In this document: piece by piece, positions 1 to 64,000 of the stretch
Layout: every line of letters begins with the position of its first letter
Numbering within the stretch: the first letter of the stretch is position 1
Assembly (NCBI GenBank): GCA_030697665.1
Contig: JAUYPJ010000080.1
Location: 5,475-69,474, forward strand
DNA: 64,000 nucleotides
Source: Candidatus Omnitrophota bacterium
GTDB lineage: Bacteria > Omnitrophota > Gorgyraeia > Aquiviventales > Aquiviventaceae
Direction: 5' to 3'
Position numbers and translations under genes: made by a program
The notes under the pieces: model-generated
Database searches by the model: none
Told to the model about the DNA's origin: nothing
Seen by the model: only the letters and a program-made list of their open reading frames with translations

Positions 1-785
1 ACCGAATCACACCCGTTCGCTTGGGCTACCTGGATGCGATGCTCGATGCCCACGATACGGGTTGGGACGCTTGGCGCTACCTCTCCTACGCGGTGCAAAC
101 TTACCCGACCCATCAATCCGTCCAACGCAAGTTGAAGAAGTTGAGTGAGAAAAGACCGGATACGTCGAGCGATATCTTCCAGCATAGGCGGTATGAGAGT
201 GAGTGGAAAGCTGCTCGGCTCGAGTTCCGAGCGCTGTATGCCTTAACAAGATTCTTTGGGTATCAATTCGTAGACTTCGATGGGAAAGCCCCCAGCGCTT
301 CAGGCAACGATGATTGCGACCTCGTGTTGTCGCGCAGTGGAGACAGGACCAAGTTCGTCTACGCAGAGGTAAAGTGTTGGTGTTTCCCCGAACGATCACA
401 GGTGCCAGATCCATCTTGCTCCATCCTCCGTCGTTATAATCCGGTACCGAAGGCCGATCCAGTGAACGTCTATTCCCCATTAGAAGATGGGGTGCCAGAT
501 GATCCAGGCAAGATTGGCAGGTGGCTTGAGGACCGACTTGAAGATGTAACGAAGAAGGGAGCTGAGGTCTTGGTTTGCGACCTTTCAGAGGATTGGACAT
601 GGGAGAACCTGGAGGTGGGGTGTTTAAGGGAGTACTGTGACCAGATACTTCCTGGAAAGTTACGATGGCAGAGCGATGGGCCGATCTGGGCCCACTCTGT
701 TCCAGTGACAACCGTGGAGAAGATTGTTGTTGTCCGGCGCATCGGTTGTTGGTCAATAGCTTTGAGGAATTCTAAAGCCGGTTAG
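1..785 (+). CDS. hypothetical protein (5' end probably outside window); possible PD-(D/E)xK nuclease fold
   Basis: ORF 21..785 (TTG) with the frame open back to nt 3. CDLVL-x13-YAEVKCW resembles a D..ExK core. Composition is AT-richer than the window average. Confidence 0.45.
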   Translation, partial: RITPVRLGYLDAMLDAHDTGWDAWRYLSYAVQTYPTHQSVQRKLKKLSEKRPDTSSDIFQHRRYESEWKAARLEFRALYALTRFFGYQFVDFDGKAPSASGNDDCDLVLSRSGDRTKFVYAEVKCWCFPERSQVPDPSCSILRRYNPVPKADPVNVYSPLEDGVPDDPGKIGRWLEDRLEDVTKKGAEVLVCDLSEDWTWENLEVGCLREYCDQILPGKLRWQSDGPIWAHSVPVTTVEKIVVVRRIGCWSIALRNSKAG

Positions 786-1084
786 GAGAGAGGCAGGCCT
801 TTGCGCAGGCTGCGAAAGACCTCATGTTGGCGAGGGCGAGCAAAGATCGTCAAGATCACGAGCGTCTTACCTTGCCAAAGGTGGAGGATACGAAAACGTC
901 CAGCGTCGGCTTGAAGCGGTTTTCCTGGAAGCGAGGCAATCGGTTTAATCTCTCCAGGGAGGGTCCTATGAGCCAATCGACTCAGGTCTTCAAGGAGTCG
1001 TTCTCGCTCAACAGGAGGAATGCGGTCGAGGTCGCGTTGGGCCCGACGAACGAGCCACAGATGTTCAGGGACTTCGCTTGCCAC
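782..1084 (-). CDS. type II toxin, RelE/ParE family
   Basis: 100 aa. The C-terminal FRILHLWQGKTLVILTIFARP pattern is typical of ParE/RelE. Overlaps the upstream Phd-like gene by 20 nt. GTG start. Confidence 0.75.
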   Translation of the reverse strand: MASEVPEHLWLVRRAQRDLDRIPPVERERLLEDLSRLAHRTLPGEIKPIASLPGKPLQADAGRFRILHLWQGKTLVILTIFARPRQHEVFRSLRKGLPLS

Positions 1085-1325
1085 GCAGGTAGTCCTTCAA
1101 CGTGACGTGGCGCTTGTGCCGCATGTCATCCAACGCTTCTTCGACTGCCTGCTTGACCAGCGCGCTGTCCTCGAAGAGCAACTGATCCAGCTCGTCGGGG
1201 GAGATCCGGATCACCGCGGCGCACGGCTTGCCGTGCCGCACGACCACGACCGGGCCATTGCGCTTGACTTCGCGGACGACACCTGACGTATCCTGCTTCA
1301 ACTCGCTGATACTGACAAACTTCAT
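1065..1325 (-). CDS. type II antitoxin, Phd/YefM family
   Basis: 86 aa. N-terminus MKFVSISELKQDTSGVVREVKRNGPVVVVRHGKPCAAVI is a classic Phd/YefM fold signature. ATG at 1323-1325. Confidence 0.8.
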   Translation of the reverse strand: MKFVSISELKQDTSGVVREVKRNGPVVVVRHGKPCAAVIRISPDELDQLLFEDSALVKQAVEEALDDMRHKRHVTLKDYLRGKRSP

Positions 1326-1369
1326 CGGCCCTCCTATTTCTAGACTAAATTATAGACTAAAATTACCCC

Positions 1370-2152
1370 CTATGTCAAGCGCAGGGCTAGGCACTTCGCG
1401 GAGCCGCCGGCTTTGAGGAATTCCGACAGGTCCAGCTCGTGGACGTCAAAGCCCCTCTTCGCCAACGTCTTGGTGAGCCTCGTGGAAATTCCCCGGTGGA
1501 GCACGATCGAACGGCTGGCCACGATGACGTTGCAGCAGAACTTCAGGGCATCGGCTTCTGAGACGGCAATCGGCTCTCGGACATACCGCTCGATGACCCG
1601 ACGCCCGTAGCGGTCGAACGCATGCGGAAACCATAAAGCGGTTTCCGCATTGAGTGGGCAAAAACAGGTGTCAAGATGATAAAAACGCTTGTCGATAAGC
1701 TCCAGTGGCAGCGCCCGGCAGTGCAAGATCCGTGCCAGATGCTCATGGGTGGTGGCGTCTGAGCGAAACCGAAAGCCCAGGAAGAGGTTCTCCCCGCACC
1801 ACAGCGCGTCCCCCTCACCCTCGAAGTTAAACGACCTGGGCAGTGTCACCACGCGCAAGCCCAGGCGCTTGAAATAGCGCTCGGTCACCGGCTCTTCCCC
1901 TTGACGCTCTGGATGCCGGAAATTGCTGCGGATGAACGTGCGGCCCGCCACCAGCCCCGCGTTGGCGGTGAAGGGCAGGTCGGGCAATCCGTTGACGGGC
2001 GGCAACAGCGCGACCGCCACCTTGAGCCGTTCGGTGAGCAGCCCGTGCAGCGCCTGCCACTGCGCCATGGCCCGCCGGGGCGCGACCTGACGCCTCCGGC
2101 TCATCCACGGGTTGATCTCGTAGGCGATGGTGTAGTGCGTCGGACGACACAT
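1370..2152 (-). CDS. amidinotransferase-fold (guanidino-group modifying) enzyme, DDAH/arginine dihydrolase-like
   Basis: MCRPTHYTIAYEINPWM N-terminus, HLDTCF, and C-terminal GGSAKCL (catalytic Cys). The track ORF extends to 2230, but that extension is encoded by tandem simple repeats, so the start is set at ATG 2150-2152. Confidence 0.8.
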   Translation of the reverse strand: MCRPTHYTIAYEINPWMSRRRQVAPRRAMAQWQALHGLLTERLKVAVALLPPVNGLPDLPFTANAGLVAGRTFIRSNFRHPERQGEEPVTERYFKRLGLRVVTLPRSFNFEGEGDALWCGENLFLGFRFRSDATTHEHLARILHCRALPLELIDKRFYHLDTCFCPLNAETALWFPHAFDRYGRRVIERYVREPIAVSEADALKFCCNVIVASRSIVLHRGISTRLTKTLAKRGFDVHELDLSEFLKAGGSAKCLALRLT

Positions 2153-2160
2153 TAAAAACG

Positions 2161-2225
2161 ATTGCGGAATGCGGATTGCGGATTGCGGAATTGGCTGTGG
2201 ACTATTGACTGTGGACTGTGGACGA
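2161..2225. repeat. tandem short-unit repeat block (ATTGCGGA-type units followed by CTGTGGAC-type units)
   Basis: Read directly: attgcggaatgcggattgcggattgcggaattggctgtggactattgactgtggactgtggac, lying between two minus-strand genes. Confidence 0.85.
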
Positions 2226-2236
2226 GACATGGGGGT

Positions 2237-3460
2237 TTAACGAGCAACAAGCTTGAGGGCAAGACACAACTCCCGCAGGAATGAGGCGGTGTCCGAGACG
2301 ATGCCGATGCCCTGAAAGGTGCCGCGGTCGGCGAGCTTGGTGACGACGGCGGGATTGATATCGACGCAGACCGTCTTGACGGTGGCGGGCAGCATGTTGC
2401 CCGTCGCGATGGCGTGGAGCGTCGAGGCCATCATGAGCGCAAGCCCCACGTCGCGGAGGTGCCGGCGCATCGCCTCCTGGGCCTTGAGCGTGTCCGTAAG
2501 GACGTCGGGCAGTGGGCCGTCGTCCCGCACGGAGCCGCCGAGCACAAACGGCACCCGGCGCATGACGCAGGCGTGCATGACCCCTCTCGTGAGGAGGCCC
2601 CGCCGCACCGCCTGACGGATGCCCCCCACGCGCCGGATCGCGTTGATCGCCCGCATGTGGTGGTCGTGCCCGTCGAGGACCGCAATCCCCCGGTCCAGGC
2701 GGATGCCGAGCGAGGTGCCGTAGAGCGCGGATTCGATGTCGTGCGCCGCCAGCCCGTTGCCGGCGAACAGGACGTGGACGAACCCGGCCTTGATGAGCCG
2801 CTCCAGGGACGGCCCGCCGCCCGTGTGGATGAGGGCCGGGCCGGCGACGACCAGGATCTTCCGGCCCGCGCGCTTGATCGCGCGCATCTCTTCTGCGAGT
2901 CGTTGGATGAGCTGGGCCTTGGGTTTTTCCGAGGAGACCGCGCTGCCCATGAACTGGAACACCTCGGCGCGCCGCGCCCGCTCCAGGGGGGTGACCTTGA
3001 CGCCTTCCGCGCCGCACACCACCCGATCCCCCCGGCGGATGGAGGCCATCGGCGTGCACCGGGCCTTACCGGTGCGCGGATTGACGACAATGCCGCAGTC
3101 CATCTCGATGCCTGACACCTTCCGCCAGCGGCCCCTGATGCGGACCTCGGTGGGGAGGTTCGTCGTCGAGTAGAACGCGTCCGGGAAGACCCCGTCTTTG
3201 GGGGCGCGCTCAAGGCGGGCGTCCGTCAGGTGCAGCGGGGCCGCCCCCAGCCGGGCGAGCCGACGGAGGATGTGGTCGAGCCGGCGCGGCGAGGCGGCCT
3301 GGACCCGCAGGCGCACCATGGAGGTGTCGGTCTTGCGCTTGCCGATGGCGATGTCGAGGATCTCGAACGTCCCGTTGAGATCCATGATCTCATCGAGCAC
3401 CTTCGGCAGGATGAGCGAGTCGATGATGTGGCCGCTGAGGTGGATCAGTTCAGACGCCAT
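2237..3460 (-). CDS. LOR/SDH conserved-region protein (TIGR00300 family; C-terminal-module homologue of ArgZ/AgrE)
   Basis: 407 aa from MASELIHLSGHIIDSLILPKVLDEI (ATG 3458-3460). Carries a GNGLAAHD Rossmann-like segment. The upstream 260 codons of track ORF 2237..4240 are antisense to the SDR gene and were rejected. Confidence 0.8.
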   Translation of the reverse strand: MASELIHLSGHIIDSLILPKVLDEIMDLNGTFEILDIAIGKRKTDTSMVRLRVQAASPRRLDHILRRLARLGAAPLHLTDARLERAPKDGVFPDAFYSTTNLPTEVRIRGRWRKVSGIEMDCGIVVNPRTGKARCTPMASIRRGDRVVCGAEGVKVTPLERARRAEVFQFMGSAVSSEKPKAQLIQRLAEEMRAIKRAGRKILVVAGPALIHTGGGPSLERLIKAGFVHVLFAGNGLAAHDIESALYGTSLGIRLDRGIAVLDGHDHHMRAINAIRRVGGIRQAVRRGLLTRGVMHACVMRRVPFVLGGSVRDDGPLPDVLTDTLKAQEAMRRHLRDVGLALMMASTLHAIATGNMLPATVKTVCVDINPAVVTKLADRGTFQGIGIVSDTASFLRELCLALKLVAR

Positions 3461-3523
3461 TCCGCAGATAGTATACCACCAGCCGTGCTTTCCAACGTCG
3501 TGGGGTTCTGTTATGCTGTGGAC

Positions 3524-4444
3524 ATGGAGATCTTGGTGAGTGGGTCGCACGGGTTCATCGGCTCGGCCTTGGTGGCGTCGCTGCGGGCGAGCGGCCATCG
3601 CGTCACGCGGCTCATCCGCTCCAGCCGGCCGTCTGGAGCGAACGAGGCGGCGTGGGACCCGGCGACCGGCGCCGTCGATCTCGCAAGGCTGCAGGCGATC
3701 GACGCGGTGGTGCATCTGGCAGGGGCGAGCATCGTCTCTGGGAGGTGGACCCCGCGCAGGAAGTCGCTCATTCGCGACAGCCGCGTCCGCGGCACGCGGA
3801 CGCTGTGCGAGGCGCTGGCGACGCTCACGACGCCGCCCCGCGCGCTCCTGTGCGCCTCGGCGATCGGCTACTACGGCGACCGGGGAGATGAGGTGTTGAC
3901 AGAAGACAGCCCGGCCGGCGCCGGCTTCCTGTCGACGGTGTGCCGGGAGTGGGAGGGGGCGAGTGCCTCCGCCGCGCAGCGAGGGGTTCGCGTGGTCCAC
4001 CTGCGATTCGGGATGGTGCTGAGCCCCGCCGGCGGGGCGCTGGCCAAGATGCTTCCCCCCTTCAGGCTGGGCCTCGGCGGACCGCTGGGCGATGGCCGCC
4101 AGTACATGAGCTGGGTGTCGCTGGAGGATCTGCTGGGCGCGATCCATCACGCGCTGGCGACGGAGGCCCTGCGGGGCCCGGTGAATGTGGTGTCGCCTCA
4201 GCCGGTCACCAACCGAGACTTCACCCGGGCGCTCGGCCACGTCCTCTCGCGCCCGACGCTGCTGCCGGCCCCCGCGCCGCTGTTGCGCCTACTCTTGGGG
4301 GAGCTGGCCGATGAGGTGTTGCTGGCCAGCACTCGCGTGATGCCCACGCGGCTGCAAGCGACCGCCTATGCCTTTCGCCATCCTGAGCTGGAGGGCACCC
4401 TTCGTCATCTGCTGGCGTCCGCAGCCGCGCAGGGCCACGCATGA
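3524..4444 (+). CDS. NAD-dependent epimerase/SDR family protein (YfcH/TIGR01777-like, DUF1731 C-terminus)
   Basis: MEILVSGSHGFIGSAL glycine-rich NAD motif. ATG at 3524 is in frame with track ORF 3230..4444. Confidence 0.8.
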   Translation: MEILVSGSHGFIGSALVASLRASGHRVTRLIRSSRPSGANEAAWDPATGAVDLARLQAIDAVVHLAGASIVSGRWTPRRKSLIRDSRVRGTRTLCEALATLTTPPRALLCASAIGYYGDRGDEVLTEDSPAGAGFLSTVCREWEGASASAAQRGVRVVHLRFGMVLSPAGGALAKMLPPFRLGLGGPLGDGRQYMSWVSLEDLLGAIHHALATEALRGPVNVVSPQPVTNRDFTRALGHVLSRPTLLPAPAPLLRLLLGELADEVLLASTRVMPTRLQATAYAFRHPELEGTLRHLLASAAAQGHA

Positions 4445-6210
4445 GGGAGAGGGCTGCTCAGTCCAGCCGAGCCGCGCTCGGAACAGCATGCCATCTGATT
4501 GTTTATCTGACGTTCTTGACTTGCCTGCCCCTTGCCCCCTTCCCCTTGCCCCCTGTTGTTGCTGCGGCATCGAGTGCTGAGCGCATCCCGCCTGACGCGC
4601 TGGCCACCCTGCGGCACGTGGCGATTCAGCACGCGGGGCGCCACAAGCCCTTCGACAGCTTCGCCCGCGAGACGCTCAAGCGCATCACGGGCCGCTTTCG
4701 ATTCCGCGATCAGGATCCGGTGGCAACGGTTCTCTCCATGGCGGCGGAGCCGGAGCGGTGGCAGGATGAGCCGATCCTCCACGTGCCGTCCGGCCCCTTG
4801 CAGGAAGCGCTGGGGCTTGAGCGGGGCGTCACGCGCGTCTCGTACAACAGCCTCATCGAGACCCGGCGCCTCATGCGGCTGCTGCCGCCGATCGTCGAGA
4901 AGCAGCGGCGCGATGAGAAGCTGTCGATGCGCGAGGAAGAGACGATGGATCTGTACGAGCGGTTCGTGTCGCTCAACAGCGTCTTCGAGCAGCGGCTGGA
5001 GCTTGTTCCCCCCGCCAAAGGCGGGGCGACCCAGTCCTGGCTGCCCATCCTCCAGCCGGCAGGCTATCCTGAGGGTCGGCAGGAGGTGTTGCGCAGCGCA
5101 TGGACCGCCTTCGTGACGGCGGTGCGCGAGCATCAGCCGCAGGCCATCAGCGCCTCCGCCCATGCGCTGGCGGATCTGCTCAGGAGCGCTCAGCCGGCCG
5201 CCTACCCCGCGCCGTGGCGACTTGGCGCGGAGGTGTGGTACAACCGGCTCAGCCCGTTTCAGGCGGCGCGGATGCTCTACCTCCTCGCCGCGCTGGGGCT
5301 CGTCTTCAGCCTGGGGGCCTGGCGGCGAGTCGTCCTCCTCGGCCGGACAGCCCTGTGGCTCGCGTTGCTCCTCCACGGGCTCGGCATCCTGACGCGCGTG
5401 ATTCTCGGCGGGCGTCCCCCGGTCTCGAATTTCTATGAGACGATGCTCTGGCTGCCGTTCGTCACGGTGGCGCTGGCGTTGGTGTTGGAGCGGATCCACC
5501 GGGCGCGCGCCGTGGCGCCGGCGGCCGCGGTCCTGGCGGGGGCCATTCTCTGGCTGGCGGACGTCCTCCCTCTTGATTCGAGCATCGTCCCCGTGGTGGC
5601 GGTGCTACGCAGCCACCTCTGGCTGACGATCCACGTGCTGACGATCGTCGCCAGTTACGGCGTGCTGACGTTGGCGACCGGCCTGGCGCACGTCTACGGC
5701 GGGCTGTACGTGGCGCGGCGCGGTGGGCATCCGACGCTGCGCCTCCTGGATGCGGTGCTGTATCGCGCCATCCAGGCCGGCGTCGTGCTCTTGGCCGCCG
5801 GCATCATGCTGGGGGCGGTGTGGGCGAACGCCTCCTGGGGGCGCTACTGGGGGTGGGACCCGAAAGAGACATGGGCGCTCATCACCTTGCTGTGGTTCCT
5901 GGCGATTCTTCACGGCCGCTTCGCCGGTTGGCTGCATGGCATTGGGGTGGCGCTGAGCACCATCGGCGGCTTCCTCCTGCTCTTGATGACCTACTACGGG
6001 GTGAGTTTCTACTTGGTGGGCCTGCACAGCTACGCCGGCGGGCATGCGACCCCGGTCCCGCCCCTCCTCATCGCCTTCCTCGTGGCGGAAGGCGCATTCG
6101 TCGGACTGGTCGGCGCGACGGCGCTGTCTAGGCGGCGGCATCAGCAGGTAACCCTTTTTGCGGACGCGGCGTCTAATAGGGTAGGAGAACAGAGGAGGAT
6201 GCCGCGATGA
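4441..6210 (+). CDS. ccsA: cytochrome c biogenesis (system II) heme-handling protein, CcsA/ResC type with N-terminal extension
   Basis: W-rich heme motif WANASWGRYWGWDPKETWA and multiple TM helices. The start ATGA overlaps the stop of the upstream SDR gene. Confidence 0.8.
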   Translation: MRERAAQSSRAALGTACHLIVYLTFLTCLPLAPFPLPPVVAAASSAERIPPDALATLRHVAIQHAGRHKPFDSFARETLKRITGRFRFRDQDPVATVLSMAAEPERWQDEPILHVPSGPLQEALGLERGVTRVSYNSLIETRRLMRLLPPIVEKQRRDEKLSMREEETMDLYERFVSLNSVFEQRLELVPPAKGGATQSWLPILQPAGYPEGRQEVLRSAWTAFVTAVREHQPQAISASAHALADLLRSAQPAAYPAPWRLGAEVWYNRLSPFQAARMLYLLAALGLVFSLGAWRRVVLLGRTALWLALLLHGLGILTRVILGGRPPVSNFYETMLWLPFVTVALALVLERIHRARAVAPAAAVLAGAILWLADVLPLDSSIVPVVAVLRSHLWLTIHVLTIVASYGVLTLATGLAHVYGGLYVARRGGHPTLRLLDAVLYRAIQAGVVLLAAGIMLGAVWANASWGRYWGWDPKETWALITLLWFLAILHGRFAGWLHGIGVALSTIGGFLLLLMTYYGVSFYLVGLHSYAGGHATPVPPLLIAFLVAEGAFVGLVGATALSRRRHQQVTLFADAASNRVGEQRRMPR

Positions 6211-6881
6211 AGACGGTCTGTGGTGTCGGAGGAGCCCTGATCGGGGCTGTGGTGTTGGGGGCTGTCGGGACGTGGCAGGGGATCGCGTGGGCCGAGCGCG
6301 AGCAGGGAGAAGCGGCCGACCCGGTTGAAGTGGTTGAGGGTACGCCGGCGGGGACGACGGCTGGCCCAGTCGTGGAGGAGGCCCAGCGCCTCCGACGGCT
6401 GAAGGAGGAAGATCCTGAGGCGTTCCACCGGGCGGTCCAGGAGCGCAAGGCGCAACTGCGCCAGCGGATGGCGCGCCTGAAGGAGACCGACCCCGAAGCG
6501 CATCAGTGGGCCAAGGAGCGTCTCAAGGCGCAGCGGCGCGAGTACCTGAGATCCTTTCGGGAACGCGACCCTGAGCGGTTTCGAGAGCTGACGCAGCGTC
6601 ACCGGGCCAAGGTGCAGGAGAAGCTGGCGCACATGAAGGAGCACAACCCGGAGCGCTACGAGGCGTTGATGCGGCAGCGGCAGACGTGGCGGCAGCAGCG
6701 GCTTGAGGAGTTCAAGCAGAGTCACCCCGAAGCGGTCGAGCGGTTCAAGGCGAACCACCCTGAGTGGTCGGCGCGTCACCCGGAGCATCGTCGGGACAAG
6801 GCGCATGTCGATCACGGGGTCCGTGACCACGGGCAGGGCGTCGGCCGCGGCAAGGGACAGGGTGGCGAGCACCGACGGTAG
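6207..6881 (+). CDS. secreted charged repeat protein (about 7 repeats of a D/N/H-P-E motif in helical heptad-like context)
   Basis: N-terminal hydrophobic signal/anchor. DPEAF, DPEAH, DPERF, NPERY, HPEAV, HPEW and HPEH are spaced about 15-25 aa apart. Sits directly upstream of the ECF sigma gene. Confidence 0.6.
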   Translation: MKTVCGVGGALIGAVVLGAVGTWQGIAWAEREQGEAADPVEVVEGTPAGTTAGPVVEEAQRLRRLKEEDPEAFHRAVQERKAQLRQRMARLKETDPEAHQWAKERLKAQRREYLRSFRERDPERFRELTQRHRAKVQEKLAHMKEHNPERYEALMRQRQTWRQQRLEEFKQSHPEAVERFKANHPEWSARHPEHRRDKAHVDHGVRDHGQGVGRGKGQGGEHRR

Positions 6882-6892
6882 CCTTGTCGTAG

Positions 6893-7492
6893 ATGCCGGA
6901 TGAGTCGGGGATCATTCGCGCCGTCCTGGATGGGCAGCCGGACCGCTACGCGGAGTTGGTGGACCGATACCAGGGCCGAGCGATCCGGCTGGCGTTCAGC
7001 TTGTTGGGAAACGACGACGACGCCAGGGAGACCTCTCAGGAAGCGTTCCTGAAGGCGTACCGCTCCCTGGGCCGGTTTCGGGGCGAGGCGGCCTTCTCCA
7101 CATGGCTCTTCCGGATCGTGATCAACGAGTGTCGCAGTCGCTGGCGACGTCGGGCCAGAGAGCCGGTCGCGACGGCGCGCATCGGCGGCTCACCTGCCGC
7201 CGATGAGGAGAGCGAAGGGTCGCTCTTCGTGGATCCTGAGGATCCCGGCGCCGATCCCGCCGAGCAGCTTGCGCAACGAGAGCTGGCGCGGCGGCTCAGC
7301 CGTGAGATCGCGCGGCTGCCGATGCAACAGCGCATCGCGTTTGTGTCGCACCACCTCCACGGCTGTTCGCTGGAGGAGACCGCCGCAGTCATGCGCCGCC
7401 GCGTCGGGACGGTGAAATCCCACCTCTTCCGCGCCACGGAGCGCCTCCGGCGCACGCTGGGGCCGTGGCTGACACAGGAGCAACAGGAATGA
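6893..7492 (+). CDS. RNA polymerase ECF-type sigma-70 factor
   Basis: Region 2 (FSTWLFRIVINECRSRWRR) and region 4 (SLEETAAVMRRRVGTVKSHLFRA) signatures. Confidence 0.9.
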   Translation: MPDESGIIRAVLDGQPDRYAELVDRYQGRAIRLAFSLLGNDDDARETSQEAFLKAYRSLGRFRGEAAFSTWLFRIVINECRSRWRRRAREPVATARIGGSPAADEESEGSLFVDPEDPGADPAEQLAQRELARRLSREIARLPMQQRIAFVSHHLHGCSLEETAAVMRRRVGTVKSHLFRATERLRRTLGPWLTQEQQE

Positions 7493-7648
7493 TCCCACCA
7501 CCTGCCGGAGGCGGCACTTCTGTGGATGCTCAGATGCGTCGGATTCGCATGAGGTGGGGGGAGGCGTGCCGCCTGGCCAGCGGTGCAGCGCAAGCGCCTG
7601 TTCGCTGGCCGTCCCGCCGATTGGCGGGACACCGACAGGTGGTGGGAT
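7492..7648. repeat. inverted-repeat clamp: ATCCCACCACCTG (7492-7504) / CAGGTGGTGGGAT (7636-7648), flanked by ATGA on both sides
   Basis: Perfect 13-nt inverted repeat read directly. The right arm contains the SD-like purine tract and the ATG of the downstream gene. The left arm starts in the sigma-factor stop codon. Confidence 0.85.
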
Positions 7649-8192
7649 GAGTTTCACGACGTGGTTGCAGGGGTGGCTGACCCGTCATCCGCTCCGCGAG
7701 CCGTCCGACGGCGAGCGGGCCCGCTATACCGCTGAGGTGATGGCCCGCGTGGAAGCGCTGCGGCCGTCTGCAGCGCCCCGCGACGGATTGGCCCGCTGGG
7801 CCAAGCAGCAGGTGGTGGGATGGCCCCGCCTCGCGCTGGCCATGGCGACCGCGGCCGCCGGAGTGGCGCTCCTCGTCGGACCGATCCACCAGCGCTGGCT
7901 TGCTCAACGCGTGGTCCGTGACGCTGCCGTCTTGGCGAGCCTGGGTGAGGCGATGGCCGAACCGCTTGTCATCGACGACGACGAATCGCTCCGTGAAGCG
8001 CTGGAGGAGCTCGACGCGCTCGTGGTGGCCGAGGCCTCCTCCATTGACGATAGCCAGTGGATCGCCCAGACGCTGGAGCTGCTGGGACAACTTGAGGAAT
8101 GGCCTCCGGGCGGCGACCTCGATCCCTCAAGCGGAGCTGAGGAGTGGATCGACGAGCTTGAGCTGTTGGACGAGAGCGATCTGAACGCCTGA
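7647..8192 (+). CDS. putative anti-sigma factor (single TM, acidic C-terminal domain)
   Basis: Position after the ECF sigma gene. One TM helix (WPRLALAMATAAAGVALLVGPI). Start ATG 7647 is preceded by CAGGTGGTGGG. No recognisable ZAS motif, so the function is inferred from context. Confidence 0.5.
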   Translation: MSFTTWLQGWLTRHPLREPSDGERARYTAEVMARVEALRPSAAPRDGLARWAKQQVVGWPRLALAMATAAAGVALLVGPIHQRWLAQRVVRDAAVLASLGEAMAEPLVIDDDESLREALEELDALVVAEASSIDDSQWIAQTLELLGQLEEWPPGGDLDPSSGAEEWIDELELLDESDLNA

Positions 8193-8200
8193 TCCACGAC

Positions 8201-8818
8201 ATGCTCGCCGCGCGCTACAAGCCCCTGTTCAACCGGCTCCTCCATCCAGTCGCCGCGTGGATCGCCCGCAGCGGCATCCCCGCTTCCGCCGTGACGCTGT
8301 CCGCGCCGCTCCTGGGCCTTGTGGCCTGCGTGGCGTTCATCCGAATGCGAGCGGTGCTGCCGTTCTGCGTGGCCATGACGGTGGTGGCTTCCCTCGACGG
8401 GCTCGACGGCGCGGTCGCCCGCGCGAGCGGCCGCGTGACGAAGCGGGGGGCCTACCTCGACGCGATGGGCGACCGGTACGTGGAGGCGATGGCGCTGATC
8501 GCCGCCGCCTGGGTCAGCGGCTATTGGCTGTTGTCGAGCCTCGTGCTGGCGGGATCGCTGCTCGTCAGCTACGCGAAGGCGCGGGCCGCCATGGAGGTGG
8601 CGGTCTCCAATGCCGAGTGGCCCGATCTCATGGAACGCACCGAGCGTCTGGTCCTCTTCCTGGTGGGGCTGGCGGCGAGCGCCGTGATGCCCTGGCGGCC
8701 GTTCGGACGTGATCTGTTCTGGTGGACGTTGCTGTTGCTGGCGGTCTTGGCGCACCTGACGGTGGCGCAGCGGCTGGTGCGGGCGTGCCGGTTGATCGAC
8801 GAGCGCGCCGCCCGATAG
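8201..8818 (+). CDS. CDP-alcohol phosphatidyltransferase family protein
   Basis: DGLDGAVARASGRVTKRGAYLDAMGDRYVE matches D-G-x2-A-R-x8-G-x3-D-x3-D. Multi-TM protein. Confidence 0.85.
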   Translation: MLAARYKPLFNRLLHPVAAWIARSGIPASAVTLSAPLLGLVACVAFIRMRAVLPFCVAMTVVASLDGLDGAVARASGRVTKRGAYLDAMGDRYVEAMALIAAAWVSGYWLLSSLVLAGSLLVSYAKARAAMEVAVSNAEWPDLMERTERLVLFLVGLAASAVMPWRPFGRDLFWWTLLLLAVLAHLTVAQRLVRACRLIDERAAR

Positions 8819-8924
8819 CGTTGCCGCAACGTGTGGCAGCCCCCCATACGTTCATCAAGGTTGAACTACCGTTGGGTTTTAATCGCTTGACTCTCATGTA
8901 ACAAGATGATATAAGGTGATTAAC

Positions 8925-9134
8925 ATGGACCTCATAGAATCCCTCCGCTTGTACCGACTTGAACACCGGCTCACACAGCAAGAGCTTGCCAAGACACTCG
9001 GCGTCTCCTTTATCACCATCAACCGCTGGCTCAATCGGCGCGTCAAACCCAGCCCTCTATTGGAGCATCAGATCAGAAAATTGCTCCACCAGAGCAATAC
9101 GAGGCCGCGGAAGTCTTGGCAGGCAACTCCATGA
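8925..9134 (+). CDS. XRE-family HTH protein (controller/C-protein-like, upstream of methylase)
   Basis: LTQQELAKTLGVSFITINRWLN HTH. AAGGTGA SD lies 6 nt before ATG 8925. The stop overlaps the methylase start (ATGA at 9131-9134). Confidence 0.7.
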   Translation: MDLIESLRLYRLEHRLTQQELAKTLGVSFITINRWLNRRVKPSPLLEHQIRKLLHQSNTRPRKSWQATP

Positions 9135-10609
9135 GCACGCTGGCAGTCGTCGAAAAGAGCCAGGATCAACTGAAGCAGATCGGACGGGAAGACGCTGCTT
9201 TAACAGATCACTTTCGACCGAAACTCAAGGTCAATTATGACCTGACAAGGGCGCTGGTCAGCTTTCAAGCAAACAAGACAGTAGCGGGCTATCGGTGGTT
9301 TAAGTTCAAAGAGGGCTTCTCATCCACTCTGGTCAATTATGTGTTCGATCGATTGCGTATTAGCAGCGGCAAGGTCATTGACCCGTTCACAGGCAGCGGG
9401 GCAACTCTCTTCTCAGCGAGCGGGCGAGGGTTGGATGCCCTGGGCATTGAGCTTCTGCCAGTCGGCTGTGAGATCATCCGAGCGAGGAAGGCAGCCCTTC
9501 AACACCCTGATCGGGTGATCAGTACACTGCGCAACTGGGTGGGGCAAAAACCCTGGCAGACTTCCAATGGCCGACAGGTTCCATTCCAACATCTCAGAAT
9601 TACCGAAGGCGCTTTCCCTCAAAAGACGGAGCGTCGTCTGAAGTCATACGTCGGCGCCCTGAGCGATGTTCGTGATACTGCCTCAGCATCTGTCCTGCGG
9701 TTGGCGCTTCTCAGTATCCTTGAGGAGATCAGCTACACAAGGAAAGACGGCCAATATCTCCGCTGGGATGACAGGTCAGGGAGACGTCAAGGCACCAAAC
9801 TGTTCAACAAAGGCCTGATCCGAGACTTCGATATTGCCATCCTGGACAAGCTGGTCCATATCCTAGACGACCTCGATAGCCCACCCGACCTCTTTGGCAA
9901 TGCTTCAAGGCTAAAACTTTCAGGTCAGGTAGAGGTCGCCTGCGGCTCCTGCTTGGAGGAGCTTCCGAAGCTTCCGACCAATTCTTTCAGTGTACTGATG
10001 ACGTCTCCGCCCTACTGTAATCGCTATGATTACACTAGGACGTATGCCCTTGAACTGGCCTTGCTGGGCATTCATGAGGCCGGCATCCGCCAATTACGAC
10101 AACAGATGCTTTCCTGCACAGTTGAGAACAGGGAGAAGGGCGGTCTTGCTGACTTGGTAGGCGTACAAAACTTTGAGAGGGGCAAACAGATTTTTAATGA
10201 ACAAGTGCTCCTCTCGGCCATTTGTCACCACCTCGACTACTTGAGGGATGAACACCAATTGAACAACTCAGGAATAGCCCGCATGGTGCGCAACTACTTT
10301 TGGGAAATGACCCTTGTCATACTTGAGTGCGCGAGGGTATTACAACCTGGCGCGCCCTTCATCATGGTGAACGATAACGTCCGGTACGCAGGGATTCCTA
10401 TTCCGGTAGACTTGATTCTCTCGCGGATTGCGGAGTGTGCAGGCTTCGAGGTGGAGACGATTTGGGTTCTACCGAAAGGCAAGGGGAACAGCAGCCAGCA
10501 GATGGGTGAGCATGGGCGCGAGGAACTGCGGAAATGCGTGTATGTCTGGAGAGCGCCTACAAGGACACAAGCCAAGCAACAAGTTCCTCTACTTGGTCAT
10601 CAACGGTGA
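9131..10609 (+). CDS. site-specific DNA methyltransferase (N4-C or N6-A, alpha-type motif order)
   Basis: Motif I VIDPFTGSGATL (about aa 85) and motif IV MTSPPYCNRYDY (about aa 290), with about 200 aa between them. Confidence 0.85.
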   Translation: MSTLAVVEKSQDQLKQIGREDAALTDHFRPKLKVNYDLTRALVSFQANKTVAGYRWFKFKEGFSSTLVNYVFDRLRISSGKVIDPFTGSGATLFSASGRGLDALGIELLPVGCEIIRARKAALQHPDRVISTLRNWVGQKPWQTSNGRQVPFQHLRITEGAFPQKTERRLKSYVGALSDVRDTASASVLRLALLSILEEISYTRKDGQYLRWDDRSGRRQGTKLFNKGLIRDFDIAILDKLVHILDDLDSPPDLFGNASRLKLSGQVEVACGSCLEELPKLPTNSFSVLMTSPPYCNRYDYTRTYALELALLGIHEAGIRQLRQQMLSCTVENREKGGLADLVGVQNFERGKQIFNEQVLLSAICHHLDYLRDEHQLNNSGIARMVRNYFWEMTLVILECARVLQPGAPFIMVNDNVRYAGIPIPVDLILSRIAECAGFEVETIWVLPKGKGNSSQQMGEHGREELRKCVYVWRAPTRTQAKQQVPLLGHQR

Positions 10610-11297
10610 GATTTGCTGCTCGCGTCAACTCACCAGTTTGAAGCTGACGAAACAGCTCATCGGCCATCGAAGGGACGATGGCAGCACCCGCAAAAAACAG
10701 TTTTGGGCAGTTCTTGGGAAATCGTTCACGGATTCTGCCCAAAGCGCTCCTGGCCGTTTTCCAGTGCTCATCTGCGCCAGCCGGATCAATCCCTCCTTTC
10801 AGCTCTCCGCAGGCAAGATATCGGGAGTGATCTTCGAGAAGCTCTCGAGCTGATCTTTGGTCGATACGTTTCAGGAGAATGACGTCGATGTTCTTCCCAA
10901 CCAGCCTCGGTGTTCGGTCGAACAGTATCAGGCGTTCATCCCATGAAACACGAGTGATCTTGTCTCCCCTCCGCTCATGTTGGACGGCGATACCTCTGCT
11001 TCGTAAGGCCTTGACGAGGGCGCTCGTAAACTTCCCCTGAGCGAGTGCGCCTGTCATGTTTCGCATCTTCCCGCCAAGCGTGTCACCCCTCGTGAGCAAG
11101 TACCGGTAGAGGAGTTCCTCACGAAAATGATCGTCCGCCTGTTCTCTGATCGTGTTCAGCACAGAACGGACACTCTCTCGAAGCTCATGATCAGCGAAGT
11201 AGCGTTGTGCCTTGTCGGAAAATCCGACGGCGCTTACAAGCGTCTTCAGAGGGACGACTGTTATCACGTCATCAACAGAAGTAGATTTGCGAAGCAT
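10557..11297 (-). CDS. putative type II restriction endonuclease (cognate to adjacent methylase)
   Basis: Convergent with the methylase and overlapping it by 53 nt. KNIDVILL...CGELKGG fits a D..ExK core. The start is uncertain: ATG 11297, or GTG 11399. The track extension to 11738 overlaps the neighbouring gene and was rejected. Confidence 0.55.
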   Translation of the reverse strand: MLRKSTSVDDVITVVPLKTLVSAVGFSDKAQRYFADHELRESVRSVLNTIREQADDHFREELLYRYLLTRGDTLGGKMRNMTGALAQGKFTSALVKALRSRGIAVQHERRGDKITRVSWDERLILFDRTPRLVGKNIDVILLKRIDQRSARELLEDHSRYLACGELKGGIDPAGADEHWKTARSALGRIRERFPKNCPKLFFAGAAIVPSMADELFRQLQTGELTRAANLTVDDQVEELVAWLVSL

Positions 11298-11454
11298 CTC
11301 CCACAATTGGGTGGCCTCCTTGATGAAGGGTGACGTGCGCTGACCCTTCGCTTTGGCCTGTGCGAGGAAACCTGCACACGTCGCTTCTCTGGATGTCACG
11401 AGACTGTTCGCACTGGGAACTCTGTTGGTCACTCGACGGTCTCCGATAACGGAT

Positions 11455-12891
11455 CTACTGGACGGGGGGCGTGGGGGAGGGAAGCCCAGGCGGGCCTGCA
11501 GGGGCGTCGGCTGCGACTCGGAAGCGCTCGGGGCTGACGAGGAGCTCCATGACCTGTTGGGGCAGCTGCACAATGACCTCGCGCCCTTCGATCTGGCCGT
11601 AGCGATTCGTGGATCCCTCGATCGGCGCGCCGACCAGGAGGCGTTGGGGCGGCTGCTCAGGCGTCGTCCAGGCGGCGATCGATCCCACAGGCGGCTGCAC
11701 GCCATAGCGAGCTGGATCTGAGGATGCCTCATCCACAAAGCCGGCGACCTTGAGGCCGGCGAGCTCGCCGAGCCAGTCGTCGACCCGCGAACGGTCCAAC
11801 GCCGTCGCGGAACCCGCTTCGCGCCATTCGCTCTCGGTCCGCTCCATCGTCCAGGGCCGTCCTTCCCGCGTTACCTCGATCTTCGTCACCTGGCCCGTGA
11901 AGAACTCGAAGCAGGAGGTGGCACGCAGCGACGACGGGTCGCTCCACAGCGACTCCACGTCGGCCTTCGCCACGGCATAGAGCGACGGCTCATCGCTGCG
12001 TTTGGCGTAGACCAGCGCCGCGTCGTCAGGAAGCGGGCGGCCAAAGAACAGCGTGATCGACGCGGGGGGCTCCTGCCGGAGCCGAATGGTCAGCTCTGCA
12101 GACGGCTGATCAAACCCCCACGTGGAGAGCGCTTCGACCTGCGGGGCGTCGTCCACAAACCGCGTGATGCGCAGCGCCCGCAGGCGGCTCAGGAACGCCT
12201 CGACCTGGGCTCGATCCGCGTGATCGGTCAGGGCCGGCAGCCCCGGCTGCGCGGGGCTGAGGGCAAGCGTCCAGGTGCCCTGGTCGCGCGTCAGGCTGAA
12301 CGATGACGCGGGGGAGACCGCCGCGAGGCGCTCGACCAGCCAGCTATCGAGTCGGATGAGCAGCGGATCGCGGAACGCCTCGGGGGGATGCTGGGCCGCC
12401 TCGAAGAGGCTGTCCGGGACGACGAAGATCTCCGGGCGGGTGGCGACCTTGACGTAGCGGTTGCTGTGAACCGGCGTCGCTTCACCCAGCAACAGCGTGG
12501 CGGGCGTCCCATTGGCGACGACGGTGAGCTGTCCGACGACCGGATCCAGGCCGAAGGCGCTCGCCTCGAGGGGCCGCTCCGCAGAGCCCGACAGGATGCG
12601 CTCAGCCGTCAGGGGAGCCAACTGGTCCAGGAGTCGATGGACGAGATCGTCATCCGCCCGGACGTTCGCGGGGCTCACGCGCCAGGAGTCCGCTTGGCGG
12701 GTGAGGGTGAGCTTGACGTCGGGCAGATCGAGCAACAGCTGGCTCACCGAGTCCGGAGCGATGTTGAGCACTTCCTTCGAGAGCCGCTGGCGCTCCTCCG
12801 GCGACGGCCGCCGGATCTCATAGCGCGAGAGGTAGGTGCCGATCCCCACGGTGAGAATGAGGAGGGCCGTCGTCGTCTTCCAGTGGCGCAT
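11455..12891 (-). CDS. DUF4340-like protein of GldG-type ABC exporter operon
   Basis: N-terminal TM anchor. Sits last in the ATPase / ABC-2 permease / GldG / DUF4340 gene order. Confidence 0.7.
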   Translation of the reverse strand: MRHWKTTTALLILTVGIGTYLSRYEIRRPSPEERQRLSKEVLNIAPDSVSQLLLDLPDVKLTLTRQADSWRVSPANVRADDDLVHRLLDQLAPLTAERILSGSAERPLEASAFGLDPVVGQLTVVANGTPATLLLGEATPVHSNRYVKVATRPEIFVVPDSLFEAAQHPPEAFRDPLLIRLDSWLVERLAAVSPASSFSLTRDQGTWTLALSPAQPGLPALTDHADRAQVEAFLSRLRALRITRFVDDAPQVEALSTWGFDQPSAELTIRLRQEPPASITLFFGRPLPDDAALVYAKRSDEPSLYAVAKADVESLWSDPSSLRATSCFEFFTGQVTKIEVTREGRPWTMERTESEWREAGSATALDRSRVDDWLGELAGLKVAGFVDEASSDPARYGVQPPVGSIAAWTTPEQPPQRLLVGAPIEGSTNRYGQIEGREVIVQLPQQVMELLVSPERFRVAADAPAGPPGLPSPTPPVQ

Positions 12892-12924
12892 CGGTTCTTC
12901 CTATCGACTACGGACTATTGACCG

Positions 12925-14376
12925 CTAGGTGCGCCGGAGCCACCACACGACCGCCCCGAGCAGCCCCAGGACGGCGGGCAGGGCGAGGAAGCTGAACCAG
13001 GAGAGCGCCAAGAGCTGCCCGCCCGTCAGTTGCAGCTTGATCGACTCAATCGACTTGGGGCCGATGCCGATCAGGTGTTCTTGCTCCAGCAGCCAGCGGA
13101 TCGCGCCGAGCGCCATGTCCTTGTTGCCGGCGTTGCTCAACTGGGCGTTGATGACGAAGTCCGAGTCGCCCACCACCACCAGGCGGCTGCGCAGCGGAAG
13201 CGTGCCCTCCTGGGCCGGCTGGACCCGTTCGGCGGCGGCGGCAATCGACACCGGTCCCGGCAGATCGGTCTCTTTCGTGAACTCGAAGGCCTCTGTCGCA
13301 GTCTGCGTTTCTCCCCAGCCGTCCGCCGTCGTCAGGGCGAGGGGTTGGACGGAGAGGCCCTCGGGGACCGGCTGGGTCGGCCGCACCGAGCGGGCCAGCG
13401 GGTAGAGCGTGACGAAGGTCTTCATCTTCTCGACGATCGGGTGCTGGGTGTACGTCGTCACGAGCAGGTTAGCGGCCGACACAAACGGAAGCTGTCGCGA
13501 CGGATCCACCACGATGTCGAGCCCCAGGACGATGCCCCAGCGTTCGAGGAGGCCGTCAAGCCCGGAGTCGTCCAGCGGATCGATCAGGAGCAGGAGGCGC
13601 CCGCCTCCCTGGAGATACGCCTCCAACAGCGCCACCTCGGACTCCAGGAACCGGCGCGTCGGTCCCGGGATGATGATCAACTTGACCTCCGGGTCGATCG
13701 CGGGGCGCTCCGCCACGGTGACGGTCTGAACCGACACGTTCTGTTGCTCCAGTGCCCGCTTCAGATCGGAGAGTCCTGAGGGGTCCTCTCCCTCGAGCGA
13801 TTTTTCGCCGTGGCCGCTGGTGACCCACACCAGCGACGAGTTCGCCTGGGTGACGCTGATGAGGGCCGAGGTGAACGCCTCTTCCCCGGTAAAGGCCTTG
13901 ACGCGGGGCTGTCCCCCGTAGGCCATGCCGCCGTAGTCGTACTCCGCCAGGTCGGTGTCCGAGAGATACTTGTGCCGGGCGCCGGATTTGAAGATGACGA
14001 GGTTCAGGGCGTCCGGGTCGGCGACGTCGATCTGGAATTCCTGCACGAGCTGACGGGCGCGCGCGACGTCTTGCTCCGGATCGACCCGCTCGATGGCGAG
14101 CTGCGGGCTCGCACGCGCGTATTCGTTGAGGAGGTCGTTGACGAATCCGTAGAGCCGATGATTCGGCTGGTAGAAGATGACGACCGAGGCCGGCTCCTTG
14201 AGGCTCTTGAGGGTCTGGAGCGTTTGGTCCGACAACGCGGTGAGCTGCTGGCGCGTCAGATCCCACCGGGCGTAACGGCGGCTCGCGATGAAGTTGACCA
14301 TGATGAAGAGCACCCCCAGCAACGCGAGCGTCGTAAGCAGGTTGACCGAAGAGAGGAGGCGCTTTGTCTTCTTCAT
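12925..14376 (-). CDS. GldG-family ABC-transporter auxiliary protein
   Basis: N- and C-terminal TM anchors. ARWDLTRQQLTALSDQT start is typical of the GldG/ABC_transp_aux family. Confidence 0.75.
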   Translation of the reverse strand: MKKTKRLLSSVNLLTTLALLGVLFIMVNFIASRRYARWDLTRQQLTALSDQTLQTLKSLKEPASVVIFYQPNHRLYGFVNDLLNEYARASPQLAIERVDPEQDVARARQLVQEFQIDVADPDALNLVIFKSGARHKYLSDTDLAEYDYGGMAYGGQPRVKAFTGEEAFTSALISVTQANSSLVWVTSGHGEKSLEGEDPSGLSDLKRALEQQNVSVQTVTVAERPAIDPEVKLIIIPGPTRRFLESEVALLEAYLQGGGRLLLLIDPLDDSGLDGLLERWGIVLGLDIVVDPSRQLPFVSAANLLVTTYTQHPIVEKMKTFVTLYPLARSVRPTQPVPEGLSVQPLALTTADGWGETQTATEAFEFTKETDLPGPVSIAAAAERVQPAQEGTLPLRSRLVVVGDSDFVINAQLSNAGNKDMALGAIRWLLEQEHLIGIGPKSIESIKLQLTGGQLLALSWFSFLALPAVLGLLGAVVWWLRRT

Positions 14377-14410
14377 GGGAGGCCTCCCAGGGCAAGTCGG
14401 GGGAAAATTG

Positions 14411-14491
14411 GAAATTGCGGATTGCGAATTGCGGATTGCGGATTGAAAAGCCAGGTCAATCCGAAATCCACAATCCGAAATCCGAGATTTC
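14411..14491. repeat. hairpin built from tandem ATTGCGG-type units (left arm) and CAATCCG/AAATCCG units (right arm)
   Basis: gaaattgcggattgcgaattgcggattgcggattg - aaaagccaggt - caatccgaaatccacaatccgaaatccgagatttc, intergenic. Confidence 0.85.
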
Positions 14492-14509
14492 TGCGGTTCT
14501 TCTGTCGCA

Positions 14510-15256
14510 TTAAGAGCGCCAGCGGGGGTTGCTGATGACGCGTCCCGTGAGGAACAGGCAGATCAGGCTCAGGCTCAGGTAGAAGCAGATCGGACGCGTG
14601 TCCAGCAGCCCCTTCGAGAAGTGCTGGAGGTGCTCGATGAGGGAGAGGTACTTGATGATGACGCTCGTCTGGGGATCGCGGACGAAGACATCGAGGATGC
14701 CGACGGAGAAGAGGAGCAGGATCGCGACGAAGGTGAGGACTGCGGCGATCACCTGGTTGCGCGTCAGGCTCGAAGCGAGCAGCCCGACCGCCACGAGGAC
14801 CCCGCCCAACAACGCGGTGCCGAGGTAGCCGGTGAAGACCGGGGCCCAGTCGAAGCGCGTCAAGGCGCGCAGGACCACGAAGAAGACGACGGTGGGCGCC
14901 CAGAGCAGGAGGTAGACCAGCCACGCACCGAGGAACTTGGCGACGACCACCTGGAGGTCCGTGACCGGCGCGGTAAGGAGCAGCTCGATGGTGCCGGTGC
15001 GCTTCTCCTCGCTGAACGTCCGCATCGTCAGCAGCGGGACCATGATGAGCACCGCGAACCAGTAGTAGAAGGTGGCCCCGAAAAACATCTCCGCCATCGT
15101 GAGGGACGGGTCCACCCGCGGGTCGTTCAAGACCAGCAGGAGCGTTTGGAAGACGAAGCCTTGCAGGAAGAGGAAGAGCCCCCCGACGACGTACGCGATG
15201 GGGGAGTACCAGAACGCCTTCAGCTCCCGCGTGGTCAACGCCCACAGCGCCGTCAT
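14510..15256 (-). CDS. ABC-2 type transporter permease (GldF-like)
   Basis: Six hydrophobic segments. The start MTALWALTTRELKAF at ATG 15254-15256 overlaps the ATPase stop (ATGA). Confidence 0.8.
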   Translation of the reverse strand: MTALWALTTRELKAFWYSPIAYVVGGLFLFLQGFVFQTLLLVLNDPRVDPSLTMAEMFFGATFYYWFAVLIMVPLLTMRTFSEEKRTGTIELLLTAPVTDLQVVVAKFLGAWLVYLLLWAPTVVFFVVLRALTRFDWAPVFTGYLGTALLGGVLVAVGLLASSLTRNQVIAAVLTFVAILLLFSVGILDVFVRDPQTSVIIKYLSLIEHLQHFSKGLLDTRPICFYLSLSLICLFLTGRVISNPRWRS

Positions 15257-16209
15257 CCCACCACCTGTTGCTCGTGCGTCGTCAGGTGGATGAAGACGTC
15301 TTCCAGGGACGCCTGGGCCTGCGACAGCTCCCGCAGGGCCCACCGGCGCTCCACCGCGAGCCGGAAGATCGCTTCGCGCACGTCGGCGTCCGCGCGGCTC
15401 TGCACGTCGAAGGCGACGAACCCATCGAGGCGGCCCTGCACGTTGACCGAGGTGACCCCGGGCAGCTGCGTCAGCGCCGGCTCGATCTCCGCCGGCTCCC
15501 CCCGCAGTTGCACCCGGACGATCTGCATCCCCTGCAGGCGCTGACGCAGCTGGGCCGGCGTGTCGACTACGACAATCCGGCCCTTGTCGATGATGGCCAC
15601 CCGCTGGCAGATCATCTCGACCTCCGGCAGGATGTGGGTCGAGAGCAGCACCGTGGCGGTTTGGCCCATCGCCATGATCAGCTCGCGGGTCTGGCGGATC
15701 TGGTGCGGGTCGAGTCCAACGGTGGGTTCGTCGAGGATCAGGATCTTCGGGGAGCCCAGCAGGCAGTCGGCGAGCGCCACCCGCTGGCGATAGCCCTTCG
15801 ACAACCGTCCGATGAGTTGGCGCACGGCATCCGTGAGGGCGCAGCGCTCGATGACCGACTCCGCCTGCCGCCGCCGCTGGGCCCGCGCCACCCCTTTGAT
15901 GGCGGCGCGGTAGTGCAGGTACTCTTGGACGCGCAGCTCGGGGTAGAGGACCACGTGTTCCGGCAGGTAGCCGATGCGCCGACGCACCTCCACAGAGTGC
16001 TCGGCGACATCGAGCCCGTCGATGCGGACCGTCCCGTCGGTCGGGCTCAGCATGCCGGTGAGGAGGCGGAGCATCGTCGTCTTCCCCGCGCCGTTGGGGC
16101 CGAGGAAGCCCATGATCTCACCGGCCTGGACGCTGAAGGAGACGTCGCTCAGCGCCGTGACGGTATCGTAGCGCTTGGTGAGGTTCACGACGTCGATCGG
16201 CGTGGACAT
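15253..16209 (-). CDS. ABC transporter ATP-binding protein
   Basis: Walker A GPNGAGKTT, signature LSKGYRQR, Walker B ILILDEPTVGLD. Confidence 0.9.
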   Translation of the reverse strand: MSTPIDVVNLTKRYDTVTALSDVSFSVQAGEIMGFLGPNGAGKTTMLRLLTGMLSPTDGTVRIDGLDVAEHSVEVRRRIGYLPEHVVLYPELRVQEYLHYRAAIKGVARAQRRRQAESVIERCALTDAVRQLIGRLSKGYRQRVALADCLLGSPKILILDEPTVGLDPHQIRQTRELIMAMGQTATVLLSTHILPEVEMICQRVAIIDKGRIVVVDTPAQLRQRLQGMQIVRVQLRGEPAEIEPALTQLPGVTSVNVQGRLDGFVAFDVQSRADADVREAIFRLAVERRWALRELSQAQASLEDVFIHLTTHEQQVVG

Positions 16210-16219
16210 CTCGGGAATC

Positions 16220-16234
16220 TGGTATCGTGCTGGC
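16220..16234 (+). promoter_or_regulatory. candidate sigma-54 promoter (TGGTAT-N5-TGGC)
   Basis: GG at 16221-16222 and GC at 16233-16234 have the canonical 12-nt register. Lies about 90 nt upstream of the lipoprotein gene. The match is degenerate. Confidence 0.3.
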
Positions 16235-16322
16235 TGACGACTTCTGTGTGCAGCAGCCCTATTGTTTCTCGATCTGGTAGACTTGTCAAGAAGAGCCTTT
16301 TAGAGTAGCATAGTTTCTGCGG

Positions 16323-16691
16323 ATGCAAACACGCCTTCTCACTGGGACACTCCTCAGCCTGCTGTTGACGAGCGGGTGCGCCGGCGTCTCGCCCGCGCAA
16401 GTGGGACAGACGGCCGGCACGGTCGCCGGCATGGCGATCGTGCCCGGGGTGGGGGCGCCGGTGGGCGCGCTCCTCGGCCTGCTGGCGGGCATGGTCGTCC
16501 AGGGGCAGGTGGACAAGGCGACGGAACGACATGAGCGCAAGGAGCTCGGTGAGCAGCTCCGGACCGCCGATGCCGCGAGCGAGGACGGGCTCATCCCGTC
16601 GCTGGGAGAGCCGAGGCGGGTGTGGGTGGATGAAGCCGTCCAAGACGGGCGGCTGGTGGCCGGCCATTTCGAGGCGCGTCCCCTTCCTTAG
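16323..16691 (+). CDS. lipoprotein, glycine-zipper type
   Basis: Signal peptide plus lipobox LLTSGC, and a G/A-rich segment GMAIVPGVGAPVGALLGLLAGMVV. Confidence 0.6.
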   Translation: MQTRLLTGTLLSLLLTSGCAGVSPAQVGQTAGTVAGMAIVPGVGAPVGALLGLLAGMVVQGQVDKATERHERKELGEQLRTADAASEDGLIPSLGEPRRVWVDEAVQDGRLVAGHFEARPLP

Positions 16692-16711
16692 CTTCCAGCC
16701 TACCGCGGAAT

Positions 16712-18418
16712 GTGAGCGGGATGCCGTTGACCGATTTCCCCCAGTTTCTCCACGACGTGACTCGTCGCTATCGCGCCAGCCTCATGGCGCGCACCGGCCT
16801 GACGGCGGCGCTCAGCCTCGGCGTCTGTGGGGCGTTGGCGTGGCGGCTCCATCGTCTCCACCGCTCGATGATCTGGAGCGCCGGCCTGCCCGTCACCCTC
16901 GCCCTCCTCGCCATCGGCCTCCTCGTGTGGCGGCTGCGGCGGCGATGGCTGTTTGCCGCCACGGCCGTCGCGCAGCTTGACCGCGCGTTGGGGCTGCAAC
17001 AGCGGTTCATCACCGCAGAGGAGTTCGCGCGCGCCCAGGAGAAGCCCGCGCTGTACCCGCTCCTGCTGGAAGACCTCGCCCGCCGCGCCTCGGAGGCGCG
17101 CGTGCGATTCCCTCGGCCGCTTGATCGCTCCGCCGGCACGCTGCTCGTCGCGTTGATGGTGTTGCTGCTGTGGCCGCATCTCCACGAGGCTTCGCGCGGC
17201 GTCCTGACCCAGCGCCCGTCCATGGCGTCCTCCCAGCGCCCTCGTCATGAGGAGCCCCCGCCGGTTCCTGGACCCGAAGAGGAACGTCAATCGGGCGGCT
17301 CGCCGAGAGAAGGGGATTCCTCCGGGACCGACCAGTCCGCCGCCGCTGGTGCCGGAGCCTCGCAGGACGGATCATCCGGAGCGTCCGGCGATCCCGCAAC
17401 TCGTCCCGCCCGCGCCGGCTCTGGCGAGAGCCGGGCCGGGGAGCAAAGCGAGACCGGATCGAGGGACGACGGACGAGGTCACGCCGGCCGCTCCAAGGAC
17501 CGCTCTGCACAGACCGACTCACAGGGGCAGGGCGGGACCGCTGCGCAGGATGAAGGATCCGCTCAGCGCGATCTCAACCAGGCAACCGGCCGACAACCCA
17601 AAGCAGCGGATCACGGCTCTGATCTGCAGGAGTCACCCGCCTTCGCCGGAAGCCCCGGGCGTCAGCCCGGTGAGGAAGGCGAAGCGGGTGTTGCTGCGAA
17701 GCCGGGCCGACAAGGCACCGGCGAAGCAGAACACGCCTCGCAGTCAACGGACGCCCGGGCGCAGGACGCCGAAGAGGAGGGGGCGCAGTCAGAATCTCAT
17801 GCGCAGCCGTCGCCTTCGAGCCAAGCCGACGCTGGTGGTCAGCAGAAGACGTCACAGCGCGCCGCGCAATCTTCTCATCAGAAGGGAGCAGGTACCCAGC
17901 AAGTTGCTCGCGCCACCTCCGCGCCCGATGCGTCGTCCTCCGTGCGAGCCGGTCAACCATCAGATCAGACCTCGCAGGGTCGTGCGGCAGCGCCTCGCGC
18001 AGGCGGACAAGGGCAATCTGGCGGAGAGGATGCGCTGAAAGCGGAGATCCAGCAGTTGCTCAAGGAAGTGTCGGGCGAGCTTCAGCGGCTGGAGACGCAG
18101 TTGGCCGCAACGTCGAATGACGCCAACCCGACCGCGGGAACGAGCACCGATCCCAACCTCTACGAATCGGCGATGCCGCTCGATGGAACCCCACAGGGGT
18201 CGTTGCCGATTCAATTGCGCACGGACCAGGCCCCTACGCGCGCGCAGCGGCCGGGCAGCGGCGTCGGAGCGCCGTCGGGTGAGGTGGCGCGCGCAAGTCC
18301 CCAGACCGCGCCGACAGAGGCGCAGTTGGCCGAGGCGCCGCTCGAGGAGCCTCCGGTCGCCCGCCAGACGGTCCCCCGCGAGTATCAGAGCGTGTTTGAT
18401 CGACTTCACCAACGATGA
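16712..18418 (+). CDS. membrane protein with about 300-aa low-complexity S/G/A/Q/P-rich region
   Basis: Two N-terminal TM helices, a long disordered middle and a coiled C-terminus (EIQQLLKEVSGELQRLETQLAA). Its stop overlaps the MoxR start. Confidence 0.6.
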   Translation: MSGMPLTDFPQFLHDVTRRYRASLMARTGLTAALSLGVCGALAWRLHRLHRSMIWSAGLPVTLALLAIGLLVWRLRRRWLFAATAVAQLDRALGLQQRFITAEEFARAQEKPALYPLLLEDLARRASEARVRFPRPLDRSAGTLLVALMVLLLWPHLHEASRGVLTQRPSMASSQRPRHEEPPPVPGPEEERQSGGSPREGDSSGTDQSAAAGAGASQDGSSGASGDPATRPARAGSGESRAGEQSETGSRDDGRGHAGRSKDRSAQTDSQGQGGTAAQDEGSAQRDLNQATGRQPKAADHGSDLQESPAFAGSPGRQPGEEGEAGVAAKPGRQGTGEAEHASQSTDARAQDAEEEGAQSESHAQPSPSSQADAGGQQKTSQRAAQSSHQKGAGTQQVARATSAPDASSSVRAGQPSDQTSQGRAAAPRAGGQGQSGGEDALKAEIQQLLKEVSGELQRLETQLAATSNDANPTAGTSTDPNLYESAMPLDGTPQGSLPIQLRTDQAPTRAQRPGSGVGAPSGEVARASPQTAPTEAQLAEAPLEEPPVARQTVPREYQSVFDRLHQR

Positions 18419-19458
18419 GACCTCAGACCCACACGGACTCCGCGTCACAGGAGATTACACTGAGCCCAGAGGCATTCCGCAAGACCGCGCTGGCGCTCAA
18501 GGAGGAGCTTGGCCGCGTCATCGTGGGGCAGGAGGAGGTCATCGAGCGTCTCCTCGCCGCCTTTTTCGCCGGTGGGCATGTCCTCTTCGAGGGGCTGCCC
18601 GGCTTGGGTAAGACGCGGCTCGCCAAGTCGTTTGCCCAGGCGCTGGGCCTCCAGTTCAAGCGGATCCAGTGCACCCCGGATCTCATGCCCGCGGATATTC
18701 TGGGCACGCAGCTCGTCGTCGAGCGCGATGGACGCAAAACCTTTGAGTTTGCCAGGGGCCCCGTCTTCACGCACCTCCTGCTTGCGGATGAAGTGAACCG
18801 GGCGACGCCGAAGACCCAGTCCGCGTTGCTTGAGGCGATGGAAGAGCACCAGGTCACCATGGCGGGGACGACCTTTCAGTTGGAGGAGCCGTTCTTCGTC
18901 ATGGCGACCCAGAACCCGATAGAAATGGAGGGGACGTTCCCCCTCCCTGAGGCCCAACTCGACCGGTTTCTCTTCAGGCTCTTCGTGACCTCTCCCTCTC
19001 CGGAGGAGCTCTCCCGGATCCTGCGGCAGACGACCGGCAGCGACGTCGCCTCCGTCAACCCGGTCCTGCCTGTAGATCGTGCGCGGGCGTGGATTCTCAG
19101 CGCGCGCCGGCTGGTCCGGGAGGTGTTGGTGGCCAGCCCCGTTGAGGCGTACGTCGTCCGTGTGGTGACGGCGACCCGCCCGGGTGACGACGGCTCCGCA
19201 AGTCCTGCGCAGCGGTTTTTGCGCTACGGCGCCTCGCCGCGGGGCGCCCAAGCGATCCTCATGGGGGCCAAGGTCCTCGCCCTACTCAACGGGAGGGTCC
19301 ATGTCAGTCTGGAGGATGTCGACCGCATGGCGCTGCCGGCGCTCAACCACCGCGTGATTCTGTCGTTTGAGGCGGAAGCCGACAAACGCACCTCCACGGA
19401 CATCCTGACCGAGATCATCGAGCCCCTCCTCCGGAGCCGCACCGCTTCGACAGGATGA
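18415..19458 (+). CDS. MoxR-family AAA+ ATPase
   Basis: Walker A GLPGLGKT and LLADEVNRATPKTQSALLEAMEEHQVT. Confidence 0.9.
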   Translation: MRPQTHTDSASQEITLSPEAFRKTALALKEELGRVIVGQEEVIERLLAAFFAGGHVLFEGLPGLGKTRLAKSFAQALGLQFKRIQCTPDLMPADILGTQLVVERDGRKTFEFARGPVFTHLLLADEVNRATPKTQSALLEAMEEHQVTMAGTTFQLEEPFFVMATQNPIEMEGTFPLPEAQLDRFLFRLFVTSPSPEELSRILRQTTGSDVASVNPVLPVDRARAWILSARRLVREVLVASPVEAYVVRVVTATRPGDDGSASPAQRFLRYGASPRGAQAILMGAKVLALLNGRVHVSLEDVDRMALPALNHRVILSFEAEADKRTSTDILTEIIEPLLRSRTASTG

Positions 19459-19492
19459 CCCTGAGGGATCCGGAGACGCCATCCTGTCGAAG

Positions 19493-19583
19493 CAGTCCAT
19501 AGTCCATAGTCGATAGTCCGACGAAACCGTCAGGGCTACAACGCAGGGTTTGCTATGGACTACGGACTATGGACTATCGACTG
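19493..19583. repeat. hairpin built from tandem GTCCATA/TATGGAC-type units
   Basis: cagtccatagtccatagtcgatagtccg ... ctatggactacggactatggactatcgactg. Related arms occur at 12901-12923 and 39818-39884. Confidence 0.85.
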
Positions 19584-19597
19584 CTCCGAAGCTATTG

Positions 19598-20482
19598 ATG
19601 AGTCCCACGTGGTTGACCCCGAAGTTCATCAGTCAACTGGAAGCGCTCGAGTTATCCATCAGATGGGTTCGGAGCGGGAACACGCTTGGCGGACGCTTCC
19701 CCATCAACCGTCGGGGCTCCTCGATTGAGTTCGCCGATTACGCCGCCTACTCCGCCGGCGACGACATCCGGTCGATCGACTGGAACCTGTACGCCCGCCT
19801 TGAGCGGCTCTTCATCAAGACCTACCACGAGCAGATCGAGCTGTCGGTCGAGCTCATCATCGATGCGACCGGTTCGATGGGATTGCCGACGCCGGAGAAG
19901 TTTGAGCGCGCCAAACGCCTGGCCGTCAGCCTCGGTTACGTCGGGCTCGCCGGGCGCCATCACGTGCGGCTCAGCTGGGTCACGCCGGGACGCGTGACGG
20001 CCAGCCCCTGGTTCCACCGACGGAGCGATCTGGCGCGGATGGCCGAGCAGGCGCAGCCCCTCCATGCCGGCGGGCAAGTCGCGTTCGATGAGTGGATGCG
20101 CCGCGCGGCGGCGGCCCTCCGGGTGCGCGGCGGCCAGGCCGTCGTGATCACCGACGGGATGGTGCCGCCGGCCGAGCTGTTCCGTGCGCTGCACACCCTC
20201 CTCGTGCGCAACCTCGAAGTCAAGCTCATCCAGGTGTTGACGCCGCAGGAGCTGCACCCGGCCAGGCTCTTGCGGGGCGGCCTGCTCGTCGACGTGGAGA
20301 CGGGACGCACCCACCAGTTGGCGCACAGCCCCGCGGAGCTTGAGCGGGCGGTGGCCGAGCACAACGAGGGGTTGGCCCGTTTCTGCAAGCGACGCGGGAT
20401 TGCCTTTGCCCAGCACCGGCTGGATGAGTCACTCGAGACGTTTGTGCTCAAGACGCTTCCCGTCCACGGCTTCCTCGAGTAA
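19598..20482 (+). CDS. DUF58 domain protein (vWA-like, MoxR partner)
   Basis: DDIRSIDWNLYARLERLFIKTYHEQ and IIDATGSM motifs. ATG 19598 was chosen because the TTG 19550 extension is encoded by the repeat hairpin. Confidence 0.8.
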   Translation: MSPTWLTPKFISQLEALELSIRWVRSGNTLGGRFPINRRGSSIEFADYAAYSAGDDIRSIDWNLYARLERLFIKTYHEQIELSVELIIDATGSMGLPTPEKFERAKRLAVSLGYVGLAGRHHVRLSWVTPGRVTASPWFHRRSDLARMAEQAQPLHAGGQVAFDEWMRRAAAALRVRGGQAVVITDGMVPPAELFRALHTLLVRNLEVKLIQVLTPQELHPARLLRGGLLVDVETGRTHQLAHSPAELERAVAEHNEGLARFCKRRGIAFAQHRLDESLETFVLKTLPVHGFLE

Positions 20483-20494
20483 CAATCCGACATG

Positions 20495-20645
20495 ATCCCC
20501 CCACCTACGCCAGCTTGCCGGAGGCAAGCTCGAATGCGCGTGCTCGGAGAGTCCGGGTGGAGGATGTGGCCTCAGGCCGTCGCATTCGTCACGGCGGCTC
20601 AGGGCGCGACCACCACCAGCCGCCGTGAGGCGCAGGTGGGGGGAT
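20495..20645. repeat. inverted-repeat clamp: ATCCCCCCACCT (20495-20506) / AGGTGGGGGGAT (20634-20645), flanked by ATGA
   Basis: Perfect 12-nt inverted repeat. The right arm includes the SD-like tract and ATG 20644. Relative to the copies at 7492 and 47384, the A-to-C change in the left arm is matched by T-to-G in the right arm. Confidence 0.85.
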
Positions 20646-22461
20646 GACGCTCCTCGCCCCCCTGGCCCTGCTGTGGCTCGGCAGCATCCCCGTGCTGGTG
20701 TGGCTCTGGCGCAGGACGTCGACCCACCGCCAGATCCGCGTGCCGAGCCTCGTCCCCTTCGAGCATCTGCTCCGGCGCCCTCCTCGGCGCCGCAGCCGCC
20801 TGGTCGTGAACGCGCTGTTCTGGTTGCAGCTCGGCGCGCTCCTCGGCCTGACGCTCGCGATGGCGCAGCCCGTCCTCTTCACGCGCCGTGGCCGCATGAC
20901 CCTCGTCATTCTGGATACCTCCGCGAGCATGAGCGCGCGTCTGGGGAGTTCCAGCGCGTTGGCGCGCGCCCAGCGCGCGCTGGCGGATCGGATCGCGCGC
21001 GCAGCCCACGCCGAGCAGTTCTTCCTCGTGACGACCTCTCCGGTGACCGCCCTCACGCCGCGGCCGACGAGCGACCGGCTGGCGCTGCAGCGGGCGATCC
21101 AGGCCTCGCAGGTCAGCCACCTGAGTGGGAACCTGGCCACCGCCGCGCGGATCGGCCGGGCCCTGATGGGCAGCGAGCCTGACGCGGTGTTGGTGGTGAC
21201 CGATGAGCCAGAGTCGCTTCCCACAGGCGCTGAGCACGTCCAGTGGGTGACGGTCGGCGCGACACTCCCGAACGTGGCGTTCGTCGGGCTCGATGCGTCA
21301 GGGCCGTTGTGCGAGTCGGCCGCGCCGCATCTGCTGGCCACGGTGCAGAACTTCTCGGAGGAGTCGATTCCCGTGACGGTGAGCGCTCACCAGGGCATGC
21401 AGGTGCTTGCGCAGGCCGCCGCCAAGATCGCCCCGCGCGCCCGGCAAGCGATTGCCCTTGCGCTGCCTGAAGGGACGGAAGGGTGGCTTGAGCTGGCGAT
21501 GGCCGGCGCGCCAGACCACCTCAGCGTGGACAATCGGGCGTGGATGATGCTCCGGCGGAATGCGCGGCTGCCGATCGTGGTGCGCTCACAGCGCGAACCG
21601 TTCCTGCGCGCGGTCTCCACGTGGCTCGACGCCTGCGAGGCCTTGAGGTGGACCACCGATCCCGCCGCCGTACAGGGGCCCTTCGTGCTCCTCACCGATC
21701 GCGAGGAAGAGCCGTTGCGCTCATCCGAGGCCACGATGGCGTTCCTGCCGCCGGCCGGCGCCTCACCGAGGCTCAGCACATGGGTGCGCTCATCAGACCA
21801 CCCGGTCAGCGCCTATCTCTCGCCGGTGGAGTCCGTGGCGGCCACCCTCAACCTATCGACGGCGGCGGGCCTCTCGGGAGCGCCGGTGGTCTCCGGCCTG
21901 ATCGACGGCCGCCGCGTGCCGATTGTGCTGGCGGAGGAGCACGACGGTCGACGGCGGCTCACCATGCGCTTCGATCCGGCCCAGAGTGGGGACTCGACGG
22001 TCGCGGTGCTGACCTTTTTGAACGGCGTGCGGTGGCTCATGGGACAGGCGGAGGCCGTCACGACGGGCCAGTCGCTGAGCGCGGGAGGGTTCGGCCCAGA
22101 CGCGGTGACGGTGCATCGCCCCGACGGCTCCACCGCGACGTCGTCGGTCGAGGCCGGCGCTGTCCGCTATGACGAGACGACGCTGGCCGGGCGGTACCGG
22201 CTGGTGCAGGGCGCGACAGAGGTCGTCGCGGCGGTGAACTTCTTTGATCCGCTGGAATCCAATCTGCTGGATCGCGTCTCGACGTGGGATCCATCCCTCC
22301 GCCTGCTGGGTTCGCCAGAGGCGAACGCTCCGAAACAGACCAGCCGCCTGCATCAGCGCCAGCAGGTGGTGGGGGCCTACCCGTTGGCCCACGGCGCGAT
22401 CCTGCTCCTGCTGCTCCTCGTGCTGGTCGAGTGGCGCCTCTATACCCTCAAGCGATCATGA
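20644..22461 (+). CDS. BatA-like protein (aerotolerance-regulator N-terminal TM domain + vWA)
   Basis: N-terminus LLAPLALLWLGSIPVLVWLW...VPSLVPF, then the vWA MIDAS start LVILDTSASMS. Confidence 0.75.
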   Translation: MTLLAPLALLWLGSIPVLVWLWRRTSTHRQIRVPSLVPFEHLLRRPPRRRSRLVVNALFWLQLGALLGLTLAMAQPVLFTRRGRMTLVILDTSASMSARLGSSSALARAQRALADRIARAAHAEQFFLVTTSPVTALTPRPTSDRLALQRAIQASQVSHLSGNLATAARIGRALMGSEPDAVLVVTDEPESLPTGAEHVQWVTVGATLPNVAFVGLDASGPLCESAAPHLLATVQNFSEESIPVTVSAHQGMQVLAQAAAKIAPRARQAIALALPEGTEGWLELAMAGAPDHLSVDNRAWMMLRRNARLPIVVRSQREPFLRAVSTWLDACEALRWTTDPAAVQGPFVLLTDREEEPLRSSEATMAFLPPAGASPRLSTWVRSSDHPVSAYLSPVESVAATLNLSTAAGLSGAPVVSGLIDGRRVPIVLAEEHDGRRRLTMRFDPAQSGDSTVAVLTFLNGVRWLMGQAEAVTTGQSLSAGGFGPDAVTVHRPDGSTATSSVEAGAVRYDETTLAGRYRLVQGATEVVAAVNFFDPLESNLLDRVSTWDPSLRLLGSPEANAPKQTSRLHQRQQVVGAYPLAHGAILLLLLLVLVEWRLYTLKRS

Positions 22462-22462
22462 G

Positions 22463-25075
22463 ATGTCCGTAGTCCACTGGGTGATCCTCCTCGCGGGCAT
22501 CGCGCTGATCGGTTGGTGGGGTCGGCGCATGCCCCTGACGGGTTGGCGCAGACGGCTCGCCATCGGGTGCCGGATGCTCGCCCTCGTGGCGTTGGGGATG
22601 GCCCTGTGGGGATCGCCCGCGCGACGGATCCACCAGGCGGCGCGGCGCGTGGTCTACCTCCTCGACGGCTCCGCCAGCATCGACGCGGCGCAGCAGGCGT
22701 GGATGGCGCGTCGCGTCGCGTCGCTGGAGGCGCTGCGTCCCCCGTCCGTGGAGCGCGCGCTCGTCGTGTTCGGTCAGGAGGCGCAGCCCATCGTCCCCTT
22801 TGGGCGCGCGCCGCTGACCGACCCTGAGGCGATCCAGCGGATGGTGGACGGCGCGACGGTTCCGCGAGGGCAGACGAACCTCGAAGGGGCGCTCTTGACC
22901 GGCCTCGCCCTGCTGACGCCTCAGCATCCGTCGAGCATCGTGGTGCTCAGCGACGGCCGGGAAACGGTCGGCAACGTCACCGGCTTGCTGGCCTACAGCC
23001 GGCGCTCCGGGGTGGGTCTCTTTCCCGTCCCGACGCCCCTCTCCGGGAAGTCGAAGACGGTGTGGGAGGAGCTGGCCGTCGCGCCCGTGGTCCGGTACGG
23101 TTCACCGATTCCGGTGCAGGTGGTGGCGTTCAACGGATCGCCCGCGGTCAGGCGGGGTGAGGTCGCCATCGCCGTCCAAGGGGTCCCCATCACCCATCAG
23201 CGCGTGGCGCTGCGTCCCGGATGGCAGGTGCTCTCCCTCTCGGTCCCCGCGTTCCAACGGGGCTCCATGGCGCTGGAGGTGCGGTTGACGATCCCCGAGG
23301 AGGGGTTTTCAGAGCGCCGCGAAGCCTACACCGAGGTCGAAGGACCGCCCCAGGTGCTGCTGGTGAGCGATCGGACGTCGACGCTGCCGGTCCTTGCGAC
23401 AGCCCTCAAGCGGCGAGAGATGGAGATCGTCCCCCTCCCGCCGGCGGAGCTCCCGCTGGAGGCCGAGAAGCTGCTCGACTACGATGCGGTGGTGCTGTTC
23501 AATCTGCCGAAGTCGTCGTTGTCGGCGGAGCAGGTGAGCGCGTTGCGGACCTACCTGGAGGAGTTCGGCGGCGGGCTGGTGATGGTCGGCCTGGGTGGGG
23601 ATCTGGCGTTTGAGCTGGAGCACCCGGCACCGCTGGATCCGTTGCTGCCCGTGCAGTTTGAAGCGCGGGGGCTCCAGCAGGCCCAGCGCCGGGTGTGCAT
23701 GATGCTGCTCATCGATCGCTCCGCCTCCATGCTGGGGCCGCGCATCGCGGCCACCAAGCGCGCGGCGGTCGCCCTGGTCAAGCAGCTTGCTCCGGAGGAC
23801 CTCGTGGGCGTGCTGGCCTTCGACACGAAGCCCTATGTCGTGGCCGAGGTCCAGCCGGCGGGACAGATCGGCGACTGGCTGGTCGAAAAACTGGTGAAGC
23901 TCCGATCCACCGGCGGGACCGACGTCTATCCCGCGCTCGAAGCCGCCGCCCAGCGGCTGGGGCTGACGGGCGCCGCCCTCACGCACATCATCCTGCTCTC
24001 GGACGGCAACACCCCGTTCCACGCGGAGGCGTACCAGGATCTCCTGCGCGCGTTGAAACAGCAGGGGACGACGGTCAGCACGATCGGCATCGGGGCGGCC
24101 TTCGTGAATACCGACTACCTGAAATGGCTGGCCGGCTCGACGGGCGGGACGTTCTATCCGTTGCGCGCCCTTGAGGAGTTGCCGCAGCTGATGGCGCGCG
24201 ACGTCGATCGGCAGTTGGGCCGGCTGCCGTTTACCGAGGGCATGTTCCGTCCGAGGAAGACGCCCGCCACGACGTGGTTTCCGGAGATCGACGACTGGCC
24301 CCCCCTGCGGGGCTACTTCACGACGACGGCAAAGCCTGGAGCGCTCGTGGAGCTGGCGCTCCCGGACTCCGCGGCGCCCGCGCCTTCGGCGGAGCCGTCG
24401 AGCGACAGCCCCCTGCTGGCGCGGTGGTCTCTCGGCCAGGGGCGCGTGGCGGTCTTTACCTCCGATGCGGACAGGCGCTGGTCCCCGGACTGGATTCGCT
24501 GGAGCGGATTCGAGGGCACGTGGGCGCACGTGGTGCGCTGGGCGATGCGGCCTCGGTTCACCGAAGAGCTGTTCGCGTGGGTGGAGGAGCGCGGCGGCAC
24601 GCCGCACCTCATCCTCGCGGGGGAGCTCCACGATCCGCGCGCGCAGCTCATCGATGCCGCAGGCGCATCGGCACGGCCGCTCTCGTTGGTCCAGACGGGG
24701 GCGTGGCGGTGGGAGAGCTCGCTTGAGCAACTGCCCAGTGGGTGGTACCGGCTTCTGCTCCAGTCGCACCCGCCGAGTCCGGGTGCCGATCAACTGGAGG
24801 CCGCGGCCTCCACCGCGCCGGTGATTGCGACGCGGTGGGTGCAGGTCGGCACCCCCCCGGTGGCCTCCGAAGTGACAGGCCAGCCGCCTCGCGAGGCGCT
24901 CCTGCGCCAACTGGCGCAGGTGACGTCGGGCGCCTACGAGGCGCCGGATCGCGCGTTCCTGCCCCCCACGGCCTCTGCGACGACGACGGAACCCGCCCTG
25001 ATGTGGTGGCTGCCGCTCGTCGTCATGGCGCTGCTGGTGGACATCGCGCTGCGCGGCAGCTCGATGCTGTCATGA
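22463..25075 (+). CDS. large membrane-anchored protein with two vWA domains
   Basis: VVYLLDGSASID and MLLIDRSASMLG MIDAS motifs. ATG 22463 follows the upstream stop by 1 nt. C-terminal TM. Confidence 0.75.
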   Translation: MSVVHWVILLAGIALIGWWGRRMPLTGWRRRLAIGCRMLALVALGMALWGSPARRIHQAARRVVYLLDGSASIDAAQQAWMARRVASLEALRPPSVERALVVFGQEAQPIVPFGRAPLTDPEAIQRMVDGATVPRGQTNLEGALLTGLALLTPQHPSSIVVLSDGRETVGNVTGLLAYSRRSGVGLFPVPTPLSGKSKTVWEELAVAPVVRYGSPIPVQVVAFNGSPAVRRGEVAIAVQGVPITHQRVALRPGWQVLSLSVPAFQRGSMALEVRLTIPEEGFSERREAYTEVEGPPQVLLVSDRTSTLPVLATALKRREMEIVPLPPAELPLEAEKLLDYDAVVLFNLPKSSLSAEQVSALRTYLEEFGGGLVMVGLGGDLAFELEHPAPLDPLLPVQFEARGLQQAQRRVCMMLLIDRSASMLGPRIAATKRAAVALVKQLAPEDLVGVLAFDTKPYVVAEVQPAGQIGDWLVEKLVKLRSTGGTDVYPALEAAAQRLGLTGAALTHIILLSDGNTPFHAEAYQDLLRALKQQGTTVSTIGIGAAFVNTDYLKWLAGSTGGTFYPLRALEELPQLMARDVDRQLGRLPFTEGMFRPRKTPATTWFPEIDDWPPLRGYFTTTAKPGALVELALPDSAAPAPSAEPSSDSPLLARWSLGQGRVAVFTSDADRRWSPDWIRWSGFEGTWAHVVRWAMRPRFTEELFAWVEERGGTPHLILAGELHDPRAQLIDAAGASARPLSLVQTGAWRWESSLEQLPSGWYRLLLQSHPPSPGADQLEAAASTAPVIATRWVQVGTPPVASEVTGQPPREALLRQLAQVTSGAYEAPDRAFLPPTASATTTEPALMWWLPLVVMALLVDIALRGSSMLS

Positions 25076-25184
25076 GTGACGAGTGATGAGTGGCGAGTGA
25101 CGAGTGGGATGCGACGCGCGAGTCTCGCAACGTCCGTGGCGTTCTTTGTGATGCTCCTCACTCCTCACTCCTCACTCGTCACTG
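25074..25184. repeat. hairpin built from GAGTGAC-type units (25074-25107) and CTCACTC-type units (25154-25184)
   Basis: gagtgacgagtgatgagtggcgagtgacgagtgg ... ctcctcactcctcactcctcactcgtcact. The two arms bracket the ATG at 25109. Confidence 0.85.
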
Positions 25185-25888
25185 CCATTGCGGCGTCGAG
25201 GCCGTCGCTCTTCCGCGGCGTCGTGGTCGCCGACGGTCCGGGCGGGGTCCACGTCGTCAGCGTGGAAGAATCCTCCCAGGCCTACCAGGCCGACCTGCGA
25301 GCCGGCGACCTCATCCTGCGCGTCGATCAGACCGAGCTCCATTCCATCGATGAGTTTGCGACGCTCTCCACCGCGCTGAAGGGGCGTGAGCTCTCCGCCA
25401 CCGTGCTCGTGTTCCGCCAGGGGATGCCCCGGTCGCTCCTGCTCCACTTGTACAGCTATCCCATTCTGCGCGAATGGAAGATCGAGCACGTGCCGGATCA
25501 CGACATCCGCTTCGCTGAACCGGAGACCGGGCGGGCCTACTGGGTGCGGATGGGGCGAGGGTTTGAGGAGGCGGGCAATCCCCGCGAGGCGCTGCACGCC
25601 TATCTGAACGCCCTGCACCACGCGCCGTCGGATGCGGCGACCGCGCTCACGATCATCGCGCTGGTGTCGCAGCTCAGCCGTGAGCGGCTGGAGGCCGGCG
25701 ATCTCGCCGAGGGGATGCGCCGGTTGCGCAATGCCCTGACGATGATGGACCGCCTCTTCGAGTATCCGCTGAGCGAGGAGGCGTTGGAGGCGCTCCGGCG
25801 CCAACTCCGCGACACCCTCGCCGTCCTCCGTCAGGTCTCAGCGTCCACGTCCGCCTCGCGCCGGTCATCACGGCCCGCCGACAACTGA
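25109..25888 (+). CDS. PDZ domain-containing protein with C-terminal helical repeats
   Basis: GVHVVSVEESSQAYQADLRAGDLILRVDQ is a PDZ-like core. N-terminal signal/anchor. Confidence 0.7.
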   Translation: MRRASLATSVAFFVMLLTPHSSLVTAIAASRPSLFRGVVVADGPGGVHVVSVEESSQAYQADLRAGDLILRVDQTELHSIDEFATLSTALKGRELSATVLVFRQGMPRSLLLHLYSYPILREWKIEHVPDHDIRFAEPETGRAYWVRMGRGFEEAGNPREALHAYLNALHHAPSDAATALTIIALVSQLSRERLEAGDLAEGMRRLRNALTMMDRLFEYPLSEEALEALRRQLRDTLAVLRQVSASTSASRRSSRPADN

Positions 25889-25901
25889 TCCAGTCGCTCG
25901 A

Positions 25902-26093
25902 TCAGTGCTCATCGTGGAACCCGGTTCCTCGTCCAACGTCTTTGAGAGCCTTCCCGGCCTCTCTCCTGCCGTAGACCTTGGCGATTTGACTCAGCACGAG
26001 GCCCATGACTTGGGAGGCGTAGGGCTTCCGGCCGATGAGCCGCCGATAGCGGCAGAGCGTCCGCCGCAACTCGTCAAGGCTGGCGGTGGCCAT
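25902..26093 (-). CDS. hypothetical small basic protein
   Basis: 63-aa ORF whose start overlaps the end of the response-regulator gene by 20 nt. No recognisable motif. Confidence 0.3.
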   Translation of the reverse strand: MATASLDELRRTLCRYRRLIGRKPYASQVMGLVLSQIAKVYGRREAGKALKDVGRGTGFHDEH

Positions 26094-26448
26094 TGACGAC
26101 TTGCATCGCGCGGAGCAACTCCCCGAGGTTCACCGGTTTGTCGAAGAATGTGGTCGCGCCCAGCCGGAGGGCTTCGGCTTTCTGTTCCACATTCGCTGAG
26201 CCGCTCCACATCAAGACGGTGATCGCCGGCCACTGCGTCCTGATCTGCCGGAGCATCTCAAATCCTTGGAGGCGGCCTGCCCCCAGGCACATGTCCAGCA
26301 GGACGACCTCGGGCCGGTGGGTCTGGATGAGGGGGAGGGCTTCTTCCCCAGCGCTGGCCGTCCAGACCTGAAAGCCCCTGGGGGTGAGGAACTCCTTCAG
26401 CACCTCAGCCAGCTTGACTTCATCATCCACGATCAACACGCGCACCAT
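26074..26448 (-). CDS. single-domain response regulator (CheY-like receiver)
   Basis: VLIVDDE, phospho-acceptor LLDMCL, and KP in FFDKPV. Confidence 0.85.
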   Translation of the reverse strand: MVRVLIVDDEVKLAEVLKEFLTPRGFQVWTASAGEEALPLIQTHRPEVVLLDMCLGAGRLQGFEMLRQIRTQWPAITVLMWSGSANVEQKAEALRLGATTFFDKPVNLGELLRAMQVVNGHRQP

Positions 26449-26503
26449 GGGGGGTTCCTCGTTCTCTGTAGTGGGAGTATACCATAAACACGCCTTGTAA
26501 GTC

Positions 26504-26764
26504 GTGTTCAGCCAATCCCCCTCACCCTACAATGCGGTCGTGGACAAGGACGTCCGGGTTCAATTCGCCAAGCACTTGCGGAAACTCCGCAGGCAGAAGG
26601 GCTGGACGCAAGAGGAACTCGCCGAGCGGGCGGACCTGGCCTACCGCCACGTCCAGCGTCTGGAGAGTCTGAAGACTCCCCCACCCGCCAAGATCGACAC
26701 ACTGCACAAGCTGGCGAAAGCCTTCAAGACCTCACCTTCCAAGCTGCTGGATTTCTCCTCGTAA
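26504..26764 (+). CDS. XRE-family HTH transcriptional regulator
   Basis: LRKLRRQKGWTQEELAERADLAYRHVQRLE. Confidence 0.75.
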   Translation: MFSQSPSPYNAVVDKDVRVQFAKHLRKLRRQKGWTQEELAERADLAYRHVQRLESLKTPPPAKIDTLHKLAKAFKTSPSKLLDFSS

Positions 26765-26951
26765 GCAAACTCAGTCGTTCAGACGTTTGGGAGTTGACCT
26801 GCCTCGTGGTATCGTCATCCCTCAGACACCAGTGGTGGAGGAAGTTCTTCTATGTGATCAGCGGGCGGGTGCGGCGCTCAATCGGGCACTAGCCCCCTCG
26901 GCTTGTTTTCGACCCCCACGGAGGCAAGAACTTCACGAAACCGTACCAAAG

Positions 26952-27305
26952 TTACGGTGGGGAGCCGGGGTCTCTCGGCGCCAGGGTCTCCAAGGTGGGC
27001 AGGAGACGAGGGATGTCGATCGTCGCGGTCTTCCAGACCTCTTCAAGATCGACTTCATCGTAGGCATGAATCAGCTTGTCGCGCATCCCGGCCATGAGTG
27101 TCCAGGGAATCGCGGAATGGTGGGCCCGAAACGCGTCCGACAGCCGCTTCGCGGCTTCGCCGAAGATCAGGAGCTGGTGGAGGATGGCGGACTGGGTCTT
27201 GAGGTCGGTCAGGAAGGCGGGCTTCTCAAGGTTGCTTCGGAACTCTACGACCAACCGGGCGGCTCGGACGAGGTCCAGCACGCTCGCCTGGTCATTGCGC
27301 GACAT
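26952..27305 (-). CDS. hepT: HepT-type HEPN toxin (DUF86)
   Basis: R-x4-H motif in MRDKLIHAY. Overlaps mntA by 14 nt. Confidence 0.8.
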   Translation of the reverse strand: MSRNDQASVLDLVRAARLVVEFRSNLEKPAFLTDLKTQSAILHQLLIFGEAAKRLSDAFRAHHSAIPWTLMAGMRDKLIHAYDEVDLEEVWKTATIDIPRLLPTLETLAPRDPGSPP

Positions 27306-27600
27306 AGTAGGGCTTGGCACTGTCCAGAATGGCCCGGCGGCGAATCCAGTTGGGACTGCGCTCAATCGCGCGCCGGCTCACGAGCTCGACCTTGCGGCCC
27401 AGCAGCGCGCTCAACTCCGCTTCCATCTGGAGATGGTCCAAGAGGCCCCAGTTCGCCTCCGGCGCGAAGCTGACCAGGACATCCACATCGCTGCTGGGCC
27501 CGAAGTCCTCCCGGAGGACGGAGCCGAAGAAGTCCAGCTCGCGGACCTTCCAGCGCTGACAGAGCTCAGCAAGCTGTGTCTCGTCCACTGCAATGCGCAT
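27292..27600 (-). CDS. mntA: MntA-type nucleotidyltransferase antitoxin
   Basis: FGSVLREDFGPSSDVDVLV matches the GS-x10-DxD minimal nucleotidyltransferase motif. Confidence 0.8.
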   Translation of the reverse strand: MRIAVDETQLAELCQRWKVRELDFFGSVLREDFGPSSDVDVLVSFAPEANWGLLDHLQMEAELSALLGRKVELVSRRAIERSPNWIRRRAILDSAKPYYVAQ

Positions 27601-27770
27601 CTTCAACCTCTCCCTCGCCCCCCTAGCGTACCATCCCAAGAATCCAAAAACAAGCACACGAAGCGCACCAGGGCGATCTCCGGGTGGGTTGTGAGATAGG
27701 CCGCCACGGTGCGCAGGGCACTGTGGAGCCAACGATTTACTCAGTCAATTGAGTCAATTGTCTCCTCGAC

Positions 27771-27890
27771 GAACGTCCTCTGCGTCGCCGTGCCGCTGTC
27801 GCTTTGATCCTGCGCTCCCCCTCAACGTGTCCCTTCGAACCCGGTACGGCCACCGTGCAGACTACAGGACGAAGGGGGGTTGCGACAGAC
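27771..27890. repeat. copy A of about 100-nt composite repeat (block Y 27771-27809, block X 27825-27849, degenerate tail)
   Basis: Y = gaacgtcctctgcgtcgccgtgccgctgtcgctttgatc and X = acgtgtcccttcgaacccggtacgg. Both recur at 29567-29707. Confidence 0.8.
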
Positions 27891-27899
27891 GCTGGACGG

Positions 27900-28217
27900 T
27901 TAGGCGTGAGCGTAGCGGGGTGCCCGCTGCCTGATCTTGATGACGAGTTCCCCGTTGAGGGCTTCGACGACTTTCAGGAGCGTATCGAGCGTGAAGTTGT
28001 GCGTCTCGGCGCGTTCCAGCTTGGCAATGAACGGCTGGTTCACCTTCAAGCGCTTGGCCAGGGCAGCTTGCGTGAGGCCCTGCCGCTGCCGTAAGCCCAC
28101 GAGGGCCTCCACCAGCCGCAGCTTGTGCAGCTCCTCCTCGTACCCCTGGCGGAAGCCGGGCCGCTTGAGCAGCCGATGCACAACCTCCCGATGGGGGATG
28201 GCCCGTACGTTCTTCAT
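27900..28217 (-). CDS. HigA-like XRE-family antitoxin
   Basis: GLTQAALAKRLKVNQPFIAKLE HTH. ATG at 28215-28217. Confidence 0.7.
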   Translation of the reverse strand: MKNVRAIPHREVVHRLLKRPGFRQGYEEELHKLRLVEALVGLRQRQGLTQAALAKRLKVNQPFIAKLERAETHNFTLDTLLKVVEALNGELVIKIRQRAPRYAHA

Positions 28218-28332
28218 CGCTGATGTAGGCGAACGCCTTTTGTTGGTCATCCTGGCCCAGCGCCAACAGGAACGCCAAGGCCGGGGCTTCGCCCCTGGCA
28301 TCGGGGTAGTAGAAGACGGGTTTGCCAGCCAT
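28218..28332 (-). pseudogene. truncated Gp49/HigB-like toxin stub
   Basis: MAGKPVFYYPDARGEAPALAFLLALGQDDQQKAFAYI resembles only the first 35-40 aa of RelE/Gp49-type toxins. The frame then runs into the antitoxin gene. Confidence 0.4.
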
Positions 28333-28356
28333 ACAGAGTATATAACCTACAAGTTA

Positions 28357-29460
28357 TTGAGTCCTGCATAAACAATGGAACATCCTGACCGGTTCCGCGA
28401 TCATGGGAGGCATGCGACCTCCTGGCAGCCCCAGCCAGCTGGAGCGGCGTCGCCGACGCGCCCTCGAGCTGCTGAAGAGGGGCCTGACGCAGTCGGCAGT
28501 GGCGGAGCAGCTCGGCTGCGCCAAGAGCTCGGTGTCCCGCTGGCATCACACCTTCGAGCGGGCGGGGCCCAAGGGGCTGGCGCCCAAGCCGATTCCCGGC
28601 CGCCCGTCCAAGCTCTCCAGCGCTCAGAAGCAGCGCCTGGTGCGGCGGTTGGTGAACGGCCCCATGGCCTGTGGCTATGGGACCGACCTCTGGACATTGC
28701 CCCGCATTGCCGACCAGATCGCCCGCCAGTTCCACGTCCGCTATCACCCCGCCCATGTCTGGCGGCTCTTGCGCGGGCTGGGGTGGAGCTGCCAGAAGCC
28801 GGAGCGCCGAGCGCTGCAACGGAACGAAGCCGCCATCGCCTACTGGCGGCGGGCCGTCTGGCCGCAGCTAAAAAAAGGCTCAACGGCTGGGCGCCCACCT
28901 CGTCTTCCTCGACGAGAGCGGGTTCTCGCTTACTCCCACGGTCAAGCGGACCTGGGCACCCCAAGGCCAAACGCCGTACCTCTACCATATGTTCAAGCGC
29001 GACAAGTTCTCCGCCATCAGCGCCCTCACGGTCTCGCCCCGGCACCGCCATCTGGGGCTCTATCTCCGTCTGGCCACCAACCGAGCCTTCACCGGCCTGG
29101 ATGTCCGTGCCTTCCTCCGGGCTCTGCTGCGGCATCTGCGGGGGGCGGTGGTCCTGCTGTGGGACCGCGGCACCATTCACACGCGGCGGGCGGTCCAGGT
29201 CTATCTGGCGGCCCATCCCCGGGTGGCCCCCTACGACTTCCCGCCCTATGCCCCAGAGCTTAACCCGGCCGAGCATATCTGGAACCAGGCCGATGCGGCC
29301 CTGGCCAACGGCGCCCCGCTGCACCTGGCGCAGCTGCGCGGGAGGCTCCGGCGGACCACCCACAGGCTCCGCCGCTCGCCACGACTCCTGTGGGCGTGCA
29401 TCGAGGCGTCCGACCTGCCGTGGGAACCCTGAGATGTTCCATTATTTATACAATTCTCAA
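28357..29460 (+). mobile_element. IS630-family insertion sequence with TA target duplication
   Basis: TIRs are TTGAGTCCTGCATAAACAATGGAACATC (left) and TTGAGAATTGTATAAATAATGGAACATC (right, reverse complement). TA flanks at 28355-28356 and 29461-29462. Confidence 0.85.
28403..29432 (+). CDS. IS630-family DDE transposase, split in two frames at an A7 run
   Basis: The N-terminal HTH part is in frame 28403. The DDE part (FLDESG, WDRGTIH, PPYAPELNPAEHIW) is in the frame of ORF 28989..29432. The frames join only if one A of 28870-28876 is skipped. Confidence 0.8.
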
Positions 29461-29566
29461 TATTTCGTCAAGACCACCCGCAATCCGATTCACCCGTTTC
29501 CGTGAACCTGAGGCGTTCCAAACGAGCTAGCTCCCGCGGCGTTGATTTGCCCATCCAGGAAAATCA

Positions 29567-29707
29567 GCGTGGGGCGACAGCTCAGATCAGCTAGGAACGT
29601 GTCCCTTCGGAACCCGGTACGGGTCTTTCCCTACTTCCCTGTCCGCCGAAGGCGGAAACAGCCTCCGCGAACGTCCTCTGCGTGGCGGTGCCACTGGCGC
29701 TTTGATC
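29567..29707. repeat. copy B of about 100-nt composite repeat (degenerate Y, X 29597-29622, spacer hairpin, Y 29669-29707)
   Basis: X = acgtgtcccttcggaacccggtacgg and Y = gaacgtcctctgcgtggcggtgccactggcgctttgatc. The spacer contains the gtccgccgaaggcggaaac hairpin. Confidence 0.8.
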
Positions 29708-29771
29708 TACCATTAAGTCTGACGCCACCATGACCGCCTAACTTTCGGTAACGCCTTCGGCCTCTCCCCCG

Positions 29772-30734
29772 TTATAAGCCAAAACTTGTAAAAGGTGGTC
29801 TCCTGCCTGTGAAGATATTCCTTACAGTATCAAGGTTGTGCCCGAGCTTCTCGCTCTTTTTAGTCACCAATTCCGTTGTGCTGGAGAGCTCTTCTGAATC
29901 TGCCATCAGGTTAACAATTTTGTATCGCCTTGTATGTGGAGGAACCGAAACGATGACAACATCTCCCGTCTTCGTCGTATACAAAGGAATCTGATACTTG
30001 TGGAGAAGCTCTCGTATCTCGGGTTTAGGATGCTCAAACTGACTGTCATAATTTGATGAGGCAATCGCTACTGATGGCTGTACGCTTCGAAGGAAGGCGC
30101 TTGTTGTAAAACCGTTATCGGCTCCGTGGTGCGCGAGGATCATAATATCCACTTCCTCGCGGAAAGCCCGATGATTCCTTAAATACGAGCTTATCCCAAC
30201 ATCCTCTACATCTCCTAGACTGGCTATATTGAAGCATCCAGTGCGGAATAGTTTCACTGTCGAGTTATTATTAGAATCCTCCGACAGGTATTTAGGATGG
30301 TAGAAGATATCGTGATAACCCCAACTCTCAGCAGGCTCCAAAGATTTGATATACGGTGGGTCCACACGCTGTACCACGCAGGCAGGGTTGCGTTCCTTAA
30401 AGCTTAAAATCCTTCCAAGGCATTTCTCAGCAGTCTCCGTGTGCGGAGGATAACCTGGATATTCGATTTTGGCTGGATTTAACTTCGCTAGGGTCTCCTC
30501 GAGGTCGACTTCAGCACAATGGTCGGCATCCCAGCTTGTTATGTGGAGGCAGCCAATTTTGTTTACCCCACATGCTCGTAGTTCTGCCTGCAAGGTTCGC
30601 CGATTCACATCGTTAAGGCGAGCTTCTATTAGAGTGAACCGAAAACCGTCAAAATAACTGAAGGAAGATCCCTCGCATCCAAGCTGGTATGCTCTGAATC
30701 TGGTGTGCTTTGCCTGTAACCCCGTTCTCATCAT
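29772..30734 (-). CDS. metallo-beta-lactamase-fold hydrolase, ComEC/Rec2-like subtype
   Basis: HITSWDADHC, SLGDVE and LAHHGADNG metal-ligand motifs. AT-richer island. Last gene of the minus-strand array. Confidence 0.8.
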   Translation of the reverse strand: MMRTGLQAKHTRFRAYQLGCEGSSFSYFDGFRFTLIEARLNDVNRRTLQAELRACGVNKIGCLHITSWDADHCAEVDLEETLAKLNPAKIEYPGYPPHTETAEKCLGRILSFKERNPACVVQRVDPPYIKSLEPAESWGYHDIFYHPKYLSEDSNNNSTVKLFRTGCFNIASLGDVEDVGISSYLRNHRAFREEVDIMILAHHGADNGFTTSAFLRSVQPSVAIASSNYDSQFEHPKPEIRELLHKYQIPLYTTKTGDVVIVSVPPHTRRYKIVNLMADSEELSSTTELVTKKSEKLGHNLDTVRNIFTGRRPPFTSFGL

Positions 30735-30840
30735 ATTACTTTGTCTTTAGTGATGGCAGAAGACGTTCCTCTTCGTGTCGTCTAAAGTCCCTACCTGGTA
30801 CGTGGGGGGGGACGCCTCCGGTTTTCCGAACCGTGACAGC

Positions 30841-31479
30841 TCATTTTGCATGCGATTCCTCTGTCAAGACGTTTAAGACAAAGCGCGTCCCGTAGTTGCG
30901 TGCTGATGTGGAAAGGATTAAATATTGAGCGATGAGGGTAGCTCCGTAGAGGGCTACGATCTTCAAGCTGGCCAGCGCCACGAAAATACCGATGGAAAAC
31001 AGCACGGCGAAAACTGCTGATAGCGCCGTCATGTCACGGGTCAATAGGTATGCCCTGTGCGCCTCGATCACCGTCACGCTTTCGGTGTGCTTCTTGTAGA
31101 GTTGATACCAAAGGGCATTCTGTTCCTTCGGATCCTCCGGAAACCGACCACATTTCGTTTTCAAAACCTTGACAGCAATCCGGGGATCTGTACCCATGAG
31201 CTTCGAAAAAGCACGGCAGCCGGGTAAGGGGTTCTGCCAGCGCCAGAAAACGAGTCGGGCCTTTGCCAGATCACCGAGAAAGCCGTTCAAGACGACGGCG
31301 GCCAGTGGCATGCAGATTGTAGCAAGTCCGTCTTTCGCGGATACGCGTTGCCAGAAGTGCTCAATGGATGAACTGGTCAATTGCTTGCTCACGGATACCG
31401 AAAGAAACACCGCGAAGTTGACCCCGATAAAAATCCAGAGTCGCCAGGCGTTCTTGCTTTTTAGATATTCTTGTCCCAT
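30841..31479 (-). CDS. four-TM membrane protein, unknown family
   Basis: 212 aa from ATG 31477-31479. Layout is 2 TM, about 85 aa of basic soluble segment, then 2 TM. Starts 16 nt downstream of the upstream MBL gene. Confidence 0.6.
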   Translation of the reverse strand: MGQEYLKSKNAWRLWIFIGVNFAVFLSVSVSKQLTSSSIEHFWQRVSAKDGLATICMPLAAVVLNGFLGDLAKARLVFWRWQNPLPGCRAFSKLMGTDPRIAVKVLKTKCGRFPEDPKEQNALWYQLYKKHTESVTVIEAHRAYLLTRDMTALSAVFAVLFSIGIFVALASLKIVALYGATLIAQYLILSTSARNYGTRFVLNVLTEESHAK

Positions 31480-31495
31480 TGCGATATCATCCGGT

Positions 31496-32590
31496 TCACT
31501 CCTCGACCTCGCTATAGAACGGTAAAGGTGTTGATGTAGTCCAGCCGCGGTCGGGCGCATTGTTTCGCTGACATTTTGTTTGACCCGCTGTAGCATGAAC
31601 AGGAGCGCCGCGCCGCAGAAACGCATTTGTGACTTTCTTTGCCGGGTGCTTAGGTGCCCCGTCAGGGGAGACGGAAACAAAGGCCGTCTTAAGTTTGTTT
31701 TCCGAGGACAATTTGTTGCCTATAAGTACGTTGAGAAGCGTCGGCCCGATATTCCTTTGGCTTCCATGATGAGGAACTTGAACGAAATTGAGCTTTGAGA
31801 AATCGAAACCCTCTTGCTGAAGCCGTGACACCGCCTCGGTGAAAGCTGGAATGCCAGCATCACCTGTAAAAAGCATGGAATGGTCACCGATGGTGAAAAG
31901 AAGGATAGCGCTAGAATTATTCTCTGCGGATGTCTCGCCGGAATCATCTAGCGTTTCAAATCCCCAACTCTCAGCAATTTTCTTGACGGTCTCTTTCGCC
32001 TCTTTCATAAATTGCGCAAGAGGGCTAAGTCCTTGTTTGGGTTCTGGCGTCCCTCGATAGCCGGGCAAGAGTTGTTTGTAGAAATCTTCCGATGGCCCAA
32101 GGACGCGCATGACCTTGTTGTAACCGTGTACACCCCAAAACGGTTCAACGATCTTGATGCCTTTCTGCTTGGCGATTGTCTCAAGGGTTCGGACTGTCTC
32201 AAGGGATTCGCGCAAAGCCTTCTTGACGCTTTCATCGGTAACGCGGCTGTCCTCAAAGAGGTGGGAGATGTCGTCCGTGTGGTTCCAAGGTTGGTGCATC
32301 ATCAGATGGGCAACCTTCATTTCGTTCAAAACCACCTCAAGACCGGATGCGTGGTCGTTGTCGGGGTGGGTAGAGATGACGACATCAACATGGTCTGTCT
32401 TGTAGTATTTCTGGATATGTGAGACCAAGGTTTTGCCCGAATCCTGAAAACCGCCATCGATCACAAAGACCGTTTGCTGCGGCGGATCTGCCAAGAGGTT
32501 ACCAAATCGTAACGCAATAGCGTCTCCAGACTTTTCGCCTTCGCCGACAGGCAGGAAGTCAACTTCATAGCCGATGTGGTTCGTGTTCAT
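31496..32590 (-). CDS. metallo-beta-lactamase-fold hydrolase, ComEC/Rec2-like subtype
   Basis: ISTHPDNDHASG, FTGDAG and VPHHGS motifs. The start overlaps the S-subunit stop (ATGA 32587-32590). Confidence 0.8.
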   Translation of the reverse strand: MNTNHIGYEVDFLPVGEGEKSGDAIALRFGNLLADPPQQTVFVIDGGFQDSGKTLVSHIQKYYKTDHVDVVISTHPDNDHASGLEVVLNEMKVAHLMMHQPWNHTDDISHLFEDSRVTDESVKKALRESLETVRTLETIAKQKGIKIVEPFWGVHGYNKVMRVLGPSEDFYKQLLPGYRGTPEPKQGLSPLAQFMKEAKETVKKIAESWGFETLDDSGETSAENNSSAILLFTIGDHSMLFTGDAGIPAFTEAVSRLQQEGFDFSKLNFVQVPHHGSQRNIGPTLLNVLIGNKLSSENKLKTAFVSVSPDGAPKHPAKKVTNAFLRRGAPVHATAGQTKCQRNNAPDRGWTTSTPLPFYSEVEE

Positions 32591-33987
32591 ACTTTGGCTT
32601 TCCGCCCGTCGCCAGCAATGCTTGATTCAACAAGCCGTTTGGCTTCCTCAAGTTTCGCCCGGGCTTCGACCTTCGCGCGGGCTGCTATTCGTACCTTGTC
32701 CGCGAGCTTCCTTTGCCACCCAAGGTCAACCCTTCCGTTGCTGTTTTTGGGAACGTAGATCAGAAATTGCTGGATGTGTGCCGGGTAGAGGTGCAATTGC
32801 CCGGATGACCCCGTTTGATACTGTTCGCTTTGTGCGATACCCACCGACGAGTTTAGGAAGAGCGACAGGTAGTCAGGATCGACAAGCTCCGGCTTAGCGC
32901 GAAGAATCAGCAGGTCAACGGAAGCGACAATCTTTTGACCATTGCAGTGAATCACGCCAGCACGGCCAAGCGTCCCCCTACCTGTCGAGTTGATGACCAC
33001 ATCGTTTTCCTTCAACCGGGCGAATTCATCCGCCCAGGCCCGCAATGAAGTCCGCTCACAAGAAGCAAGTTCAATGCCTCGGCCGAACACATTCTTGCTT
33101 TTAACCACGATGACTTCACCCTCCTCCACGTATTCGTCGGGTTGCGTACCCTTACCGGGCGGCATGGCCAGTAGTTCCTCCAATGGAATCGCGCCGAACT
33201 TCTCTAGCCGCTTGGCAAGGCGGTCGTACTTGGGTTGATAGTGCTCGGCGTCAATCCGCTCGCGTTCGGTGAGAGTCTTAAAGTCCTCCGTGTAGTAGAG
33301 TTCACAAGGTTTCTCGCCCAGTTCCTTCCATCCGATTCGTTCAAGAAGTTCCGCTTCAGCTTTGGGGTACTGCTCCACAGAAATTGAATCAAGTCGGTCG
33401 ATTTCTGAGAACAATTTTCGGCACTTGTCCTCAATATGAGATAAATCAGGAAGGTAAAGGGTTCTCAGCGAAAAGCCGTTAAGTTGTCCATGGGTCCCGC
33501 CAGTTTTTAGACTCAATAAAACACGACGCCCAATATCCGACGCAAAGAAAGCACTCAGAGCAAATATCGGTGTGCGCGGCTTAGGTACAAGCCGCAAAGT
33601 ATGGGAGCTGACGAGTGCTCCACTGTGTGCCTTGGGGACTCTTGCAGCATCGGCTAAATTCGCCCCTGTTCTGACAAGGAGAAGGTCGTCTTCTTGCGCT
33701 ACCGCTTCGGGTAATGCGTTGTAGATTGCATCAGAGACAAAAACCGGTGACTCAACTTTAATCTGTCCTGGTCTTACGTTTTGTGCTCGTAGGAACAAGT
33801 GCCCAGCAGCCTCGTAAGTACGTGTGAATTCCCCAGGATGGATGATCCGCGCAAACCAATGGTCAAAGGGCTTGCCGGTTTTCTTGAAACCTTCGCGGTC
33901 TTTAGCCCCTTCGCCGATGTAGTAGTCCGGATCGAAGCGTAGGTCCTGGGGAAACAAGTCGAATTGCGCCTGACCGATGATCGCCAT
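32587..33987 (-). CDS. restriction-modification specificity (S) subunit with two target-recognition domains
   Basis: 466 aa with an internally duplicated architecture, a central helix (CRKLFSEIDRL) and a C-terminal helix (KVEARAKLEEAKRLVE). TAATG overlap with the methylase gene. Confidence 0.85.
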   Translation of the reverse strand: MAIIGQAQFDLFPQDLRFDPDYYIGEGAKDREGFKKTGKPFDHWFARIIHPGEFTRTYEAAGHLFLRAQNVRPGQIKVESPVFVSDAIYNALPEAVAQEDDLLLVRTGANLADAARVPKAHSGALVSSHTLRLVPKPRTPIFALSAFFASDIGRRVLLSLKTGGTHGQLNGFSLRTLYLPDLSHIEDKCRKLFSEIDRLDSISVEQYPKAEAELLERIGWKELGEKPCELYYTEDFKTLTERERIDAEHYQPKYDRLAKRLEKFGAIPLEELLAMPPGKGTQPDEYVEEGEVIVVKSKNVFGRGIELASCERTSLRAWADEFARLKENDVVINSTGRGTLGRAGVIHCNGQKIVASVDLLILRAKPELVDPDYLSLFLNSSVGIAQSEQYQTGSSGQLHLYPAHIQQFLIYVPKNSNGRVDLGWQRKLADKVRIAARAKVEARAKLEEAKRLVESSIAGDGRKAKV

Positions 33988-35978
33988 TATTCAGTTCTCA
34001 AGAACGCAAGGCCTTGTTCTTTGCCCCACTTGACGAACGCCTCGGCGATCTCGTCGAGGTCATGGTCAATCGCCGGGGATTTGCCGGACTGCGTGATGGG
34101 CGTTCCGCCTTCATCCACGATGTGGCCTGCAACGGTCTTATAAACATATTCGCCGCCGTTGTCCTTCCCACTCTTTTGACTCGTCGCCATGAAGACAGGA
34201 TAACTCTTGATCGGTCCCCCGGATTTCCCACCCCATTTTTGAAGGAAAACAACGCTCGTTTTCGTACCCGTGAATGGTTTGAAGGTGTTCACGTGTAGGC
34301 CGACCACGGCCAGCAGGCGGGCGCGGTTGTCGATGTAGGCGCGAAGGCCGCGCGTGCCGAGGTTGTTCAGGTTGCCTTGGGGCAGCACGATCGCCATACG
34401 GCCACCCGGTTTCAGGAAGTCGAGGCACCTTTCCACGAACAGAATGTCGCGCTTCATGCCTGCCACTTTGCGCGCAGCTCTCTTTTTCCCGTTGTCCTCA
34501 CCGGTTTCGTCTTCCCAGTTCTCCTCCTCATCCTTCAACGCCCCGGTCATGGCGAGCTCGTACAGGTCAAAGGCAGCAAGCTGAGTCTTGCCTGTGACCT
34601 TTCCAGCAAACGGCGGATTCGTCAGCACCACGTCAAAGTCGCCATCGCGCACGTTCTTGGAAAATTCGCCGATGGCTCTGGCGGTACCGTTCTGCCACTC
34701 GCGCACATCAAGGGAATTGACGCAATGGACATTCGCCTTCCCGTCCCCGGCAATGATCATCATGGTCTTGGCCACCTTCTTCAACCGGTCGTCGAAGTCG
34801 ACAGCGTACAGGTGCTCGTTGGCATACCTGTAGAGCTGCTCGCGACTCCAGCCGTACAGTGTTTGGACGTGCCGGATCGTGTGAATGAGGAACCCACACG
34901 AGCCGCAAGCTGGGTCAATCACCTTCTCGCCATCCTGTGGGTTGAGCATCTTGACCGCCATTTTGACCACGGGGCGCGGCGTGAAGTATTGGCCTTTCTG
35001 CCCTTTCTGTTCGGGATTGATCAAGTATTCAAAGGCGGCGTCCACCACCTCAAGATCGGTGCGGGCCAGGGTGAACGGTTCAATGGCGCTTGCACAGAGT
35101 TTCAGGGCGTCGCCTTGGAGTTTGAGCTTTTCGCCTTCATCAAAAATCTCGCCCCAGTGAGGTCGTTGTTTGGCCGCCTGGAACAGGTCATTGAACCGTC
35201 GGGAGACATCTTCAGGGGATCCGACAGGAACGCGGAACTCAACTGGATCTGTGGGCTTCGTCTTCGGTTGAAACTCGTCGTGTAGCTTGGCAAAGAATAG
35301 TTTGAACAGCTCATCGAACGCATTGACGCCTGCGTTTGCCAGGGCATCGTGCTCCAGTTGTTCAATCAGGGCGCGCAGATCCGGCACCGGCTGAAGCTCG
35401 GCGTACGTCAACGGCTTGAGGATGTCTTTCAAATCCTCGCCTAGCTTCGGCAACCGAGAAATGGTGCGGTATTTATAGGGGGCTTTCTTGGTGGTCTTGT
35501 CTTCCTCACGGAGTTGGAAGCTGTACTCGTTCCCGTTTGACCAGCCACCGAAAAAGCAACCCGTCCAGTTCAAATAACTTCGGAGCTGCTCAAGACCTTC
35601 TTTCGATTCCGGCTTCTTGAGCTCGAAGAGCATGTACGGATCGGTGCACGCGTGATCACTGAACACGGCGATATCGGCTCGTTCCTTCTCAGCCGCTTCA
35701 CCCATTTGCACCGGCCATTCGACTTGGATGCGGGTGAGTGGGTAGCGCAGCGTTTCTTGAATCCAGACGAGGAACAGTTGACGGACTACCTCCTCCGGTC
35801 TGGCGCGGAGCCACCTCTGGCGCTTAGCGCACCAGATTTCGTTTTTGTCCTCCCCGATCTCACGGAGCTTGACCTTGTTCCGCTCACCTCTCGTGAAAAA
35901 CTTTAAACCTTGTTTCGTGTTTGGATCGCCGAAAATACGATCAAGAAGTTCATGCTGCGTTGAAGATCTCATGTCCAC
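33987..35978 (-). CDS. N6-adenine DNA methyltransferase fused to N-terminal HSDR_N-type PD-(D/E)xK nuclease domain (BcgI-A-like)
   Basis: ADIAVF-x17-LFELKKP nuclease core. Motif I VIDPACGSCGFL and motif IV VLTNPPFAG. Confidence 0.85.
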   Translation of the reverse strand: MDMRSSTQHELLDRIFGDPNTKQGLKFFTRGERNKVKLREIGEDKNEIWCAKRQRWLRARPEEVVRQLFLVWIQETLRYPLTRIQVEWPVQMGEAAEKERADIAVFSDHACTDPYMLFELKKPESKEGLEQLRSYLNWTGCFFGGWSNGNEYSFQLREEDKTTKKAPYKYRTISRLPKLGEDLKDILKPLTYAELQPVPDLRALIEQLEHDALANAGVNAFDELFKLFFAKLHDEFQPKTKPTDPVEFRVPVGSPEDVSRRFNDLFQAAKQRPHWGEIFDEGEKLKLQGDALKLCASAIEPFTLARTDLEVVDAAFEYLINPEQKGQKGQYFTPRPVVKMAVKMLNPQDGEKVIDPACGSCGFLIHTIRHVQTLYGWSREQLYRYANEHLYAVDFDDRLKKVAKTMMIIAGDGKANVHCVNSLDVREWQNGTARAIGEFSKNVRDGDFDVVLTNPPFAGKVTGKTQLAAFDLYELAMTGALKDEEENWEDETGEDNGKKRAARKVAGMKRDILFVERCLDFLKPGGRMAIVLPQGNLNNLGTRGLRAYIDNRARLLAVVGLHVNTFKPFTGTKTSVVFLQKWGGKSGGPIKSYPVFMATSQKSGKDNGGEYVYKTVAGHIVDEGGTPITQSGKSPAIDHDLDEIAEAFVKWGKEQGLAFLRTE

Positions 35979-36018
35979 CTCCGCAACTCTTGCTCTCTGT
36001 CGTCTACACCCATCCGCT

Positions 36019-36642
36019 CTAACTCACCGATGGGATGACTCTTACCACGACCCCCTGGATGGAGAGATCCTGGTTGAGCACGATCGGTTGATGCGCGGGG
36101 TTGCTTGATCTTGGCTTGAGCAAGATCAGGTCAGCGGTTCTATGGAATTCTTTAATCGTGGCTTCTCCGTCAACAAGAGCGACGACCCAATCACCGTTTC
36201 TCGCCGTGACCTGCTGGCGCACCAGAACGAGGTCCTGATCTTTGATCCCCTTTTGGTCCATCGAGTCACCCTTCGCGCGTAGCATGAAGTACCGGTGGGG
36301 TGGACGCGCCACATCCGTCGAAACGCGTAGAGCGGCCTCGATATTTTCCTCCGCTAACATGGGGGTCCCGCACGCGACCGTTCCTACCAGAGGCACATCA
36401 ACCGTTCGAGCGCCGGCCAGTGCGTTTTCTGAGCTCCTCACGATCTGAAGGCCGCCGTTCTCCCGACGCCTCACCAGTTTCAGATCCATCAAGCGACTGA
36501 TAATGAGGGCGGCGGACCGCGGAGACTTATAGCCTAACGCTCCCATCAATTCCCGCACCGAAGGCGCGCGTCCTTTGTGGACCAGCCCGTTGCGGATATG
36601 GCGAAGCGCAGCGAGCTCTTTGTTCGAAAGCCGGCGTTTCAT
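36019..36642 (-). CDS. LexA-like S24 peptidase repressor (island-borne paralog)
   Basis: N-terminal winged HTH (PSVRELMGALGYKSPRSAALIISRL), cleavage-site-like VACG, Ser nucleophile in KGDSM and Lys in ATIKEF. AT-richer than host lexA. Confidence 0.85.
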   Translation of the reverse strand: MKRRLSNKELAALRHIRNGLVHKGRAPSVRELMGALGYKSPRSAALIISRLMDLKLVRRRENGGLQIVRSSENALAGARTVDVPLVGTVACGTPMLAEENIEAALRVSTDVARPPHRYFMLRAKGDSMDQKGIKDQDLVLVRQQVTARNGDWVVALVDGEATIKEFHRTADLILLKPRSSNPAHQPIVLNQDLSIQGVVVRVIPSVS

Positions 36643-36654
36643 TGAATACGATAT

Positions 36655-36669
36655 TATACGGATCGTATA
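36655..36669. promoter_or_regulatory. candidate operator: perfect palindrome TATACG-gat-CGTATA (plus extra half-site ATACGAT at 36647-36653)
   Basis: Read directly, 13-27 nt upstream of the island LexA-like start codon. Confidence 0.4.
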
Positions 36670-36709
36670 TTTGATGTCAAGGTTCTTTCAGCTTGCCGTC
36701 CAGACGCCT

Positions 36710-36725
36710 GTTGAGTATAGTTGAG
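36710..36725. promoter_or_regulatory. direct repeat GTTGAG-tata-GTTGAG immediately upstream of lexA ATG (candidate SOS box)
   Basis: Read directly. Its position suggests autoregulation. The LexA-box consensus of this lineage is unknown to me. Confidence 0.3.
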
Positions 36726-36727
36726 CC

Positions 36728-37360
36728 ATGACAAAACAGTTGACCAAGCGCCAGCACACCGTGCTGGAGATCATCCGCAGTTGGATCAGGGAACGCGGCT
36801 ACCCTCCCACCATCCGCGAGCTGGGCAGCCGGTTGGGGATCAAGAGCCTGCGGGGGGTGACCACCCATCTCGATGCCATCGCCAAAAAGGGGTTTCTGAA
36901 GCGGGAGCCCAAGGCGCGCAGCATCAGCCTCCAGGAGCTGGTCGCGCCGTTTGAGCGGGCGATGCGCATTCCCATTATCGGAAGGATCAGGGCGGGGCAG
37001 CCGCTGTTGGCGCAGGAGCAGGTGGAAGATCACGTGGTCATCGATGGGGCGTGGGTTGGAGCGACGAAGGACCCCGCCGCCCCGGAGCACTTTGCGCTCA
37101 AGATCCAGGGCGACAGCATGATCAACGCCGGGATCCTGGACGGCGATTTTGTGATCGTGCGCCAACAGCCGGTGGTGCAGGATGGGGAGATCGTCGTCGC
37201 GCTCCTGGGGGATGAGGCGACGGTCAAACGGTTTTTCAAAGAAGAAGATCGCATCCGGCTTCAGCCGGAGCACCCCACGATGGAGCCTATCCTCGTCGAG
37301 AAGTCCCAGCCGATGACGGTGTTGGGCAAGGTCGTGGCGGTCTTTCGTCAGTTGGCCTGA
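36728..37360 (+). CDS. lexA: LexA repressor
   Basis: LTKRQHTVLEIIRSWIRERGYPPTIRELG, AG cleavage site in RIRAGQPLLA, QGDSM and ATVKRF. Confidence 0.9.
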   Translation: MTKQLTKRQHTVLEIIRSWIRERGYPPTIRELGSRLGIKSLRGVTTHLDAIAKKGFLKREPKARSISLQELVAPFERAMRIPIIGRIRAGQPLLAQEQVEDHVVIDGAWVGATKDPAAPEHFALKIQGDSMINAGILDGDFVIVRQQPVVQDGEIVVALLGDEATVKRFFKEEDRIRLQPEHPTMEPILVEKSQPMTVLGKVVAVFRQLA

Positions 37361-37364
37361 GCGC

Positions 37365-38693
37365 TCAAGGCGCGCCGCCCAACAGCCAGCGGCAGAGTCC
37401 CGCCGAGAACAGCCCGAGGTACGTTCCCACCGCGTTGCCGGCCATTGCCAGCAGCAGCCCCACCGGGGCCAGTGACGTGTGGTACAGCGCCCCGACCAGC
37501 GGGGCGGAGACGAGCCCTCCGACGTTGGCTTGGCTGGCGGTGGCCAGCACCCCGAACGGAATTCTCGCCAGGCGTCCCGCCACCAGCAATAGCAGCCCGT
37601 GCAGCAGGAGGGTTGCGGCTCCGACGAGCAGCCACGCGGGGGCTGACCACAACGCCTGCAGGCTTGCCTGCGCCCCCGTGGCGGCGAGGACGAGATACAA
37701 GCAGGGATACCCCACGGCGCCGCCGCGCTCGGCTATGCGTCGGACCGCTGGGAGGAGGGAGAGCCCCAGCGCCGCTGTCGTGACCAGGAGGACCGTCCAT
37801 CCTGTGGCGGAGCTGACGAAGCGGGACGCGGGGAGGTGCGCGGCGGCCAGGCGGGCGGCGACGGTCAGCCCCAACGCGCTCACCCCGCAGGCGATCAAGG
37901 CCCGCAGGTGACGTGTGTAGTGTTCTACATTCCCCCTCGACACCACAGAGGCCACAGAATTCCACAGAGACACGGAGAAATCCTTGAGGAGTCGTCTCCG
38001 TGCTTCCGTGGCGCTTCCGTGGTTCCGTGGTGTGAACAGGCAATGTAAGGCAGTACCGTGACGCGAGGGGAGCTGTGCTGCGCCGCTCGATGCCGTCGCC
38101 TCGCTGCCGCCGGGTGCAGGGTGCATCGCGGAAGAGGCGCGGAGCCATCGGTTCAGCGGTTCGCGAAATCCGGAGGCGGCCACCAGGCACGCCATCCAGC
38201 CATAGGCCACCACCGCATCGACGACGACGAGGGACGCGAAGAGCGTGTCGGGCGTCGCCAGGATTGTCCTCACGGCGAGCAGGTTCATCGTCCCGCCGGT
38301 CCAGGTGGCCGCAAGCGCCCCCGCCCCTTTCCACGCCTCAGGACCTAGCGCGCGCTGGAGGCACCACACGCCAAGCGGGGTGCCGATGACGACGCCGAGC
38401 GCGCCGATCGCCATCGCCATGACCGCGGGTCGTCCCGTGCGGAGGAATGACGGCAGGTCAGCGCCGAGCAGCAGGCACCCCAGCGCCAGCGGCAGCAGGT
38501 GCGTGGTGAGGGCGGAGTAGATCGCGGGGTCAGGCGAGATCCACCCCAGCGCCTGCGCGGCCAGCGGCAGCAGATAGCACCACAGCGGGATGGGCAGCCA
38601 CCGAAAGAGCCCTCGAAAGATGTCCTGGCGGCTCGCGCCCACGACCGTCACGACAATCGCCGCCAGGAAGGCGAGCGACCACGCCTCGCTCAT
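37365..38693 (-). CDS. DUF819-family membrane protein (central loop encoded by a repeat hairpin)
   Basis: Two multi-TM halves. The frame stays open through the repeat at 37941-38032. Confidence 0.7.
   Translation of the reverse strand: MSEAWSLAFLAAIVVTVVGASRQDIFRGLFRWLPIPLWCYLLPLAAQALGWISPDPAIYSALTTHLLPLALGCLLLGADLPSFLRTGRPAVMAMAIGALGVVIGTPLGVWCLQRALGPEAWKGAGALAATWTGGTMNLLAVRTILATPDTLFASLVVVDAVVAYGWMACLVAASGFREPLNRWLRASSAMHPAPGGSEATASSGAAQLPSRHGTALHCLFTPRNHGSATEARRRLLKDFSVSLWNSVASVVSRGNVEHYTRHLRALIACGVSALGLTVAARLAAAHLPASRFVSSATGWTVLLVTTAALGLSLLPAVRRIAERGGAVGYPCLYLVLAATGAQASLQALWSAPAWLLVGAATLLLHGLLLLVAGRLARIPFGVLATASQANVGGLVSAPLVGALYHTSLAPVGLLLAMAGNAVGTYLGLFSAGLCRWLLGGAP
37941..38032. repeat. 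hairpin built from CCACAGA / CCGTGG-type units, inside a coding frame
   Basis: caccacagaggccacagaattccacagagacacggaga ... tctccgtgcttccgtggcgcttccgtggttccgtggtg. Shares the 21-mer cacagaattccacagagacac with the reverse complement of 39702-39722. Confidence 0.85.
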
Positions 38694-39622
38694 CAGGGCA
38701 GGTACGTTCCGAAGGAGACCGTCTGGCCCTCCACGACCGTCCCAGGGGCGAGTGAGTCCGCGTCGTGTCCGAGTCGCTGGGCGATGGGCAGGCGCCGCAC
38801 GGTGAGCCCGGTCCCCGGTCCTTCAATGACCGCGCCGTCGCCGGCGTAGAGCATCACATGGACGACGGCGCGAGGATTGGCGCGCTCAGACAGGAAGATC
38901 AGATCGCCCGGTTGGAGGGCGTTGACGGGCCGCGCGCGCAGGAACTGCTCATGGGCATCCCTGGGGATGTCGATGCCGGCGGCACGGTACGCCAGGTTCA
39001 CCAGTCCGGAGCAATCCACGCCCGTCTGGGTTTCGTCCCCGTTCGCCGCCGGCGAACGTCCGCCCCAGAAGTAGACGTCACCCACCATCAGCTCCGCGCT
39101 GCGGAGGATCAGCCGCCGCTTCTGTGTCGAGGAGAGCCGGCGCAGCTCCTCCAGCGGTCGGGCCGCCTGGCGCGGCATCCAGACGGTCGCGCCGTCCCAC
39201 AACTCCACCTTCCAGAGCTGTCCTCCCATGTCGGTCGCCAGCAGATGGGTGCCCAGCGCGAAGCGCCACGGGGATGGGTGCAGGCCGTACGCATCCTGCC
39301 AGGCGGCGGCCCATTTCTCCGTCACGACGACGGTCGGCGCCAGCAGCGGTTCCCACCGGAGGAGCGCCGATCGCGGCAGCCATCCGGGGTAACCTTGCCA
39401 GCGCTTGGCATGGGTGAATTCCGGCTGCTCCAGCGCTTCCACGTAGGCCCACCCATCGGCGTGGGAGAGGAGTCGGACCTGCTCGCCGTAGAGCAGTTGG
39501 GTTTCTTGGAGCGGGTCGTGGGGAGGACCGACGGGCGTGCCGTCGGCGGGGTGGGCTGAGGAGCGCTGGACGATGGTGTGCGGCTGCGCCCTGAGGTCGG
39601 CCACCGGAACGGCGATGGCCAT
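38693..39622 (-). CDS. NlpC/P60 (C40) peptidoglycan endopeptidase with SH3-like N-terminal domains
   Basis: Catalytic DCSGLVNLAY and HVMLY. ATG 39620-39622 was chosen because the track extension to 39802 is encoded by the repeat hairpin. Confidence 0.8.
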   Translation of the reverse strand: MAIAVPVADLRAQPHTIVQRSSAHPADGTPVGPPHDPLQETQLLYGEQVRLLSHADGWAYVEALEQPEFTHAKRWQGYPGWLPRSALLRWEPLLAPTVVVTEKWAAAWQDAYGLHPSPWRFALGTHLLATDMGGQLWKVELWDGATVWMPRQAARPLEELRRLSSTQKRRLILRSAELMVGDVYFWGGRSPAANGDETQTGVDCSGLVNLAYRAAGIDIPRDAHEQFLRARPVNALQPGDLIFLSERANPRAVVHVMLYAGDGAVIEGPGTGLTVRRLPIAQRLGHDADSLAPGTVVEGQTVSFGTYLP

Positions 39623-39649
39623 CAACGGCTTCGGTCCGGCGCAGCCCGT

Positions 39650-39741
39650 TCCACAGAGGCCACAGAAGCCACACAGAAGCACAGAGCACGGCTCGATGAG
39701 AAATCTTCTGTGTCTCTGTGGAATTCTGTGATGCTGTGGTG
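39650..39741. repeat. hairpin built from CCACAGA/TCTGTGG-type units
   Basis: tccacagaggccacagaagccacacagaagcacagagcac ... cttctgtgtctctgtggaattctgtgatgctgtggtg. Confidence 0.85.
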
Positions 39742-39892
39742 TCAACAAGCGTCGTGGCAATACTTCAGTCCTGAAGAGGCTGCTGAGCGACGAGGAACGC
39801 ATCCGGTGCTATACTATCAGTCCATAGTCGATAGACCATAGTCCATAGTCAAGGCGTTGTGTCTAAACTATCGACGGAGACTGCGTGTTGAT

Positions 39893-41725
39893 ATGGTATC
39901 CTCTTCGCCTCTATTCCTCAAGCCTGCCGATGCGCCCGCGCCCTCACAGAGGAGCCTGAAGCGCTTCCTCGGATTCGTCCGCCCCTACCGCGCGGTGTTG
40001 GTCGCGGCGGTGGCGTGCGGCGTGGTGCGCTACCTCATCCCGCTGGCCCTGCCCTGGACGGTGAAGATCCTCGTGGATGAGTTCTTCTCGCCGGCCCGCG
40101 CCCAGCCGCCGCTGTCGCTCCACCTGCTCATGGGAGGCCTGTGCGCGCTGTACGGCTTCTACGCCGTGGCCAGCTACTGGCGGTCGTATCTCGCCGGCTT
40201 GGCCGGGCACCGCGTCATCTTCGACCTGCGCCAGGCGCTCTACCTCCACGTGCAGCGGATGAGCCTCAGCTTCTTTGACCGGCAGCGGATCGGCGCGGTC
40301 GTCTCGCGCATGACCACCGACATCGCCTCGGCCCAGAACTTCGTCGGGGCCGCCTTCGTGAACACCGTTATGGACCTCTCCTGCGTGGCGATCATCATCG
40401 GCGTGCTCTTCGTCGCCGACCCGCGCCTGGCGCTGGTCTCGCTCTCGGTGCTGCCGTGCTACGCGCTGATCAGCTACCGCCTTCAGAAGCGCATCCGGGA
40501 GAAGAGCCGGGCGATCCATCACCAGCTCCAGGAGATATCCGGCGATCTGCACGAGCAGTTCGCGGGCATCTCGACGATCCAGGCGTTCACGCAGGAGGAG
40601 GCCGAGGCGCAGGCGTTTCGAGCGCAGAGCGAGACCTATTTCGACACCGTGATGGGCAACGTCAAGCTCCAGTCCATCGCCCTGGGGCTGACCGGCTTCC
40701 TCACGGCCTTAGGTCCGATCCTCGTCTTGTGGTTTGGGGCGACCGCGGTCCAGTCGGGACGGCTCACCGTCGGCACGCTCATGGCGTTCTACGGCTACCT
40801 GGGGATGCTCTACCAGCCCATCCAGCGACTCACCGAGCTCAACCTGATCCTCGCCAACAGCCTGGCGGCCATGGATCGGATCTTCGAGGTGTTCGACACC
40901 TATCCCGACGTGCAGGAGCGCAAGGGGGCGAAGCGCTTGGCTCGCGCGCGGGGTGAGCTGCTGTTTGACGAGGTGACGTTCCGCTACGAGCATCGTGAGC
41001 CGGTGCTGGAGGGATGCTCGCTGGCGATCCCGGCCGGAACGACCGTGGCGCTCGTCGGCCCCAGCGGGGCGGGCAAGTCGACGCTGGTGAAGCTGCTGCC
41101 GCGTTTTTACGAGGTGACGGACGGGCGGATCACGATGGACGGCGTGGACATCCGGGACATCACGCTCAACTCGCTGCGCCGGCAGATCGCCATCGTCTCG
41201 CAGGATCCGATCCTGTTCAGCGGCACGATTGCCGAGAATCTCCGCTACGGCCAGCCCAGCGCGACCGAGGAGGCGCTGCGAGCAGCCGCTGGGGCGGCCT
41301 TTGCGGATGCGTTCATCGAGCAGTTGCCGGAGGGCTACGCCACGGAAGTCGGGGAACGGGGCCTGCGGCTGTCAGGCGGGCAGAAGCAGCGGCTGGCAAT
41401 TGCGCGCGCCTTCCTTAAAGATGCCCCGATCCTGATCCTCGATGAGCCGACCTCCGCCCTGGACGCGGAGTCGGAGGAGCTCATCAAGCGGGCGCTCCAA
41501 CGACTCCTCAAGGGACGCACGGCGCTGATCATCGCGCACCGGCTCTCCACGATTGAGCACGCCGATCGGGTCGTGGTCATGGACGAGGGCCGCATCGTCG
41601 AGCAGGGCCGTCACGAGGAGCTGCTCGGGCATCCCAACGGTCTCTACCGTCGATACGCCGAGCGCCAACTGACGGCGCGCCTCCAGCCGCCGGACGATCA
41701 GTCCTTGGACGTAAGGCTGGTGTAG
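39893..41725 (+). CDS. ABC exporter, fused permease/ATPase (MsbA-like)
   Basis: Six-TM domain, Walker A GPSGAGKST, LSGGQKQR and ILILDEPTSALD. Confidence 0.9.
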   Translation: MVSSSPLFLKPADAPAPSQRSLKRFLGFVRPYRAVLVAAVACGVVRYLIPLALPWTVKILVDEFFSPARAQPPLSLHLLMGGLCALYGFYAVASYWRSYLAGLAGHRVIFDLRQALYLHVQRMSLSFFDRQRIGAVVSRMTTDIASAQNFVGAAFVNTVMDLSCVAIIIGVLFVADPRLALVSLSVLPCYALISYRLQKRIREKSRAIHHQLQEISGDLHEQFAGISTIQAFTQEEAEAQAFRAQSETYFDTVMGNVKLQSIALGLTGFLTALGPILVLWFGATAVQSGRLTVGTLMAFYGYLGMLYQPIQRLTELNLILANSLAAMDRIFEVFDTYPDVQERKGAKRLARARGELLFDEVTFRYEHREPVLEGCSLAIPAGTTVALVGPSGAGKSTLVKLLPRFYEVTDGRITMDGVDIRDITLNSLRRQIAIVSQDPILFSGTIAENLRYGQPSATEEALRAAAGAAFADAFIEQLPEGYATEVGERGLRLSGGQKQRLAIARAFLKDAPILILDEPTSALDAESEELIKRALQRLLKGRTALIIAHRLSTIEHADRVVVMDEGRIVEQGRHEELLGHPNGLYRRYAERQLTARLQPPDDQSLDVRLV

Positions 41726-42375
41726 AGGAAGGCGGCCAGGATCCCGCCGAGGAGCGGGCCGATCCAGTAGACGACGTGGTGATCCCAGAAGCCTGAGGCC
41801 AGGGCCGGGCCAAAGGTTCGTGCGGGGTTCAGGGCCGCCCCCGTCAACGGTCCTCCGACGAGGATCCCGAAGAGCAAGGCCGTTCCAATGCCGAATCCCG
41901 CGACGGCGCCCCAGCTTCCCTTGGGATCCACCGCGGTGCCGAAGACCGCCAGCACTAGGAAACACGTGAGCACCAGCTCAATCAAGATCCCCTGCGCGAC
42001 GCCGACGCCGGCGCTCAACGCCGGGGTGCCGAGATGCACCGGCTGCCAGACCGATGCCGGGAAGATCCAGGTGAGGAGAAACCCCGCCGAGGCGGCGCCG
42101 GCGAGTTGGGCCAGGACGTAGCCCGCGGCGCGCCGGCCGTCGATCTTGCGGGCGGTGAGGACGCCGATGGTCACCGCGGGGTTGAAGTGGCCGCCGGAGA
42201 TGTGGCCGAGGGTGGAGATCATGACGGCCAGGACGGCGCCGTGCGCGATGGCGATGCCGAGGAGTCCGAGGGAGCCCTCCGTCCACTGATTGGTGCAGAT
42301 CGCTCCCGCGCCGATCACGCACAACGCGAACGTTCCCAGGAACTCCGCGACCAACGGCTTCCAAGCGGTTTTCAT
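41698..42375 (-). CDS. aqpZ: aquaporin (MIP family)
   Basis: Two NPA boxes (HFNPAVT and ALNPART). Confidence 0.9.
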   Translation of the reverse strand: MKTAWKPLVAEFLGTFALCVIGAGAICTNQWTEGSLGLLGIAIAHGAVLAVMISTLGHISGGHFNPAVTIGVLTARKIDGRRAAGYVLAQLAGAASAGFLLTWIFPASVWQPVHLGTPALSAGVGVAQGILIELVLTCFLVLAVFGTAVDPKGSWGAVAGFGIGTALLFGILVGGPLTGAALNPARTFGPALASGFWDHHVVYWIGPLLGGILAAFLYTSLTSKD

Positions 42376-42450
42376 CCACCCCTCCTGATCATCGGCTGCA
42401 CTCACGCGGCAGTTTGACAACCCCAACGGCCACGCCTATTATAACAGGCG

Positions 42451-42732
42451 ATGTGGGCGAAGATCGCGTTGGTAAGTGTGCTCTGCCTGCTCGTGAACAT
42501 CCCCATGGGGATGCGGCGCGAGCGGAGCCGAAAGTTTTCGTGGCAGTGGTTCGTGTGGATTCACGCCTCCATCCCCTTCATCATCGCCCTGCGCATCTGG
42601 CTCAAGCTCCATCCCGTGGCCATCCCGCTCAACATCGCCGCCGCGGTGCTCGGCCAGTTCCTCGGCGGGACCCTCGAAAGAAAGAAGCGGCACGTGACCT
42701 CACCTGCCGCCTCCCCACTGAGCGATCAGTAA
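42451..42732 (+). CDS. small membrane protein, unknown function
   Basis: 93 aa with 3 hydrophobic segments. Confidence 0.5.
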   Translation: MWAKIALVSVLCLLVNIPMGMRRERSRKFSWQWFVWIHASIPFIIALRIWLKLHPVAIPLNIAAAVLGQFLGGTLERKKRHVTSPAASPLSDQ

Positions 42733-42814
42733 ATATTCCACACGCACTCGTCTCGTTGCTTCACAACGCCTGTTCTTTCTCCGTTCTTCACTGGTCACTC
42801 GCCACTGATCACTG

Positions 42815-43963
42815 TCAATAGCGGGGCATCGTGGGATCCACCTCGCAGGCCCAGGCGTCGATCCCGCCGTGCAGGTGCTTGAGCTTCTTGAAGCCGAACT
42901 GCTCAAGCACCTTCAAGGCTTGCCGGCTTCGCGGGCCGTGGTGGCAGTGGACGACGATCGTATGGGCCGTATCGAGCTCATTGGCGCGCAGGTGCAACTC
43001 TGAGAGCGGAATGAGCTTCGCGCGGTCGATGTGGACGATCTCGTATTCATGCGGCTCACGCACGTCCAGCAGGACGGCGTTGCGATCGCGCTCGAGCAGC
43101 GCCTTGGCCTCCTGCGGGCTGAGATCGTAGGCCGTTGCCTCACCCGCTCCCTCCTCGCCACGCCCTAATCCGCAGAACTGCTCGTAATCGATCAGCTCCT
43201 TGATCGTTGGGCGATCCCCGCAGACCGGACAGTCGGCGCTGCGCCGGATCTGAACCTCGCGAAACTCCATGTTCAGCGCGTTGAACAGCAGCAACCGGCC
43301 GATGAGCGGCTTACCCCGCCCCATCACCAGCTTGATCGCCTCGGTGGCTTGGATCGTGCCGACGATGCCCGGCAGCACGCCCAACACCCCGCCCTCGGCG
43401 CAGCTTGGCACCATCCCGGGCGGGGGCGGCTCCGGAAAGAGGCAGCGGTAGCAGGGCCCTTTGAAGGGGGAAAAGACCGTTGCCTGGCCGTCAAACCGGA
43501 AGATCGAACCGTAGATGTTCGGCTTCTTCTGGAAGACACAGGCGTCATTGACCAGATAGCGGGTGGGGAAGTTGTCGGTCCCGTCAATCACCAGGTCGTA
43601 GCCCTTGATGATGTCCAGGACGTTGTCCCGCGACAGCTTGGTGTTGTAGGTGTTCACGGTGAGGTCGGGATTGATGGACAGGATGCGCTCCTTGGCCGAC
43701 TCGACCTTCAGGCGCCCGACGTCTTGATTGCGATGGATGATCTGCCGCTGGAGATTCGTGAAATCCACGGCGTCAAAATCCACGATGCCTAACGTCCCGA
43801 CGCCCGCCGCCGCCAGATAGAGCCCTAGCGGTGAGCCCAGCCCCCCCGCTCCAATGAGCAGGATCTTGGCGGCAAGAAGCTTCTCCTGCCCCGCGACGCC
43901 GATCTCCGGCATGATGAGGTGCCGGCTGTACCGTAGGATTTGGTCACGTGTTAAGCTTGCCAT
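42815..43963 (-). CDS. moeB: MoeB/ThiF-type adenylyltransferase fused to C-terminal rhodanese domain
   Basis: LLIGAGGLGSP nucleotide loop, CYRC...CPVC zinc motif, and rhodanese active-site loop VHCHHGPRS. Confidence 0.9.
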   Translation of the reverse strand: MASLTRDQILRYSRHLIMPEIGVAGQEKLLAAKILLIGAGGLGSPLGLYLAAAGVGTLGIVDFDAVDFTNLQRQIIHRNQDVGRLKVESAKERILSINPDLTVNTYNTKLSRDNVLDIIKGYDLVIDGTDNFPTRYLVNDACVFQKKPNIYGSIFRFDGQATVFSPFKGPCYRCLFPEPPPPGMVPSCAEGGVLGVLPGIVGTIQATEAIKLVMGRGKPLIGRLLLFNALNMEFREVQIRRSADCPVCGDRPTIKELIDYEQFCGLGRGEEGAGEATAYDLSPQEAKALLERDRNAVLLDVREPHEYEIVHIDRAKLIPLSELHLRANELDTAHTIVVHCHHGPRSRQALKVLEQFGFKKLKHLHGGIDAWACEVDPTMPRY

Positions 43964-44017
43964 GTGTCGGGTGTGAGGTGATAGGTGTGAGAGTATCCCT
44001 CTCACCTCGCACCTCCT

Positions 44018-44431
44018 TTAGAAGGTGAGCACCTTGTCGGCGGTCGCCACGTCCTCCAACAGAAACGCCGGCAGCCCTCGCACCTCGTCGATCTCCGGGA
44101 TGAGATCTTCCCGTTTCAGTCCCCAGATCGCCAACGAGGAGCTGCAGACGTAGTACTTGACGTCGCCCGACGCCTTGATCTGCCGGCAGAGCGCGTGCAG
44201 GTCGAGCAGGTCCAGCTTGCGCAAGCGCTCGCGAACGCCCGAGCTCTCCTGGGCATAGGCGGCGGAGAGCTCCAGGGCGTTGATCCGCCCAGGCGTCAGC
44301 CGGCCGATCGACTCATCCCGGAAGAAGACGCGCGCTGTGATCTCGGAGTGGACCGCGGCCATGAGCACCGTCAGCACCTGGATCAGATTGTTGGTGCTTC
44401 CCCCAGAAACAATGACAGCCAGTGACCTCAT
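44018..44431 (-). CDS. DsrE/DsrF-like sulfur-relay family protein
   Basis: About 137 aa. LAVIVSGGS N-terminus and VCSSS cysteine region. Sits between moeB and sulfite reductase. Confidence 0.65.
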   Translation of the reverse strand: MRSLAVIVSGGSTNNLIQVLTVLMAAVHSEITARVFFRDESIGRLTPGRINALELSAAYAQESSGVRERLRKLDLLDLHALCRQIKASGDVKYYVCSSSLAIWGLKREDLIPEIDEVRGLPAFLLEDVATADKVLTF

Positions 44432-44443
44432 CACAGTTCAGAG

Positions 44444-44524
44444 GAGGTTAAAGGTGAAAGGTTATAGGTAAAAGGGGATCTCTTGCCGTACTTCCCTTTT
44501 ACCTTTCACCTATGACCTTTGACC
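44444..44524. repeat. hairpin built from AGGTGAA/AGGTAAA-type units
   Basis: gaggttaaaggtgaaaggttataggtaaaagggga ... tcccttttacctttcacctatgacctttgacc. A related element lies at 43964-44017. Confidence 0.85.
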
Positions 44525-46180
44525 TTAATAGACGGGTCCATCCGACTCCGGCACTTTCGGGGTCGGGAGCTCATCAGCGTCCGGATCGCCGAGCGGATGG
44601 CCATCCCCGCCCGTCAGGAGCTTGGCGAGTTCCTGATCGCCCACCCGCGCGCACCAGGCATTGAACGACTCTCCCACCTGGCGTTGCCGCGTGAAGCCGA
44701 GGAGCAGCGCTTCGAGCCGTTTGGCGCAGTCGGCCGCCGGGACCTTCCGCAGGACGGGGTGATTGAAGGCCGCCCCTCGGCCCATCTGTCCCCCGACGAA
44801 GATGTCGTAGGCGTCCACGATCTGCCCGTTCACCTTGGTCTTGGAGCCCATCATCCCGATGTGCGCGATCTGGTGCTGGGCGCAGGCATTGGGGCACCCG
44901 TTGAGGTGGAGGCGCAGCGGCTCATCCAGCAGCACCCGGTGCTCGAGGTACTCGACGATCTGCCGGGAGCGCGCCTTCGTCTCCGTGATGGCCAACTTGC
45001 AGAACTCTGTGCCGGTGCAGGTCACGACGCTGCGCCGGATCGGGTGCGCGTTGATCGAGAGGCCCACGTCCGCCAGACCGGCCAGCACCTTCTCCACATG
45101 CGCTTCCGGGATGTTCAGCAGCAGGATGTTCTGCCGGTTGGTCAGGCGGATCGTCTTGCCGTCGCCGCAGCGGCGGCACAGCTCCGCCACCCGTTTCATC
45201 TGCGCGCTCGTGATGCGGCCGACGAGGACCGGGGCGCCGACGTAGTAGAGGCCGGGTTGTTTCTGCGCGTGAAGTCCGACGTGGTCCCGGTAGGTGTCGG
45301 GCGGCTCCTGGAACTCGGCCGGGGCCTCCGCCAGCTTGCGTCCCAACCGCTCCTCGAGCGCCTGGCGAAACTTCGCCACCCCCCAGTCGTGGATGAGGTA
45401 TTTGAGACGGGCATGGTGGCGCTTCTCCCGGTACTCCGGGCTGTCGCGCCAGATCTCCGTGATGTGCCGGATGACCTCGACGACCTCCTCGGGTGTGACG
45501 AAGGCGTTGAGCCGTTGGCTGAGGAACGGCTGCGTGGAAAGCCCTCCGCCGACCCGAAGGTCGAAGCCGGCTTCGGTCCGGCCATCGAGCGTACGGGTGG
45601 CGCCCACCAGGGCCACGCACTGGATCTCTGGATGCACGCAGGCGGTCTTGCAGCCGGAGATGCTGATCTTGTATTTTCTTGGCAGATTGGCATACGCCGG
45701 GTTGCCCAGGAAATAGTGACTCACCTGCTGCACGACGGGACCGGCATCGAGCAGCTCGTCTTTGTCCACGCCGGCCACGGGGCAGCCGATCACGTTGCGC
45801 ATGATGTCGCCGCACGCCCCGAGGGTTTTGACCCCCACGGCGTCCAACCGCTTGACGATGGCCGCTGCCTCGGTGTAGTGCAACCAGTGGAGCTGGAAGT
45901 CCTGTCGGGTCGTGATGTCGGCGAACCCTTTGTTCTGCCGCTCCGCGATGTCGGCGATCGTCTCCAGTTGCTCAGGTGTCACGAAGCCGTTGGGCTGTTT
46001 CGTGCGCAGCATGAAGTAGCCCTTGTCATGGCGATGGGTGTAGAGTCCCACCCATTTGCACATGAACAGGTCATCTTCCGAGAGGCTCTCGTAGCCTTGG
46101 GTCGCGGCGCGCTCGACCGCCCGGAGGACCTCAAATGGGTCGCCGTAGCGCGCTTTGATCAACTCGGATGTATTCGGCAT
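44525..46180 (-). CDS. ferredoxin-type sulfite/nitrite reductase (siroheme-[4Fe-4S])
   Basis: CTGTEFCKLAITETK and NGCPNACAQHQIAHIG cluster/siroheme cysteines. ATG 46178-46180. Confidence 0.9.
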   Translation of the reverse strand: MPNTSELIKARYGDPFEVLRAVERAATQGYESLSEDDLFMCKWVGLYTHRHDKGYFMLRTKQPNGFVTPEQLETIADIAERQNKGFADITTRQDFQLHWLHYTEAAAIVKRLDAVGVKTLGACGDIMRNVIGCPVAGVDKDELLDAGPVVQQVSHYFLGNPAYANLPRKYKISISGCKTACVHPEIQCVALVGATRTLDGRTEAGFDLRVGGGLSTQPFLSQRLNAFVTPEEVVEVIRHITEIWRDSPEYREKRHHARLKYLIHDWGVAKFRQALEERLGRKLAEAPAEFQEPPDTYRDHVGLHAQKQPGLYYVGAPVLVGRITSAQMKRVAELCRRCGDGKTIRLTNRQNILLLNIPEAHVEKVLAGLADVGLSINAHPIRRSVVTCTGTEFCKLAITETKARSRQIVEYLEHRVLLDEPLRLHLNGCPNACAQHQIAHIGMMGSKTKVNGQIVDAYDIFVGGQMGRGAAFNHPVLRKVPAADCAKRLEALLLGFTRQRQVGESFNAWCARVGDQELAKLLTGGDGHPLGDPDADELPTPKVPESDGPVY

Positions 46181-46332
46181 CTGTGCTCTCTGAGCCGCTA
46201 AATGCGCCCACGAATGCAATTGAACATTGGAGCGCATTTACCCCGAGCGCTAGCGAGGGGTAACCCCTCGTCGCATAGCTCCTCGGGGTAAATGGAACCA
46301 CCTCGAATGTTAACGTGCATAGGTGGTTCCAT

Positions 46333-47385
46333 TTAGAGGCGGACCTTGCTGCCGACTTCGCTCCACCATCGGTCCAGCTCAGGGGTGAAATACTTGAGCC
46401 GGGTCTTCTTATATTCTTTCGTGCTGAAGAGATTTTTGTGCGGGAACTGCCCGGCGCGCTCCTCGATGCGCCGCACGACGTCCATGCAGGCGGGATACGT
46501 TTCCGCGTGGATCATCGTGAACAGCGCGTAGGGCCAGCTGGGGTAGACGGGCCGACGGTAGCAATGGCTCACTTCCCTGAAGCGCGCCATCTGTTCCCCC
46601 GCCCGGTCCACCTCCTCGGGCGGCGCCTGCCACACCACCATGGCGTTCGCTTTGAAGCCGGCGTTGCGATGGTACAAGATCGCGGCGAACCGCCGCATGT
46701 AGCCCAGGTGCTCCATCTTCTTGGCCCACGCGAACAGCTCCTCTTCGGTCATCCCGGCCTGCTCCGCCCAGACGGCATACGGCAGCTCCAGCAGCGGGAG
46801 GTCTTCCTGGAGGATCCGGATCAACCGGACGTCCTGCTCGGTCAGCGGCGGTTTCGGCGCCATCCGGCGGGCTTCGTCGTAGATCTCCTCCGGGTTTTCC
46901 AGCGCCGCCTCCTGGCCGGTGAGGTCCAGCTTGACCCCGATCTTGTAGAGCCGCAGGGTGGGGAGCATGATCGTCTCCTCCGCCTTGCCCAGGGTATGGA
47001 GGATCCTGACGATCTGCTCCAGCGAGTCCTGCGGGGGCATGGCGATCGTGAACCAGATGTTGAAGGAATCGTTGCGCTTGTAATTATGGCTGACGCCGGG
47101 ATGCTGGTTGACGACCTCTGCAGCCTCATCGACCCGGGCCGGATCGACGCGCATGGCGACGAGGCTGCTCTGGTAACCCAGGGCGCGGGTGTCGAAAATC
47201 GCGCAGAGCTGCCGGATGACCATGGTCGCCTTGAGCCGGGCGATGCGCTCGAGGCACTCCTGTTCCGTAACGCCTAGGAGCTCCCCCAGCCGTTGAAACG
47301 GGCGATGGTCGATGGGGAACTGTTTTTGGAGCTCGGTGAGGAGCGCCTTGTCGACATCGTCAAACGTCTGGGTGGCTGTCGTCAT
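46333..47385 (-). CDS. fused AsnC/Lrp-like siroheme decarboxylase (AhbA/AhbB or NirDL-like)
   Basis: Two tandem modules, each an HTH plus a VSHNYKR / VSHCYRR signature. Start ATG 47383-47385. Confidence 0.75.
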   Translation of the reverse strand: MTTATQTFDDVDKALLTELQKQFPIDHRPFQRLGELLGVTEQECLERIARLKATMVIRQLCAIFDTRALGYQSSLVAMRVDPARVDEAAEVVNQHPGVSHNYKRNDSFNIWFTIAMPPQDSLEQIVRILHTLGKAEETIMLPTLRLYKIGVKLDLTGQEAALENPEEIYDEARRMAPKPPLTEQDVRLIRILQEDLPLLELPYAVWAEQAGMTEEELFAWAKKMEHLGYMRRFAAILYHRNAGFKANAMVVWQAPPEEVDRAGEQMARFREVSHCYRRPVYPSWPYALFTMIHAETYPACMDVVRRIEERAGQFPHKNLFSTKEYKKTRLKYFTPELDRWWSEVGSKVRL

Positions 47386-47498
47386 CCCACCACCTGTCGC
47401 TGGGTCTGCCTTCGGCAGACCCGGTGCCAGGTCCTCAACGGCCCTGTCCGCCTCGTCATGGCACACCAGCCTTCGGCTGGTGCGACAGGTGGTGGGAT
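47384..47498. repeat. inverted-repeat clamp: ATCCCACCACCTGTCGC (47384-47400) / GCGACAGGTGGTGGGAT (47482-47498), flanked by ATGA in transcript orientation
   Basis: Perfect 17-nt inverted repeat. The interior holds two GAA/TTCG-looped hairpins. On the minus-strand transcript the 3' arm carries the SD-like tract and the ATG of the decarboxylase gene. Confidence 0.85.
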
Positions 47499-48517
47499 CA
47501 TGACGCTTGCGCGGCCGGCGCCGGCAGTCCGAACTCATGGGCGGCGAGGTCGCGGAGGCGCATCAGCTCATCCGGGGTCAAGCCCGTGAGGTCTGGGGCT
47601 GCCGCGAACTCGCGCAGCGCCTCTTCGGTGGTGATGTTCGGCAGGACCGAGGCCACGGATGGCTCCGCGAGGATAAACTGGAGGGCCGCCTGACCGAGGG
47701 TGCGGCCCGTCTGCTCCGTGAGGAATGCCAGCTGGCGGACCTTCCTGAGGCCGTCGATCTGCCATTGGCGCTTGCGCTCCTCCGTGGAGACGCGATGATA
47801 GCGATGGTCTTGTTCGGTGAACGAGGTCTGTTCGGTCACCGACCCGTCAAGGAGGCCCGAGGCGTGGGGGACCCGGATCAGGAAGCTGCACGGCCGGCGG
47901 CGTCCCATGGCGAAGAGGGCTTCCCCCAGCATCTGCTCCAGGAGGTTGTAGATGATGTAGACCACATCGACGCCGCGGTGGGTGATGGCGTACGCCCCCT
48001 CCTCGATCTGTCGCGGCGCGATGGCGGGGCCCAGCGCCGGACCGTAGGCGCGGATCTTGCCCTCCTGCTTGAGCGTCTCGAGCGTCGCGAAGAGATCGTC
48101 CCGCTGCAGGGCGTCCAGGCGCGGGTTGTGGAGCTGGTAGAGGTCGATCACGTCCGTCTGCAGGCGCCGGAGGCTTTCTTCCAGGGCGCTCCGGACGTAG
48201 TCGGGCCGCCAGTCTTGCGGCAGCTCTTCGTGGCCGCGCCGGGCGTTGTGGTGCGAGACATCGTAGCCGAATTTCGTGCCGATGGTCAGGCGGCGGCGCT
48301 GAGGACCCAACGCCTTGGCCAGGATCGTCTCGCCCAGGCCGTTGCCGTAGGTGTCCGCGGTATCGAAGAAGGTGATGCCCGCCTCGTACGCCTGCTGGAG
48401 CAGCCTAACCCCCACCGCCTCCTCGGTGATGCCCCACCAGGTGGTGGCGACGGTCCAGACCCCGAAGCCGATCTCGGAGACGGTCACATCGGTTGTCCCA
48501 ATGTTTCGATATCTCAT
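47498..48517 (-). CDS. aldo/keto reductase
   Basis: FFDTADTYGNGLGE and the overall AKR pattern. Start MRYRNIG. Confidence 0.9.
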   Translation of the reverse strand: MRYRNIGTTDVTVSEIGFGVWTVATTWWGITEEAVGVRLLQQAYEAGITFFDTADTYGNGLGETILAKALGPQRRRLTIGTKFGYDVSHHNARRGHEELPQDWRPDYVRSALEESLRRLQTDVIDLYQLHNPRLDALQRDDLFATLETLKQEGKIRAYGPALGPAIAPRQIEEGAYAITHRGVDVVYIIYNLLEQMLGEALFAMGRRRPCSFLIRVPHASGLLDGSVTEQTSFTEQDHRYHRVSTEERKRQWQIDGLRKVRQLAFLTEQTGRTLGQAALQFILAEPSVASVLPNITTEEALREFAAAPDLTGLTPDELMRLRDLAAHEFGLPAPAAQAS

Positions 48518-48637
48518 GGAGGGACCGCCCATCGTCCACGGTCGACAGTCCACCGTACCAACTGAGGGTCACGTGATACTGTGGACAGTGGTCGGTGGAC
48601 AGTGGACGAGTTTCTGGATTTCTGTGACAACACAGTG

Positions 48638-49408
48638 TTAGTCATAGACGTCGGCGGGAATGCCGGTGGCCGTCGTGAGCCGGTTGGCAATCTGCTGGAG
48701 CGTGGCGCGCGGGACCTTCACAATGCCGGACGCGGCGGTGCCCCGGTCCACCGTATAGACCTGCACCGACAGGGGACGGATCGAGCCCACGACCTGGATC
48801 CATCGCTGGAGGTGCGGCGCATCCGTATTGTCATGACTGCCCTGGATGAACATGCTCTGGAGGATGATCTCGGGCAGCCGGCGCAGCGCCTCGACCATCG
48901 CCTGGAAGTCCGTCTTCCCCAGCGGGTCGTTGATCCGCCTCCAGGTGGCCTCATCGGCCGCGTCGAATTTCATGTACCGGACATCCAACAGCCCCAGCGT
49001 CTCCCGGACCCTCGGGCGGGTCAGTTGGGTGGAGTCGGTGAGGATGCCCACGCGGGCGCCAGGGAAGTGGCGATCGCGCAGCATCTTGATGCCGACGACC
49101 AACTCCAGCAAGTCGGGATGGAGCGTCGGCTCTCCGTTGCCGGCCAGCGTGACGCAGTCAACCGGGGTGCCCCGGTCTACATGGTCGGCAAAGGCGGCGT
49201 CAATGTCTTGCAGCAGCTCCGGCGCGCGCCTCAGTCGCTCGGCTGTTCCCTCGGGGAGCGTCCAGCCGTACTGGCAGTAGACGCAGTTGGACGAGCAGAC
49301 CTTGTGGCTGAGGGGCAGGACGTTGATCCCCAGGGAATGGCCCAGTCGTCTGGAATGGATCGGGCCGTACACGACGCTGTCTTGAAGCGGAATCGTCTCG
49401 GAGCGCAT
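48638..49408 (-). CDS. radical SAM protein
   Basis: CSSNCVYC matches the CxxxCxxC cluster motif. Also GNGEPTL. Confidence 0.8.
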   Translation of the reverse strand: MRSETIPLQDSVVYGPIHSRRLGHSLGINVLPLSHKVCSSNCVYCQYGWTLPEGTAERLRRAPELLQDIDAAFADHVDRGTPVDCVTLAGNGEPTLHPDLLELVVGIKMLRDRHFPGARVGILTDSTQLTRPRVRETLGLLDVRYMKFDAADEATWRRINDPLGKTDFQAMVEALRRLPEIILQSMFIQGSHDNTDAPHLQRWIQVVGSIRPLSVQVYTVDRGTAASGIVKVPRATLQQIANRLTTATGIPADVYD

Positions 49409-49469
49409 GAGACCATTGTACGGGAGGCGCTCACCAGCGTCAATGCATCCATGGAGGCCGGTCTTCTCA

Positions 49470-49499
49470 TTGCGATCGACGGGACAGATGGGATATAAT
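49470..49499 (+). promoter_or_regulatory. candidate sigma-70 promoter TTGCGA-N18-TATAAT for rpoN (very short leader)
   Basis: -10 TATAAT at 49494-49499 lies only 7 nt before ATG 49507. Confidence 0.35.
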
Positions 49500-49506
49500 T
49501 CACCCT

Positions 49507-50895
49507 ATGACAGCAGTACAAGTCCATCAAGGACTTCGGCAACTTCCCTCCCTTGCCCCCTCCCTGCGGTTCGCTCTTGAAATCCTCCAGATGCCGCTTG
49601 CTCAGCTTCAACGCTATGTCGTGGAGCAAGTCGAAGAGAACCCGTTATTGGAACTCGTGGAGGCCTCATCGGCTCCTGCCGAGTCAACGTCCGCGCCTTC
49701 CGGAAATGAACAGTCCGAAGAACCTGATGCCGGGCTCCCAGGCTCCTTTCACGATGCTTCCGACAGGGAGGGGGTGCGCGATGAGGAACTCTCCTATGAC
49801 GGCCCCGCACGGGCTGTCTCCTTGCATGAACATTTGCTGTTTCAGCTTCATTGTCTGCCGGATGACACTCCAGGCCTCACACCTGCGGAGGCCCTGATCG
49901 AATGGCTCGACCCCGACGGGTATCTACGAACTCCGTTGGAGGACATTGCGCAGACGGAAGGCCTGTCAGTCGCGGTGCTGAAACAAGGTCTCGCTGTGCT
50001 CCACCGGCTCGATCCGCCGGGCGTTGGAGCGCGGAGCCTGTCGGAATGTCTCCTGATCCAGTTGGCTCATCGCAACCAATCAGCGAGTCTGGCGGCGCGC
50101 ATCATCCGGGATCATTTCGAGACGTTCACCAAACGCCGGCTGAACGAGCTCGTTGGAACACTCCATGCCAGCCCTTCCGAGGTCCGGGCAGCTTGCGAGG
50201 CCATCGCCCGCCTCGATCCAAAGCCGGCTGGAAATTTCTCCGCAGACCCTGCGCTTCCGCTCATCCCGGACCTCATCGTGAGGAAAGTGGGGGAACAGTA
50301 TGAAGTTGAGCTGAATGAGGAGGCATTGTCCCGCGTCAGGCTGAACCCGCGCTACCGGAACCTCCTGCGCGACCCATCCGCGCCTGCTGATGCCAAGCAG
50401 TTCCTCAGAGAACGGCTTCAGCAGGCTCTGTGGCTCCTGAAGGCCCTTGAACAGCGCAGCGCCAGATTGCTTGGCATTGGCCGGTGCCTCGTTGAACTGG
50501 AACGGGACTATCTTGAAAACGGGGTGTCACACCTTCGGGCTCTCACCCAAGACGAAGTTGCCAGCGCAGTCGGCTGTCACGCCTCTACAATCAGCAGGGG
50601 CATCGCCCACAAGACCCTCCAGACCCCGTATGGGATCGTGCCGTTGGAGCAATTCTTTGGCGGTGGGATTGCCGATGGCCAGCATCCGTCGAGCCGTCTT
50701 TCCGCCCACAGTATCCGTGCCGAGCTCACACAGTTGATTGCGAGTGAAGACTCCGCTCATCCCCTGAGCGACCAGGCCTTGATGGAAGACCTCCGCACTC
50801 GCGGCTACCCCGTTGCCAGGAGAACGGTCGCCAAGTACCGTGAACAGTTGAACATCCTATCTGCCCATCTCAGACGGCAACTCCCAGCATCATGA
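49507..50895 (+). CDS. rpoN: RNA polymerase sigma-54 factor
   Basis: Gln/Leu-rich region I, acidic linker, and C-terminal RpoN box ARRTVAKYREQL. Confidence 0.9.
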   Translation: MTAVQVHQGLRQLPSLAPSLRFALEILQMPLAQLQRYVVEQVEENPLLELVEASSAPAESTSAPSGNEQSEEPDAGLPGSFHDASDREGVRDEELSYDGPARAVSLHEHLLFQLHCLPDDTPGLTPAEALIEWLDPDGYLRTPLEDIAQTEGLSVAVLKQGLAVLHRLDPPGVGARSLSECLLIQLAHRNQSASLAARIIRDHFETFTKRRLNELVGTLHASPSEVRAACEAIARLDPKPAGNFSADPALPLIPDLIVRKVGEQYEVELNEEALSRVRLNPRYRNLLRDPSAPADAKQFLRERLQQALWLLKALEQRSARLLGIGRCLVELERDYLENGVSHLRALTQDEVASAVGCHASTISRGIAHKTLQTPYGIVPLEQFFGGGIADGQHPSSRLSAHSIRAELTQLIASEDSAHPLSDQALMEDLRTRGYPVARRTVAKYREQLNILSAHLRRQLPAS

Positions 50896-52253
50896 AACCG
50901 TCCATTGTGAAGCCCGTGTCTCTCAACGCCAAGATACTGGCCGGATCCCTCGCATTGGGGGTCCTGATCGTGGCCATTGGTGCGCTGGCGGTGCATATGA
51001 GTCATACGGTTGCTCGTTCCTCGACGGCGATCCTGGTTGAAAACGTCTCCAGCCTCAAGGCGGCTGAAGAGCTGGAAATCGCCTTACTGGATCAGAAAGG
51101 GGTTGTGGGCAGCTACCTGTTGGATGGCGATGAGAAGTGGCTGCGGCTCCTGGAGGAGAAGCGCAAGAAATACGACGAGTGGTTTGCCCGGGCGAAAGAC
51201 GTGGCGCTCACGGGTCACGAGCAGCGCATCCTTGAGCGGATCCGACTCCTCTATCAGGAGTATGACCGCCTGCGATTCCAGGTCATCCGGCTCGCTCAGG
51301 ACGGCAGCCGCTTCGCAGCCCAGCAGCTGTTGCTGAACCGCGTCCGTGAGATCGTGGAGTCGCTCTATGACGCCTGCGAGGAACTCCTGTTCTTCAACGA
51401 GCAGTTGATCGCCGAGTCACAGAAGAAAAGCCAGCAGCAGCTTACCTGGTTCCAAGCTGTGCTCTGGAGCAGCATCGCGGTGGCGATCTTCCTGGGCCTG
51501 CTCGGAGGATGGATGGTCGCTCGGGGCATGACGAAGCGGCTGGTGCAATCCGAGAAACTGGCGTCCCTGGGACACATGGCAGGTCTGGTCGCCCATGAGG
51601 TGCGCAATCCCCTCACGGCAATCAAGATGCGGGTTCACTCGCTTCAGGAGGAACTGGTTGCTTCTGTCTCAAGCCAGGATGATGTGGAAGTCATCCGGCA
51701 GGAAATCGAGCGACTGGAGCGGATCGTCCAGAACTTCCTCGACTTCGTGCGGCTCCCAGAACCTAAGATTCAACCGCTCTCACTGAGCGACGTCATCAAA
51801 CGAGCTCTTGAAGTTCTGAGGCCGAATCTGGAGGAACACGCGGTTCAGGTCACGATGCGCTTGTCTGATGGGCTTCCCGCTATTCAGGGTGACGCCGAGC
51901 AGTTGGAGCAGGTGTTCTTGAACCTGCTCCTGAACGCCATCCAGGCGATGCCGGGAGGGGGCGCCATCGAACTGGCGGCATCCTGGATCAAAGGCCGCAC
52001 GGAGACGGACGGCTCGATAGAAGTGGCCGTGAACGACACAGGACCTGGTATTCCAAAGGAGCTACGCGAAAAGATCTTTGACCCCTTCTTCACCACCAAG
52101 GCCAATGGCATCGGCCTGGGGCTTTCGCTGGCCAAAAAAGTCGTGGAGCAGCATCGAGGGGTCATTGAAGTGCAGGACCGCAATGGATCGGGCACGGCGG
52201 TGACCATCCGGCTTCCTGCCCGACAGCCTGTTGAGGCGCAGGTGGTAGGATGA
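50892..52253 (+). CDS. sensor histidine kinase (NtrB/AtoS-like)
   Basis: Two TM helices, H-box [10 protein letters not shown], and N/G boxes LLLNAIQAM and DTGPGI. Confidence 0.85.
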
Positions 52254-53677
52254 GCCGCATCCTGGTGGTTGATGATGAACGCAACGTCCTGACCTCCTTC
52301 CAGAAGCTCCTCGGTAAAGAGGGTCACGAAGTCGTCACGGCTCGCAGCGGCGAACAGGCCCTGTCGCTGCTCGGATCACAGGTGCCGGACCTCATCCTGA
52401 TGGATATCCGCATGGCAGGTCTCTCCGGCCTGGAAACCTTCCAGCGTGCCAAGGCTATCGTGCCGAAAGTCCCGGTCATCATGATGACCGCCTATGGCAC
52501 GACCGAAACGGCCATCGAAGCGATGAAGCTGGGAGCTTTTGAGTACACCCTGAAGCCGTTCGATATCCCGACGCTGAAGACACTCATTGAGAAAGCGCTG
52601 GCGATGGGACAGCTCATGCGCACGCCAGTGACCTATGGGGCCGCCGACACCGATACCCGTGTGCAGCGAATGGTCGGGAAATCCCCCAGGATGTATGAAG
52701 TCTATAAGCTTATTGGCCAGGTGGCGCCGTCCAATGTCACCGTGCTGATTCGGGGAGAAAGCGGCACGGGAAAAGAACTCGTGGCGCGAGCCGTCTACCA
52801 TCACAGCCAGCGGGCGGAGCAACCGTTCCTCGCCGTCAATTGCGCCGCCATCCCCGAAACGCTCTTGGAGAGTGAGCTCTTCGGCTACGAGAAAGGGGCC
52901 TTTACCGGGGCGATGGCCCGCAAGCCGGGCAAGTTCGAGCAGGCCAACGGCGGGACTATTTTTCTGGATGAAATCGGGGATATGAGCCCCTCAACGCAAG
53001 CGAAAGTGCTGCGGGTCCTTCAGGAAGGCGCCTGTGAGCGCCTCGGCGGTCAAGAGACCATTCGAGTGGATGTGCGGCTGTTGGCGGCCACCAACAAAAA
53101 TCTGGATGCGCTGATTCATGATGGCCGATTTCGGGAGGATCTCTACTACCGGCTCAACGTCGTGAGTGTCACGGTTCCTTCGCTGCGGGAACGCAAGGAA
53201 GACATCCCGTTGCTGGCCGAGTATTTCCTGAAGCGGTACAGCCGGGAATTCAAGAAAGACGGCATGCGGTGTTCCCCTGAGGCCATTGAGCACCTGAGTG
53301 CCTATGACTGGCCCGGGAATGTCCGTGAGCTTGAGAACTGCATCAAGCAAGCCGTTGTCCTTGGCAAAGGTGAGGTGCTGATGCCGGAGCACTTGCGCCT
53401 TGGACAGGGTTCGGCGGTTCAGGTGCGATCCTCGCCGGAGAGTCTGACTGTCCTACGCGAGCTGGCACGGCAGCATCTGGAACGTGCCCCAGGAAGCGCC
53501 TACCAGCAGCTCATCGAGCAGGTGGAGGCGCAACTCATCCTCGAAGCACTCAAGCAGAGCCAGGGAAATCTGGCGCAGGCCGCAAAGTTACTTGGGATCA
53601 CCCGGCCCACGCTCAGAGAGAAAATCTCCAAGTACCGTATCCAGCGCAGTGTCCAACTCAATCAGGAGGAGGGCTAG
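52250..53677 (+). CDS. sigma-54-dependent response regulator (NtrC family)
   Basis: Receiver domain, AAA+ [14 protein letters not shown] loop, and C-terminal Fis-type HTH. Confidence 0.9.
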
Positions 53678-53678
53678 A

Positions 53679-53759
53679 GGCACCCATAGGTTTGCCTCAC
53701 ATGTTTCGCATTTCACTGGATAAAGCAGAGCCATGGGGGCAAACCTAAGCATGGGTGCC
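53679..53759. repeat. long imperfect inverted repeat GGCACCCATAGGTTTGCC / GGCAAACCTAAGCATGGGTGCC
   Basis: Starts 2 nt after the regulator stop. About 41-nt loop, and no U tract follows. Confidence 0.7.
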
Positions 53760-53936
53760 CCCAGGTTCAGATTTGGCACCCTGCAGGCGCTAAATCTTTG
53801 GGGGCAAGACGTTTTCCTCAGCGGCAAGTCATTAACCAGTCAGAGATCGTGATCATCTAAGTACGTTATTTAGGTGCGTGTTTGTAACATGGCCTCGTAG
53901 CGAGAGTTACGAGGCAATTTATTTTTGTCAGGACGT

Positions 53937-53951
53937 TGGCACAGTTCCTGC
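53937..53951 (+). promoter_or_regulatory. candidate sigma-54 promoter TGGCAC-agttc-CTGC
   Basis: GG (53938-53939) and GC (53950-53951) are in the canonical -24/-12 register, 45 nt upstream of amidase ATG 53996. Confidence 0.55.
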
Positions 53952-53995
53952 GCCTTTATCTTGAGTAGAAGCATGCCATCCAGTCTGTCGGTGTC

Positions 53996-54715
53996 ATGAG
54001 GGGAATGCGATGGGGCGCGGTGGCCCTCACGTTGGTCGTTGCCGGCTGTGCCACACCGGGGGTCTATGCGCCGCCTCGCATGCCGCCTGCGCGCCTGCCT
54101 GGCAGGCCGGCAGGCTGGGATGTGGTCTTGGACCCGGGCCATGGCGGCCAGCAATTCGGCGCACGGGGCAGACGCGGCACCGCTGAGAAAACGGTCACGC
54201 TGGATATTGCGAAGCGATTGAAACGCCAATTGGAGCAGGCGGGTCTGCGCGTGATGCTGACACGAACGACAGACCAGACGGTCACGCTCGCCCAGCGAAG
54301 CGACCTCGGGAAACGCTCAGGGGCCTGGGCCTTCCTGAGCATTCATGCCAACGCGGCCAAGAACCGTGCCGCGTCCGGGTTTGAGGTGTACTACCTGCCC
54401 GCCTACGAGCGGTTCGGCCGCGGCGTCGCGTATGCCGGTGCTCCGCCAGCGACTGACCGGAGCTATCGGCTGGCGAGACTGATTCAGCAGGAGTTTCGAC
54501 GTGACTGGCCCCTCAGGGATCGTGGCATCAAGCAGGCGCGCTTTCATGTGCTGCGGCATACGCCCATCCCTGCGGTTCTCGTGGAGACCGGCTTTCTCAC
54601 CAACGCCAGGGACGAATCGCTGCTCAACGATCCCGCAATGCGTGAAGAGATTGCCAGGCGTCTTGCCAACGCTCTGCTCGTATTCCGGCGGCAGGGGGGT
54701 AGGGATCAACGATGA
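53996..54715 (+). CDS. N-acetylmuramoyl-L-alanine amidase (Amidase_3), lipoprotein
   Basis: Lipobox VVAGC. VVLDPGHGG and LSIHANA zinc-ligand motifs. Confidence 0.85.
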   Translation: MRGMRWGAVALTLVVAGCATPGVYAPPRMPPARLPGRPAGWDVVLDPGHGGQQFGARGRRGTAEKTVTLDIAKRLKRQLEQAGLRVMLTRTTDQTVTLAQRSDLGKRSGAWAFLSIHANAAKNRAASGFEVYYLPAYERFGRGVAYAGAPPATDRSYRLARLIQQEFRRDWPLRDRGIKQARFHVLRHTPIPAVLVETGFLTNARDESLLNDPAMREEIARRLANALLVFRRQGGRDQR

Positions 54716-55452
54716 AACGGCTGCTGATCATTCTGGGAATCGGAGCCACCGTGCTATGGCTTGTGGGGCCGCTTCACGAAGGCATCGGGGAATTCTTTCA
54801 ACGTGCCATGAGCGCATCGCCAGAGAGACAGACATCGAAGTCCGCATTCCCTCCGCCGTTGGCCGATGTCCAGCTTGCCTTGCAGGAAGCGGGGTTTCAT
54901 CCAGGGCCGATTGATGGCCGGATGGGTCGCCGGACACGGAATGCGCTTAACGCGTTTCAGTCCGCCAATAATCTCAAGCCGACGGGCGAGGTCAATGCCC
55001 AGACATGGGAAGCCTTGCAGACCCGCAGCCGCACCCGCGTCATGCCGGAAGCCCAAGCGACCCAACGTCTCGCTTCTTCCGCCATGCCTGGGATCGCTCC
55101 ACCTCCGGGACGAACATCCGCTGCCCCTGAAATCCCTGAAGCGACTGAGGCGGATGAGACTTCTCCTTCAGCGGGTCAGAAGGATGAAGTGCGCGCAGTC
55201 ATCATGGAGTACCGCCTGCGCTCCCCGGATCGCATCAAGAAAGTCCAGCTCGCCCTTAAAGAAGCTGGCTTCGATCCTGGGCCCATTGACGGAGAACCGG
55301 GCCCGCGGACGGACCAGGCGCTGCTGGCGTTTCAAAAAGCCCAGGGGTTGGAACCGGACGGAATTGTCGGCGTGAAGACGTGGACGGCGTTGAGCGAGTA
55401 CCTGGAGCCGGGAAGCCTGCGTTTTCAGGAGCGGGTGGCACTTCAGGATTAG
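54712..55452 (+). CDS. protein with two peptidoglycan-binding (PG_binding_1) domains
   Basis: LQEAGFHPGPIDGRMGRRTRNAL and LKEAGFDPGPIDGEPGPRTDQAL repeats. Confidence 0.8.
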   Translation: MKRLLIILGIGATVLWLVGPLHEGIGEFFQRAMSASPERQTSKSAFPPPLADVQLALQEAGFHPGPIDGRMGRRTRNALNAFQSANNLKPTGEVNAQTWEALQTRSRTRVMPEAQATQRLASSAMPGIAPPPGRTSAAPEIPEATEADETSPSAGQKDEVRAVIMEYRLRSPDRIKKVQLALKEAGFDPGPIDGEPGPRTDQALLAFQKAQGLEPDGIVGVKTWTALSEYLEPGSLRFQERVALQD

Positions 55453-55468
55453 CGAAGAGGGGGGAGCG

Positions 55469-55870
55469 ATGCGTCAGCATTTGGTTGTTGCGATGGGGCT
55501 GGCTATTGCCAGCATCTTCGTGATCGGTTCACTGGCATCGGCGATGGGAAAGAAACCGCCCACAGCATCATTTGCCAGCGGCAAAGTGACCATTGTGAAC
55601 GTCAAGGACAGCAAACGCCCATCGGTGACAGTGAAGCCCACACAAGGCCAGGCGGTGACCCTCCAGATTGACCCGAAGAAAACGCTCATTATGAAGAACG
55701 ACAAGGTGATCCCCGCGTCAAACATCCGCCTGGGCGATCTCCTCCGAGCCGACTACGAAGTCAGGCGGGGCAACAACGTTGCGAAGCGCATGTTCGTTGA
55801 GACGCCCAAGGCCGTGCAGCCAGCAGCAAAGCCGTCGGCAATCCAGACCAAGAAGAAAGCAAGGCGGTAA
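55469..55870 (+). CDS. secreted hypothetical protein
   Basis: Signal peptide and a Lys-rich C-terminus. Confidence 0.55.
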   Translation: MRQHLVVAMGLAIASIFVIGSLASAMGKKPPTASFASGKVTIVNVKDSKRPSVTVKPTQGQAVTLQIDPKKTLIMKNDKVIPASNIRLGDLLRADYEVRRGNNVAKRMFVETPKAVQPAAKPSAIQTKKKARR

Positions 55871-55937
55871 CACGTCGAAAGAATGTCAGTCGCGCAGACG
55901 GCTACGGACGGATGAGCCGCAAAGGAGGTGAGAAGGC

Positions 55938-56384
55938 ATGCACGGATGGTACATGGGTTTGCTGGGTCTGATAGCGGTCACCCTGACGGGATGCGCCGGC
56001 CATCGGGCAGCGCAGACGCAGAATCTGAATATGCAGGTGGCCCGGCTTGATGGCCGGGTCAGCATGTTGGAGAACCACCTGGGACTCATCGAAGGCAAGG
56101 CCTGGAACCAGCGGGAGGATGTCTCCTACCTTCGGGGTCGGGTTGAGGGGATGCAGGGAGGGTTTAGCCAGTCAGCACGAGCCGCTGCCGTCAAATCCAC
56201 CCCAAGGCGGATCCAGACGGCGCTGAAGAACGCCGGCTACTACACGGGGAGCGTCGATGGCAAGGTTGGTTCACAGACCAAGCAGGCCATCAAGGAGTTC
56301 CAGCGCACACACGGACTCTCAGCCGATGGCAAGGTTGGGCAGAACACGTGGACCCAACTTGCGCAGTATCTGCCGGCGGAGTAG
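55938..56384 (+). CDS. lipoprotein with coiled segment and PG_binding_1 domain
   Basis: Lipobox LTGC. LKNAGYYTGSVDGKVGSQTKQAIKEFQ. Confidence 0.75.
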   Translation: MHGWYMGLLGLIAVTLTGCAGHRAAQTQNLNMQVARLDGRVSMLENHLGLIEGKAWNQREDVSYLRGRVEGMQGGFSQSARAAAVKSTPRRIQTALKNAGYYTGSVDGKVGSQTKQAIKEFQRTHGLSADGKVGQNTWTQLAQYLPAE

Positions 56385-56415
56385 GCATGAGGGCCCTGAT
56401 CGTTGAGGGAGGACG

Positions 56416-56871
56416 ATGCGGAGAAGCGAAAGGGAGGTCGCGATGTCTCGAGTGACGGTGGTCGTTCTGGCAGCTGTCGTCTGGTGTGCTGTGCCAATGG
56501 CAGCGTTTGCGAAAGATCAGCAGGTGCAGCCAAGGAAAAAGGCAACTCAGGCTTCTACGTATCAACCAAGGACCGCCGGGACTGTCAGAGGGTCAGGGAG
56601 CCCGTGGACGAGAGAACGCGGGTGGGCCAACCGAGCTAGTGGGAAACTCCTCTTCGGGTTGAAAAATGTGCTGCTTGGCTGGACAGAGCCGTTCACCCGG
56701 TCTTATGAAGCGGGCAAACGGAACCGGAGAATTGTGCCGGGCGCGTTAGGATTCCTCGAAGGGGTGGGGTACGGGGTGATCGATACGATTGGCGGCGCCC
56801 AGCACGTGCTGACGTTTCCGGTGACCCGGCTTGACATTCCGCTGCCTGAGGGAGGGGTTAAGCTGCTGTAG
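56416..56871 (+). CDS. secreted hypothetical protein (possibly TIGR04073-like)
   Basis: Signal peptide. The KLLFGLKNVLLGWTEPF motif resembles that family from memory only. Confidence 0.45.
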   Translation: MRRSEREVAMSRVTVVVLAAVVWCAVPMAAFAKDQQVQPRKKATQASTYQPRTAGTVRGSGSPWTRERGWANRASGKLLFGLKNVLLGWTEPFTRSYEAGKRNRRIVPGALGFLEGVGYGVIDTIGGAQHVLTFPVTRLDIPLPEGGVKLL

Positions 56872-56896
56872 ACCGGGGGTGTCAGGGAGGTGGTCA

Positions 56897-57370
56897 ATGC
56901 GGGTCGGTAGTCTGCTGACATTGGCAATGGGGTTGGTCCTCATCAGCGGATGCGCGGGTCCGCGCTATGCCCGGGAGATTACCCGGCTTCAAGCTGATGT
57001 CGGGCTCCTTGACCAGCGGGTGAACCAACTGGAGCGGGCCAGCCTCCACACACCTCAATCACGCTGGCCAAGTGAGTCGTGGAGGCAGCCGTTAACTCCA
57101 GCAGCCAGGATACCGGCCAGACCTGCAGCGGCACCAGTCCAACCCTCGACGAGGGACATCCAGGGAGCCCTCAAGAATGCCGGGTTCGACCCAGGGCCGA
57201 TTGATGGCAAGCTCGGGTCTCGGACCCGCCAGGCTATCCGGGAGTTCCAGGGCGTCAACGGCCTGCAAGTGGATGGGGTTGTCGGCAAGGGGACATGGGC
57301 AAAGCTCGCCCCATTTCTCGACCTGGAAGCGTCCGATGACAAAGCGTGGGCTGCCAGACCGGCCAAGTAG
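56897..57370 (+). CDS. lipoprotein with coiled segment and PG_binding_1 domain
   Basis: Lipobox LISGC. LKNAGFDPGPIDGKLGSRTRQAIREFQ. Confidence 0.75.
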   Translation: MRVGSLLTLAMGLVLISGCAGPRYAREITRLQADVGLLDQRVNQLERASLHTPQSRWPSESWRQPLTPAARIPARPAAAPVQPSTRDIQGALKNAGFDPGPIDGKLGSRTRQAIREFQGVNGLQVDGVVGKGTWAKLAPFLDLEASDDKAWAARPAK

Positions 57371-57431
57371 TCATCCTTGATCCAACGCATCATTTCCCGT
57401 AGAATGAGCGGCACAATTCAGTGCGCCACCT

Positions 57432-57510
57432 AAGGGTCTGGGCATTGTGCCCGGAGGATACTTTCTAGTGGTCGGGCCGCCACCTAGCGTTTGCTGGATG
57501 GCGGCTTTTT
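57432..57510 (+). promoter_or_regulatory. structured-RNA-like element, copy 1 (AAGGGTCT - stem-loop - GGAGGA - GTGGTCGGGCCGCCA - terminator hairpin + T5)
   Basis: Shares four conserved blocks with 60416-60505, while the first stem differs in sequence but stays paired. Confidence 0.4.
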
Positions 57511-57541
57511 ATTGTGCAGTTCCCGTCACGGAGCTATCGCA

Positions 57542-57667
57542 ATGGATGACCCGGCGAATTGGGTAGTGCTTGTCCTTGTAGGCGGTGTCCTATCTTTCTT
57601 CGCCTACGTCGTCATCAAGAGCCGCCAGGAAGATCGGAAGGAGAAGAAAGAAGGCCATGATCGGTGA
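57542..57667 (+). CDS. hypothetical 41-aa single-TM peptide
   Basis: MDDPANWVVLVLVGGVLSFFAYVVIKSRQEDRKEKKEGHDR, translated by hand. Below the track length cut-off. Confidence 0.3.
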   Translation: MDDPANWVVLVLVGGVLSFFAYVVIKSRQEDRKEKKEGHDR

Positions 57668-57790
57668 CCTCCATCCTGTTCGACGAGGCTGATATTAATA
57701 CTTGCGATTGTTTGACAAAATATAACCATTGACGTATACTTGAACGTAAAACGAGCGTATTAACAGGCAAAAGTACGATATAAACTAATT

Positions 57791-58624
57791 ATGGCAATAG
57801 AGCATCTTATACATACGACCGTTGGGGTCGAGTTGGTCAGGAAGCTGTCCTCGGACGGGGTGCGTATCTTCACCGCTGAGGAGGCCCGCAGATTGGCTCC
57901 TTCCGTCGGTCTTTCGTCGAGCTACTTTCGCCAAGCCATGTACCACCTCGTCCGATCCGGCTGGATCGCCCGGTTGAAGAAGGGGCTCTACGCGCTCTCG
58001 GGCGCGGTGCCGGGGACCACCTCACTCCACGAGTTCGAGATCGCGATGGCGCTGGTCCAGCCGGCAGCCGTCAGCCATTGGTCCGCCCTGAGCCACCACG
58101 GACTGACGGACCAGGTGCCGCGCCGCGTCTTCGTGCTCACCACCGCGCGCTCGGTACCTCGCCGGCGTGGTGTGAAGCCTAAGGGGGTTGAGACCGGTTA
58201 TCGGGTGGGTGAGACCGTCTATCAATTCGTTCAAGTCAAGCCCGAGCGATTCTTCGGCGTCGAGGACGTCTGGGTCAACGAATCCCGCATCAAGATCACG
58301 GATCAGGAGCGCACGCTGCTCGACGGCTTGATGGCCCCACAGCACTGCGGCGATTTCGCGGAGGTACTCCATGCCTTCGAGGTTCGTGCTCCCAAGCTCG
58401 ACGTAGAGCGGATCATCGGCTACGCCCTCAAGTTGGATGCGGCGACGGCCAAGCGGCTGGGGTGGATTTTGGAGCGGCAGGGGATGGCGCCTGAGCGGCT
58501 GGCGGCACTGCGGCAGTTGCCCATCAAGGGCTATCGCGTACTTGATCCAACCGGTCCGCGCCACGGACCCCACGAAGCCCGCTGGATGATCCAGGTGAAT
58601 CTTCCAGGCACTGAACAGCCATGA
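57791..58624 (+). CDS. AbiEi-type (type IV TA) antitoxin/transcriptional regulator
   Basis: N-terminal wHTH pattern IFTAEEARRLAPSVGLSSSYFRQAMYHLVRSGWIARLKKGLYAL. The stop overlaps the downstream ATG. Confidence 0.8.
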   Translation: MAIEHLIHTTVGVELVRKLSSDGVRIFTAEEARRLAPSVGLSSSYFRQAMYHLVRSGWIARLKKGLYALSGAVPGTTSLHEFEIAMALVQPAAVSHWSALSHHGLTDQVPRRVFVLTTARSVPRRRGVKPKGVETGYRVGETVYQFVQVKPERFFGVEDVWVNESRIKITDQERTLLDGLMAPQHCGDFAEVLHAFEVRAPKLDVERIIGYALKLDAATAKRLGWILERQGMAPERLAALRQLPIKGYRVLDPTGPRHGPHEARWMIQVNLPGTEQP

Positions 58625-59015
58625 AGCCGCTGCGCACGCGCCTGCAGGAGGCCCGCACACGGCTCGGGCTGCCCTGGGATGTGCTTGAGCGAGACTATCT
58701 GCTCTCGCGCTGGAACGGCGGGGGTGGGTGCGCTCGCGCGCGCGGGACTACTACGACCTGTGGCGGATCCTCGACGCCCATCGGGACCACCTCGACCTCA
58801 TGGACTTTTCCGCCTTCCTGCGCGAGAAGTGCGCGATTCGGGAGGTGACGTTCTCGGGTCCCGACAGCTTCTTTTCCGACGCCATGCTGACGCTCGTGGA
58901 GAAGACATGGACGCAATGGCTCGGGCCGGTGGTGCCAAAGCTCCCACTCTACACGACGGTGATCGAGGTGCTCCGTCCGCAGGTTGCCGCGCTGCTTGTT
59001 TCCAGTGCCGTCTGA
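58621..59015 (+). pseudogene. AbiEii/DUF1814 nucleotidyltransferase toxin, internally deleted and frameshifted
   Basis: The N-terminal 30 aa (LPWDVLERDYLLS) and the C-terminal about 95 aa (RARDYYDLWRIL...) lie in different frames, joined near 58705-58730. The catalytic middle is absent. Confidence 0.7.
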
Positions 59016-59038
59016 CATGCCGGAATTAGTCTTTCTAT

Positions 59039-60353
59039 CACAAGTGTCCGGTTATAACTCGAACAAAGTCAATTGGTTATCGGAGTCGCCAGCTTCATGT
59101 GGCAGGCCGATCATGGTAAGTGCTTCATGCACATCGAGTTTCTCGAACAGGGTCACGCTGAGAATTTGCAGAATTTCGCCGAGACTGCGGGTGAGCTTCA
59201 ACTCCTTCTTGAGGATCGCCACGAGCACAGAGACGCTGATGGCAATCCAGATTTGGGTCTTCACGGCGTTCTCCGAGGTCCCGTAGAAGGTGTTGATCCG
59301 CAGATAGTGCTTGATCCATTTGAAGAACAGCTCGACACGCCAGCGGCACTTGTAGAGTTGCGCGATGGTCAAGGCCGGGAGCGTGAAGTTGTTCGTCAGG
59401 AAGACGAACCGTTTGTCGGTCTGGGCATCGAAGTAGCTGATGCGTCGCAGAGGCGTTGGATACACGGTGGAGGTCTTGCGGCCTTCGAGGCGGATCGTCT
59501 GGTCGCTGCGCAGACCGGTCGCCTTGTCGACCGGACGGTAGGTCCCTCGGCTGTAGTCGAGGTTGCGTTTGGCGCGCACCACGAAGGAGGCCAGGTGTTG
59601 CGTGAAGGTGTACAGCTGGCGGTAGTCGATGTAGCCCCGATCCATCACATAGCAGGCGCCTGGCTCGAGGAGCAGTTCCGGCAGGAGGCGGACGTCCGGT
59701 GTTTTCCCGTCGGTGATCCGGATGAAACACGGGATGTTCCCGCGCAGATCCAGCAGCGTGTGCAGCTTGACCGCGGCCTTGTGCTTCCGAAAGCGTGCCC
59801 AGGGAAAGAGCGAGAGACACAAATCGATCGTCGTCGAATCGAAGGCGTAGGCCGTCTGCTCCAAGACGACCCCGAAGTCCTCGTTGGCATACAGCTTCCT
59901 GGCGGTGCCGATGAGCACGTGGGCGAAGTCGGCATAGATGCGCCAGTCGCGGTGCTCGTTCGCGTCGGCCAGCGTGCTCCGAGAGACGTTCCCACGGATG
60001 CCGACATGGTAGAGCTTGGGCTGCAGGGCTCTCAGGCAGGTCTCGATGTCCCGCAGACTCTCGCGATAGGTGAGTTGGGCAAACGCCATGCACAAGAACT
60101 GATCCATACAGGAGAAGGTCATCTTGTAATGCCCGCGATAGCGACTGACGCACGTACGGAAGTCGTGCAGCGGGAGGAAGTCCATCACTTGGGCAAAGAC
60201 GGTGCGTCCCGTGTTCATCGGCCATTCCCTCCGGCGTTCTGGAATGGCCAAAGTCTACAATCAATTTCAAATCGATCACAGGCATTATCGGCTATAACTC
60301 ATTGGACTAGACTCTGTTGTGAAAACGTTCAGACCTAACAACCGGACAGCAGT
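59039..60353 (-). mobile_element. IS4-family insertion sequence with 10-bp target duplication
   Basis: GTCTTTCTAT at 59029-59038 and 60354-60363. Terminal inverted repeats contain TGTCCGGTT. Boundaries are good to about 1 nt. Confidence 0.8.
59052..60218 (-). CDS. IS4-family DDE transposase (DUF4372 N-terminus)
   Basis: MNTGRTVFAQVMDFLP start and the YKCRWRVELFFKWIKH Y-x2-R-x3-E-x6-K signature. Confidence 0.85.
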   Translation of the reverse strand: MNTGRTVFAQVMDFLPLHDFRTCVSRYRGHYKMTFSCMDQFLCMAFAQLTYRESLRDIETCLRALQPKLYHVGIRGNVSRSTLADANEHRDWRIYADFAHVLIGTARKLYANEDFGVVLEQTAYAFDSTTIDLCLSLFPWARFRKHKAAVKLHTLLDLRGNIPCFIRITDGKTPDVRLLPELLLEPGACYVMDRGYIDYRQLYTFTQHLASFVVRAKRNLDYSRGTYRPVDKATGLRSDQTIRLEGRKTSTVYPTPLRRISYFDAQTDKRFVFLTNNFTLPALTIAQLYKCRWRVELFFKWIKHYLRINTFYGTSENAVKTQIWIAISVSVLVAILKKELKLTRSLGEILQILSVTLFEKLDVHEALTMIGLPHEAGDSDNQLTLFEL

Positions 60354-60415
60354 GTCTTTCTATAGGAAATACCTCTTGATTTTTTTGTGCACACCAGTAG
60401 ACTGAAAGCACTATC

Positions 60416-60505
60416 AAGGGTCTAAGAAGGATGGCGCGTGCCCCTTCTTAGAGGACGTTCGGTGGTCGGGCCGCCATCCGAGTGACATCACGGATGGCGG
60501 CGTTT
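60416..60505 (+). promoter_or_regulatory. structured-RNA-like element, copy 2, ending in perfect 10-bp hairpin GCCGCCATCC/GGATGGCGGC
   Basis: Same block order as 57432-57510. Lies 23 nt upstream of the MscS start codon. Confidence 0.4.
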
Positions 60506-60527
60506 CATTAAGGAATCGGCCAGGTCC

Positions 60528-61649
60528 ATGATGACAATGTCGTGGGCGACTCAGTTACCACCGTGGGTGGGTGACGCGATCTTCTCCATGGTGGCGTTGC
60601 TGGGCAGCTACCTGGTGGGCCAATTCATCAAGGGGGTGGTCTGCCGGAAGCTGGCGGCCGTCGCAAAAAAGACGACCTGGCAGTGGGACGAGGTCGTCAT
60701 CGAGGGGATCCGAACAGGGATCCCGTTCTGGAGCGTCTTGCTCGGTCTCTACATCGCGTTCGGATTCTGGCCGTTGCCAGACCACCTGTCCCATGCGCTG
60801 ACCAACATCCTCTTTGTGTTGGTCGCGCTCTCAGCCACCCTCCTCTTTGCAGGCATCGCCGGCAAGCTGATCGTGCTCTACGGCAGTACCATCCAACAGG
60901 CCCTGCCGGTGACCAGCCTGACCCAGCATATCATCCGGATCATCATCGTCACCATTGGGCTGTTGATGATCCTCAACGGGTTGGGGATCTCCATTGCGCC
61001 CATCCTGACGGCATTGGGCGTTGGCGGGCTGGCGGTGGCCCTGGCGCTTCAGGACACCCTTTCGAACCTGTTTGCCGGTTTCTACGTGACCATGTCCAGG
61101 CAGATCCGGATCGGCGATTACGTCAAGCTGGAGTCCGGCGAAGAAGGCTATGTCACCGACATCGGCTGGCGGGCCACGAAGATCAAGATGCTCCCCAACA
61201 ATGTCGTGCTGGTTCCCAACGTGAAGCTGGCCTCTGCGATCATCACGAACTACTATCTGCCGGACAAGGAGCTTGCCGTCCTGGTGCAGGTGGGGGTGGA
61301 CTATGCGAGCGATCTGGAACACGTCGAGCGCGTCACGGTCGAGGTGGCCAGAGAGGTGATGCAGACGGTGCCAGGCGGCGTGCCCGCCTTCGAGCCCTTC
61401 ATCCGCTATCACACGTTTGCCGACTTCAGCATCAACTTCACCGTGATCTTGCGGGCCAAAGAGTTCGTCGACCAGTACCTCCTCACGCATGAGTTCGTCA
61501 AGCGGCTCCACACGCGGTATGACCAAGAAGGCATTACGATTCCGTTTCCCATCCGCACGATCCACATGCAACCGGCCGAGCGGTCTCAGGCAGCACCACC
61601 TGCCAGCGATTCGCGCTCAGGCCAACAAACGGAGGTGACGCGTGGCTGA
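60528..61649 (+). CDS. mechanosensitive ion channel (MscS family)
   Basis: TM helices followed by the LSNLFAGFYV...IRIGDYV MscS beta-domain signature. Confidence 0.9.
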   Translation: MMTMSWATQLPPWVGDAIFSMVALLGSYLVGQFIKGVVCRKLAAVAKKTTWQWDEVVIEGIRTGIPFWSVLLGLYIAFGFWPLPDHLSHALTNILFVLVALSATLLFAGIAGKLIVLYGSTIQQALPVTSLTQHIIRIIIVTIGLLMILNGLGISIAPILTALGVGGLAVALALQDTLSNLFAGFYVTMSRQIRIGDYVKLESGEEGYVTDIGWRATKIKMLPNNVVLVPNVKLASAIITNYYLPDKELAVLVQVGVDYASDLEHVERVTVEVAREVMQTVPGGVPAFEPFIRYHTFADFSINFTVILRAKEFVDQYLLTHEFVKRLHTRYDQEGITIPFPIRTIHMQPAERSQAAPPASDSRSGQQTEVTRG

Positions 61650-62622
61650 CTTCGAGTCCCCTGAAGACATCCTGAGGAGCGGCCAAGTCCAGCGGCTGCT
61701 GAAAGGGCTGCCGGCGATTGGGGCGCTGGTGCTGCTGCTCTCGGCGGCGTTGACGAGCTTTTACTCGATCGGGCCGGATGAAGCCGGCGTGGTGTTGCGA
61801 TTCGGCAAGTATGTGCGGACGACCACGCCAGGCCTCCATGTGAAGATGCCGCTGTTGGTGGAGCGGGCCATCCCCATCAAGGTCAAGCGGATCTTCAAGG
61901 AGGAGTTCGGGTTTCGCGCGGAGGCTCAAGGGACGCGGCAAGCGCGCTCAGACTTCTACCGGGACGAATCCCTGATGCTCACCGGGGACCTGAACGTCCT
62001 GGAGGTCCGCTGGATCGTCCAGTTTCAGATCAAGGACCCGGTGCAGTTTTTGTTCCGGGTCCGAGATCCGCGCGACACCATCCGGGACATCTCCGAGGCG
62101 GTCATGCGGCGGGTCACCGGCGACTACGCGGTGGATGAGGTCCTGACGATCAAACGGGCTGAGATCGACGTGGAGGCGCAGGAGGAGCTCCAGCGGATCC
62201 TCGACAGCTATGGGGCGGGACTGCAAATCATCACGGTGAAATTACAGGATGTGACTCCTCCCGATCGGGTGCAACCGGCGTTCAATGAGGTCAACGAGGC
62301 CAAGCAGGAAAAAGAGCGGGTGATCAACCAGGCCTGGGAAGCCTACAACAAGGTCATCCCCAAGGCCAAAGGCGAGGCCGAAAAGACGATCCGCGAGGCG
62401 GAAGGCTACGCCGTGGATGTGGTCAATCGCGCCAAGGGGGAGGCGCAACGCTTCCTGGCCACCTGGGAGGCGTACCGCCAGGCCCCGGAGGTGACCCGCA
62501 AGCGCCTCTATCTCGATGCGATGGCGCAGGTGCTGGCGACCTCGAAGCAGAAGTACATTATCGATCCCAGCCAACAGGCGTTACTTCCACTCTTGCAGTT
62601 TCAGAAGGGAGGAGCGGAATGA
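61642..62622 (+). CDS. hflK: FtsH protease modulator HflK
   Basis: SPFH/band-7 domain. GTG start after GGAGGTGA. Paired with hflC. Confidence 0.9.
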   Translation: MADFESPEDILRSGQVQRLLKGLPAIGALVLLLSAALTSFYSIGPDEAGVVLRFGKYVRTTTPGLHVKMPLLVERAIPIKVKRIFKEEFGFRAEAQGTRQARSDFYRDESLMLTGDLNVLEVRWIVQFQIKDPVQFLFRVRDPRDTIRDISEAVMRRVTGDYAVDEVLTIKRAEIDVEAQEELQRILDSYGAGLQIITVKLQDVTPPDRVQPAFNEVNEAKQEKERVINQAWEAYNKVIPKAKGEAEKTIREAEGYAVDVVNRAKGEAQRFLATWEAYRQAPEVTRKRLYLDAMAQVLATSKQKYIIDPSQQALLPLLQFQKGGAE

Positions 62623-63584
62623 TGCGATTCGTCTCTGTGCTGATGGTGATCGGCATCTTCGGAGCCCTGGTGCTGGCCGGCGGGGTGTTCTACGTCGTGA
62701 ACGAAGCTCACCAGGTGGTCATTACCCAGTTCGGCGAGCCCATCGGGGAGCCGGTCACGAAGGCGGGCCTCCATCTGAAAACCCCCTTCATCCAGCAGGC
62801 GCATTACTTTGACAAGCGGCTCATCGAATGGGACGGGATCCCGACGCAGATTCCGACGAAGGACAAGAAGTTCATCTTCATCGATGAGCTGGCCCGCTGG
62901 CGCATCACCGATCCGCTGCTCTTCATGCAGACCGTTGGCAACGAGCTGGGCGCCCAGGCCCGGTTGAACGACATCATCGCCTCCGCCACCCGCGACGTCG
63001 TCACCGGCCACATCCTGCAGGAGATGGTCCGCTCCTCCAACCGGCTGCTGGATGAGCCCCTCGAGACGGGCGAGGACATCATCCTGCCGGCCGAGGTGGG
63101 GGAGCGCATCACGAAAGGACGTAACGAGCTCACGCGCCTGATCCTGGCGCGGGCCTCTGAGCTGGTCCCCAGCTACGGGATCGAGCTGGTCGATATGCGG
63201 ATCAAGCGGGTCAACTACATCGAGGAGGTCCGCCAGAAGATCTACGACCGGATGATCGCCGAGCGCAAGCAGGCGGCCGAGAAGTCCCGCTCCGAAGGCC
63301 AGGGCAAGCGGGCCGAGATCGAGGGCCAGATGGAGAAGGAGCTGAAGCGGATCACCTCCGAGGCGTACCGCACCGCCCAGGAAATCAAAGGCCAGGCCGA
63401 TGCGGAGGCCACCCAGGTCTATGCCGAGGCGTTCAACAAGGATCCTGAGTTCTACACGTTTGTGAAGACCCTGGAGACCTACCGGTCCACCGTGGACGAG
63501 CACAGCACGCTCATCCTCACCACCGACAGCGACTACTTCCGCTACCTCAAACGACTGACCGGCAGCGCTTCCGACGCCAAGTAA
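62619..63584 (+). CDS. hflC: FtsH protease modulator HflC
   Basis: SPFH domain. ATGA overlap with hflK. Confidence 0.9.
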   Translation: MMRFVSVLMVIGIFGALVLAGGVFYVVNEAHQVVITQFGEPIGEPVTKAGLHLKTPFIQQAHYFDKRLIEWDGIPTQIPTKDKKFIFIDELARWRITDPLLFMQTVGNELGAQARLNDIIASATRDVVTGHILQEMVRSSNRLLDEPLETGEDIILPAEVGERITKGRNELTRLILARASELVPSYGIELVDMRIKRVNYIEEVRQKIYDRMIAERKQAAEKSRSEGQGKRAEIEGQMEKELKRITSEAYRTAQEIKGQADAEATQVYAEAFNKDPEFYTFVKTLETYRSTVDEHSTLILTTDSDYFRYLKRLTGSASDAK

Positions 63585-63611
63585 GGCCCACCGTGAAGCA
63601 GACGACGCTGC

Positions 63612-63791
63612 ATGACCGGTCCTCCATTCGCCGACAGCGAGGAGCCGCCGTCTGAGGGGCCGGAGGGCTGGCGGCCTCCGGTGCCGTGCCCGCAGTGCGG
63701 CCAGACGCAGACCCGGTTTGTGGAGATGCGCTACGAGATGTCCGTGTACGAGTGCGAGCTCTGTCAGCTTCAATTCGAGGCGGATGCGTAA
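63612..63791 (+). CDS. hypothetical 59-aa zinc-ribbon protein
   Basis: Hand translation gives CPQC-x19-CELC, a pair of CxxC motifs. Confidence 0.4.
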   Translation: MTGPPFADSEEPPSEGPEGWRPPVPCPQCGQTQTRFVEMRYEMSVYECELCQLQFEADA

Positions 63792-63806
63792 GGACATGTC
63801 GTCATC

Positions 63807-64000
63807 ATGCGGATCACGCTCCGGCTGATTCTTTCACTCGTGGTGGCGGCCTCTGCGGTCGTCTTCGTCTCCGCAGGCTACCAGGCCCGGCAGGAACAGG
63901 CGCGTCTCCAGGAAGAGTTGGAGCGGAGAGCGGCGATCTTAGCCGACACCTTGCAGGAACTGGCCGAACCGCTGATCGTTGGCAGCGAGCGGTTGGCTGA
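63807..64000 (+). CDS. hypothetical membrane-anchored protein, 3' end outside window
   Basis: MRITLRLILSLVVAASAVVFVSAGYQARQEQARLQEELERR stays open to the window end. This is a different frame from track ORF 63686..64000. Confidence 0.4.
   Translation, partial: MRITLRLILSLVVAASAVVFVSAGYQARQEQARLQEELERRAAILADTLQELAEPLIVGSERLA

What the first reader, a model, noticed from the sequence alone, without database searches (positions are those of the whole stretch)
29772..32590. Two divergent ComEC-type metallo-beta-lactamase proteins bracketing a 4-TM protein: a candidate novel effector triad
MBL-A (364 aa) carries ISTHPDNDHASG, FTGDAG and VPHHGS. MBL-C (320 aa) carries HITSWDADHC, SLGDVE and LAHHGADNG. 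These are the H-x-D-x-DH, GD and HHG metal ligands of the ComEC/Rec2 nuclease-type MBL fold.

Outside these motifs the two proteins share little similarity, so they are not a recent duplication.

The middle ORF is 212 aa.
- Two TM helices: WRLWIFIGVNFAVFLSVSV and LATICMPLAAVVLNGFLG.
- A basic soluble segment of about 85 aa: RWQNPLPGCRAFSKLMGTDPRIAVKVLKTKCGRFPEDPKEQNALWYQLYKKH.
- Two more TM helices.

Pairing nucleases with a small multi-TM protein is the layout of several abortive-infection effectors, but I cannot place this triad in any described family.
Basis: partly seen in the sequence, partly recalled or inferred. Interest (0 to 1): 0.8.

Follow-up and report, generated by a model that had tools for sequence, protein, structure and literature searches.

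The report
MBL nucleases with membrane partner
The three genes are real and form a two-nuclease variant of a widespread but untested candidate anti-phage module (PADLOC PDC-M48: a ComEC-type metallo-hydrolase plus a dedicated four-helix membrane protein), so this is an interesting unsolved system but not an unplaceable new triad.

Summary
In detail: three co-directional minus-strand genes, MBL-A (364 aa), a 4-TM protein (212 aa) and MBL-C (320 aa).

Both MBLs are ComEC-type. The ComEC nuclease domain is their closest solved relative, and their metal ligands are near-invariant across 77 and 80 homologues. They are only remotely related to each other (hhalign E 1.7e-4, 19% identity).

The triad can be placed.
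- MBL-A is a full-length match to PADLOC candidate PDC-M48B (E 5e-94).
- The TM protein is a divergent relative of the PDC-M48A membrane partner.

The conserved unit is the MBL+TM pair.
- 69 of 72 MBL-A loci have an adjacent TM partner, and 14 of 72 add a second MBL.
- MBL-C usually has its own TM partner (45 of 79 loci), or closes validated 6A-MBL/patatin cassettes.
- The exact MBL-A>TM>MBL-C order recurs in only 3 loci.

Contexts are defence and mobilome: embedded in type I RM, prophage immunity-like regions, a P2 phage hotspot, plasmids. In the window the triad ends a lexA-like–MTase–S–MBL-A–TM–MBL-C operon on a low-GC island.

Most likely it is an SOS-gated anti-phage module in which the membrane partner controls DNase effectors. 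That mechanism is inferred, and no experimental test was found.

The parts
31496..32590 (-). MBL-A: cytoplasmic ComEC-type MBL hydrolase (364 aa), PDC-M48B family. Start codon overlaps the stop of the S-subunit gene by 4 nt.
   Evidence: Lactamase_B 4.5e-10; PDC-M48B 5.4e-94 full length; LmuA-type MBL 2.3e-27; RTasMBL 6e-21; 4058 homologues; ComEC only in PDB; ligands invariant.
30841..31479 (-). 4-TM partner protein (212 aa). N- and C-termini and a conserved 72-aa basic loop are predicted cytoplasmic. Divergent subfamily (TMc1) of the PDC-M48A partner superfamily. Starts 16 nt after the MBL-A stop.
   Evidence: hhalign to the PDC-M48A-containing cluster: 80%, E 1.4e-5, collinear; conserved polar motifs; AF2 pLDDT 84.7, all-helical; no fold match in PDB or BFVD; no Pfam; topology; 1361 representatives.
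29772..30734 (-). MBL-C: second, distantly related ComEC-type MBL (320 aa) with an S-x-D-x-DH variant motif. Lies 106 nt after TM with no terminator or significant structure between them.
   Evidence: 1438 homologues; AF2 pLDDT 86.8; ComEC MBL domain 9ic4 E 2e-15.
32587..33987 (-). Type I-like specificity (S) subunit, same operon.
   Evidence: Specificity_I 1.3e-25; MAD5 108 bits, below cut-off 400.
33987..35978 (-). N6-adenine DNA methyltransferase with an N-terminal HSDR_N_2 domain (663 aa), same operon. No HsdR in the 64-kb window.
   Evidence: MTase_I PDLC03034 7e-141 full length; MAD2 306 bits, below cut-off 720; no HsdR by tblastn.
36019..36642 (-). LexA-like S24 autocleaving repressor (lexA2), first gene of the operon. 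It is 31% identical to the host LexA next door, but 38-54% identical to LexA-like genes that precede MBL-A/TM modules elsewhere.
   Evidence: TIGR00498 150 bits, above cut-off 111; C-G cleavage site, GDSM Ser and Lys conserved.
36653..36680 (-). Perfect sigma-70 consensus promoter (TTGACA-16-TATAAT) for the operon. An operator-like palindrome ATACG-ATC-CGTAT (36656-36668) overlaps the -10 box. The leader is about 3-10 nt.
   Evidence: 12/12 match; palindrome unique in the window; analogous promoter-plus-palindrome upstream of LexA-like genes in L162 and L024.
28403..29432 (+). Frameshifted IS630-family transposase at the distal edge of the low-GC island.
   Evidence: HTH_33/HTH_32 and DDE_3 in two frames; GC 50-56% at about 29.5-36.7 kb against 65-70% in the flanks.

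Best explanation
The locus is a two-MBL variant of the PADLOC candidate defence module PDC-M48. That module is a cytoplasmic ComEC-type metal-dependent hydrolase (MBL-A) with a dedicated inner-membrane 4-TM partner. Here a second, anciently diverged ComEC-type MBL (MBL-C) is added, from a family that normally uses the same partner superfamily. The triad is the distal half of a horizontally acquired six-gene operon, lexA-like / MTase / S / MBL-A / TM / MBL-C.

Proposed working, with each step marked:
1. A RecA-responsive LexA-like repressor sits on a consensus promoter and keeps expression low until DNA damage or infection. The sequence features are shown; their function is inferred.
2. The TM partner holds or gates the MBLs at the membrane through its conserved cytoplasmic loop and C-terminal tail. 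This is inferred from obligate adjacency, from conservation, and from a natural CHAT-protease::TM fusion next to a 6A-MBL nuclease.
3. On an infection-linked cue the MBLs act as DNases. They either destroy entering phage DNA or kill the cell (abortive infection). This is inferred from intact ComEC-type active sites and from homology to protease-gated MBL DNases shown to degrade dsDNA.
For: Identity:
- MBL-A matches PDC-M48B at 5.4e-94 over its full length.
- Short TM partners match PDC-M48A at 9e-57.
- The window's TM cluster aligns with that cluster collinearly (hhalign 80%, E 1.4e-5).

Linkage:
- 69/72 MBL-A loci have an adjacent TM partner, across more than 10 phyla.
- 14/72 add a second MBL.
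- 45/79 MBL-C loci have a TM partner.
- Exact triads with 4-22 nt gaps or overlaps occur in L118, L120 and L139, with the other TM subfamily.

Active sites:
- Ligands are near-invariant.
- ComEC is the closest fold and sequence relative.
- Related defence MBLs are Zn-dependent dsDNA nucleases (PMC12799240 and PMC12642450).

Defence context:
- The module is embedded between HsdM and HsdS or sits next to HsdR (L094, L126, L125, L133, L013, L033-35).
- It sits next to bona fide 6A-MBL enzyme and cap2_3 genes (376 and 575 bits, above the curated cut-offs).
- It occurs in P2-like coliphages beside gpA, on 77 plasmids, and in 45 of 5426 complete E. coli genomes.
- PDCs were defined by embedding in RM, BREX or DISARM systems.

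Regulator:
- LexA-like genes sit directly upstream of MBL-A/TM in 11 other loci, several in prophage immunity-like layouts (TerL-TerS-MTase <> LexA-like-MBL-A-TM-recombinase).
- lexA2 keeps its cleavage and catalytic residues.
- It has a 12/12 promoter with an overlapping palindrome.

TM as regulator: a CHAT::TM fusion lies upstream of a 6A-MBL enzyme and cap2_3 in L165.
Against: - No experimental test of PDC-M48 or of any MBL+TM pair was found.
- PADLOC's own PDC-M48A models do not detect the window's TM protein, and the link between the two TM clusters rests on an 80% hhalign match.
- Pairwise-identity co-evolution of MBL-A and TM is weak: rho 0.14-0.18, with 11 of 499 and 45 of 499 permutations reaching it.
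- No complex prediction could be run, so physical interaction is untested.
- Patatin replaces the TM partner next to MBL-C in many cassettes. That fits a TM effector at least as well as a TM regulator.
- The substrate of these MBLs is unproven. Pce phosphocholine esterase is the second-best fold match.
- The 80+80 loci are the best-scoring pattern-selected hits, not an unbiased sample.
Confidence: 0.6

Rival explanations
1. Inverse logic, as in lambda RexAB. The MBLs are the sensors: they bind or nick a phage DNA structure. The 4-TM protein is the effector, which depolarises or permeabilises the membrane and causes abortive infection.
For: - Patatin phospholipase, a membrane-attacking effector, occupies the TM position next to MBL-C in more than 12 cassettes, and TM replaces it in L093, L094 and L143.
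- The LexA-like>MBL-A>TM layout in prophage-like loci mirrors lambda cI-rexA-rexB (the Rex layout is from my own knowledge).
- In known systems small TM proteins are usually assumed to be effectors (PMC9122126).
Against: - Catalytic ligands are strictly conserved in both MBL families, and homologous defence MBLs are the killing DNases.
- The TM protein has a large, conserved, polar cytoplasmic part and no resemblance to known pore formers.
- The CHAT::TM fusion looks more like sensor or anchor plus protease than toxin plus protease.
- L155 has both patatin and TM.
Confidence: 0.25
2. There is no functional triad. MBL-A+TM is one two-gene system, and MBL-C is an independent neighbour that happens to sit next to it on a defence island, possibly sharing or having lost its own TM partner.
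For: - The exact order is rare: 3/79 and 0/72.
- Both MBL families function mostly with a TM partner alone.
- The window has a 106-nt gap and a weak promoter-like site before MBL-C.
- The window's TM is closest to MBL-A-linked partners (up to 84%) and only 37-43% identical to MBL-C-linked ones.
- The closest relative, L161 (87% MBL-A), has a different second MBL upstream instead.
Against: - The same order recurs with the other TM subfamily, at 42-54% protein identity and with 4-22 nt spacing (L118, L139).
- A second MBL of some kind is adjacent in 14/72 MBL-A loci.
- MBL-C without a partner of its own would be atypical.
- There is no terminator or structure in the gap.
Confidence: 0.3
3. The six-gene operon is one HsdR-less, restriction-modification-like system. 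M+S methylate self DNA and the MBL nucleases, with TM, are the restriction arm.
For: - Overlapping or abutting genes M/S/MBL-A.
- No HsdR anywhere in 64 kb.
- M and S are related to but distinct from MADS MAD2/MAD5.
- RM genes are frequent neighbours of the module.
Against: - Most MBL-A/TM loci have no adjacent methyltransferase.
- Where type I RM is adjacent, HsdR is normally present (L013, L033-35, L126).
- The closest relative carries an unrelated Dcm/Vsr module in the equivalent place, so the RM part is a swappable neighbour.
- An IS630 element next to MBL-C could explain a lost HsdR.
Confidence: 0.08
4. The genes serve a housekeeping function: DNA uptake or competence (ComEC-like), or hydrolysis of beta-lactams or quorum-sensing lactones.
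For: - PGAP names homologues 'ComEC/Rec2 family competence protein'.
- Superfamily-level similarity to ComEC and to beta-lactamase models.
Against: - Scores are far below the ComEC cut-off: 46 and 38 bits against 190.
- There is no Competence channel domain or OB fold, and the TM partner does not resemble the ComEC structures in PDB.
- Neither MBL has an N-terminal hydrophobic signal-like segment (first 40 residues).
- Distribution is sporadic, across phyla, at 60-87% identity, on phages and plasmids, and on a low-GC island.
- No competence or cell-wall neighbours were seen.
Confidence: 0.02

Closest known systems
PADLOC PDC-M48 (multi-gene phage defence candidate; Payne et al. 2024, bioRxiv 10.1101/2024.01.29.577857)
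   Same: - MBL-A is a full-length PDC-M48B match.
- An adjacent, co-directional small multi-TM partner is present.
- The module recurs embedded in or next to RM systems.
- MBL-C weakly matches other PDC-M48B models.
   Different: - The window's TM partner is a divergent subfamily that the PDC-M48A models miss.
- Two distinct MBLs flank one partner.
- The module is joined to a lexA-like/M/S operon.
- PDC-M48 itself is only a computational candidate with no tested function.
Protease-gated MBL nucleases (HamM of HamMAB, AVAST/Lamassu/DRT trypsin-MBL modules, caspase-nuclease 'canu'; PMC12799240, PMC12642450)
   Same: - ComEC-like MBL fold and metal ligands.
- Defence context.
- MBL-A matches the PADLOC LmuA-type and RT-associated MBL profiles (2e-27, 6e-21).
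- MBL-A has a large insertion between the catalytic motifs relative to ComEC.
   Different: - No trypsin, caspase or subtilisin partner is present; the obligate partner is a membrane protein.
- The Avs1a model scores 54 bits against a cut-off of 420.
- Whether the MBL-A insertion is an autoinhibitory gate is unknown.
6A-MBL anti-phage system (MBL-fold enzyme + cap2_3 E2-E1-JAB; NCBIfam NF058524/NF058523; Van den Berg et al. 2024 as cited in PMC13276650)
   Same: - MBL-C-family genes are a recurrent extra gene of 6A-MBL(+patatin) cassettes.
- TM partners also occur there, including a CHAT::TM fusion.
- The order A-like MBL ... membrane-acting protein ... MBL-C parallels the window.
   Different: - The window has no E2-E1-JAB protein.
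- MBL-A scores 38.7 bits against a cut-off of 220 for the 6A-MBL enzyme.
ComEC/Rec2 DNA-uptake nuclease domain (PDB 9ic4)
   Same: - Best fold and profile match for both MBLs.
- Same STHPDxDH, NNS, D, HHG and H-P motif series.
   Different: - Stand-alone cytoplasmic proteins, not fused to the competence channel or OB fold.
- Accessory and mobile rather than core genes.
- MBL-C replaces the first His with Ser.
Lambda cI-rexA-rexB and Kiwa (KwaA 4-TM + KwaB): analogy only, from my own knowledge
   Same: - A cytoplasmic protein plus a 4-TM protein.
- In prophage-like loci the pair is co-transcribed behind an S24 repressor.
   Different: No detectable sequence or fold similarity. The resemblance is architectural.

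Membership tests
PADLOC PDC-M48 | B component: MBL protein matching a PDC-M48B model | tested here: met
   MBL-A matches PDLC04676 at 5.4e-94, residues 8-364 against profile 5-357/357. MBL-C matches PDLC04674/5/3 only at 4e-6 to 9e-4.
PADLOC PDC-M48 | A component: small multi-TM protein matching a PDC-M48A model | tested here: inconclusive
   The window's TM has no PADLOC hit. Its cluster aligns to the cluster that contains PDC-M48A proteins: hhalign 80%, E 1.4e-5, 197 collinear columns, same 2TM-loop-2TM layout.
PADLOC PDC-M48 | A and B genes adjacent | tested here: met
   16-nt gap, same strand. The same arrangement occurs in 69/72 homologous loci.
PADLOC PDC-M48 | Demonstrated anti-phage activity | not testable with these tools
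   PDCs are described as 145 untested candidates. No later test was found.
ComEC/Rec2 competence protein | Score above the TIGR00361 cut-off, with the competence channel domain | tested here: not met
   46.1 and 38.2 bits against a cut-off of 190, with only the C-terminal MBL part matched. No Competence Pfam domain. The TM partner has no fold match to ComEC chains in PDB.
ComEC/Rec2 competence protein | MBL nuclease fold with H-x-D-x-DH / D / HHG / H ligands | tested here: met
   In MBL-C the first His is Ser or Gly.
6A-MBL system | cap2_3 (E2-E1-JAB) protein in the operon | tested here: not met
   None of the six operon genes is an E1, E2 or JAB protein. A local cap2_3 profile finds nothing among the window proteins tested.
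6A-MBL system | MBL above the NF058524 cut-off | tested here: not met
   MBL-A scores 38.7 bits against 220. MBL-C has no hit.
Protease-MBL nuclease modules (HamM/Avs/Lmu/canu) | Adjacent trypsin-, caspase- or subtilisin-like protease that cleaves the MBL | tested here: not met
   There is no such protease in the operon. The only peptidase is the S24 LexA-like repressor, three genes upstream.
Protease-MBL nuclease modules (HamM/Avs/Lmu/canu) | MBL homologous to the protease-associated clade | tested here: inconclusive
   PADLOC LmuA-type MBL 2.3e-27 and RTasMBL 6.4e-21, but Avs1a scores 53.7 bits against a cut-off of 420.
Type I restriction-modification | HsdR together with HsdM and HsdS | tested here: not met
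   M and S are present. No HsdR in the 64-kb window by tblastn.
MADS (methylation-associated defence system) | MAD2 and MAD5 above NCBIfam cut-offs, plus the other mad genes | tested here: not met
   306 bits against 720, and 108 against 400. MBL-A, TM and MBL-C have no mad hits.

The most novel reading that the evidence does not exclude
The 4-TM partner and ComEC-type MBLs form a new mechanistic class of immunity. A membrane-embedded sensor directly gates one or two DNases, here a heteromeric MBL-A/MBL-C pair on one partner, with no NTPase, protease or second messenger. In this operon the assembly would act as the SOS-inducible restriction arm of an HsdR-less M+S module, cutting DNA at the site of entry.
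Probability: 0.15. Interest if true: 0.8.

Novelty: new variant of a known kind. Interest (0 to 1): 0.5.

Why it matters
PDC-M48-type MBL+TM pairs are abundant. There are more than 4000 MBL-A and more than 1400 MBL-C homologues at the 90% clustering level, and 1361 TM-partner representatives at 50%. They occur across many phyla, on phages and on plasmids, and they are untested.

This analysis shows that one membrane-partner superfamily, with no known fold, serves at least four clades of ComEC-like defence MBLs: MBL-A, MBL-C, MBL2 and 6A-MBL. It can be swapped for patatin or fused to a CHAT protease, and it often travels with an autocleaving LexA-like repressor.

Working out how a membrane protein controls, or is controlled by, a DNase would add a regulatory logic distinct from the protease-gated MBL nucleases described in 2025.

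An E. coli P2-prophage version exists in 45 complete genomes, so the question can be tested directly.

Tried and rejected
- **Fold of the TM partner.** A confident AF2 model (pLDDT 84.7) gave no significant match in PDB (best E about 1, TM at most 0.31) or in BFVD (best E 0.43). The MotA/ExbB-like rows are noise.
- **Family libraries for TM.** Pfam, NCBIfam, PADLOC and PHROGs found nothing for the window's TM, even at E up to 1 in Pfam.
- **Co-evolution of MBL-A and TM.** Correlation of pairwise identities was weak (rho 0.14 and 0.18), so it is not used as evidence. TM subfamilies are mixed across MBL-A clades.
- **HsdR search.** tblastn found none in the window.
- **Literature.** Searches for PDC-M48, MBL+TM pairs and ComEC-like defence found no functional test. 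The original 6A-MBL paper is not in the library.
- **P2-hotspot papers.** Neither mentions the module.
- **RNA structure or terminator between TM and MBL-C.** None (z = 0.32).
- **The 293-aa gene downstream of TM in the closest relative (L161).** It is not an MBL.
- **SLATT-like or holin-like identity for TM.** Rejected for lack of any hit.


Full report
**1. Observation**

The three minus-strand ORFs exist exactly as described.
- MBL-A is at 31496..32590 (364 aa).
- The membrane protein is at 30841..31479 (212 aa from the ATG). The mechanical ORF extends to a TTG inside MBL-A, but NCBI's call and the family alignment support 212 aa.
- MBL-C is at 29772..30734 (320 aa).

All quoted motifs are present. 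The region is a low-GC patch: 50-56% against 65-70% in the flanks. The window's own proteins are recorded from a Candidatus Omnitrophota MAG.

**2. The two MBLs are ComEC-type hydrolases with intact sites**

- MBL-A passes Pfam Lactamase_B. MBL-C has no Pfam hit.
- The AF2 model of MBL-C (pLDDT 86.8) has the ComEC beta-lactamase-like domain 9ic4 as its best PDB match (E 2e-15, TM 0.72). Pce phosphocholine esterase comes next, then RNase J-type nucleases.
- Profiles of both families hit only ComEC chains in PDB below E 0.001. The alignments pair STHPDxDH, NNS, D, HHG and H-P.
- In 77 MBL-A homologues (34-87% identity) and 80 MBL-C homologues, the ligand positions are kept in at least 72/77 and 79-80/80 sequences.
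- One correction: in MBL-C the first His of the motif is an invariant Ser/Gly (TSWDADH), with a conserved His three residues upstream.
- The two families are only remotely related (hhalign E 1.7e-4, 19% identity). MBL-A has an insertion of about 80 residues between the catalytic motifs. Relative to ComEC the insertion is about 67 residues.
- Neither MBL begins with a hydrophobic signal-like segment (first 40 residues).

**3. The membrane protein**

- AF2 gives a confident all-helical model (pLDDT 84.7, pTM 0.79).
- Hydropathy and charge place both termini and a 72-aa loop (net +6) in the cytoplasm.
- The family has strongly conserved polar motifs in that loop and in the C-terminal tail: KARLVFWRW-NPLPG-R-F, DPR-D, QN-LWY-LY, EAHR-YLLTRD and ARNYG-RFV-NVL-EES.
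- It has no Pfam, NCBIfam, PADLOC or PHROG family.
- It has no fold relative in PDB or BFVD.
- It is a large family: 1361 representatives at the 50% clustering level.

**4. What the unit is**

I fetched 80 genomic loci around MBL-A homologues and 80 metagenomic loci around MBL-C homologues. I mapped them with HMMs for MBL-A, MBL-C, a third MBL type (MBL2) and two clusters of downstream membrane proteins.

- MBL-A is followed by a 160-260 aa, 3-4 TM protein in 69 of 72 loci.
- Those partners fall into two sequence clusters that align collinearly (hhalign 80%, E 1.4e-5).
- The larger cluster contains proteins that match PADLOC PDC-M48A at 9e-57.
- MBL-A itself is a full-length PDC-M48B match at 5.4e-94.
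- 14 of 72 MBL-A loci also carry a second, different MBL, in variable order.
- MBL-C has a TM partner of the same superfamily directly upstream or downstream in 45 of 79 scored loci. Many of the remainder are cut by contig ends.
- The exact MBL-A>TM>MBL-C order recurs in L118, L120 and L139. These have the other TM subfamily, only 42-54% protein identity to the window, and 4-22 nt gaps or overlaps.
- In the closest relative (87% MBL-A, 79% TM), the second MBL lies upstream and is of another type.

So the MBL+TM pair is the conserved unit. Two MBLs around one partner is a recurrent but minority variant.

**5. Context**

Recurrent neighbours are defence and mobilome genes.
- **Type I RM.** The module is embedded between HsdM and HsdS (L094, L126) or lies right after HsdR (L103, L125, L133).
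- **Type III-like REase.** One sits before the L139 triad.
- **6A-MBL.** The 6A-MBL enzyme and cap2_3 protein score 376 and 575 bits, above NCBI's cut-offs. MBL-C is a recurrent fourth gene after patatin, and TM partners sometimes stand in patatin's place.
- **Mobile-element genes.** Serine recombinases, integrases and, in CPR bacteria, terminase and MTase genes.

Further placements:
- A natural CHAT-protease::TM-partner fusion precedes a 6A-MBL enzyme and cap2_3 in L165.
- MBL-A plus a short TM partner sits beside gpA in P2-like coliphages. That region is a documented reservoir of defence genes (PMC9122126).
- Homologues occur on 77 plasmids and in 45 of 5426 complete E. coli genomes.
- PDC systems were defined as untested candidates embedded in RM, BREX or DISARM systems.
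- I found no housekeeping neighbourhood.

**6. The window's operon**

- Six genes abut or overlap on the minus strand: lexA-like, MTase (with an HSDR_N_2 N-terminal domain), S subunit, MBL-A, TM and MBL-C.
- A 12/12 sigma-70 promoter sits directly upstream of lexA-like. A palindrome (ATACGATCCGTAT) overlaps its -10 box, and there is almost no leader.
- The LexA-like protein keeps the Cys-Gly cleavage site, the GDSM serine and the lysine.
- It is 31% identical to the host LexA encoded divergently next door. It is 38-54% identical to LexA-like genes that directly precede MBL-A/TM in 11 other loci.
- In CPR prophage-like loci the arrangement repressor>MBL-A>TM, divergent from the packaging genes and flanked by recombinases, resembles a prophage immunity region.
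- No HsdR is present in the 64-kb window.
- An IS630 remnant and a HepT/MNT pair bound the island.

**7. Mechanism**

Shown:
- intact ComEC-type active sites;
- obligate adjacency to a conserved membrane partner with a large cytoplasmic face;
- defence and mobile contexts;
- an autocleavage-competent repressor with a strong promoter.

From the literature: homologous defence MBLs are latent Zn-dependent dsDNA nucleases, unlocked by partner proteases.

Inferred: here the membrane partner replaces the protease as the controlling element, and the MBLs are the DNA-degrading effectors. Expression is raised by SOS-type derepression.

The main rival reverses the roles, with the MBL as sensor and TM as membrane effector. 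The patatin/TM interchange supports it. The data do not exclude either the view that MBL-C is a separate neighbour or the view that M+S are functionally coupled. Housekeeping competence or lactamase roles are very unlikely.

**8. Novelty**

The triad is not unplaceable. It is a variant of PADLOC PDC-M48, with links to 6A-MBL and to protease-MBL modules.

New here:
- a divergent partner subfamily that PADLOC misses;
- the flanking two-MBL layout;
- one partner superfamily shared across several MBL clades;
- the LexA-like linkage.

Function and mechanism remain experimentally open.

Noticed in passing
window 36019-37360: Two LexA paralogues (31% identical) are divergently arranged with an 85-bp spacer. 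The spacer holds a perfect consensus promoter for the island copy and a unique palindrome (36656-36668). That palindrome also overlaps a plus-strand promoter-like site for the host lexA, so cross-regulation of host SOS and island is conceivable.
   Followed up: partly
window 32587-35978: The M+S pair has no HsdR anywhere in the 64 kb. The MTase carries an N-terminal HSDR_N_2 domain and is a full-length match to PADLOC MTase_I PDLC03034. M and S resemble MADS MAD2/MAD5 but fall below the cut-offs.
   Followed up: partly
window 26952-27732 and 27900-28301: A HepT (HEPN RNase)/MNT nucleotidyltransferase toxin-antitoxin pair and an HTH antitoxin-like gene lie between the island and the core genes. 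This extends the accessory region to about 26.5-36.7 kb.
   Followed up: partly
window 28403-29432: IS630-family transposase split over two frames (HTH part and DDE_3 part), directly downstream of MBL-C. It may mark a deletion that removed further island genes.
   Followed up: no
window 29772-30734: NCBI's gene model for MBL-C (273 aa, Q8R91_05240) starts 47 codons too late. The invariant family N-terminus TRFRAYQLG lies upstream of that start.
   Followed up: yes
L114, L147, L157, L146, L100, L124 and others (metagenome loci): A four-gene cassette recurs: [6A-MBL enzyme]-[cap2_3 E2-E1-JAB]-[patatin]-[MBL-C-family MBL]. This suggests that patatin and a second MBL are unrecognised accessory genes of the validated 6A-MBL system.
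   Followed up: partly
L165 5194-9527: A CHAT caspase-like protease is fused to the TM-partner domain (P0395, 594 aa). It lies directly upstream of a 6A-MBL enzyme and cap2_3.
   Followed up: partly
L163 (Escherichia phage D8) 558-2146; NC_049389: P2-like coliphages carry the MBL-A homologue and a 162-aa TM partner in convergent orientation next to gpA. RefSeq and phrog_7043 label the MBL 'tail protein', which looks like a mis-annotation. PGAP labels the E. coli copies 'ComEC/Rec2 family competence protein'.
   Followed up: partly
L161/L162 (closest relative of the window's MBL-A): The island is headed by a LexA-like gene (55% identical to the window's). After it come DUF2188, a Dcm-type MTase with Vsr, two E2-like genes, a ThiF E1 and a JAB-like gene. 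Then come a second MBL, MBL-A and TM. The head (repressor) and tail (MBL/TM) are the same as in the window, but the middle cargo differs.
   Followed up: partly
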